Below, in pieces: positions 1-32,000 of a DNA stretch of 32,000 bases. The DNA comes from Thermodesulfobacteriota bacterium (GTDB taxonomy: Bacteria > Desulfobacterota > WTBG01 > JAGOGO01). The notes below the pieces were generated by a model. The model searched no databases and was not told where the DNA came from. It saw only the letters and a list, made by a program, of their open reading frames with translations. The first letter of the stretch is position 1; each line of letters opens with the position of its first letter. A program made the translations under genes and the position numbers. The stretch covers positions 2,025,622-2,057,621 of the forward strand of contig CP113000.1 in assembly GCA_026625185.1 (NCBI GenBank). Reading direction: 5' to 3'.

Positions 1-461
1 CGAGCATTTACTATCCTACTCCGGGTACTCCTCTTTTTGAGGTCTGTAAAAAAGAAGGCTTGCTTCCGCCGCATCCCCTTCAGTGGCGTTCCAGCGCTTT
101 TCCCCTTGAGACAAAAGATTTCACCCGCCTTGATCTGGTAACCCTTTTCCGCCTCACCCGGGTGATTAATTTTATTAAAGGAAAGATGGCTGAGAAAGAA
201 ATTGATGACGGAATGACAATGAAGGAGGTAGGACAATTTCTTGAAGATAGAAAAAAACTTAAACTTGTTTCAGGTGATAATTATAATCAGCCCTCCTGGA
301 TGGATTTACTCCGGTTGCTTTTTAAGGAACAGTCTTTTTTTAGCCTGAAAAAGGTGTCAAAAGGAAATTTTCTCGTGAATAATGAAGAAACCTCAAAAAA
401 AGTCTTGGATTGTTTTTTTGAGAAAGGGGGAAAAAGCCCAATTCTCAAGAATACGGTATAA
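1..461 (+). CDS. 3' end of a CDS entering from upstream of the window; probable radical SAM (B12-binding class) enzyme, C-terminal region
   Basis: The frame of ORF 60..461 is open back to base 3 (SIYYPTPGTPLFEVCKKEGLLPPHP...), so the tracked ORF is only a tail. The YPxPGTPLFE motif is typical of the C-terminal part of radical SAM barrels. Stop TAA at 459..461. Family assignment is from motif memory only. Confidence 0.4.
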   Translation, partial: SIYYPTPGTPLFEVCKKEGLLPPHPLQWRSSAFPLETKDFTRLDLVTLFRLTRVINFIKGKMAEKEIDDGMTMKEVGQFLEDRKKLKLVSGDNYNQPSWMDLLRLLFKEQSFFSLKKVSKGNFLVNNEETSKKVLDCFFEKGGKSPILKNTV

Positions 462-482
462 TAAAATCCTTGGTGTGAGAGG

Positions 483-510
483 GTAGGGGCACGTTGCAAC
501 GTGCCCCTAC
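483..510. terminator. 28-nt perfect palindrome GTAGGGGCACGTTGCAACGTGCCCCTAC between convergent genes; likely bidirectional hairpin terminator and repeat family member
   Basis: The sequence equals its own reverse complement. It sits between the stop of the + strand CDS (461) and the stop of glyQ (517). An identical copy lies at 23500..23527. Confidence 0.6.
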
Positions 511-516
511 AAATTT

Positions 517-1389
517 TTAACCTTTTTTCAGAAGAGGATACCCCATCTCCTCACGCTGCTTCACGTATCCTTCGGCGCAAACACGAGCCAGGTTGCGGAC
601 CCGGCCGATGTAGCCGACCCGCTCAGTGACGCTGATGGCTTTGCGCGCATCGAGTAGATTAAAGGTATGAGAGCACTTCAGACAATAATCATAGGCCGGA
701 AGGATAAGACCCCTTTTGCTCATGCGGAGCGATTCCTGCTCGTACATGTCAAATAATTTAAAAAGCATGTCAATATCCGCTTCTTCGAAGTTGTAGCAGG
801 AAAATTCTACCTCACTTTGGTGGTGGATGTCACGGTAACGAATTTCTTTGACCCAATCAATGTCATAAACATTGTCTTTCCCCTGAAGGTACATGGCAAT
901 CCGCTCCAGACCATAGGTAATCTCAACCGAAATGGGTTTCAGGTCAATCCCGCCAGCCTGCTGGAAGTACGTGAACTGAGTTATCTCCATGCCGTCGAGC
1001 CAGACCTCCCAGCCCAAACCCCAGGCGCCCAGGGTTGGAGACTCCCAGTCATCCTCCACAAACCGGATATCATGATCCTGCGAGTTGATTCCTAACGTCG
1101 CCAGACTTTTTAAATAAATATCCTGGATATCACGCGGAGATGGTTTCATGATGACCTGAAACTGATAGTAATGCTGGAGCCGATTCGGGTTATCACCGTA
1201 GCGCCCATCATTAGGGCGACGGGATGGCTCAACGTAAGCTACATTCCAAGGCTCCGGTCCAAGGACTCGGAGGAAGGTCGCCGGGTTAAAGGTGCCCGCG
1301 CCCACTTCGATATCATAAGGCTGCTGAAGCACACAGTGTTGTTTTGCCCAAAAATTTTGCAGCGCCAAGATCAGTTCTTGAAAATTCAT
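517..1389 (-). CDS. glyQ: glycine--tRNA ligase alpha subunit
   Basis: The 290-aa product starts [48 protein letters not shown]...[23 protein letters not shown], which is the highly conserved GlyQ sequence. Confidence 0.97.
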
Positions 1390-1450
1390 TGATCGCTCCT
1401 TCCGATTTTTCTGATTTCTGTCTCCTGTCTCCTGACTTCTGTATCCTGTA

Positions 1451-2206
1451 TTATCCTCTTATTTTCTCCAAAAACTTTAAGCTTTTTAGTTCTTTTCCCA
1501 AATGGTATTGCACAAAGTGTGGCATAATCTCACGGCTTTCTTCCAAAGCCTGGGAAGAAAAGTTCAGCCGCTCAATTTTATCAAGGGTTAAATTTCCTGC
1601 CTGTTCTAATAATTTTAATGTTCCTAAAGAAACAGGATGTAAATTATTTTTATTTAAAGCACATGAGGGACACACGACTCCTCCGCGGGGAATATTAAAC
1701 CAGAAACGCGGTCCTTTTTCCAGCTTTTGTTTGCAGTCAAGGCAATGGGTGAGGGTAGGACGAAAACCCGATGCCACCAGGAAGCGCATTTCGAAAATTC
1801 GGAGATAATCTTCCTTAAACGGCGAAGAATCAATCAGGGAGAGAAGTTTGATTAATGTGTGGAACAGTTCCCGGTGGGCAACCCGTTCCGCGGTCATCTC
1901 ATTTATGAGCTCCGCCATATAGCTTCCATAGCTCATGCTCGTAATATCTTTATGAAGGGAGGGGAACGATTGTTTTAAATGGCAATGATTAATCCTTACC
2001 AAGGAAAGTGTTTCTTTGGTAAAGAAGGAAATATCCACGTGGGAAAAAAGATCTAAGGCGGCCCCGAATCGTTTCAGGCTCTTTTTGGCTCCCTTGGCGA
2101 TTCCGGAAACTTTTCCAAAGTCACTGGTATAAAAGGTTACAATGCGGTCAATATCACCGTAATCACGGATGGTAAGTATTACGGCTGTAGTGCGGTATTC
2201 AGGCAT
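1451..2206 (-). CDS. recO: DNA repair protein RecO
   Basis: 251 aa. N-terminal OB-fold-like region ([37 protein letters not shown]), then a Cys4 zinc motif (CLDC...CPSC). Length and context match RecO. Confidence 0.88.
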
Positions 2207-2218
2207 GGGCGGATAAAT

Positions 2219-2710
2219 TTAAGTATTTTCCTGGCGAAGCTTTTTTAATTTCCCGCTTATTAGCTGGCGGTGGGCTTTGGAGATGCGGTCAATGATGAGG
2301 GTGCCTTCTAAATGATCAATTTCGTGTTGTAACACCCTGGCCATAAGATCGCGGGCTTCGATCGTTATCTCTTTGCCGTTCCGGTTAATTCCTTTTACAA
2401 CCACTGCGTCAGGTCGTTTAATCTCAAGCGTTATATCCGGCAAACTCAGGCAGCCTTCTTTAAAGGGCGCTAAGCCTTCAGAACTAATGATGGTGGGGTT
2501 AAAGAGCTCTATGAGACCTTCTCCAACATCCATGACAATGAGGCAGCACGGTTCTCCCACCTGAGGAGCTGCTAAGCCGATCCCACGGGAGAGGTACATG
2601 GTTTCAGCCATTTGTTTTGCCAGTGTAATAATCTTTCCGTTGATATCTTTTACAACCTTTGATTTGTTCCGAAGTACCTCATCAGGATACGTTCTGATCT
2701 GGAGGGTCAT
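2219..2710 (-). CDS. def: peptide deformylase
   Basis: Carries the three Def motifs GIGLAAPQVG, EGCLSLP and QHEIDHLEG. I prefer the ATG at 2710 (MTLQIRTYPDEVLR), which follows AAGGAA. The tracked GTG start at 2734 would overlap map. Confidence 0.95.
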   Translation of the reverse strand: MTLQIRTYPDEVLRNKSKVVKDINGKIITLAKQMAETMYLSRGIGLAAPQVGEPCCLIVMDVGEGLIELFNPTIISSEGLAPFKEGCLSLPDITLEIKRPDAVVVKGINRNGKEITIEARDLMARVLQHEIDHLEGTLIIDRISKAHRQLISGKLKKLRQENT

Positions 2711-2723
2711 GAGTATTTCCTTT

Positions 2724-3470
2724 TTAAAGTTCACTTAAAATAAGTGGACCATTATTGGTGATGGCAACAGAGTGCTCAAAATGAGCTGAGCGGCTTCCAT
2801 CCGCAGTAACGGCGGTCCAGCCATCACGTAAAATTCTTACTGCATACGTTCCGACATTGACCATCGGCTCCAAAGCTAAAACCATCCCTTCTCTTAAACG
2901 GGGGCCAAAACCAGGTTTTCCAAAATTAGGGATCTGAGGCTCCTCGTGAAGATTTTTTCCAATGCCGTGGCCGACAAAATCCCGCACCACGGAAAAATGA
3001 TGTTTTTCTACCCAGGTCTGGATGGCGTGGGAAATATCCGAGAGCCGGTTCCCCGCATGAGCCTTTTCAATTCCCTTGTAAAGCGCTTCCTCGGTTACCT
3101 GTAATAACTTTTGCGATTCCGGGTCTATTTTTCCCACCGGCACGGTAATCGCCGCGTCTCCATAAAGTCCATCCAATTTTACCCCAATGTCCAGACTCAC
3201 AATATCCCCGTTTTTTAATTTTCTTTCCCCCGGAATTCCATGGACAATCTCCTCGTTTACTGAAATGCAGAGGGAAGCCGGGTAATTTCGGTAGCCTTTG
3301 AATGCGGGAATACAATGGTTTTTATTTATTAACCGATCCGCCAATTGATCTAATTCGAGAGTAGTAATCCCTGGCTGGCAATTTTTTTTAAGCTCCTTTA
3401 AAACAAGCGCCACTACCTGGTTACTTTTTCTCAAAATCTCAATTTCTTTTGGCGATTTACAAAAAATCAT
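2724..3470 (-). CDS. map: type I methionine aminopeptidase
   Basis: 248 aa with the MAP signature regions (VHGIPG, DIGV..DGLYGDAA, FVGHGIGKNLHEEPQIPNFG, LEPMV, HFEHSV). A strong RBS AAGGAGG lies upstream of the ATG. Confidence 0.95.
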   Translation of the reverse strand: MIFCKSPKEIEILRKSNQVVALVLKELKKNCQPGITTLELDQLADRLINKNHCIPAFKGYRNYPASLCISVNEEIVHGIPGERKLKNGDIVSLDIGVKLDGLYGDAAITVPVGKIDPESQKLLQVTEEALYKGIEKAHAGNRLSDISHAIQTWVEKHHFSVVRDFVGHGIGKNLHEEPQIPNFGKPGFGPRLREGMVLALEPMVNVGTYAVRILRDGWTAVTADGSRSAHFEHSVAITNNGPLILSEL

Positions 3471-3773
3471 TCACAGATGCCTCCTTTTTTAAATCAATTT
3501 ACTAAAATTATTATAGATTGTCAAAGGTTATCATAACACGTCGCCTTCATTTGCATATCTTTGTTGTCTTCTCGTCGCTGTATAAGGGATTAGAGGGTTT
3601 GAGAATTGATGAAATAAGGAGTGATGTGGCTTTGTAATGGACTTTTAATTGACTTTAAGAGGATTTATAACCACTGGCTGGATAAATATTTTTCAAACCG
3701 CATGCGAATCCAAAACCCCCGAAAACCGGCATTTTTACGCAGATAGTTTGAAAAAATTTCTAACGTGAAAATT

Positions 3774-3820
3774 GAGGGGCGCGTAGACAGCAAGCGAAGC
3801 TTGATGGTGTAGCGTCCCTC
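3774..3820 (-). terminator. nested hairpin downstream of the lipoprotein gene
   Basis: On the minus strand, GAGGGACGC...GCGCCCCTC encloses an inner CAAGC-TTC-GCTTG hairpin and is followed by an A/T-rich tract. It lies 23 nt after the stop at 3843. The long loop makes this a weak call. Confidence 0.3.
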
Positions 3821-3842
3821 TCAAATGCCTTGTTGGGCAATG

Positions 3843-4400
3843 TCAGCAATTGAATGGACTGATGCCCAACCATTGTTTTTGCTCAAACCGCAATACTGGA
3901 AATGTCATTTCTTCGCCATCGATTACGACAGCCGGGATTAGCAATTCAAAACTATTTGGTAGCGGACGGTGTGAGTTAATTTGCACGTGGAATCGAGCCA
4001 GCCCTGGCCTCTCAGGCGGCGCCAAATAGGGTTCGGCAGTCAGACTGACTATGCCATCTGCTTTATAAGCCATGACGGATGAGGCACTAAGGATCGTATT
4101 TCCTTCAAGATCACGTATTCGGAAATCGGTCGATGTGAAATGCATCTCGCGCCAAGCCTTGCCAGAAAAAAACAGGGCTATCTGGTTAACGTACTTACCA
4201 TTGTCTGCCCATGCCCTGACGTGTAGGCGACCATTGGCATTAGGTAGATTGAACTCGACGATTGACTCTGTCGGAACGCAGTGAGGTTTAAGAACCTTTC
4301 CTCCGTCGACTACCGGGCGATAGTATGTGAAGGCGTTTGGTGCGCAACCCTCAAGGAGAAGTGCAAAAAGCGTTAACAAACAAGCTGTGTAAAATCTCAT
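3843..4400 (-). CDS. hypothetical lipoprotein
   Basis: From the ATG at 4400 the product begins MRFYTACLLTLFALLLEGC|AP, a signal peptide plus lipobox-like Cys. I recognise no family. The tracked start at 4415 is a TTG lying inside an inverted repeat. The gene looks more GC-rich than its neighbours by eye. Confidence 0.6.
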   Translation of the reverse strand: MRFYTACLLTLFALLLEGCAPNAFTYYRPVVDGGKVLKPHCVPTESIVEFNLPNANGRLHVRAWADNGKYVNQIALFFSGKAWREMHFTSTDFRIRDLEGNTILSASSVMAYKADGIVSLTAEPYLAPPERPGLARFHVQINSHRPLPNSFELLIPAVVIDGEEMTFPVLRFEQKQWLGISPFNC

Positions 4401-4418
4401 TCTTATGCCCAACAATGA

Positions 4419-4435
4419 TTATACAGTCTGTATAA
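4419..4435. promoter_or_regulatory. palindromic operator-like site TTATACAG-T-CTGTATAA
   Basis: Perfect 17-bp palindrome immediately upstream of the lipoprotein gene start. Related sites are ACAGACTGT at 4446..4454 and CTGTATAAG at 4461..4469. Confidence 0.4.
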
Positions 4436-4553
4436 TACTGCAAACACAGACTGTTACCTTCTGTATAAGACGTTTACGTATCTTATTAATAAATTATAAA
4501 TTTCAAAATAATATCATATTGTTAAATGATTTTTTTGTTTTGACAGATTTGGT

Positions 4554-4572
4554 CTTATACAGACTGTATAAG
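4554..4572. promoter_or_regulatory. second palindromic site CTTATACAG-A-CTGTATAAG
   Basis: Perfect 19-bp palindrome with the same core as 4419..4435, separated from it by a very AT-rich spacer. Confidence 0.4.
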
Positions 4573-5051
4573 TCAGTTCAAGACCCATCAACTGAGCCCT
4601 GCATTTCTTTGCCTCAGCCAAAAAAGAAAAAAGAACCTTTGCTTATTTATTTAGCAAATAGGCCTTGTTTTTTTGTGGAAAGTATTGATCCTCAATCCCA
4701 CCCTCTAACCTCTTTAATGAAATTCTAAGTAAAACACCCGGCTTTTTCCGGTAGACAGGCTGGTATCTTCTGCAGGAGTATCGCCTTGAACGTCTCCACC
4801 CTTCCTTTTTTCCCCCGCTTCTCATTCAGCTATTTTTTCCCAATGAATTAATGGTGTTTGTAGGAGATAATTTTTCTCTTTTATATCACAAAACAAAGAA
4901 ATAAGAAAATGAGGATAGTTAAAAATTTTTGACATGATTTCTATTGGTTAAAAAAACAGGAAAATTTTTCAATTTACGTGCGAAATTACAGGTCTCGATT
5001 TGCTTTTGAATTCAACGTGGTAGCAAGGGTCGAAAAAATAGATTTTTATCC

Positions 5052-5080
5052 TTGACACCCAATATATTGTGGTATATAAA
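5052..5080 (+). promoter_or_regulatory. sigma70-type promoter for mutS
   Basis: TTGACA (5052..5057), a 17-nt spacer, then TATAAA (5075..5080), about 60 nt upstream of the mutS ATG. Confidence 0.5.
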
Positions 5081-5141
5081 AAAATAAATACTAAATATAG
5101 AGATAATTCGCGAAAAATCCAAGTTTATCAAAGGGCTAAAT

Positions 5142-7853
5142 ATGACCCCCATGCTCAAACAGTACCTGTCGGTAAAAGAAAAATATCCAGATGCTATCCT
5201 TTTTTTCCGCCTCGGGGATTTCTATGAGATGTTTTTCGAAGATGCCAAAAGGGCGTCGGTTATTTTGGATATTACGCTCACGTCCCGGGAAAGTGGAAAA
5301 GGAAACCGTATTCCCATGTGCGGAATACCTTTTCATGCTGCTCAGGGGTACATTAACCGGCTTATTCGTGAAGGGCTCAGGGTTGCCATCTGCGAGCAGG
5401 TCGAAGATCCCAAGCTCTGCAAGGATATTGTGAAAAGGGAAGTGATTCGGGTTATTACACCCGGGACCAACATTGAGGATGAAGCTGCTGACGTACAAGG
5501 AGAAAATTTTATTGCCGCGGTTTACCCGCAACCTGGTTTGATCGGGCTGGCGTATCTCAATTTGGGGACGGGTTATTTTCGGATTACCGAAATAAGTAAA
5601 CCCGAGGATTTAATGGGAGAGTTCGCCCGGATAAAACCCCGCGAATGTGTTGTATCCGAAGGCCTGGACAAAAATTCAGCGCTCTTTCGTTTCCTAAACA
5701 AAGAACAAAAGGTAATGCTTAACTCTTTTGAAGAATGGGTGTTTGAAGGTGATCATGCTTCGCGGCTCTTGAAGGAACAGTTCAACCTGGTCTCTTTGGA
5801 AGGTTTGGGGTTGGAAGGGTATTCTGCGGGTATCTCGGCGGCCGGAGCAATTATCTATTTTCTTAAAGACAACCTCCACAGCTCTCTCAAACATCTCAAA
5901 CGGCCCCGCCCGTATTCTTCCAGTGAATTTATGATCCTGGACCGCAAGACTCAGAAAAATTTGGAAATTGTTGAGTCGATTTCAGGGCAGCGGGGTGAGG
6001 CAACTCTTTTTAAGGTTCTAAATAAAACCGTCACTCCGTTAGGCGCCCGTTTATTGAGACGCTGGATAAGCAAACCTCTGATTGTTCCTTCGCTCATCAA
6101 TTACCGCCTGGAGGCAGGAGAGGAGATGTTACGCTTTCGCCACTCGCTTTCAGATTTACGGGAAGCAATGAAAGAGGTCGGTGACCTGGAGCGGATTTTA
6201 GGACGCTTAAGCTGTGGAGTAGGGTCAGCCCGAGACGTGGTCGCGTTGAGAGAAACTCTGGAGAAGGTGCCCGGTTTAAAGAGCCGGTTGTCGAATTTTA
6301 CCAGTCCCCTGATTAATGAGCAGAAGGAGCATCTCCATGAGCTGAATACGCCGGTTGATCTGGTCAAGCGTGCGATTGTTGATTGTCCGCCGTTGAGCAC
6401 CAAAGAAGGAGGGATGATCAGGTCAGGATATAATCAGGAGCTTGATGAGCTTTACCGGATCTCCCGCCACGGGAAGAACTTCCTTGCTGAGCTTCAGCAG
6501 CGAGAGGTTGCCCGGACGGGGATTAAATCACTGAAAGTCCGCTATAACAAAGTCTTCGGCTATTATATTGAAATAACCAAAGCTAATCTCAATCAGGTTC
6601 CTGATTATTATATCCGGCGTCAGACATTGGTAAATGCGGAGCGTTTTATTATTCCCGAATTAAAGGAATATGAAGAAAAAATTCTCGGCGCCGAAGAACG
6701 GGCTTTTCAGATAGAATTGGAAATTTTTGACGCCATAAAAAATCAGATCCTGAATTATACCGTTGAGATTCAGGAAATTGCGGAAGCCGTGGCTACGATC
6801 GATGTGCTCTCTGCCTTTGCTTTCCTCGCCTCACACCATAATTATGTCCGGCCGGTTATTGACAGTGGGGCTGAGATCTGCATCACCAATGGCCGACATC
6901 CGGTGGTGGAAAGAGTGCTGGAAGAAGGCGCGTTTGTTGAAAATGATACCTATGTAAACCAGGACGATCATCAACTCCTTATCATTACCGGCCCCAATAT
7001 GGCGGGAAAATCGACCTATCTCCGGCAGGTGGCTCTGATTGTGCTGATGGCGCAGATCGGAAGTTTTGTTCCGGCTACATCCGCCCGTATCGGTGTGGTT
7101 GATAAAATCTTTACGCGCATCGGGGCCTCGGACAACCTGGCGCGCGGAGAAAGCACCTTTATGGTGGAGATGATTGAAACCGCCCATATCCTTAATAACG
7201 CCACGGAGCGAAGCCTGGTGATCCTTGATGAAATTGGCCGGGGGACCTCCACCTATGACGGCGTAAGCATCGCCTGGGCAGTGTGCGAGTATCTTGGTAG
7301 ACTAACCGGCCCTCGGCCGAAGACTCTCTTTGCCACTCATTATCACGAACTGACTGCTCTTGAAGACACGATCCCGGGGGTTAAAAATTATAATGTCATG
7401 GTAAAAGAGTACACGGATGAGATTGTGTTCATCCGCAAAATTGCTCCCGGGGGAGCTGACCGGAGTTATGGTATCCATGTCGGCAAGCTGGCGGGACTTC
7501 CGGAGGAGGTAATTTTATCCGCCCAGAAAATTCTCACAGGGTTAGAGAATGGAAATGACTGCGCGGGGGAAGAGGTAAAACGGAGAAAGGTGAAGTTCTC
7601 GGTGGTTCCTTCTCCTGAAAACATGAAGCAGAAGCAACCTCAAGATATTTATGAATTGCCTCTTTTTGGTTCTTTGCGACCCGAACATCCGTTGCTTCAA
7701 GAGATCAAAGACCTTGATATTCAAAATCTGACACCGTTGGAAGCGCTCAATCGCTTAAATCAGCTCAAAGAAAAAGCCAGAACGTCTGTTTCTTTCCCTC
7801 AGCCGATTTCGCTTCAGCAGTATAATAAGGGGAAACGACCATGGGAAAAATAA
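5142..7853 (+). CDS. mutS: DNA mismatch repair protein MutS
   Basis: 903 aa. N-terminus MTPMLKQYLSVKEKYPDAILFFRLGDFYEMFFEDA, Walker A TGPNMAGKSTYLRQ, and DEIGRGTSTYDG. The C-terminal tail contains a clamp-binding-like ELPLFG. Confidence 0.97.
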   Translation: MTPMLKQYLSVKEKYPDAILFFRLGDFYEMFFEDAKRASVILDITLTSRESGKGNRIPMCGIPFHAAQGYINRLIREGLRVAICEQVEDPKLCKDIVKREVIRVITPGTNIEDEAADVQGENFIAAVYPQPGLIGLAYLNLGTGYFRITEISKPEDLMGEFARIKPRECVVSEGLDKNSALFRFLNKEQKVMLNSFEEWVFEGDHASRLLKEQFNLVSLEGLGLEGYSAGISAAGAIIYFLKDNLHSSLKHLKRPRPYSSSEFMILDRKTQKNLEIVESISGQRGEATLFKVLNKTVTPLGARLLRRWISKPLIVPSLINYRLEAGEEMLRFRHSLSDLREAMKEVGDLERILGRLSCGVGSARDVVALRETLEKVPGLKSRLSNFTSPLINEQKEHLHELNTPVDLVKRAIVDCPPLSTKEGGMIRSGYNQELDELYRISRHGKNFLAELQQREVARTGIKSLKVRYNKVFGYYIEITKANLNQVPDYYIRRQTLVNAERFIIPELKEYEEKILGAEERAFQIELEIFDAIKNQILNYTVEIQEIAEAVATIDVLSAFAFLASHHNYVRPVIDSGAEICITNGRHPVVERVLEEGAFVENDTYVNQDDHQLLIITGPNMAGKSTYLRQVALIVLMAQIGSFVPATSARIGVVDKIFTRIGASDNLARGESTFMVEMIETAHILNNATERSLVILDEIGRGTSTYDGVSIAWAVCEYLGRLTGPRPKTLFATHYHELTALEDTIPGVKNYNVMVKEYTDEIVFIRKIAPGGADRSYGIHVGKLAGLPEEVILSAQKILTGLENGNDCAGEEVKRRKVKFSVVPSPENMKQKQPQDIYELPLFGSLRPEHPLLQEIKDLDIQNLTPLEALNRLNQLKEKARTSVSFPQPISLQQYNKGKRPWEK

Positions 7854-9640
7854 AAATTCTCCCGGAAATGCTTATTAATAAAATTGCTGCCGGCGAGGTG
7901 ATCGAGAAGCCGGCTTCCGTGGTAAAGGAGCTGGTTGAAAATAGTTTGGACGCCAATGCGAACACTATTTCCGTGACCGTTAAACACGGCGGCAAACAAC
8001 TTATCCGGGTTACCGACAACGGCGAAGGCATGGGCCCTGAGGATGCGATTTCTTCTTTGCAAAGGCATGCGACCAGTAAAATTGAAAATTTAGAGGACAT
8101 CTTTCGCATCCAAAGCTTTGGTTTTCGGGGAGAGGCGCTACCGAGTATTGCGGCGGTTTCGCGGCTTACGCTTTTAACCAGACCTTCGGAGGCGGAATCA
8201 GGCACGGAGATTCATGTAACCGGAGGCGAGATTGAATCAGTTCGAGAGGCAGGAACAGGGTCAGGCACGACAATCGAAGCGGCTGACCTTTTTTTTAATA
8301 TCCCCGCCCGGAAAAAATTTCTTCGCTCCGAACGATCAGAGTTTGTTGCCGTCCTTGATACGCTCACGGTTTTTGCCCTGGGGAACCCGGCGGTTGACTT
8401 CAGGCTTTATAAAGATAATAAGCTGGCAGCGGAGTTTCCTTCTTGTGTAAGCCTCCGGGAAAGGATCGCGCACATCCATGATGAAGATGTGTCGGGGGCC
8501 TTGATTCCTCTTCAGGCGAACACTCCCGAGATAAAGATTTCGGGTTTTATTACTGCTCCGGAAGTAAATCGAGTTAACCGAACCGGGCAGTATTTTTTTA
8601 TTAATTGTCGTCCCATCAAGAGCCCGGCGTTGAGTTTTTCTCTTCTCCACGGGTATGAGGAAATGCTCCCAAGAGGGCGCTATCCCTTAGCTTTCCTTTT
8701 TTTTAACATAGCATTGTCCCGCGTGGATGTGAATGTGCATCCCAATAAAAAGGAGGTGCGGATAGAAAATGAGCGGGAGGTCCAAACGCTTTTAATTGAG
8801 GCTGTCCAGCAAGCTCTTCACACAAAAAATAAATTTCCCACCGTTCAGGTAAGGGGAACTCGCAGACAGGCTGAAAATGGATCTTCTTGGGGGAGAGAAG
8901 GTAGTGCTCCTTATCCGGAATATACTGCTTCTCCCGCGCTTGGTCTCATTCGCGAAGCGCCAGCCGACTCTTTTTCGTTTGAGGGTGCCAACCAAGCCCC
9001 TGGTTTTCCGTTTTTAGGGTCTGACCAGGCACCAAAAGAAGAAAAGACTTTCGAAATGAAAAACCCAAAAATTCTGGGCCAATTCCAGGCAACTTATCTT
9101 GTCGCTGAATGTGAGGGGAAATTATTAGTCATTGACCAACACGCCGCCCATGAGCGGATAATGTATGAAAAAGTTATGGACGTTCTGATGAACTCCCATT
9201 CCCCCTCGCAACGTCACCTTATCCCCATTACTTTTGCGCTTGATTACCGTGAGCAGGAAGTGATGGAGGAATACCTTCCTTTGCTGGAGAAGATGGGATT
9301 CGGAATAAACAACCTTGGCCGCAATACCTTCAGTGTGGATGCTGCTCCTTCTTTTTTAGAGGGCGTTGAACCCAAACAGCTTCTGCTGGATTTCATCCAT
9401 GATGCGATGGAGAGACAAAATTCCGGGAAGGCTTTTGATGAGAAGATGAAGTCAGTGGCGGCAAACATTGCCTGCAAGAGCAAGTCGGTGAAAGGATCTG
9501 CCTATCTTCTTAAGGAAAAAGCGCAGCATCTGGTCGCCGCTCTTTTTCAAACCAAACAGCCCTTCACCTGTCCTCATGGTCGGCCTACCTGCATCACTCT
9601 TACCCATAATGATCTGGAAAAACAATTCGGGCGAAAATAA
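7841..9640 (+). CDS. mutL: DNA mismatch repair protein MutL
   Basis: 599 aa. GHKL ATPase N-terminus (IAAGEVIEKPASVVKELVENSLDA, DNGEGM, GFRGEAL) and a C-terminal endonuclease-type domain (DQHAAHERI...). The start overlaps the mutS end by 13 nt. Confidence 0.97.
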   Translation: MGKIKILPEMLINKIAAGEVIEKPASVVKELVENSLDANANTISVTVKHGGKQLIRVTDNGEGMGPEDAISSLQRHATSKIENLEDIFRIQSFGFRGEALPSIAAVSRLTLLTRPSEAESGTEIHVTGGEIESVREAGTGSGTTIEAADLFFNIPARKKFLRSERSEFVAVLDTLTVFALGNPAVDFRLYKDNKLAAEFPSCVSLRERIAHIHDEDVSGALIPLQANTPEIKISGFITAPEVNRVNRTGQYFFINCRPIKSPALSFSLLHGYEEMLPRGRYPLAFLFFNIALSRVDVNVHPNKKEVRIENEREVQTLLIEAVQQALHTKNKFPTVQVRGTRRQAENGSSWGREGSAPYPEYTASPALGLIREAPADSFSFEGANQAPGFPFLGSDQAPKEEKTFEMKNPKILGQFQATYLVAECEGKLLVIDQHAAHERIMYEKVMDVLMNSHSPSQRHLIPITFALDYREQEVMEEYLPLLEKMGFGINNLGRNTFSVDAAPSFLEGVEPKQLLLDFIHDAMERQNSGKAFDEKMKSVAANIACKSKSVKGSAYLLKEKAQHLVAALFQTKQPFTCPHGRPTCITLTHNDLEKQFGRK

Positions 9641-9717
9641 CTTTTATTACTTCCTCTCCCATCGGGTATAGGATTGAGGTGAGGGGGATTATGCCGTAAC
9701 ATTTGGGAATCTGTACT

Positions 9718-9805
9718 GTAGGGGCAGGCCACCGTGCCTGCCAAAAAACACAACACGCCCCCGCACCTGCCCTTATTCAGGGCAACCACAGGGGGTTGCC
9801 CCTAC
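9718..9805. repeat. cluster of GC-rich hairpin units related to the GTAGGGGC...GCCCCTAC family
   Basis: GTAGGGGCAGGC-CACCG-TGCCTGCC at 9718..9742 and CAGGGCAACC-ACAGG-GGGTTGCCCCTAC at 9778..9805. Both fold as hairpins and share the GTAGGGGC clamp with 483, 16342 and 23500. Confidence 0.6.
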
Positions 9806-10101
9806 TACGCCTCTATTTCATCTATTCGCAATAATCTATGTTTCTCGAAAACAGTCAGGATATCAAGGTGTTTTCCATTGATTCGGTAGACGATTCGATA
9901 TTTTCTAAAAATCAGCTCTCTTATATCGGGGTTGGCAATTTCCGGGACGGTTCTTCCACTAAGAGGATTGTCAGACAAGGACTCTGTGTGCTCAATGATC
10001 TGGTCAACAAATTTTCTCGCTCGATCGGGACTGTCCTGCGATATGAAATCCTCAATCTCGAACAATCGCAACAAAGCTTCATGCGTCCATCTGATTTTCA
10101 T
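9805..10101 (-). CDS. parE: type II toxin, RelE/ParE family
   Basis: ~98 aa: MKIRWTHEALLRLFEIEDFISQDSPDRARKFVDQIIE...YRIVYRINGKHLDILTVFEKHRLL. This is typical ParE/plasmid-stabilisation toxin architecture. The start overlaps the upstream antitoxin stop. Confidence 0.85.
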   Translation of the reverse strand: MKIRWTHEALLRLFEIEDFISQDSPDRARKFVDQIIEHTESLSDNPLSGRTVPEIANPDIRELIFRKYRIVYRINGKHLDILTVFEKHRLLRIDEIEA

Positions 10102-10382
10102 CACCTGCTTCTTCTATCAATCAATGTCGCCTTGAGTTCTTTGGTGCTGTATACATTTCCGGTTTCAGTATCCGCCATCCCTCTTCCGACAGAATCAAGA
10201 AACTCTTTTTTGTAAACCAGTTCATCATAGTCACTGGGGGAGAGGAGAACTCCGGCGGGTTTCCCGTTCTGTGTTATAATCAATGGATGTCCGGCTTTTT
10301 GAATGCTCTTGAACCATTTAGAGATGCCCGTTTTAAATTCTGCGATGGGAACAATATCATTTGAAATTGAAATGGTTTTCAT
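10101..10382 (-). CDS. type II antitoxin, Phd/YefM family
   Basis: 93 aa: MKTISISNDIVPIAEFKTGISKWFKSIQKAGHPLIITQNGKPAGVLLSPSDYDELV. This is the Phd/YefM N-terminal fold signature. RBS AAGGAG upstream; translationally coupled to parE. Confidence 0.85.
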   Translation of the reverse strand: MKTISISNDIVPIAEFKTGISKWFKSIQKAGHPLIITQNGKPAGVLLSPSDYDELVYKKEFLDSVGRGMADTETGNVYSTKELKATLIDRRSR

Positions 10383-10402
10383 GCGGTAACTCCTTATTTT
10401 GG

Positions 10403-10447
10403 TATATTTAATGGTCTAAATATAGGCCAAAATAACGAGTAAATCAA
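10403..10447 (-). promoter_or_regulatory. promoter plus palindromic operator of the phd-parE operon
   Basis: On the minus strand: TTGATT (10447..10442), a 17-nt spacer, then TATATT (10424..10419). The inverted repeat TATATTTA-N6-TAAATATA (10403..10424) overlaps the -10, the usual layout for TA autoregulation. Confidence 0.5.
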
Positions 10448-10556
10448 GTTTTTTTCACACAACAATATTTATATGTATTTTGTATAAAAACCTTAAGACC
10501 GGGCGGGTGGCCTTTTTAAGGCCAAAGAAATAATTTTCAGATATTCTGCCTAGGGA

Positions 10557-10584
10557 AAACCCTTGTGGTTGCCCTTGATGCCGG
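10557..10584. repeat. GC-rich repeat unit downstream of the RHH antitoxin gene
   Basis: AAAACCCTTGTGGTTGCCCTTGATGCCGG. A direct-repeat partner lies at 10917..10944 and an inverted relative at 9775..9795 (TCAGGGCAACCACAGGGGG). Confidence 0.65.
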
Positions 10585-10590
10585 AAATAC

Positions 10591-10875
10591 TTAAGCTCTT
10601 TTTTTTTCGGTTAAATAGCCTGAGACGTATTTATGGATTATGCTGGATATCAGCGTTTGATAGGGAATTCCCTCTTGCGCCGCGATGACCTGTACTTGGT
10701 CCAAATCCTTTGATGACATTCTAATATTTATCCTCTTGTCTTTTTGCAGGGTATTCCTTGCGTATTCTTGCAGTTTCCTGATTTCCGCCTTCGGATTTTT
10801 GACAAGCTTCCATTCATCACGCTCGTAGGACTCTAAAATATCTTTTTCTTCTGCGTCTAATACTGCTTTTTTCAT
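10591..10875 (-). CDS. orphan ribbon-helix-helix (CopG-like) antitoxin
   Basis: From the ATG at 10875 the product is MKKAVLDAEEKDILESYERDEWKLVKNPKAEIRK...KRINIRMSSKDLDQVQVIAAQEGIPYQTLISSIIHKYVSGYL, the typical CopG/RHH antitoxin pattern. The tracked TTG start at 10953 adds 26 aa that are encoded by a repeat unit. No toxin gene is adjacent. Confidence 0.75.
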   Translation of the reverse strand: MKKAVLDAEEKDILESYERDEWKLVKNPKAEIRKLQEYARNTLQKDKRINIRMSSKDLDQVQVIAAQEGIPYQTLISSIIHKYVSGYLTEKKRA

Positions 10876-10916
10876 TTTTGAGACCTCATAAAAATTTGGA
10901 AATTTCTCCCAATCCA

Positions 10917-10944
10917 GAAAAATCCTGCGGTTGTCCCTGATGCC
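10917..10944. repeat. GC-rich repeat unit upstream of the RHH antitoxin gene
   Basis: AAAAATCCTGCGGTTGTCCCTGATGCC is a direct repeat of 10557..10584, with about three-quarters of positions identical by hand alignment. Confidence 0.6.
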
Positions 10945-11083
10945 TTGAGTCAAGAGGCTAATTTTTTAGTAAAGAGGGGCCGGGGGAGTTTGTCAACTAC
11001 ACGGATAGATCGCCATGTCGCAAATTGAAATCAAAACCTTGTTTTTTTTCCGATGTCCGGGGCTGACCCTGTGGGGTTCCGTT

Positions 11084-11108
11084 CCCTTGCCCAGGCCACC
11101 CGCCGCCC
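11084..11108. repeat. cassette-end motif CCCTTGCCCAGGCCACCCGCCGCCC
   Basis: It lies 15 nt downstream (minus sense) of the HExxH gene stop. A near-identical motif lies at 12665..12690, an inverted core GGGCGGGTGGCC at 10501..10512, and a related CAGGCCACC at 9727..9735. Confidence 0.65.
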
Positions 11109-11122
11109 TTGTTATGAGCTGA

Positions 11123-11707
11123 TTATCTATACCTTTGAAAAAGCGATGCCACACTGGCCCATATAGCATCGGTTTCCCGTCTTATAAATTCAACAACGCT
11201 GTCAGGAAGACTTTGACGATCGAAACCCTCCTGAAGTGTATATGCCATTTGTTCCAAAGGACAATTTCGATAGTCAGATTGCATAAGACCTAGGCCGTAG
11301 GCCAGCAAGAAATCATCTACCCCCAGCCGGTCCCATTGGATAACATGAACCAGTTCGTGAAAAAGAAGGCTCTCTGTAGAATGCTGGATGTGACTGACAA
11401 AAACCGTGTCTTTGTAAGTAATACCTGCTTTGGGTATTTTTTCCATTTGTGCTAATTCAGGCAGACCCATACGGCTGAGCGGAGGAAAAGGCACCTTTCC
11501 GTTGACAACAACTGTTTTTGCACTCTTCAGTAGATTAAGCGGGAACACTTTGCCAAGCCGAGGAAAACCGAGGTTGATCACGGGAACAGCATGGTCGAGA
11601 TTCTCTGCTAATGTCTTTTCAATCCACTCCCGAATAACAGGCAGATTAGAATGGAACTTACGTATGAGGTCAAGGTATTCCATAATTTGATTTTTTCCGC
11701 TCGACAC
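11123..11707 (-). CDS. HExxH-motif protein, putative zinc metallopeptidase (DUF4157-like motif context)
   Basis: 186-194 aa; the start is GTG at 11707 or ATG at 11683. It has a single motif, AGITYKDTVFVSHIQHSTESLLFHELVHVIQWDRLG, resembling the HELxHVxQ core of DUF4157/PF13699, and a possible downstream Glu ligand (PLEQMAY). No signal peptide. It lies 30 nt downstream of the TIR-like gene on the same strand. Confidence 0.55.
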   Translation of the reverse strand: MSSGKNQIMEYLDLIRKFHSNLPVIREWIEKTLAENLDHAVPVINLGFPRLGKVFPLNLLKSAKTVVVNGKVPFPPLSRMGLPELAQMEKIPKAGITYKDTVFVSHIQHSTESLLFHELVHVIQWDRLGVDDFLLAYGLGLMQSDYRNCPLEQMAYTLQEGFDRQSLPDSVVEFIRRETDAIWASVASLFQRYR

Positions 11708-11737
11708 GGATTTATCCGCGTTCGGTTGAGTATTATG

Positions 11738-12535
11738 TTATATTACCTTATTCATGTCTATTTCGAAGTTGGCAGCCTTGAGCTCTCTCGCCAATCGCAT
11801 CTTCCATCCTTCACCGTGGTCCATTTTTTCATACACCAGTCCAAATACATCAGATGGAAGTTCAAGGTCTCCTTTGGTGAGAACTAGTGTCTTATCCCTA
11901 CCCAGTTTCGATGCAAGATACCCTAGTTCAAGAATTACGTTCTGACGGGCTCTCAGCCTTGCTTCGGATTCTCCATTCACAGGATAACCTTTATCATCTG
12001 GAGTCATGAGAACGACAGCAAATGCTGCGCGATCAGCGAAAACTTCAAATTTCTCAAGCACGGTCATCCCTTTGTTGATCTGCTCTTGAAGAATAACAGG
12101 CTCTATTCCGAGCCTTTCTAAAAAACGTGCAACCGATTGCTTCGCACCTTCGTCATGCCCATGAACGATAAAGACGGAATTTTTTTTGGGAAGTTCGTTT
12201 TCGATTTCCTTTACACTGAAGCGTTCAACTGTGAATACCCCTTCAGTTTCTATCTCCGACTTCCATCTTCCAGTAATCTTGTTTTCCGATTCAATGACTC
12301 CAATCGCATGCACTTTCCCAAGAGGCAGTCCATGAGGATTCTTGCCAGGAAGTAGATTAAAGGAAATATTATTTCCAACAGTTCCTTCAATTGAGTATTC
12401 GTATTGCCCCAGTGCTGGTTCATGTATTTTCCCAATGCCGAAAATCCGATTGTCTATCTGCTTAATATCAAGAGTGATACCACCCGAGTTTGTGCCGCTT
12501 ATTGTTCCAGTCCAGTATCCTGTTAAATTTTTCAT
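11738..12535 (-). CDS. TIR-like domain protein (COG4271 / PF10137, Cap12-PycTIR class) with an uncharacterised N-terminal domain
   Basis: 265 aa. Residues ~120-265 read SVFIVHGHDEGAKQSVARFLERLGIEPVILQEQINKGMTVLEKFE...AVVLMTPDDKG...RARQNVILELGYLASKLGRDKTLVLTKGDLELPSDVFGLVYEKMD..GWKMRLARELKAANF, which matches the hallmark blocks of the TIR-like nucleotide-binding family. Residues 1-115 (GYWTGTISGTNSGGITLDIKQ...GRWKSEIETEGVFTVERF) are Gly/Thr-rich, look beta-rich, and match no family I recognise. Confidence 0.75.
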   Translation of the reverse strand: MKNLTGYWTGTISGTNSGGITLDIKQIDNRIFGIGKIHEPALGQYEYSIEGTVGNNISFNLLPGKNPHGLPLGKVHAIGVIESENKITGRWKSEIETEGVFTVERFSVKEIENELPKKNSVFIVHGHDEGAKQSVARFLERLGIEPVILQEQINKGMTVLEKFEVFADRAAFAVVLMTPDDKGYPVNGESEARLRARQNVILELGYLASKLGRDKTLVLTKGDLELPSDVFGLVYEKMDHGEGWKMRLARELKAANFEIDMNKVI

Positions 12536-12664
12536 TCTTATATCCTTTCTATCAGCAATATTGCACCAAAAGTAAAAGCACCCAATAGGGTCGTGTCTAC
12601 ACTTTTACGAAATAATAAATTGGCATCTTTGCAATGGGTAGACCTGATCCCCATGCCTTCTTGA

Positions 12665-12690
12665 CCCTTGTCCAGGCCACCTGCCCGATC
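12665..12690. repeat. cassette-end motif CCCTTGTCCAGGCCACCTGCCCGATC
   Basis: It lies 28 nt downstream (minus sense) of the higA stop and matches 11084..11105 at 20 of 22 positions. Confidence 0.65.
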
Positions 12691-12717
12691 GGCTGAAAGA
12701 ACACCGTTGGAGTGGCC

Positions 12718-13002
12718 TTAAGCGGCAACATGTTTAATATGTTCATAAACAGTCTCATCAATCCGGCTGATCTCCCAGTTGTTTTGCAAGTTCAGCCAAA
12801 ACTGAGGGCCGCCACCCAAGACCTTTGAGAGCTTCAATGCCATTTCTGCGCTTATGCCTCGCTTACCACGACATATTTCATTAATTGTTTTCGGTAACAC
12901 CCCGATATGTTTTGCGAGCGCCGATTGAGTCAGGCTAACCTCGTCAAGTTCATCTTTCAGCACTTCGCCGGGATGAACAGGGGTGTAATGTGATTTCTTC
13001 AT
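12718..13002 (-). CDS. higA: HigA-family antitoxin (XRE helix-turn-helix)
   Basis: 94 aa: HPGEVLKDELDEVSLTQSALAKHIGVLPKTINEICRGKRGISAEMALKLSKVLGGGPQFWLNLQNNWEI. This is the canonical HigA/VapI sequence pattern. Confidence 0.9.
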   Translation of the reverse strand: MKKSHYTPVHPGEVLKDELDEVSLTQSALAKHIGVLPKTINEICRGKRGISAEMALKLSKVLGGGPQFWLNLQNNWEISRIDETVYEHIKHVAA

Positions 13003-13019
13003 TTTTTAGGCTACGTTAA

Positions 13020-13073
13020 TTAATGGTAGTCAAGAATCTCGACATCTACCGCGTTTTCTTCTTCCCATTTAAA
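13020..13073 (-). pseudogene. higB: higB toxin remnant (last ~17 codons only)
   Basis: The minus strand reads FKWEEENAVDVEILDYH*, ending 17 nt upstream of the higA ATG. This matches the conserved HigB C-terminus (..F.FE.GNA.DVD..DYH). The reading frame is cut off at 13071 by the T-run of a repeat module. Confidence 0.7.
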
Positions 13074-13240
13074 ACAAAAAAAGACCCATCGCCTTTATTT
13101 CCGGTGATTCGGCCTTATTATTTTATCAATTTTAAAAACCCATTTCATTAATGCCACTCTTTTTATGTATCCCGATTATCTTTATGTGGAGTTGATATTA
13201 TTCTCTTTTTTAATCCCGACGAAGATAAAAATCAACAAGA
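13071..13240 (-). repeat. copy A of a ~165-bp repeat module with promoter-like and terminator-like ends on the minus strand (sRNA candidate)
   Basis: By hand alignment roughly four-fifths of positions match 24498..24665. Minus strand: TTGATT (13235..13230), 17 nt, TAAAAA (13212..13207), about 120 nt, an imperfect hairpin GGCCGAAUCACC...GGCGAUGGGUC, then U7GU4 (13082..13071). Confidence 0.75.
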
Positions 13241-13317
13241 AAAGAAGTCGAAAAGTCGAAGGGGCAAAAGTTTTACCCTGACCGTTCGTTAAACTCACGG
13301 TGACAAAGGGTGTCCCC

Positions 13318-13378
13318 CTGAGCTTGTCGAAGGGTGAACATAACTCATTGATAATTTGTCATGCTTCGACAGGCTCAG
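13318..13378. repeat. inverted repeat CTGAGCTTGTCGAAG / CTTCGACAGGCTCAG
   Basis: The arms at 13318..13332 and 13364..13378 are complementary at 14 of 15 positions. Confidence 0.6.
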
Positions 13379-13520
13379 CATGACAAACCCGCGAATTTTA
13401 CTTTTTACGAATTCATCCTTTCGTGGGGACAATTCAATCTTTTGTTTGAAAATAAGAGTTTTTTTAGTAAAATACCCCCATACTAATGCAGAAAATAACA
13501 CTTGCATAAATTCCGAGGCC

Positions 13521-13598
13521 GTCATTTCCGCCCCGTATCAGATACGGGGCGGAAATCCAGCCCAAAAACACTGGATTCCGGGTCAAGCCCGGAATGAC
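13521..13598. repeat. composite nested-palindrome element
   Basis: Outer arms GTCATTTCC...GGAATGAC. A perfect 14-bp hairpin TTTCCGCCCCGTAT-CAG-ATACGGGGCGGAAA (13525..13555). An inner pair GGAAATCCAG...CTGGATTCC. A second hairpin ATTCCGGG-TCAAG-CCCGGAAT (13575..13595). Confidence 0.7.
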
Positions 13599-13645
13599 AA
13601 ATAAAGCAAAGATATTTCTGAGTCACTACCCTATGAGTTTTATAA

Positions 13646-14329
13646 GTGATGAATGAAGTAATCGCCGTTATTGAAGATGAGCCGGATATCATCGAACTGA
13701 TCTCCCTTCATCTTAAGAAAGCTGGGTTTCGGGTGGAAGGTTTTGAGACCGGAGATGGGTTTTTTAAATTTCTCCCTAAGAGAATACCGGATCTGGTGAT
13801 CCTGGATTTAATGCTGCCGGATGCTGATGGTTTGGAAATTTGCAAGTTCCTTAAAAAGAAAGATGAGTTTTCGGCAATCCCGGTCATCATGGTGACCGCC
13901 AAGGGAGAGGAGACGGATAAAATTTTGGGGTTAGAATTGGGAGCCGATGATTATGTCACCAAGCCTTTTTCGCCTAAGGAACTGACGGCGCGCGTAAAAG
14001 CAGTGTTGAGGAGAAAAACCCAAAAGGAGGAAGCCAAGGTTATTGAGATAGGTCAAATTCTTTCCATCAATCCTGATAAATTTGAGGCTTTGGTAGAAGG
14101 ACAAAAAATAGAATTAACCTCCACTGAGTTTAGAATCTTAGAGCTTCTGGCTTCCAAAAAAGGCTGGGTTTTTACCCGTGATAAAATATTGGATTATCTG
14201 TGGGGTGATGAGAAATTAGTTTTGGATCGCACGATAGATGTGCACGTTAAAAATTTGCGCGAAAAATTAGGGAAAGCAAAGACCTTGATTAAGAACGTAC
14301 GGGGTATCGGCTATAAGGTCGAGGAATGA
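13646..14329 (+). CDS. phoB: OmpR/PhoB-family response regulator
   Basis: 227 aa with a receiver domain (DLVILDLMLPDADG, TAKGEE) and a winged-helix output domain (LTSTEFRILELL...VRGIGYKV). It sits next to a PhoR-like kinase and the pst-phoU genes. The likely true start is the ATG at 13649. Confidence 0.85.
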   Translation: MMNEVIAVIEDEPDIIELISLHLKKAGFRVEGFETGDGFFKFLPKRIPDLVILDLMLPDADGLEICKFLKKKDEFSAIPVIMVTAKGEETDKILGLELGADDYVTKPFSPKELTARVKAVLRRKTQKEEAKVIEIGQILSINPDKFEALVEGQKIELTSTEFRILELLASKKGWVFTRDKILDYLWGDEKLVLDRTIDVHVKNLREKLGKAKTLIKNVRGIGYKVEE

Positions 14330-14333
14330 AATG

Positions 14334-14600
14334 ACGGCTTCGTCAAAAGCCCATCTGCTGTGTTGCGCTGCATCCCTGCCCCGTTAAATATTCGCTTCGG
14401 GAGGCAGAAGAATCCAACGTAAGGGTTTCGGGTTCTGAGTTGCCGATCTCCGAAAATTCTTTATTTAACGGGGTGAATCATTTGCGGCGTACCGATAAGT
14501 ACGCCTCACTCCATCGGATTTGCGCGCCTTGCCTCCGAGCAAAGGCTCGAAGACAGGCATCTGGAACTTTTTACTGTGCCGCCTGAATTTTTTTTACGAC
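14334..14600 (+). repeat. copy 1 of a ~150-nt repeat family, enlarged by two nested hairpin insertions
   Basis: It aligns with 24787..24936 (ACGGCTTCGT...TTGCGCTGCATCC...AGTACGCCTCA...GGATTTGCG.GCCTTGC...CTTTTTACTGTGCCG.CTGA). Two segments are extra: 14379..14473, bounded by the perfect 12-bp inverted repeat CCCCGTTAAATA/TATTTAACGGGG, and a hairpin at ~14531..14558. Confidence 0.75.
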
Positions 14601-14609
14601 ATCAGCAAA

Positions 14610-16334
14610 ATGAAGCATTCAATTTTTTCAAAAATATTTGGCAGCTATGTTCTCATTGTTTTTCTGCTTTCGGCTTTAATTTTGTTTTTCTCTTTTCGGG
14701 TGTTCAAAAATTTTTATATTAGCTCGATTACTGATGAGCTGAAACTTCTGGGCAATGCGTTAGAACCAGAAGTTACCCCGCTTCTGGAAGAAAAACGCTT
14801 TCAAGCGTTAGATGCGCTGGTAAAGGATTCGGGAAGCAAGATTAAAACCCGCATAACGGTTATTGATCCCCAGGGAGCCGTACTCGCTGATTCTCAAAGC
14901 GATCCGAAGCTCATGGAAAACCATAGAAACCGACCCGAGATCATCCAGGCGTTAACCAATGGCGTTGGTTCTTTTTCTCGTTACAGCACGACCATAAAAC
15001 AAGATATGCTCTATGTTGCCTTGCCGGTCCGCAAGGATGAAAAGACCATTGCCATAGTACGCTTAAGTGTTCTGTTAAAAGATTTACATAATCTGCTGTC
15101 GATCCTACAAAAGGAGATTTTTAAAAGTGCATTGATCATTATGTTGATCTGCCTTATTGGTGCCTTTATTTTTTTAAAAAGCTTAACCCGACCTATTAAA
15201 AAACTGAATAGCGGTTTGCAAAAAGTCGCTTCGGGTGATTTTGAGACTAAAGTCTTTTTAAAAGGGAAGGACGAAGTAAAACAACTGGCGGACAGTTTTA
15301 ATCTGATGACCGACCAGATCAAAAGTCTTTTCGCAGAGTTGTCGTTTCAAAAAGAAAACTTAAACAGCATTTTTACTTCCATCAAGGAAGGGTTTGCCGT
15401 ATTGGATGAAAAAGGAAGAATAATTCTGAGCAACGAGAGTTTTAAAAAGATCGCTCAGAATAAATTGATAGATGAGAAATTGTATTGGGAAGTAATTCGA
15501 GATTTGAAATTCGGTGAATTGGTTAAAACGGTACGCGAAAACAAGCGAAACTTAAGTGAAGAGCTCGAGTTGAACGGCAAGTTTTATTTGTGCAGCGCCA
15601 CGTTTCTCACTCTCCGGGACCAAATCGTCATTGTTTTCTCCGATATCACGGAGACAAAAAATATGGAAAAGATCAAAAGAGATTTTGTGGTGAATGTTTC
15701 TCACGAACTACGCACCCCTCTTACCGCAATCAAGGGTTTTGCCGAGACGCTGGAAGAAGAGGGTGATGAAAACGCAAAAACCTATGCCGAGGTGATAAAG
15801 AGAAATACTGACCGGCTTATAAACATTGTTCAGGATTTGTTGCTGCTTTCAGAACTTGAGGAGAAGGGCAGTAAATTGGAAAGCGAAGATGTTAATCTCA
15901 AGCACCTGGCAGACAATGTTATCCGCATTTTCAAATCGCGCTTGACTGAGAAAGGCCTTGACTTCCAGCTGAACGTGGAAAATGGTCTTCCGGTTATTAA
16001 AGGCGATTTGTTTAGGCTGGAACAGATGCTTATTAACCTTCTTGATAATGCCGTCAAATACACTGAAAAAGGCAAGATCGTCCTGGCATTAAAACAAAAA
16101 AATAAAACCGTGGAAATTATCGTTGAAGATACCGGTATTGGTATTCCCCAGGAGCATCTGAAAAGAATTTTTGAACGGTTCTATGTGGTTGATAAATCAC
16201 GCTCGAAAAAACTTGGTGGAACCGGCTTAGGCCTCTCCATTGTCAAACACATTGTGCTTTCCCACAAGGGAACCATAGTAGTAGAAAGTTCTCTCGCCAA
16301 AGGCACCACCTTTACCATCATGTTACCATGTTAG
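14610..16334 (+). CDS. phoR: PhoR-like sensor histidine kinase (TM-HAMP-PAS-HisKA-HATPase)
   Basis: From the ATG at 14610 the product starts MKHSIFSKIFGSYVLIVFLL (TM1). It has a second TM, HAMP (RPIKKLNSGLQKVASGDFETKV), the H-box SHELRTPLTAIKGF, the N-box LLDNAVKYT and the G-box GGTGLGLSIVKH. The tracked start at 14520 lies inside the repeat element. Confidence 0.88.
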   Translation: MKHSIFSKIFGSYVLIVFLLSALILFFSFRVFKNFYISSITDELKLLGNALEPEVTPLLEEKRFQALDALVKDSGSKIKTRITVIDPQGAVLADSQSDPKLMENHRNRPEIIQALTNGVGSFSRYSTTIKQDMLYVALPVRKDEKTIAIVRLSVLLKDLHNLLSILQKEIFKSALIIMLICLIGAFIFLKSLTRPIKKLNSGLQKVASGDFETKVFLKGKDEVKQLADSFNLMTDQIKSLFAELSFQKENLNSIFTSIKEGFAVLDEKGRIILSNESFKKIAQNKLIDEKLYWEVIRDLKFGELVKTVRENKRNLSEELELNGKFYLCSATFLTLRDQIVIVFSDITETKNMEKIKRDFVVNVSHELRTPLTAIKGFAETLEEEGDENAKTYAEVIKRNTDRLINIVQDLLLLSELEEKGSKLESEDVNLKHLADNVIRIFKSRLTEKGLDFQLNVENGLPVIKGDLFRLEQMLINLLDNAVKYTEKGKIVLALKQKNKTVEIIVEDTGIGIPQEHLKRIFERFYVVDKSRSKKLGGTGLGLSIVKHIVLSHKGTIVVESSLAKGTTFTIMLPC

Positions 16335-16341
16335 AAACATT

Positions 16342-16369
16342 GTAGGGGCGACCGGCCGGTCGCCCCTAC
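16342..16369. terminator. 28-nt perfect palindrome GTAGGGGCGACCGGCCGGTCGCCCCTAC after phoR
   Basis: It starts 8 nt after the phoR stop. It has the same outer clamp and length as 483..510 and 23500..23527, but a different and still perfectly self-complementary inner stem. Confidence 0.55.
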
Positions 16370-16486
16370 TAACTAACGTGCTAAATCCCTCCTGATTTAT
16401 TCACCAAAAATTCATTTTTTCTTTTTTATCCCTTAGTAATTGCTTCCTAAATTCTTTCCCAAAAGCTTGTTGTGACCGGAACCGGT

Positions 16487-16564
16487 CATTAACCGCCAGG
16501 TTGGTTTCTCATTAAATTCATTAACAAGGTATAAAACAACCCCATTCTTAACCAAAAATTAACA
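16487..16564 (+). promoter_or_regulatory. phased TTAAC(A/C) direct repeats, candidate Pho boxes
   Basis: TTAACC at 16489, TTAAAT at 16512, TTAACA at 16521, TTAACC at 16548 and TTAACA at 16559. The last two are exactly 11 bp apart. They lie upstream of the porin/pstS genes. TTAACA fits the TT(A/T/C)ACA type of PhoP/PhoB half-site. Confidence 0.35.
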
Positions 16565-16670
16565 GAAACTTTATTTGCCGTTAATAAAACGCCCGTAGTT
16601 TTATGAGTAGACTTTTAAAGTGAGAAACCAACGCAAGAATAAGGGGTTGTAAAGAACAAAGGAAAGCTTC

Positions 16671-17989
16671 ATGATGAGCAATGCAAAACATGAAAATGAA
16701 ATCAAAAATATTGTGGAGATTTGGGCTTTACTTGAGGTTATGGTTAGCACGATAATTTTTGTTTTTACTTTAACCACCCTCATGGCTCACGCGAATGAAA
16801 TTGAGACGTTGTGTAACAAATTGGTGGAGAAAGGAAATTTAACCCCCTCGGAAGCGCAGACGGTTCTTGTTGAAACGCGGTAGGAAGAGCGAAAAAGAAT
16901 TGCTCAGGTAAAACACGATAATCTTCCGGAATGGATTCAAAAGATTAAACTCACCGGGGATTTTAGATTGCGGGAGCAGTACGAGTATCGCTCAGACGTT
17001 GATGAGCGTTGGATAACACGGATCCGCTTACGGTTAGGATTGGAAACACAAGTGGCCGATAAATTTAAGGTCGGTTTTGGCATAGCTTCCGGCAGCAGCG
17101 CCGACCATCGTTCTACCAATCAGACTTTACAGGACAGCTTCACTCATAAGCCAATCAACATCGATTATGCCTACGGGCAATACACTCCTTTCAAGTGGTT
17201 AACCCTGGTGGGTGGAAAATTTAAAAATCCTCTTTTTAACCCGGATGATCTTATCTGGGACACCGACATAAACCCCGAAGGCGGAGCCGCACAATTTAAT
17301 TATAGAGTGTGCGATAGCCTGGGGTTGTTTAGCAATGTGGGTTTCTTTATCCTTGATGAGAGACAGCCTTCCTCTAAAAATACGACGAGTGCACAAGGAC
17401 AGGATCCCCTTATGTATGTTGTCCAACCGGGTTTTGAATGGAAAATAAAAACCTCTGCTTTAAAAGATATTACCAACCTGAAGGCCGCCGTTGCGTACCA
17501 CGGGTTACCCATGTGAAACACAATGTTTTAGATTATTCCAGTGGAACTAACACCTTCGAAAAAAAAGTTTTAAAATATGATTATAATGCCTTTAATACGA
17601 ATTTTCAGTTAGGATTTATGCCCGAAGGATTTATCGTTCCCTATGCGGGGATATTTGGAGAATTTGTGTATAATCCTGATCTCCCGAAAAGCAATATGGG
17701 ATGGCTTCTGGGCGCAAAATTTGGCGTTGAAAAAGTATCAGATAAAGGTCAGTGGCAGTTGCAATATAATTATCGTCGCCTGGGTAGAGACGCGGTTCTC
17801 GATATTTTGCCGGATTCTGATTTCTACGGCGGTGCTAAGGATGTTAGAGGCCATGAGGGGATATTCGAATACGGAATTTATAAAAATGTGAGTGTAGCAC
17901 TGGATTGTTACAATGCGCGAAGGCTCCATCAGCAGGAGACCAATAAAAAGGAGCGCCTTTTACAGCTTGATTGGAACCTGAAATTTTAG
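16671..17989 (+). pseudogene. outer-membrane porin gene disrupted by an in-frame TAG and a frameshift
   Basis: ORFs 16671..16883 and 16968..17516 share one frame, and translation continues straight through TAG 16881..16883 (..ETR*EERKRIAQVKHDNLPEWIQKIKLTGDFRLREQYEYR..). The third part, 17438..17989, is in another frame and ends ..LLQLDWNLKF, the terminal Phe of beta-barrel OMPs. Adding one G to the run at 17501..17503 would give ..AVAYHGVTHVKHNVLDYSSG.. as a continuous frame. Confidence 0.7.
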
Positions 17990-18050
17990 TTAAAATAAAT
18001 AATAAAGAGAAAAACAAAAAACACCTTGATATCAAAATGGAGGGAACAAG

Positions 18051-18899
18051 ATGAAGCAGGCTATAACAATCTTTATTAAAAAATTCACAAAAATAGCTTT
18101 GGTTTTACCGGTGCTCTTAGTAATAAGTATAAGTCTGCAGGAAGGGGCTTTGGCGAAGGATATTACGATAAAAGGCTCTACCACCGTTTTGCCCATAGCC
18201 CAGATTACTGCCGAAGTTTTTATGGAGCGACATCCGGATGTCAAAATTTCCGTTCAGGGTGGCGGATCAGGAATAGGAATTGCCGGGATCATTGACGGAA
18301 CCTGCGATATTGGCGATTCTTCCCGCTCCATGAAAGAGCAAGAGCTAAGCAATGCGGTCAGCAAAAACGTCAACCCTAAGGCCAATTTAGTTGCCATGGA
18401 CGGCCTTGCGGTGGTTGTTCACCCGTCTAACAAACTTACCGGCCTCACCAAAAATCAGGTCAAAGATATTTATATTGGCAAAATTTCGGACTGGTCGGCA
18501 TTAGGCGGTGGAACACAAAAGATAGTGGTTATCTCCCGCGATTCCGCCAGCGGTACCTTTGAATCGTTTGGAGAAATGGCTTTGGATAAACAAAAGGTTA
18601 GACCAGATGCATTAATGCAGGCATCGAATCAGGCGGTTGCTTCTACCGTGGCAAAGACTCCGGGCGCAATTGGGTATGTGGGATTAGGGTACCTTTCTTC
18701 GCGAGTCAAAGCGTTAGCTCTTAATGGAGTCATGCCCTCAAGGGAAACTGTTCTTAATAACAAATATAAATTAGCCCGCCCTCTCTTTATGTACACCAAT
18801 GGTTCACCGCAAGGGGTGGTAAAAGACTTTTTAGATTTTGTTTTAAGCGCCGAAGGCCAAAGGTTGGTTGAGGAAACAGGTTTTGTTGTCCTAAAATAA
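18051..18899 (+). CDS. pstS: phosphate ABC transporter substrate-binding protein
   Basis: 282 aa with a signal peptide, then ITIKGSTTVLPIAQ...VQGGGSGIGI...SRDSASGTFESF...GAIGYVGLGY, the PstS (PBP-like 2) pattern. RBS GGAGGG. Confidence 0.93.
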   Translation: MKQAITIFIKKFTKIALVLPVLLVISISLQEGALAKDITIKGSTTVLPIAQITAEVFMERHPDVKISVQGGGSGIGIAGIIDGTCDIGDSSRSMKEQELSNAVSKNVNPKANLVAMDGLAVVVHPSNKLTGLTKNQVKDIYIGKISDWSALGGGTQKIVVISRDSASGTFESFGEMALDKQKVRPDALMQASNQAVASTVAKTPGAIGYVGLGYLSSRVKALALNGVMPSRETVLNNKYKLARPLFMYTNGSPQGVVKDFLDFVLSAEGQRLVEETGFVVLK

Positions 18900-18931
18900 T
18901 TGTTTCATCCTTTATCCTCCTTAGTAAAAGC

Positions 18932-18947
18932 GGCAGGTCTTCCTGCC
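18932..18947 (+). terminator. short hairpin after pstS
   Basis: GGCAGG-TCTT-CCTGCC lies 33 nt after the pstS stop. The downstream tract is A/T-rich but not a clean T-run. Confidence 0.3.
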
Positions 18948-19261
18948 ACATTTACTAAATATTTTTAAGCAACGTAAGGATGCTGGTTTTTTTATTCTTT
19001 TGTAACGTGAACTATGCTATAAAAAAGCTCTGGGAAAAAAATTAATAAAGATATCTTCGGAATCTTAGTTTTTTTCTCCTTATTGTTTGTGGTGATGAAG
19101 GGCATTATCTAAAGAGAAAAGCAAGCTGGAATTACCTCAGTGTTCTCTCAAAAGGTGGGTAGTAATGTTATGGGGTGTGAGTGGAACGAAAGAAGCCATC
19201 TAACATCTTCGGTAAAGGGAGTTTTAAAAAATATTAACGACTTAATGAAAGGAGTAATCCA

Positions 19262-19567
19262 ATGCCGATTAAACCGACTGAAAAAGAAGAAGAGTATTTT
19301 GCGAGAATGGAATTAGAAAAACTGAAAAGGATTGAGTTGGAAAAACATAAAGCGCTTAAGGAGGAAGAAAAGCGAAGGCTTAAAGAACTCCATTTTATGA
19401 GATGTCCGAAGTGCGGTATGGAGATTATCGAGGTCGATTATAAGGGGTTAAAAGTGGATAAATGTTCAGAATGTGACGGCGTCTGGCTCGACGCAGGAGA
19501 ACTTGAGGAAGTTGCGAAAATGGACAAATCGGGCATCGACAAACTTTTCAGTATTTTTGTCAAATAA
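19262..19567 (+). CDS. zinc-ribbon protein (zf-TFIIB / PF13453-like)
   Basis: 101 aa with a charged coiled N-terminus, then MRCPKCGMEIIEVDYKGLKVDKCSECDGVWLDAGELEEV, the CxxC...CxxCxGxWLD motif of this family. Confidence 0.7.
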   Translation: MPIKPTEKEEEYFARMELEKLKRIELEKHKALKEEEKRRLKELHFMRCPKCGMEIIEVDYKGLKVDKCSECDGVWLDAGELEEVAKMDKSGIDKLFSIFVK

Positions 19568-19625
19568 CGGATAGTGAAGAAACTGTCACGAAAATACACA
19601 GGAAGCAGACCGGGTGTGATGAGAG

Positions 19626-20272
19626 GTGCGTTCATTTCATCGATCTCTTTTTTCACACTACTATCGCGGTCCGAATCCGGAATGTCGCTTGTTTTTTGAA
19701 GTAACAATTGTTCCCCTGACAGCAGAATATTGCAGAAATCTTGTCCGAACTGAAAACCTCTTTGTAGGGAATTTCCGGTGCTTGCTTTTTCTCTTGAGCC
19801 CGCTTAGGGAGAGGTTATGAGCAGACCCCCACGACATCCCCAAGAAAGCATCTTTGCCCACGGACTGGGAGCTCATGTCCTGTGGGTTGGTCTTTTGATG
19901 GGCAGGATCGTTCTTTTTGTTCAATCCTGGTCACTTCAGACCCGTCATGCGCATGGGCAAACAATGGCGTTTACGGTGCGTTGCCTTACCCAGCTTGGAA
20001 ATGTCCTTGCCATAGGATCAGAGAAAGAATCATTATTCAAAATGGGAGAATGCTCCAATAAATACCTTCTAGGAGCAGTTTTATTTACCTTTACCCTTCA
20101 GATGGCGACGGTCTACGTGCCAGCCTTAAATCCGATTTTTAAGACGAAACCGTTGCCCTTCAATGAATTGACTTTTACGCTTGCATTGTCATCCCTAGTG
20201 TTTTTTGCGGTAGAAATTGAGAAATTCATGCGACGGCAAAAAAAGGCGTACCATGATGCTTCGCTGGCCTGA
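19626..20272 (+). pseudogene. C-terminal relic of a P-type (Ca/Mg-type) cation ATPase
   Basis: 19817..20272 reads MSRPPRHPQESIF...TMAFTVRCLTQLGNVLA..SEKESLF...NKYLLGAVLFTFTLQMATVYVPALNPIFKTKPL, the Cation_ATPase_C pattern. In-frame upstream is ..EFPVLAFSLEPA*GEVM, with TAG at 19805..19807 where consensus has ..LALG.EPAE.DVM. Further upstream another frame gives ..IVPLTAEYCRNLV (compare PLPLTAVQILWINLV). The ~700 N-terminal residues are absent. Confidence 0.75.
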
Positions 20273-20308
20273 ATTGATACTATTCACAAATAAATCAATA
20301 ACTCTTTT

Positions 20309-21193
20309 TTGATTATGTTAAGGGAAAAACTTTACAAATTTATTTTCGGGATATTAGCTTTTTCCTCCTTACTGTTTTTAGTGGGGATTATGGTCATCCT
20401 TTTTACCGAAGGGTTGCCGATTTTTCATGCGACGGGAGTGGGGACTTTTATTTTTGGGAAGTCTTGGTATCCCACCTATGATCCCCCGGATTTTGGTATC
20501 TTGCCTTTAATGTTAGCTTCCTTCTGGGTAACCCTGGGAGCGTTGCTGGTAGGCGTGCCTTTGGGAGTGGGAAGCGCGCTTTTTATCAATGAATTGGCCG
20601 GGTCCAAAATAAAAACCATTTTAAAACCGCTGATTGAAATTCTGGCGGCTATTCCGTCAATTGTCTTCGGTTTTTTTGGCATGGTCCTTGTCGCTCCCTT
20701 CTTACAAAATCTTCTGGGTATTCCTACCGGTCTTTGTGCGTTTACCGGGAGTTTGATCCTGGGCATTATGGCTATCCCTACTATTTGCAGTATCGCAGAG
20801 GATGCTTTGAGCTTTGTGCCCAAAAGCTTTCGGGAGGCGTCTCTGGCCTTGGGGGCAAACCGTTGGCAGACTTTGGTTAAGGTGGTGATCCCGGCGGCGG
20901 GATCAGGCATCTCGACCGCGATTATACTGGGAATGAGCCGGGCAGTCGGCGAGACTATGACTGTTCTGATGGTTACCGGCGGGGCGGCTGTGATTCCTCA
21001 TTCCTTTTTTGAGCCGGTGAGACCTATGACCGCTACCATCGCGGCGGAGATGGGAGAAGCAGTGATGGGAGGCGCCCATTACCACGCTTTGTTTGCCATT
21101 GGCCTTATCCTGTTTGTCATTACGTTTGTCTTTAATGTTGTTGCTGAAATGGTCAGTCGAAGATTTAGGATAAAACTGGGACTAAGTGGATGA
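20309..21193 (+). CDS. pstC: phosphate ABC transporter permease PstC
   Basis: 294 aa, multi-TM, with the permease loop [25 protein letters not shown]. An ATG at 20315 is an alternative start. Confidence 0.93.
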   Translation: MIMLREKLYKFIFGILAFSSLLFLVGIMVILFTEGLPIFHATGVGTFIFGKSWYPTYDPPDFGILPLMLASFWVTLGALLVGVPLGVGSALFINELAGSKIKTILKPLIEILAAIPSIVFGFFGMVLVAPFLQNLLGIPTGLCAFTGSLILGIMAIPTICSIAEDALSFVPKSFREASLALGANRWQTLVKVVIPAAGSGISTAIILGMSRAVGETMTVLMVTGGAAVIPHSFFEPVRPMTATIAAEMGEAVMGGAHYHALFAIGLILFVITFVFNVVAEMVSRRFRIKLGLSG

Positions 21194-22041
21194 AAAATAA
21201 ATCCACGCAGCATCTGGGGTTTTTGCTTTTATGGGTAGCAATCCTCCCTACTTTATTTTTCCTGGGAACCATTATTTATTTTGTTGGTGTTGAGGGGGTC
21301 GGCGTAATCTCCTGGGAGTTTTTGACCGAGGTGCCGCGAAGAGGGATGACCGAAGGAGGCGTTGCCCCGGCAATTGTGGGAACATTGTATTTAACCATGG
21401 GAGCCATTTTATTTTCCCTTCCGCTCGGGTTAGCGTGTGCAATCTATCTTTGTGAATACAGCCCGAAAAGCTATGTGGTAAATATCATTCGTATGAGCAT
21501 CAATAATTTAGCGGGTGTTCCCTCAGTGGTTTTCGGACTTTTCGGCTTGGGGATATTTGTCAAGTTTTTTGGCTTTGGTGTTTCCATCCTTTCCGGAAGC
21601 CTTACCCTCGGGATCATGGTTTTACCGCAAATTATCTCGGCCTCCCAGGAAGCGCTCATCGCAGTCCCGCAATCTTACCGGGAAGCTTCTCTTGCACTCG
21701 GAGCCACCCATTGGCAGACGATAAGGAAAATGGTCCTGCCCTCTGCTTTACCGGGGATCCTGACCGGAGTAATTTTAAGTATTGGCAGGGCAGCAGGTGA
21801 GACCGCTCCGATTCTTTTTACCGCAGCAACCTTTTATACCCGAGGATATCCCGGCTCGATTTTCTCGGAGGTGATGGCGTTGCCGTATCATATTTATGCT
21901 CTTATGACCGAAGGGACTCATCCTGAAAAACAAACCGCGATTGCCTACGGGTGCGCTTTGATTCTTATGGTGTTGGTTTTATTGATGTCGGCATTGGCAA
22001 TTTTCGTTCGACAGCGGCAGAGGAGCTTTTATGGAAAATAG
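21190..22041 (+). CDS. pstA: phosphate ABC transporter permease PstA
   Basis: 283 aa, multi-TM, with the loop [25 protein letters not shown]. It overlaps the pstC stop by 4 nt. Confidence 0.93.
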
Positions 22042-22792
22042 TATCGAAATCAAAGCCGAAGAAATTAATTTCTATTACGGGACTAAGCAGGCGCTCAAAA
22101 ATATCCATTTAGTAATTTATGAAAAACAGGTAACCGCGCTTATCGGTCCTTCAGGATGTGGAAAATCCACCTTCATTCGATTGTTAAATCGGATGAACGA
22201 CCTTATCCCGCACACCCGGGTAGAAGGGAAAATCTATTTTGAAGGACAAAACATCTTTGAAGAAAATGTTGATGTCGTGAGTCTTCGAAGACGAGTGGGC
22301 ATGGTTTTTCAAAAACCAAACCCCTTTCCCAAGACGATTTTTGAGAATGTGAGTTACGGACTGGAAGTCAATGGGATAAAGGACAAAAAATTCATCGAAG
22401 AGAAAGTAATCGAATCGCTCAACCAGGCAGCGCTATGGAAAGAGGTAAAAGACCGTCTCCATGACAGCGCTTTGGGACTTTCCGGGGGGCAGCAACAACG
22501 GCTTTGCATTGCCCGTTGTTTGGCGGTTGAGCCTCACGTGATTTTATTTGACGAACCATGCGCAAGCTTAGATCCGATTTCGACTCGAAGCATTGAAGAA
22601 CTTATCTTGGAATTAAAAAAATACTATACGATTGTAATTGTAACCCACAACATGCAGCAGGCAGCACGCATTTCTGATTTTACCGCTTTTCTTTATTTGG
22701 GCGAGTTAATCGAATTCGGTCTTACCGAAAAATTATTTACGGTTCCCAAACAAAAAATGACCGAAGAATATTTAACCGGAAAATTTGGATAA
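22031..22792 (+). CDS. pstB: phosphate ABC transporter ATP-binding protein PstB
   Basis: 253 aa with Walker [10 protein letters not shown], the signature [13 protein letters not shown], Walker B ILFDEP and the PstB-typical N-terminus. Confidence 0.96.
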
Positions 22793-22806
22793 GGGAAGGA
22801 GAAACC

Positions 22807-23469
22807 ATGTTAGAAGAAGAAAAAGTTGCTCTTTTAAAGCGTGAACTTATCGAGTATGCTGCGCTGGTGGAAGCAATGATTGAGAAAAGCATAAAAGGGC
22901 TTGTCAATAAAGAGAGAGATGTGCTGATCGAAGTAATCGAAAAAGATGAGCCAAAGTCAAATAATTTTGAAATAAAGCTCGATGAACTGTGCACCGTGGT
23001 CATCGCCCAGTACCAGCCAAAGGGCAAAGGGTTGCGGACGGTTCTTATGATACTAAAGATCAATAACGACTTGGAAAGAATGGCAGATCACTCGGTGAAT
23101 ATCGCGGAGACGGCCCTTACGTTAATCGAAGTGCCGCCCATGGCTGATTATGTTAAGGACGTTTTAAAAATGGCGGAAATTTCTCGTGGCATGCTGAAGG
23201 ATAGCATTGACTCATTTGTTCATGAAGATTCCGCTTTAGCCAAGGATGTTTGTAAAAGAGACGACGTGGTTGATGATTTAAGAAGGGGTAACCGAAGGGA
23301 GATAATCGGGTCGATGTGTGCTGACTGTTCCAAAATGGAAGCAGGGTTGGATGTTTTGCGAATCGCACGGAATTTAGAGCGGATTGCTGATTTGTCGACG
23401 AACATCGGCGAGGATGTTATTTTTATGATTGAGGGAAAAGTAATAAAACACAAAATTGATAAGATGTAA
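22807..23469 (+). CDS. phoU: phosphate signalling complex protein PhoU
   Basis: 220 aa with two PhoU repeats (NNDLERMADHSVNIAE / ARNLERIADLSTNIGE). It follows pstB directly. RBS GGAAGGAG. Confidence 0.92.
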   Translation: MLEEEKVALLKRELIEYAALVEAMIEKSIKGLVNKERDVLIEVIEKDEPKSNNFEIKLDELCTVVIAQYQPKGKGLRTVLMILKINNDLERMADHSVNIAETALTLIEVPPMADYVKDVLKMAEISRGMLKDSIDSFVHEDSALAKDVCKRDDVVDDLRRGNRREIIGSMCADCSKMEAGLDVLRIARNLERIADLSTNIGEDVIFMIEGKVIKHKIDKM

Positions 23470-23499
23470 TGCAAGAAATATACGTTGGGACAGATTTCC

Positions 23500-23527
23500 G
23501 TAGGGGCACGTTGCAACGTGCCCCTAC
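23500..23527. terminator. 28-nt perfect palindrome GTAGGGGCACGTTGCAACGTGCCCCTAC between convergent phoU and ykgJ-like genes
   Basis: Identical in all 28 nt to 483..510, and again placed between two convergent stop codons (23469 and 23531). Confidence 0.6.
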
Positions 23528-23530
23528 CAT

Positions 23531-23905
23531 CTACGGTCTTATGCCGGGACATTCATTAACGAGTTCATCCTTGTACTTTTTGAAATATTCCCAAAATGGA
23601 AAGGTCCGGCACTGATGCGGCCTCACCGGATAGATTGAACAGCATTTTTGGCGGTGGTCGAAAAAAACACACTCCATGCCGTGTTCTCCAACTCGTTCTT
23701 TAATGGAGAGACGGTTGTTAATGCGATTGAGATAAAGAGGGGTGAAATCAATGGGGTTGGTTTGCAGAAACCGGCACATGCTGAGAATATCTTCGTGGTT
23801 AACCCAAATATTACCGGACTCACCACGGCAGCAATTGCCGGGACAACTCTTACAGGCATTGGGGTCAAAACCAAAATCAAATCCATCTTTTCTTATGATG
23901 TGCAT
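23531..23905 (-). CDS. YkgJ-family cysteine-cluster protein (CxxCxxCC, PF03692-like)
   Basis: 124 aa: CKSCPGNCCRGESGNIWV ... CVFFDHRQKCCSIYPVRPHQCRTFPFW, the pattern of the UPF0153/YkgJ zinc/iron-chelating family. Confidence 0.7.
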   Translation of the reverse strand: MHIIRKDGFDFGFDPNACKSCPGNCCRGESGNIWVNHEDILSMCRFLQTNPIDFTPLYLNRINNRLSIKERVGEHGMECVFFDHRQKCCSIYPVRPHQCRTFPFWEYFKKYKDELVNECPGIRP

Positions 23906-24497
23906 GGGCGAGATTTGGTCTTTTTGTGTTCATGATTAAATAGTCGCGATGCTTTTGGAAACTGGTACCCAACGTTGAAATCAACGACGGCTGTAAGCCA
24001 TCTGCTTATTTGTTTGTTATGCCATTATTGGTGCGCTACCGGACGGAGTTCGTAAATTCGCCCATATTTCCCCGCCGACTCCAAATCCCCCTGTCGCAGA
24101 GCACTTCCCGTGCGCTCAGTCCATCCTCGGCTAACTCGTCATATCAGCGCTCAGATATCCTAACATCTCCGGTGCGTATCAGAGAACACCCTTTCTCGAC
24201 AAACTCACTCAAGCCTCATTCTCCATTTTGCTCAGCAGGTTTTTCATGGCATAAAAATGATTGATCCCTATAAGACCCAAATGCGTTATCCAATCCCTAT
24301 AAGAAACCTAAAAACACTTTAAAATTTATCCGTAATGCTTTATAATTATAATCTATTTAAAATATACTCATTTTTGCCGAGGTATTATGCGGATCGGGAT
24401 AACCTCACCTTATCATAATTTTTAGATCGTATCAATTGGCCAAAAAATTCCACCCGGACCACGATTAAGGACATGGGTTTAAATCATTGTCGTATTC

Positions 24498-24665
24498 AAA
24501 ACAAAAAAGACCGCTCACCTTTATTTTCGGTGATTCGGCCGTTTTTTTATTAATCTTAAAAACCCATCCAATTAAAGCTACTCTTTTCATTTATCCCAAT
24601 TATCTTTATGTGTGTTTGATATTATTTTTTTAATTCTAACCGGATGAGAAGTCAATAAAAAAACT
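24498..24665 (-). repeat. copy B of the ~165-bp repeat module (sRNA candidate)
   Basis: Minus strand: TTGACT (24655..24650), 17 nt, TAAAAA (24632..24627), about 120 nt, the hairpin GGCCG-A-UCACC / GGUGA-G-CGGUC, then U6GU4 (24509..24498). The hairpin pairs better than in copy A because of paired substitutions. Confidence 0.75.
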
Positions 24666-24743
24666 AAAAAATTATGTAGTTATATTAAATCGATAAAATT
24701 ATATTGATAAATAATCCTCTCATCGAGTTTGCTTAAAGATTGG

Positions 24744-24772
24744 TTGAGAATTTGGCTGTGGTTTGGTATAAT
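24744..24772 (+). promoter_or_regulatory. sigma70-type promoter upstream of hypF
   Basis: TTGAGA (24744..24749), a 17-nt spacer, then TATAAT (24767..24772). The predicted transcript would begin just before repeat 24787..24936. Confidence 0.5.
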
Positions 24773-24786
24773 ATTTGCTGAAATTA

Positions 24787-24936
24787 ACGGCTTCGTAAAA
24801 AGTCCATATGCGGCGTTGCGCTGCATCCTCAGTCATTGCGGCGTAGAAGTAAAGTACGCCTCATTCTGTCGGATTTGCGTGCCTTGCATCTGAAGCTTTT
24901 TACTGTGCCGTCTGATTTTTGACCTTTTACGGCTTC
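24787..24936 (+). repeat. copy 2 (compact form) of the ~150-nt repeat family, in the hypF leader
   Basis: It aligns with 14334..14600 minus the two insertions. The element starts with ACGGCTTCGT and ends with TACGGCTTC. Confidence 0.75.
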
Positions 24937-25013
24937 AACAAAGTTGTTGTTATTTTGTTTCCTTGTAAAAAATCGCAGAACATCATTAAAAATAGATTTG
25001 GAATGTTACGATT

Positions 25014-27335
25014 ATGACTTTGATAAAGGATGCTTCACTCCCCATTGAACCAATAAAGCGGGCAAAGATTAGTGTGCGGGGAATTGTTCAGGGGGTGGGG
25101 TTTCGACCTTTTGTTTACCAGCTCGCCTCTAAACACGGTCTGAAAGGATGGGTGTGTAATACTTCTGGTGATGTAAAAATTGAAGTGGAAGGTTCGACTG
25201 ATTCTCTTCAATTATTTTTGGAGCAGCTTAAAACCAAGGCGCCGCCGCTCGCTCTGATTGAAGAAGTAAATCAACTTTATTTACCGCCCGATGGTTATCA
25301 GCGTTTTGAAATCCGAGAGAGCAATCCGGAAAAAGGTAAATACCAGCGCATTTCGCCGGATATCGCCACGTGCCCCTTGTGCCTGCAAGAAATACTAGAC
25401 AAAAACGACCGGAGGTATAGCTATCCCTTTACCAACTGTACCAACTGTGGTCCCCGGTTTACTATTATCCAAGATATTCCTTATGATCGACCGGAGACTA
25501 CGATGCGAACATTTAAAATGTGCCCGGAATGTCAAAAGGAGTATGACAATCCTGTTGACCGGCGCTTTCACGCGCAACCCAATTGCTGTCCCACCTGCGG
25601 TCCGAAACTTGCAATCATTGATCAGGCCGGAAAGATGATTGCTTCTCAGGATCCGGTTCGTGATGTTTGCGTTTTACTGAAGCAGGGGAAGGTGCTTGCT
25701 TTAAAGGGGTTGGGCGGTTTTTTGCTGGCGTGTGACGCCACGAACGAACCGGCGGTAATCACTTTAAGACAAAGGAAAAAAAGACCCTTTAAACCTTTTG
25801 GGGTCATGATGGCTTCGCTTGAGGAGGTAAAGAAGTGTTGTTTGGTATCACCGGAGGAGGAGAAGCTTCTTTGCTCCACGAAAGCGCCCATCGTTTTGTT
25901 AAAACTTAAAAATAAAAGCGTGATCGCATCGTCAGTAGCTCCAAACCTAAACTACTTAGGCGTGATGCTACCGTACACGCCCCTTCATCATTTAGTGATG
26001 CACGGGGTTTCATTGCCCCTGGTGATGACGAGCGGCAATCTTAGCGAGGAACCGATCGCCAAGGATAATGAGGAAGCGTTAAGGAGGCTGTCAGGAATTG
26101 CCGATTATTTTATTGTGCATAACCGGGATATTCATGTCCAGTTTGATGATAGTGTGACGATGGTCGAAAATAATAAACTCCAGGTCTTACGGCGAGCGCG
26201 AAGCTATGCTCCGGATCCGATCCGACTCCCTTTTCATGCTCAAGAAGTCTTAGCGTGCGGAGCGGAACTTAAAAATACTTTCTGTATCACCAAGGACGAG
26301 TACGCTTTTATAAGCCAGCACATCGGCGACCTGGATAACCTTGAAACCTTTGGTCAATTTGAAATGGTGTTGGATCATTATAAAAAGCTTTTTCGATTAA
26401 ACCCCCGGATCATCGTCTGTGATCAACACCCCGATTATCTTTCCAGCCGGTATGCGCAAAAGCTTAAAACCGCGAATGATGATCTCAACCTAATTTCCGT
26501 CCAGCATCATCATGCTCACATTGTAAGCTGTGTTACTGAAAATAAAGTCGCGCCGCCGGTTTTAGGCGTTGCGTTTGATGGCACCGGGTACGGCGAAGAT
26601 GGATGCATCTGGGGAGGAGAGTTCCTTGTGGTTGATTATGGCAAATTTCAACGGCTCGGACACCTGGAATATATACCAATGCCGGGAGGGGAGAAGGCGA
26701 TTAAAAAACCTTTTCGTATGGCCATAAGTTATCTTGCACAGCTCTCAGGCACACAAACCTTAAACCGACGGCTCGCATTTCTTAAAACCGTGGAGGAGAG
26801 GGAGTTGGAACTTATCAAAAAACAAATCGAAAAAGGAATCAACACCCCTTTAACCTCAAGTTGCGGTCGTTTGTTCGACGGCGTATCAGCTTTATTAAAT
26901 ATCCGGAATGAGGTTGACTATGAAGGTCAAGCTGCGATAGAATTGGAAATGATTGCCGGTGAGGGGAAAGATACGGGGAAGAGATATCCTTTTGAAATTG
27001 GCGAAGAGAACGGAATAAAAATTGTGCGGCTTCAGAAACTTTTTGCGGCAATTCTTGAAGACGTTGATCATGGCGTTACTAAAACCGAGATATCGTCTTG
27101 CTTCCATCATTCAGTCGCCCACATGGTTGGCCGCATGTGCCAAAACCTTGCTCGAGATACAGGTATAAAAAAAATAGCGTTAAGTGGAGGGGTATTTCAA
27201 AACCGACTACTTCTCAGGCTGACCTCTTTTTATCTTAAAAAAGCAGGGTTAAAAGTCATTATCCACCGGGAAGTCCCCACCAATGACGGGGGAATTTCCT
27301 TGGGCCAAGCAGTGATTGGTAATTTTATTGCTTAA
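25014..27335 (+). CDS. hypF: [NiFe]-hydrogenase maturation carbamoyltransferase HypF
   Basis: 773 aa with an acylphosphatase domain (VRGIVQGVGFRPFVYQLA), two zinc-finger pairs (CPLC..CTNCGPRF, CPEC..CCPTCGP), a YrdC-like domain and a Kae1-like C-terminal domain. Confidence 0.96.
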   Translation: MTLIKDASLPIEPIKRAKISVRGIVQGVGFRPFVYQLASKHGLKGWVCNTSGDVKIEVEGSTDSLQLFLEQLKTKAPPLALIEEVNQLYLPPDGYQRFEIRESNPEKGKYQRISPDIATCPLCLQEILDKNDRRYSYPFTNCTNCGPRFTIIQDIPYDRPETTMRTFKMCPECQKEYDNPVDRRFHAQPNCCPTCGPKLAIIDQAGKMIASQDPVRDVCVLLKQGKVLALKGLGGFLLACDATNEPAVITLRQRKKRPFKPFGVMMASLEEVKKCCLVSPEEEKLLCSTKAPIVLLKLKNKSVIASSVAPNLNYLGVMLPYTPLHHLVMHGVSLPLVMTSGNLSEEPIAKDNEEALRRLSGIADYFIVHNRDIHVQFDDSVTMVENNKLQVLRRARSYAPDPIRLPFHAQEVLACGAELKNTFCITKDEYAFISQHIGDLDNLETFGQFEMVLDHYKKLFRLNPRIIVCDQHPDYLSSRYAQKLKTANDDLNLISVQHHHAHIVSCVTENKVAPPVLGVAFDGTGYGEDGCIWGGEFLVVDYGKFQRLGHLEYIPMPGGEKAIKKPFRMAISYLAQLSGTQTLNRRLAFLKTVEERELELIKKQIEKGINTPLTSSCGRLFDGVSALLNIRNEVDYEGQAAIELEMIAGEGKDTGKRYPFEIGEENGIKIVRLQKLFAAILEDVDHGVTKTEISSCFHHSVAHMVGRMCQNLARDTGIKKIALSGGVFQNRLLLRLTSFYLKKAGLKVIIHREVPTNDGGISLGQAVIGNFIA

Positions 27336-27355
27336 CAAAAGAAGGATTTCAGGTC

Positions 27356-27568
27356 ATGTGTCTTGCAGTTCCATCCCAGGTTAAGTCAATTGAGGGACCG
27401 TACGCTGAGGTAGAAATTGGCGGCGTCTCCCGGAATGTGAGCATTATTCTCACTCCGGATGTTAAGGTTGGGGACTATATTTTGGTACATACCGGATATG
27501 CCATTGGAGTGGTAGATGAGGACGAAGCTCAAGCAACGATAAAGCTGTTTAATGAATTAAGCGGATAA
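27356..27568 (+). CDS. hypC: hydrogenase maturation chaperone HypC
   Basis: 70 aa starting MCLAVPSQV (the essential N-terminal Cys2). Size and position before hypD fit HypC. Confidence 0.93.
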   Translation: MCLAVPSQVKSIEGPYAEVEIGGVSRNVSIILTPDVKVGDYILVHTGYAIGVVDEDEAQATIKLFNELSG

Positions 27569-28668
27569 TGATAAAATTTCTTGATGAGTACCGCGATCCG
27601 GAATTGGCTCAGCGTTTAGTTGAGAAAATCCGTAACCGTGCTATCCGGAGTTTGAGGCTTATGGAGTTTTGCGGCGGCCATACCGTAGCGATCATGAAAT
27701 ATGGTCTTCGCCGGCTTCTTTTTCCCCCGGTGGAATTGCTTTCGGGGCCAGGCTGTCCGGTCTGTGTTACGGCCAATGTCGACATTGATAAAGCAATCGC
27801 TTTAGCCCAAAAACCGGAAATAATTTTAACTACCTTTGGCGATATGCTCAAAGTGCCGGGCAGTTATTCCAGCCTCCAAAAAACAAGGGCTGAGGGCGGT
27901 GATATAAGGATTGTTTACTCGGCGCAAGATGCTTTAGAGATCGCCCAAGGAAATCCGGACAAAAAAGTTGTCTTTTTGGGTATTGGTTTTGAGACCACTG
28001 CCCCTACCATTGCTGCCTCGATTCTTGAGGCTAAAAGCCGGGAGATCAAAAACTATTATGTCCTGTCCCTGCATAAACTCTGCCCCCCGGTGATCAAAGC
28101 GCTTCTTGATTCAGGAGAAACTAGACTCGACGGTATCATCCTGCCCGGGCATGTAAGCGCTATTATCGGCTCCTATCCTTATGAATTTATCCCCTGCGAT
28201 TATGGTATTGGCGGTGTTGTTGCCGGGTTTGAGCCTTTGGACCTTCTGCTGGCAGTGGAAATGCTTATCGCTCAGATCGAAAACCAAAAACCCACGATCG
28301 AGATCGCTTACCGGAGAGGAGTTAAAACCGAGGGAAATAAAAGGGCACGGGAGATAATGGAAATGGTATTTGATATTACCGAGGCTAACTGGCGGGGACT
28401 TGGCCGGGTGCAGGCAAGCGGTCTCACGCTTAAGCGGGAATATCAAGACTTTGATGCTGAAGCTTCTTTTGTTCTGGAAGCAGCTCCGGCAAAAGAACCC
28501 GAAGGATGCGTGTGCGGAGAAATTCTACGGGGCATTAAAACGCCGCTCAATTGTAAACTTTTCGGCAAACAGTGCACTCCTGAACAGCCGGTTGGACCCT
28601 GCATGGTTTCTTCGGAAGGTTCTTGCGCGGCTTATTATTTATATGGCGGGTCAAACAATGGAAGATAG
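27568..28668 (+). CDS. hypD: hydrogenase maturation protein HypD
   Basis: 366 aa with GPGCPVCVT, GFETTAP, PGHVSAI and the C-terminal Cys cluster (CVCG...C..C...PVGPCMVSSEGSCAAYY). Confidence 0.96.
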   Translation: MIKFLDEYRDPELAQRLVEKIRNRAIRSLRLMEFCGGHTVAIMKYGLRRLLFPPVELLSGPGCPVCVTANVDIDKAIALAQKPEIILTTFGDMLKVPGSYSSLQKTRAEGGDIRIVYSAQDALEIAQGNPDKKVVFLGIGFETTAPTIAASILEAKSREIKNYYVLSLHKLCPPVIKALLDSGETRLDGIILPGHVSAIIGSYPYEFIPCDYGIGGVVAGFEPLDLLLAVEMLIAQIENQKPTIEIAYRRGVKTEGNKRAREIMEMVFDITEANWRGLGRVQASGLTLKREYQDFDAEASFVLEAAPAKEPEGCVCGEILRGIKTPLNCKLFGKQCTPEQPVGPCMVSSEGSCAAYYLYGGSNNGR

Positions 28669-29662
28669 AATAATCCTTGCACATGGAAGTGGCGGAAAAC
28701 TGAGCCATGACTTAATAAAAGATTTATTGCTTCGGGAATTAGGAAATCCTTGCCTGAACCTTTTAGATGATGCCGCCACTTTAACACTCAATGGCCGCCT
28801 CGCCTTTACTACTGATAGCTATGTGGTTAGTCCGCTTTTTTTCCCGGGAGGAGATATTGGGAAACTGGCAGTCTGTGGAACGGTCAATGACCTCTCGATG
28901 GTGGGGGCTATTCCTAAGTATGTGAGCCTTTCGCTGATAATCGAGGAAGGATTTTTATTAAAGGAGCTGAAAAAAATAATTTCCTCCATTCATACTACCG
29001 CGCAAAAAGCAGGAGTGGAAGTGGTTACCGGCGATACAAAAGTGGTTAATCGCGGATCAGCCGATAAGCTTTTTATCAATACCGCGGGTATCGGGATTAT
29101 TCCTGATGGGGTGGAACTCTCCGGATCAAATGCCAAGATTGGCGATAAAATAATCCTGAGCGGTCCCCTTGGCGATCATGGGATTGCAATTCTTTGTCAA
29201 CGGGAGGGCCTTAAGTTTAAAACGTCCCTTGAAAGTGATTGTGCTCCCTTAAACACGCTGGTCGCTGATATGTTAGAAGCATCAAAAGAGATTCACGTTC
29301 TTCGTGATCCAACCCGGGGTGGTCTGGCAAGCACGCTTAATGAGTTTGCCGAAAGTTCTAAGGTAGGAATAAAAATCGCGGAAGATAAAATACCCGTTAG
29401 GGACGCCGTGCGGGCAGCTTGCGAACTTTTAGGATTTGATCCGCTTTACGTAGCCAATGAAGGGAAATTGGTGGCAGTGGTTTGTTCTCAAGCTGCAGAA
29501 AAAGTTTTGTCTAAGATGCAAAAAAACGAACAGGCAACTCAAGCAGCAATAATTGGTGAAATTGTGGCTGACCACCCTGGAAAAGTGGTCATGAAGACCC
29601 AGTTTGGCTCCTCGCGGATTATTAGTATGTTGGCAGGAGAGTTGTTGCCCCGAATTTGCTGA
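28658..29662 (+). CDS. hypE: hydrogenase maturation protein HypE
   Basis: From the ATG at 28658 the product is MEDRIILAHGSGGKLSHDLI... and ends with the conserved C-terminal PRIC. The tracked ORF start at 28370 is an out-of-frame overlap with hypD. Confidence 0.94.
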   Translation: MEDRIILAHGSGGKLSHDLIKDLLLRELGNPCLNLLDDAATLTLNGRLAFTTDSYVVSPLFFPGGDIGKLAVCGTVNDLSMVGAIPKYVSLSLIIEEGFLLKELKKIISSIHTTAQKAGVEVVTGDTKVVNRGSADKLFINTAGIGIIPDGVELSGSNAKIGDKIILSGPLGDHGIAILCQREGLKFKTSLESDCAPLNTLVADMLEASKEIHVLRDPTRGGLASTLNEFAESSKVGIKIAEDKIPVRDAVRAACELLGFDPLYVANEGKLVAVVCSQAAEKVLSKMQKNEQATQAAIIGEIVADHPGKVVMKTQFGSSRIISMLAGELLPRIC

Positions 29663-30461
29663 AACAGTTTAAGAAAATTTACCTGATAGAATTTTTACAG
29701 GTTGTCAAAAAAAGTTATAATTCTTCTTTTCCCCGATCTTATTATTCCCGTCCATAGAACTTTCTCGCCTGATTTACTCCTTTTTTGTAAGGAACCTAGT
29801 TGACATTTTACTTTTGAAAATTTGTTTAATAATTATCTCGTTATAAAGTAAAAAAATTAGAAAATGGAATTATGACCCGGTCTCGGGAAAAATGAAAATG
29901 AAGGAGAAAAAATAGGGAGAATTTTACTGTTAGGTATAAATTATGCTTGTTGGAAAATGCTTGTTGGGGAAAAGAACAAAGCTGACACTGGATTTGGGTA
30001 AATAATTAATCCGGAGTTGGCACATAGTCAAAGCGTAAAACGATGATTTTGTTTTCTGCCCGTGGTAAGGATGTCGGCTTCATGAAAAATCCCTCAGTAC
30101 TGTCATTTTGGGCAACTTGACGATTTTTTTTATAAAACTTGTAAAAAGGATAAGGTTTCTTCCCGCAGCCGAAAAACCAGGGTCAGCAAAATCGGACTTT
30201 TTGCGAAGCTGTCGAGGGTAATTAATTTGGGAAAAATATGGGGCAGGGGTAGAGATTTCTTTGAATGCGGTAAAATTTATGATAACCTCGCCTACCAAGT
30301 TAAGTATTGCAGTTGAATAGAGCCATTAAGAGACAAAGTATAAAGAAGTCACTTTCGATAACCACCGATAAACCGAGAGAAAATTCGATTTATTAAGTGA
30401 TACTAATTTTTTTATATTTTTATAGTTCACTCTGATTCCAGGTAAAAAAAGGAGTTTAATT

Positions 30462-32000
30462 GTGCAAGAAATTAAGTTCACCATCAATGGAAAAGATGTG
30501 ACAGGGGGAAAGGGCCAAACTATTCTTGAGATTGCTTTGAAAAATGGATTTGATATCCCATACTTATGTTATCATCCCAAGATCAGCAAAACCGGTGCTT
30601 GTCGTATGTGTATTGTTCGGGTTAATGAGGTAATGTTAAAAACAGCCTGCACAGAGCCGGCAATGGAGGGGATGAAAGTAATTACTGAGGATGAAGAGAT
30701 AATAAAAATAAGAAAGGGGATTTTAGAACTCCTTCTTGCCGAAGGCGACCATAATTGCCTTTATTGTGATGCCAATGGTGCATGTGAATTACAGACCCTT
30801 GTACACCGATATAATATTGATCAGGTAGCTTACGAATATCCTAAACGAAACCGCGAGATTGATTATGAATCGAGTGAGGGTCTGAAGAGAAATGAAAACA
30901 GATGCATCCTCTGTGGAAGATGTGTGAAGGCATGTGGGGAGATCCAGTTATCAAATGTGTGGAGTTTTACTGATAGAGGAGGTCATACTCACCTTACCTC
31001 AGGTTTATATGAAAAGATCGGGGATTCGAGTTGTGTTAAATGCGGCGCATGTGTTCAGTTGTGTCCCACTGGTTCCCTTTCATTCCAGACGGTCCTTGGG
31101 AGAGGTGAAAATTGGGAACTCACAAAGGAATCAAGCATCTGTATTTACTGCGGGGTTGGATGTAAGATTGACTACTATAAAAACAAGGAGGGTCTACTTG
31201 TAAAGACTATTGGTCATGATGATGGACCCAACCGGGGACATCTCTGCGTTAAGGGAAGATTTGGATTTGATTTTATTCAGAACGGAAAGAGATTATCAAA
31301 ACCCCTTATCAAGCGAAACGGTGTATTCGAGGAGGCAAGCTGGGATGAAGCCCTCGATCTTGTTGCCAGTAAGTTTATTGAGATAAAAGACAAGTATGGT
31401 CCTGATTCTATTGCTGCACTATCTTCAGCGAAATGCACAAATGAAGAGAATTATTTGATGCAAAAAATTATGCGGGCAGTAATCGGGACGAATAATGTAG
31501 ATCACTGCGCTCGTCTCTGACACAGCTCAACCGTCGCCGGTCTGGCGGCTGTATTTGGTTCCGGAGCAATGACTAACTCTATCCGTGAGGTGCCTCTTTC
31601 AGAAGGTTTTCTGGTAATAGGTTCCAACACCACAGAAAACCACCCGGTCATCGGTTCGATGATAATGAAAGAAGTGATTAATCAGGGCAAGAAGCTGATA
31701 GTAGTCGACCCCCGTGAGATTGAGCTTTCCCGATATGCCGATTATTATTTTCAAATCAAGCCAGGTACAAATATCGCGATCCTCAACGGTTTTATGCATG
31801 TGCTGATTAAGGAAGGAATTTTCAATAAAGAATACGTCGAGAAGCGGTGCGAAGGCTTTGAGGCGATGGCGAAAATCCTTGAGAAATATAACCCTGAATT
31901 TGTCGCAGAGATTTGCGGAATTGATAATCCGGAAGATATTGTTAAAGCAGCGCGTCTCATGGCGCAGCTAAAACCTATGGCTCTCTATTATGCAATGGGG
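30462..32000 (+). CDS. fdhA: selenocysteine-containing formate dehydrogenase alpha subunit, 3'-partial
   Basis: GTG start after AAGGAG. N-terminal 2Fe-2S and 4Fe-4S Cys clusters are followed by the molybdopterin domain. The frame reads ..NNVDHCARL-TGA(31518..31520)-HSSTVAGLAAVFGSGAMTNSIREV..GSNTTENHPV.. and stays open to base 32000, which is the conserved Sec/Cys active-site context of FDH. Confidence 0.92.
31521..31560 (+). other. bacterial SECIS hairpin
   Basis: CCGUCGCC-GGUCU-GGCGGCUG starts 10 nt after the UGA. The apical GGUC-containing loop matches the E. coli fdhF SECIS loop motif. Confidence 0.7.

Follow-up and report, generated by a model that had tools for sequence, protein, structure and literature searches.

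A two-gene locus in a 32,000-nt stretch of a Thermodesulfobacteriota genome (contig CP113000.1; the whole analysed stretch is hereafter the window) encodes a TIR protein whose N-terminal domain is modelled as a β-barrel (gene 1), followed directly by a small zincin-like protein (gene 2). We give about even chances to the reading that gene 1 is a self-contained sensor-effector NADase and gene 2 its facultative zincin accessory. Both open reading frames are co-directional, as originally predicted, and lie on the minus strand. Gene 1 (11738..12535) starts with ATG, encodes 265 amino acids, and is a candidate of the PDC-S35 type defined in PADLOC. Gene 2 (11123..11683) encodes 186 amino acids from an ATG at 11683, which is Met9 of a 194-aa open reading frame extending to a GTG at 11707; we placed the start at Met9 because homologues and an independent gene call (in contig L141) begin there. 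The 30-nt spacing reported between the two genes holds with the GTG start, but with the Met9 start the spacer is probably 54 nt (11684..11737, minus strand). The motifs quoted in support of the prediction (FIVHGHD, RARQNVILELGY, LPSD, WKMRLARELKAA, GYWTGTISGTNSGGITLDIKQ, GRWKSEIETEGVFTVERF, and FHELVHVIQW) are all present, except that the block given as LTPDD reads LMTPDD.

The C-terminal part of gene 1 had been assigned to the Cap12/PycTIR class of TIR domains, and profile searches bear this out. PF10137 matched gene 1 with E=3.8e-37 and 127.4 bits (gathering cut-off 24.7) over profile positions 2-118 of 119, placing the TIR domain at residues 121-239 (11819..12175, minus strand), and the family profile of gene 1 matched the solved structures of Cap12 (9lmq and 7un8) and PycTIR (8jsj) through the motif R-x-N-V-x-x-E-x-G. 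Glu203 of gene 1, which lies in RQNVILELGY (codon 11927..11929, minus strand), aligns with the Glu of this motif (N-V-x-x-E-x-G) in Cap12 and PycTIR, and the same residue is found in 35 of 35 homologues. The catalytic role of the motif Glu is established for the Cap12/PycTIR class; by analogy, Glu203 is presumed to be the catalytic residue of the gene 1 TIR. In PADLOC, all five PDC-S35 models matched gene 1 (E=1e-47 to 1e-67), the best of them with E=1.3e-67 across residues 107-264. These alignments span only residues ~80/107-264, so the N-terminal domain of gene 1 is unlike those of the models. There are more than 7,488 homologues of gene 1, and the full-length ones, at approximately 60% identity, are spread across phyla. 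PDC-S35 is a computational, single-gene PADLOC candidate that is unvalidated, and our literature search found no experimental or biochemical work on any of its members. Gene 1 is a probable NAD-destroying anti-phage protein, the NADase activity being attributed to it by analogy with Cap12 and PycTIR.

The N-terminal domain of gene 1 (residues 1-112; 12200..12535, minus strand) had been described as unrecognised and probably all-beta. It indeed gave no match in Pfam, NCBIfam, or PADLOC, and its AlphaFold2 model (pLDDT 93.8) is all-beta, with eight strands arranged as an up-and-down, calycin-like β-barrel. A Foldseek search of the PDB matched it to designed eight-stranded barrels (6czj and 6czi, TM 0.78) and also to lipocalin-like, avidin, and nitrobindin-like proteins. 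Proteins with the calycin fold usually hold a small ligand. The barrel was found in 398 protein clusters, nearly always at residues 1-110, i.e., at the N-terminus, where PF10137 TIRs make up 21 of 150 fusion partners. It is also fused to KAP NTPases (PifA, QatA, and PDC-S20-like), ThsB-like TIR_2 and NDT-like domains, PD-T4-6 kinase, TPR/NPHP3 proteins, and FRG/PDC-S15. From the model, its fold matches, and this distribution, we infer that the barrel is a modular N-terminal sensor that was previously unannotated, although it could instead serve as an oligomerisation or protein-binding module. Other TIRs of PDC-S35 bear N-terminal domains unlike the barrel; for example, the F-plasmid protein was considered as a further barrel-TIR and rejected, since its N-terminal domain is helical and the barrel HMM gives no match. 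DUF6210 was likewise rejected as a hidden barrel (hhalign probability 0.2%).

These observations bear on how stand-alone TIR proteins may detect phages. Such proteins have been left out of systematic surveys because nothing shows how infection is sensed; in the present locus, the sensor may be a confidently modelled β-barrel without a family annotation. Since half a dozen or more defence-type architectures share the barrel, one ligand or trigger could explain the activation of many candidates, including PDC-S35, PDC-S15, PDC-S20-like, ThsB-like, and PD-T4-6-like fusions. Experimentally tractable models exist: a P2-like prophage carries one relative of gene 1, and the classic F plasmid has another next to ppl and the pif locus.

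Gene 2 probably encodes a minimal zincin of the zinc-metallopeptidase type, cytosolic and similar to DUF4157. The motif HELVH (H117-E118-x-x-H121 in the 194-aa numbering; 11345..11359, minus strand) is followed by an invariant Q124, and HExxHxxQ is invariant in both the long and the short subfamilies of gene 2. P150 and E152, which form the PxE motif, are likewise invariant across the two subfamilies and even in a divergent Geobacter homologue. In the predicted structure (pLDDT 92.5), HELVH sits on a long helix (residues 104-135) and PxE on the next one (residues 142-155); conservation and model together make Glu152 (codon 11252..11254, minus strand) the candidate third metal ligand. The DUF4157-like context proposed for the HExxH motif is consistent with a match to PF13699 that stays below threshold (15.4 bits, E=0.022; gathering cut-off 22) and that recurs at the same place, with 12.8-14.7 bits, in every superfamily member tried. 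A BFVD search with the model supports the resemblance: a phage protein of the DUF4157 kind was among the fold matches (TMt 0.73, E=0.08), behind two small unnamed proteins from phages (E=3e-3 and 1e-2), and metallopeptidase, lethal factor, and SprT-like entries were matched as well. No significant relative of solved structure was found in the PDB by sequence profile or Foldseek, and gene 2 has no match in PADLOC. The 516 long-type homologues of gene 2 carry no Pfam domain. Together with the short type, to which the long type is related by hhalign at 97% probability, they belong to an unnamed superfamily of approximately 3,800 clusters. Short-type members lie downstream of DUF6210 or of a 4-TM protein, which are unrelated, or occur solo; gene 2 thus evidently also functions apart from gene 1. 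A scan of viral collections recovered a single short-type locus. These ~3,800 small zincin-like proteins, repeatedly the second member of two-gene cassettes, have never been studied.

The arrangement of the locus is consistent with one unit. The 54-nt spacer contains no terminator-like site, and gene 2 is probably co-transcribed with gene 1. A promoter-like sequence, TAGACA-17-CATAAT, overlaps the end of gene 1 (11760-11732) and could drive separate expression of gene 2. Sequence matching revealed a 21-nt direct repeat, GGCRGGTGGCCTGGRCAAGGG, with one copy upstream of the genes (12665..12685, minus strand) and one downstream (11084..11104, minus strand), 19-39 nt past the stop codon of gene 2; the repeat has no further match in the window (two found, 0 expected), and its copies bracket gene 1 and gene 2 as one unit. 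An 8-mer, GGTGGCCT, marks the boundaries between modules: there is one copy in each inter-module spacer and none between gene 1 and gene 2.

The neighbourhood is of the toxin-antitoxin kind, as claimed, with ParE, Phd, CopG-like, and HTH_3 genes, all on the minus strand. The upstream module is an HTH_3 (HigA-like) gene (12718..13002; PF01381, E=2.8e-10), and the downstream module is a CopG/BrnA-like antitoxin-type gene (10591..10953; PF12441, E=8e-6, just under the cut-off). The last module of the islet is a Phd-ParE toxin-antitoxin pair (9805..10382; PF02604, E=1e-16, and PF05016, E=2.5e-17), flanked by GGTGGCCT at 10506-10513 and 9726-9733. The gene order is the same on the HTH_3 side in an identical JGI contig (L140) and on the CopG-like side in L141. 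Co-directional modules separated by spacer repeats suggested an integron cassette array, which we rejected: there is no RYYYAAC...GTTRRRY pair in 9600-13700, and the single-stranded folds are weak (z-scores -0.1 to -1.6). The window contains no tRNA, and no integrase was recognised among its open reading frames, most of which, outside the islet, were judged by their first ~90 residues. Rfam gave only two far-sub-threshold sRNA matches, upstream of the HTH gene.

The original prediction of a two-gene module is borne out in part. A gene of the gene 2 superfamily lies directly downstream of a barrel-TIR gene in four of 12 independent contexts, a small and non-random sample: the window, L001 (HMM E=1.5e-6), L136/L137 (E=8e-10), and P0366, a remnant in which a deletion has joined the two genes in frame and the catalytic part of the TIR is lost. 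The gene downstream in a further locus, P0004, was rejected as a relative of gene 2 because it encodes an unrelated small HNH protein. In the paired contexts the genes are co-directional, and two different subfamilies of gene 2 are represented. The remaining eight contexts, which include chromosomal, prophage, and mobilisable-element settings, have a gene 1 homologue without gene 2; among them are Opitutus, an Erwinia P2-like prophage (as a moron), an integrative mobilisable element of Klebsiella/E. coli, and L002-L004. Seen from the other side, a PF10137 TIR adjoins none of the close (long-type) homologues of gene 2 in 80 loci, and a viral-collection scan for the TIR returned 30 loci, all with other N-terminal domains. 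An obligate two-gene system is rejected on these counts; because four of 12 contexts are paired, yet most gene 1 homologues are solitary and none of the 80 loci has the TIR, the pairing is recurrent but facultative.

The association of the two genes is non-random. The gene 2 superfamily occurs in the database at a frequency of approximately 7e-7, so that adjacency in four of 12 contexts is 10^5-fold or more above it. This weighs against the alternative that the genes are functionally unrelated, i.e., that small mobile accessory genes gather in the same variable islets and adjacency is a by-product, which we consider unlikely. That alternative draws on the solitary gene 1 homologues, on the promoter-like site ahead of gene 2, and on the varied neighbours of gene 2, 108 of 130 of which are singletons (a mix of R-M, HNH, toxin-antitoxin, and housekeeping genes); its closest homologues (73-74% identity) adjoin DUF1156/DUF499-HEPN or ligA. 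It does not readily account for immediate, co-directional adjacency in two gene 2 subfamilies, for the repeat that brackets the pair, or for the in-frame fusion in P0366. It also leaves aside three of the 80 long-type loci in which gene 2 lies beside other barrel-bearing proteins, namely barrel-ThsB-TIR (L025 and L026) and barrel-FRG (L081), the barrel itself having a database frequency of approximately 2e-7. A broadened HMM found no more divergent barrels beside gene 2 homologues beyond these three. In a PADLOC scan of the upstream neighbours of gene 2, models of type I specificity subunits dominated to the point that no usable fraction could be derived.

A toxin-antitoxin-like arrangement, with the TIR NADase as toxin and gene 2 as a promiscuous neutraliser, seems quite unlikely to us. 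Its precedent is the Panacea domain, a hyperpromiscuous antitoxin domain that pairs with many unrelated toxins (PMC8832971, PMC10440598). The islet is made of toxin-antitoxin modules, and the gene 2 superfamily is found downstream of, and co-directional with, TIR, small 4-TM, and DUF6210 genes; the upstream neighbour points the same way in 83% of cases, and in 36 of 66 it ends no more than 150 nt away. The loss of the catalytic part of the TIR in P0366 also fits a toxin. However, gene 1 homologues survive alone in many genomes, indicating that the TIR is not constitutively toxic, and gene 2 also occurs solo. Its metal site is invariant and of a catalytic type, a feature that an antitoxin acting by binding alone could do without, and the NetFlax paper mentions neither a zincin nor a TIR node.

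The other alternatives concern the signal. In one, gene 1 would be an orphan effector of nucleotide signalling as in CBASS, Pycsar, or type III CRISPR, with the synthase encoded elsewhere and the barrel as nucleotide receptor. This agrees with the class of the TIR and with the sensor-N/TIR-C layout that gene 1 has in common with PycTIR. Two precedents also favour the idea: in Cap15, a CBASS effector, and in the 2TM-barrel effector of Panoptes, a small β-barrel serves to receive cyclic nucleotides. We nevertheless regard it as improbable. As first reported, no cyclase, STING, SAVED, or CNBD is encoded in the adjacent genes or in those scanned within ~6 kb, and none of the 12 contexts has a cyclase beside gene 1; the sole class III cyclase observed (in L136) is three genes off and on the opposite strand. 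Gene 1 also occurs singly, as a prophage moron and within a mobilisable element. Within gene 1 itself, Pfam and PADLOC scans gave no STING or SAVED match, the Pfam scan gave no CNBD match (PF00027), the NCBIfam Cap12 equivalog reached 33.4 of the 450 bits required, and the PADLOC PycTIR model matched the TIR part only (E=9e-10). Without a cyclase, STING, SAVED, or CNBD, and with equivalog scores far under the cut-off, the locus was rejected as a member of CBASS or Pycsar.

In the other, the TIR would make a signal molecule and gene 2 would be the responding effector, as in Thoeris. It is common for a TIR gene to form a two-gene operon with a novel effector, and 29 putative types have been reported in a survey from which CBASS, Pycsar, and solitary TIRs were excluded (bioRxiv 10.64898/2025.12.03.692087); in L026, moreover, gene 2 adjoins a barrel-ThsB-like TIR. 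Yet TIRs of the PF10137 class are known for depleting NAD as effectors, not for producing signals, and by Pfam and PADLOC the gene 1 TIR is PF10137-type, not ThsB. No ligand-sensing domain such as SLOG or Macro is recognisable in gene 2, and gene 2 pairs with non-TIR genes. The text and supplements of the 2025 survey contain no metallopeptidase or DUF4157 partner. We consider this explanation very improbable, and membership in Thoeris itself was rejected on the type of the TIR, the missing PADLOC match of gene 2, and the absence of the pairing from the survey.

The self-contained sensor-effector, with gene 2 as facultative accessory, accommodates these data as follows. By analogy with Cap12 and PycTIR, the gene 1 TIR would be an NAD+ hydrolase that stays idle until the N-terminal barrel receives a trigger; gene 1 would then oligomerise, NAD+ would be depleted, and phage infection would be aborted. 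The sensor would be the eight-stranded calycin-like barrel rather than a STING, SAVED, or cyclic-nucleotide-binding domain, and the same barrel recurs at the N-terminus of many further proteins of the defence type. Gene 2 would act through the barrel-bearing protein, in physical or functional contact with it, either binding it or, as a protease, processing or restraining it, and would be an accessory rather than an obligatory subunit. A bolder version, which we think rather unlikely, holds that barrel and zincin form an undescribed two-part control of effectors, whereby the barrel is a portable module for sensing or docking, fused to effectors as varied as two TIR classes, FRG, KAP NTPases, and a kinase, and a promiscuous zincin cleaves barrel proteins among other clients and so switches them on or off. 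If so, the barrel-zincin logic would be a bacterial counterpart of immune effectors gated by proteases.

The prediction held that no named system has this pairing. This stands for the TIR-zincin combination, which is absent from PADLOC, from the 2025 TIR-system survey (text and supplements), and from the NetFlax paper, but gene 1 alone corresponds to PDC-S35. Gene 1 and PDC-S35 have the same C-terminal TIR, and both are single-gene and carried on mobile elements (prophage, plasmid, or island). They differ in the N-terminal domain, which is helical in the F-plasmid type of PDC-S35 (a member annotated as nucleotide-binding protein, WP_000963206, located between ppl and the pif locus), a domain of ~65 aa in the phage types, and a β-barrel in gene 1. 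Furthermore, PDC-S35 has no second gene, whereas the barrel-TIR loci have a recurrent downstream zincin gene. PycTIR (8jsj) has the same TIR class and, judging from the gene 1 sequence, the same layout of N-terminal sensor and C-terminal TIR, and its NADase is ligand-activated; its sensor is a CRP-type cyclic-nucleotide-binding domain with a pyrimidine cyclase beside it, whereas gene 1 has an eight-strand meander barrel, no CNBD signature, and no adjacent cyclase. Cap12/TIR-STING (7un8, 9lmq) has the TIR family and the motif R-x-N-V-x-x-E-x-G in common with gene 1. In Cap12, however, the TIR is N-terminal and followed by STING, inside a CD-NTase operon, none of which applies to gene 1; no CD-NTase or other nucleotidyltransferase lies beside its homologues in the 12 contexts, and its neighbours in the window are toxin-antitoxin and HTH genes.

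Gene 2 has two points of comparison. With DUF4157/eCIS_core (PF13699) it has HExxHxxQ in common, at a profile score under the Pfam cut-off, and its model resembles a phage DUF4157 protein in fold (TMt 0.73), but gene 2 is a stand-alone cytosolic protein of 153-186 aa with its own N-terminal region and not, like DUF4157, a domain at the N-terminus of a large toxin. Published work on DUF4157 deals entirely with eCIS, and no contractile injection system genes were found among the window genes scanned or read. Like the gene 2 family, Panacea/DUF4065 is a conserved family of small proteins whose two-gene cassettes have many different, unrelated genes in the upstream position; the two have no sequence relation, and gene 2, unlike Panacea, retains an enzyme-type metal site.

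Both open reading frames that the original prediction had reported were present, on the minus strand: gene 1, which encodes the barrel and TIR protein, spans 11738..12535 (265 aa), and gene 2, which encodes the predicted DUF4157-like zincin downstream, spans 11123..11707 (194 aa from a GTG). In an alignment with 30 homologues, Met9 (an ATG at 11683) emerged as the most likely start of gene 2, and the same start was called independently on a metagenome contig of identical sequence. Gene 2 would thus encode a 186-aa protein, and the spacer to gene 1 is more likely 54 nt than the 30 nt first reported. All the protein motifs quoted earlier were found, except that 'LTPDD' reads LMTPDD. Nothing resembling a terminator lies between the two genes, and the last part of gene 1 overlaps a promoter-like sequence. 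The pair belongs to a small islet, flanked by mutL and a phoB/phoR-like pair, whose modules lie on the minus strand in the order HTH_3 (HigA-like, 12718-13002), gene 1, gene 2, a CopG-like gene, and Phd-ParE, which agrees with the toxin-antitoxin neighbourhood proposed for it. The 640-nt region upstream of the HTH_3 gene (13003-13645) holds no recognisable HigB-type toxin ORF; it contains a perfect 16-nt palindrome at 13524-13556 and two far-sub-threshold Rfam sRNA matches. Elsewhere in the window, overlapping ORFs at 16968-17516 and 17438-17989 match positions 158-323 and 433-535 of the 535-position Porin_5 profile, which suggests either a frameshifted porin gene or a MAG assembly error.

A search for repeats revealed exactly four copies of the 8-mer GGTGGCCT across the 32 kb of the window, where 0.67 are expected (0/100 shuffles reach four). 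Each spacer between modules holds one copy (9726-9733, 10506-10513, 11093-11100, and 12674-12681); the gaps within the gene 1-gene 2 and Phd-ParE pairs hold none. An extended 21-mer containing the GGTGGCCT region is found in the window only at 12665-12685 and 11084-11104, where it brackets the pair. This placement delimits the pair as a single unit, like the adjoining toxin-antitoxin pair. The 8-mer is possibly a REP-like element or a recombination scar. An integron array was considered and rejected: no attC R''/R' boxes, integrase, or tRNA were found, and the spacers fold at the level of shuffled sequence.

The C-terminal half of gene 1 is a complete PF10137 (CAP12/PycTIR) TIR domain (E=3.8e-37; 127 bits vs a cut-off of 24.7), as originally predicted. 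The family profile matches the solved structures of Cap12 (9lmq, 7un8) and PycTIR (8jsj) via a common R-x-N-V-x-x-E-x-G motif, and Glu203 of gene 1 is invariant in 35 homologues. Residues 1-112, previously left unplaced as a probably all-beta domain, match nothing in Pfam, NCBIfam, or PADLOC. They were confidently modelled by AlphaFold2 from an alignment of 28 homologues as eight antiparallel strands (pLDDT 93.8), and Foldseek placed the model among up-and-down beta-barrels, the best matches being the designed ligand-binding barrels 6czj and 6czi (TM about 0.78), lipocalin-like proteins, avidins, and the nitrobindin-like Rv2717c. The N-domain is therefore predicted to be a calycin-like barrel.

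An exhaustive profile search of 1.84 billion representatives recovered the barrel in 398 clusters, 167 of them at E<=1e-10, almost always as residues 1-110 of proteins of 60 to 1,070 aa. Its C-terminal partners, tallied among the best 150 of the 398 clusters, include PF10137 TIR domains (21), KAP NTPases resembling PifA, QatA, or PDC-S20 (6), ThsB-like TIR_2 domains (6), nucleoside deoxyribosyltransferase-like domains (5), a PD-T4-6-type kinase, and TPR/NPHP3 proteins; the L081 locus carries a barrel-FRG/PDC-S15 fusion. Among the 91 representatives with 200 aa or more, the largest group (45, namely P0394, P0399, P0401, and 42 more; typically 340-365 aa, about 345 aa) has a common C-terminal domain of ~230 aa that cannot be assigned to any of the 25 Pfam families listed as most frequent. 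Conversely, PDC-S35-type TIRs (PDC-S35 is a PADLOC phage defence candidate family) in prophages and plasmids bear other N-domains, some of them helical modules. Another, a ~65-aa domain with the motif NGxxVNxYxxGKxxVQGK found in many prophage proteins (L116-L125, L005, L006), may resemble the RNase HIII N-terminal domain. Taken together, the barrel is one of several N-terminal modules that can be swapped on this TIR and is itself common to many effectors of defence type, a pattern characteristic of sensor or regulatory domains.

Gene 2 belongs to a superfamily of two subfamilies. The long type, that of the window, comprises 516 homologues of about 184 aa, all unnamed and none with a Pfam domain. 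The short type (about 153 aa, 3,318 clusters) is related to it at an hhalign probability of 97% (E=5e-11), and both have common invariant W, HExxHxxQ, and PxE positions. AlphaFold2 gave a confident model of gene 2 (pLDDT 92.5, pTM 0.90) in which a helical N-terminal region is joined by a small sheet of three strands; H-E-x-x-H lies on a long helix and the invariant P-x-E on the next one. No significant relative was found among solved structures. In a viral predicted-structure library, the top matches of the C-terminal half were small proteins of phages (E=3e-3 and 1e-2) and a phage protein with DUF4157 (TMt 0.73), with metallopeptidase, lethal-factor, and SprT-like entries ranked lower, and the sole library match of the sequence is PF13699 (DUF4157/eCIS_core), sub-threshold, at the HExxH, in line with the predicted DUF4157-like context. 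Given this conservation and these matches, we interpret gene 2 as a free-standing cytosolic protein, a DUF4157-like minimal zincin whose superfamily is undescribed.

Homologues from Verrucomicrobiota, Pseudomonadota, Acidobacteriota, Planctomycetota, and others (more than 7,488 clusters) keep the full architecture of gene 1 at about 60% identity, and those in readable contexts are mostly solitary. They occur among housekeeping genes in Opitutus terrae; as a moron, flanked by tail-completion gene S and baseplate gene V, of a P2-like Erwinia prophage (L131/L132 6001-6804; full-length, about 61% identity); as the first cargo gene of a mobilisable element, after its integrase, in Klebsiella and E. 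coli; and in Methylocucumis, Crenothrix, and a Desulfobulbaceae MAG. Downstream of a 77%-identical homologue lies an unrelated gene for a small HNH protein; the two belong to an island that also carries Shedu-type, IS91, and integrase genes. That gene 1 is the orphan effector of a signalling system, as its kinship with Cap12 and PycTIR might suggest, seems unlikely; no adjacent cyclase was found in these contexts. The only cyclase seen near any homologue is a class III enzyme (PF00211; L136 9392-10765), encoded on the other strand about 2.6 kb and three genes away from a barrel-TIR gene, and its proximity is probably coincidental. A PDC-S35 TIR of 299 aa with a helical N-domain is encoded on the F plasmid (L157 3433-4612; E. 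coli NZ_CP011496, 44750-45929), after an overlapping gene for a 96-aa hypothetical protein, with anti-phage gene ppl on one side and the pif locus (where a P-loop NTPase gene adjoins pifC) on the other; its relatives occur in 1,149 enterobacterial plasmid records.

We then asked how often the pair recurs. No PF10137 TIR was found in the flanks of 80 metagenome loci with long-type gene 2 (39-70% identity), and the two closest homologues (73-74%) follow DUF1156/DUF499-HEPN genes and ligA, respectively. Gene 2 neighbours are very heterogeneous (108/130 singletons), comprising R-M, HNH, TA, integrase, and housekeeping genes. Gene 2 usually lies downstream of a co-directional gene (55/66 upstream neighbours, 36 ending within 150 nt). 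The short type follows a DUF6210 protein in seven places with different outer flanks, and on plasmids is solo or among small hypothetical genes. The DUF6210 gene (153 aa) and the zincin gene form a constant cassette with a 47-nt gap (L142-L148, e.g., L142 3492-4462); DUF6210 is unrelated to the barrel, and no mention of it was found in the papers searched. Another short-type zincin follows a 141-aa four-TM protein (L149-L155, e.g., L149 3524-4465) in an islet inserted among his genes, with MNT/HEPN and RelE/MqsA modules too.

From the barrel side, a long-subfamily HMM built without the sequences being tested showed that the barrel-TIR genes of Geobacter (L001, E=1.5e-6) and of L136/L137 (E=8e-10) are each followed directly by a gene 2-like ORF; these two ORFs are of the short subfamily and 39% identical to each other. 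In P0366 (259 aa; JGI, 74-kb contig), the barrel and the first 35 TIR residues are joined in frame to gene 2 from about residue 78, that is, to the C-terminal two-thirds of the zincin; as an in-frame deletion product it represents a decayed pair, apparently inactivated by the deletion. Overall, 4 of 12 independent barrel-TIR contexts, with the window and the fused P0366 included, have an adjoining gene 2-superfamily member, vs a database frequency of about 7e-7. Likewise, long-type gene 2 adjoins barrel-ThsB-like-TIR (L025/L026) and barrel-FRG (L081) genes at 3/80 loci, vs a barrel frequency of about 2e-7. What these adjacencies have in common is the barrel rather than the TIR. The two-gene module originally predicted therefore holds in part: gene 2 recurs beside barrel-TIR genes, and the pairing is not obligate. 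Chance co-localisation, with which the heterogeneous neighbours and solitary homologues would fit, is improbable, since gene 2 recurs next to proteins that carry the barrel, which points to a functional connection via that domain. Gene 2's wider distribution shows that it has other clients or an independent role as well. A toxin-antitoxin-like pair with a promiscuous neutraliser, which the islet would suit and the solitary gene 1 homologues would not, is slightly less probable still. A Thoeris-like signal/effector pair, to which the barrel-ThsB-like-TIR neighbour might point and gene 2's pairing with non-TIR genes does not, is very improbable.

The best-supported reading is that gene 1 encodes a self-contained sensor-effector. 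Once the barrel has received a trigger, be it a phage component or, in keeping with its fold, a small ligand, the TIR of Cap12/PycTIR class would oligomerise and deplete NAD+, as its family membership suggests. Gene 2 would be a facultative accessory with an intact metallopeptidase-type site.

Collectively, the original observation is confirmed and its interpretation supported in part; the module is not obligate, and the effector class is already known. Gene 1 shares the TIR motif of Cap12 and PycTIR but is an orthologue of neither, because NCBIfam Cap12 equivalogs score 33 bits vs 450 and no STING, SAVED, or CNBD was detected with Pfam, PADLOC, or NCBIfam profiles. The PycTIR sensor is a CRP-type CNBD, a six-stranded barrel surrounded by helices, and differs from the barrel of gene 1. 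The literature on DUF4157 concerns contractile injection systems only; no genes for such systems were found among the window genes scanned or read. PADLOC assigned gene 1 to PDC-S35 (best E=1.3e-67), a computational single-gene 'phage defence candidate' whose models align from about residue 107 only and so leave the N-domain outside; no mention of PDC-S35 was found in the literature, and a 2025 systematic TIR-system survey explicitly put aside stand-alone TIRs (bioRxiv 10.64898/2025.12.03.692087). The claim that no named system matches thus stands for the pairing and not for gene 1 alone. In a limited search of libraries and literature, two features appear undescribed: that a DUF4157-like zincin is recurrently paired with gene 1, and that the barrel serves as an N-terminal module shared among proteins. 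Gene 1 by itself adds a new member to the catalogued but unvalidated candidate family PDC-S35, one that carries a new sensor module.
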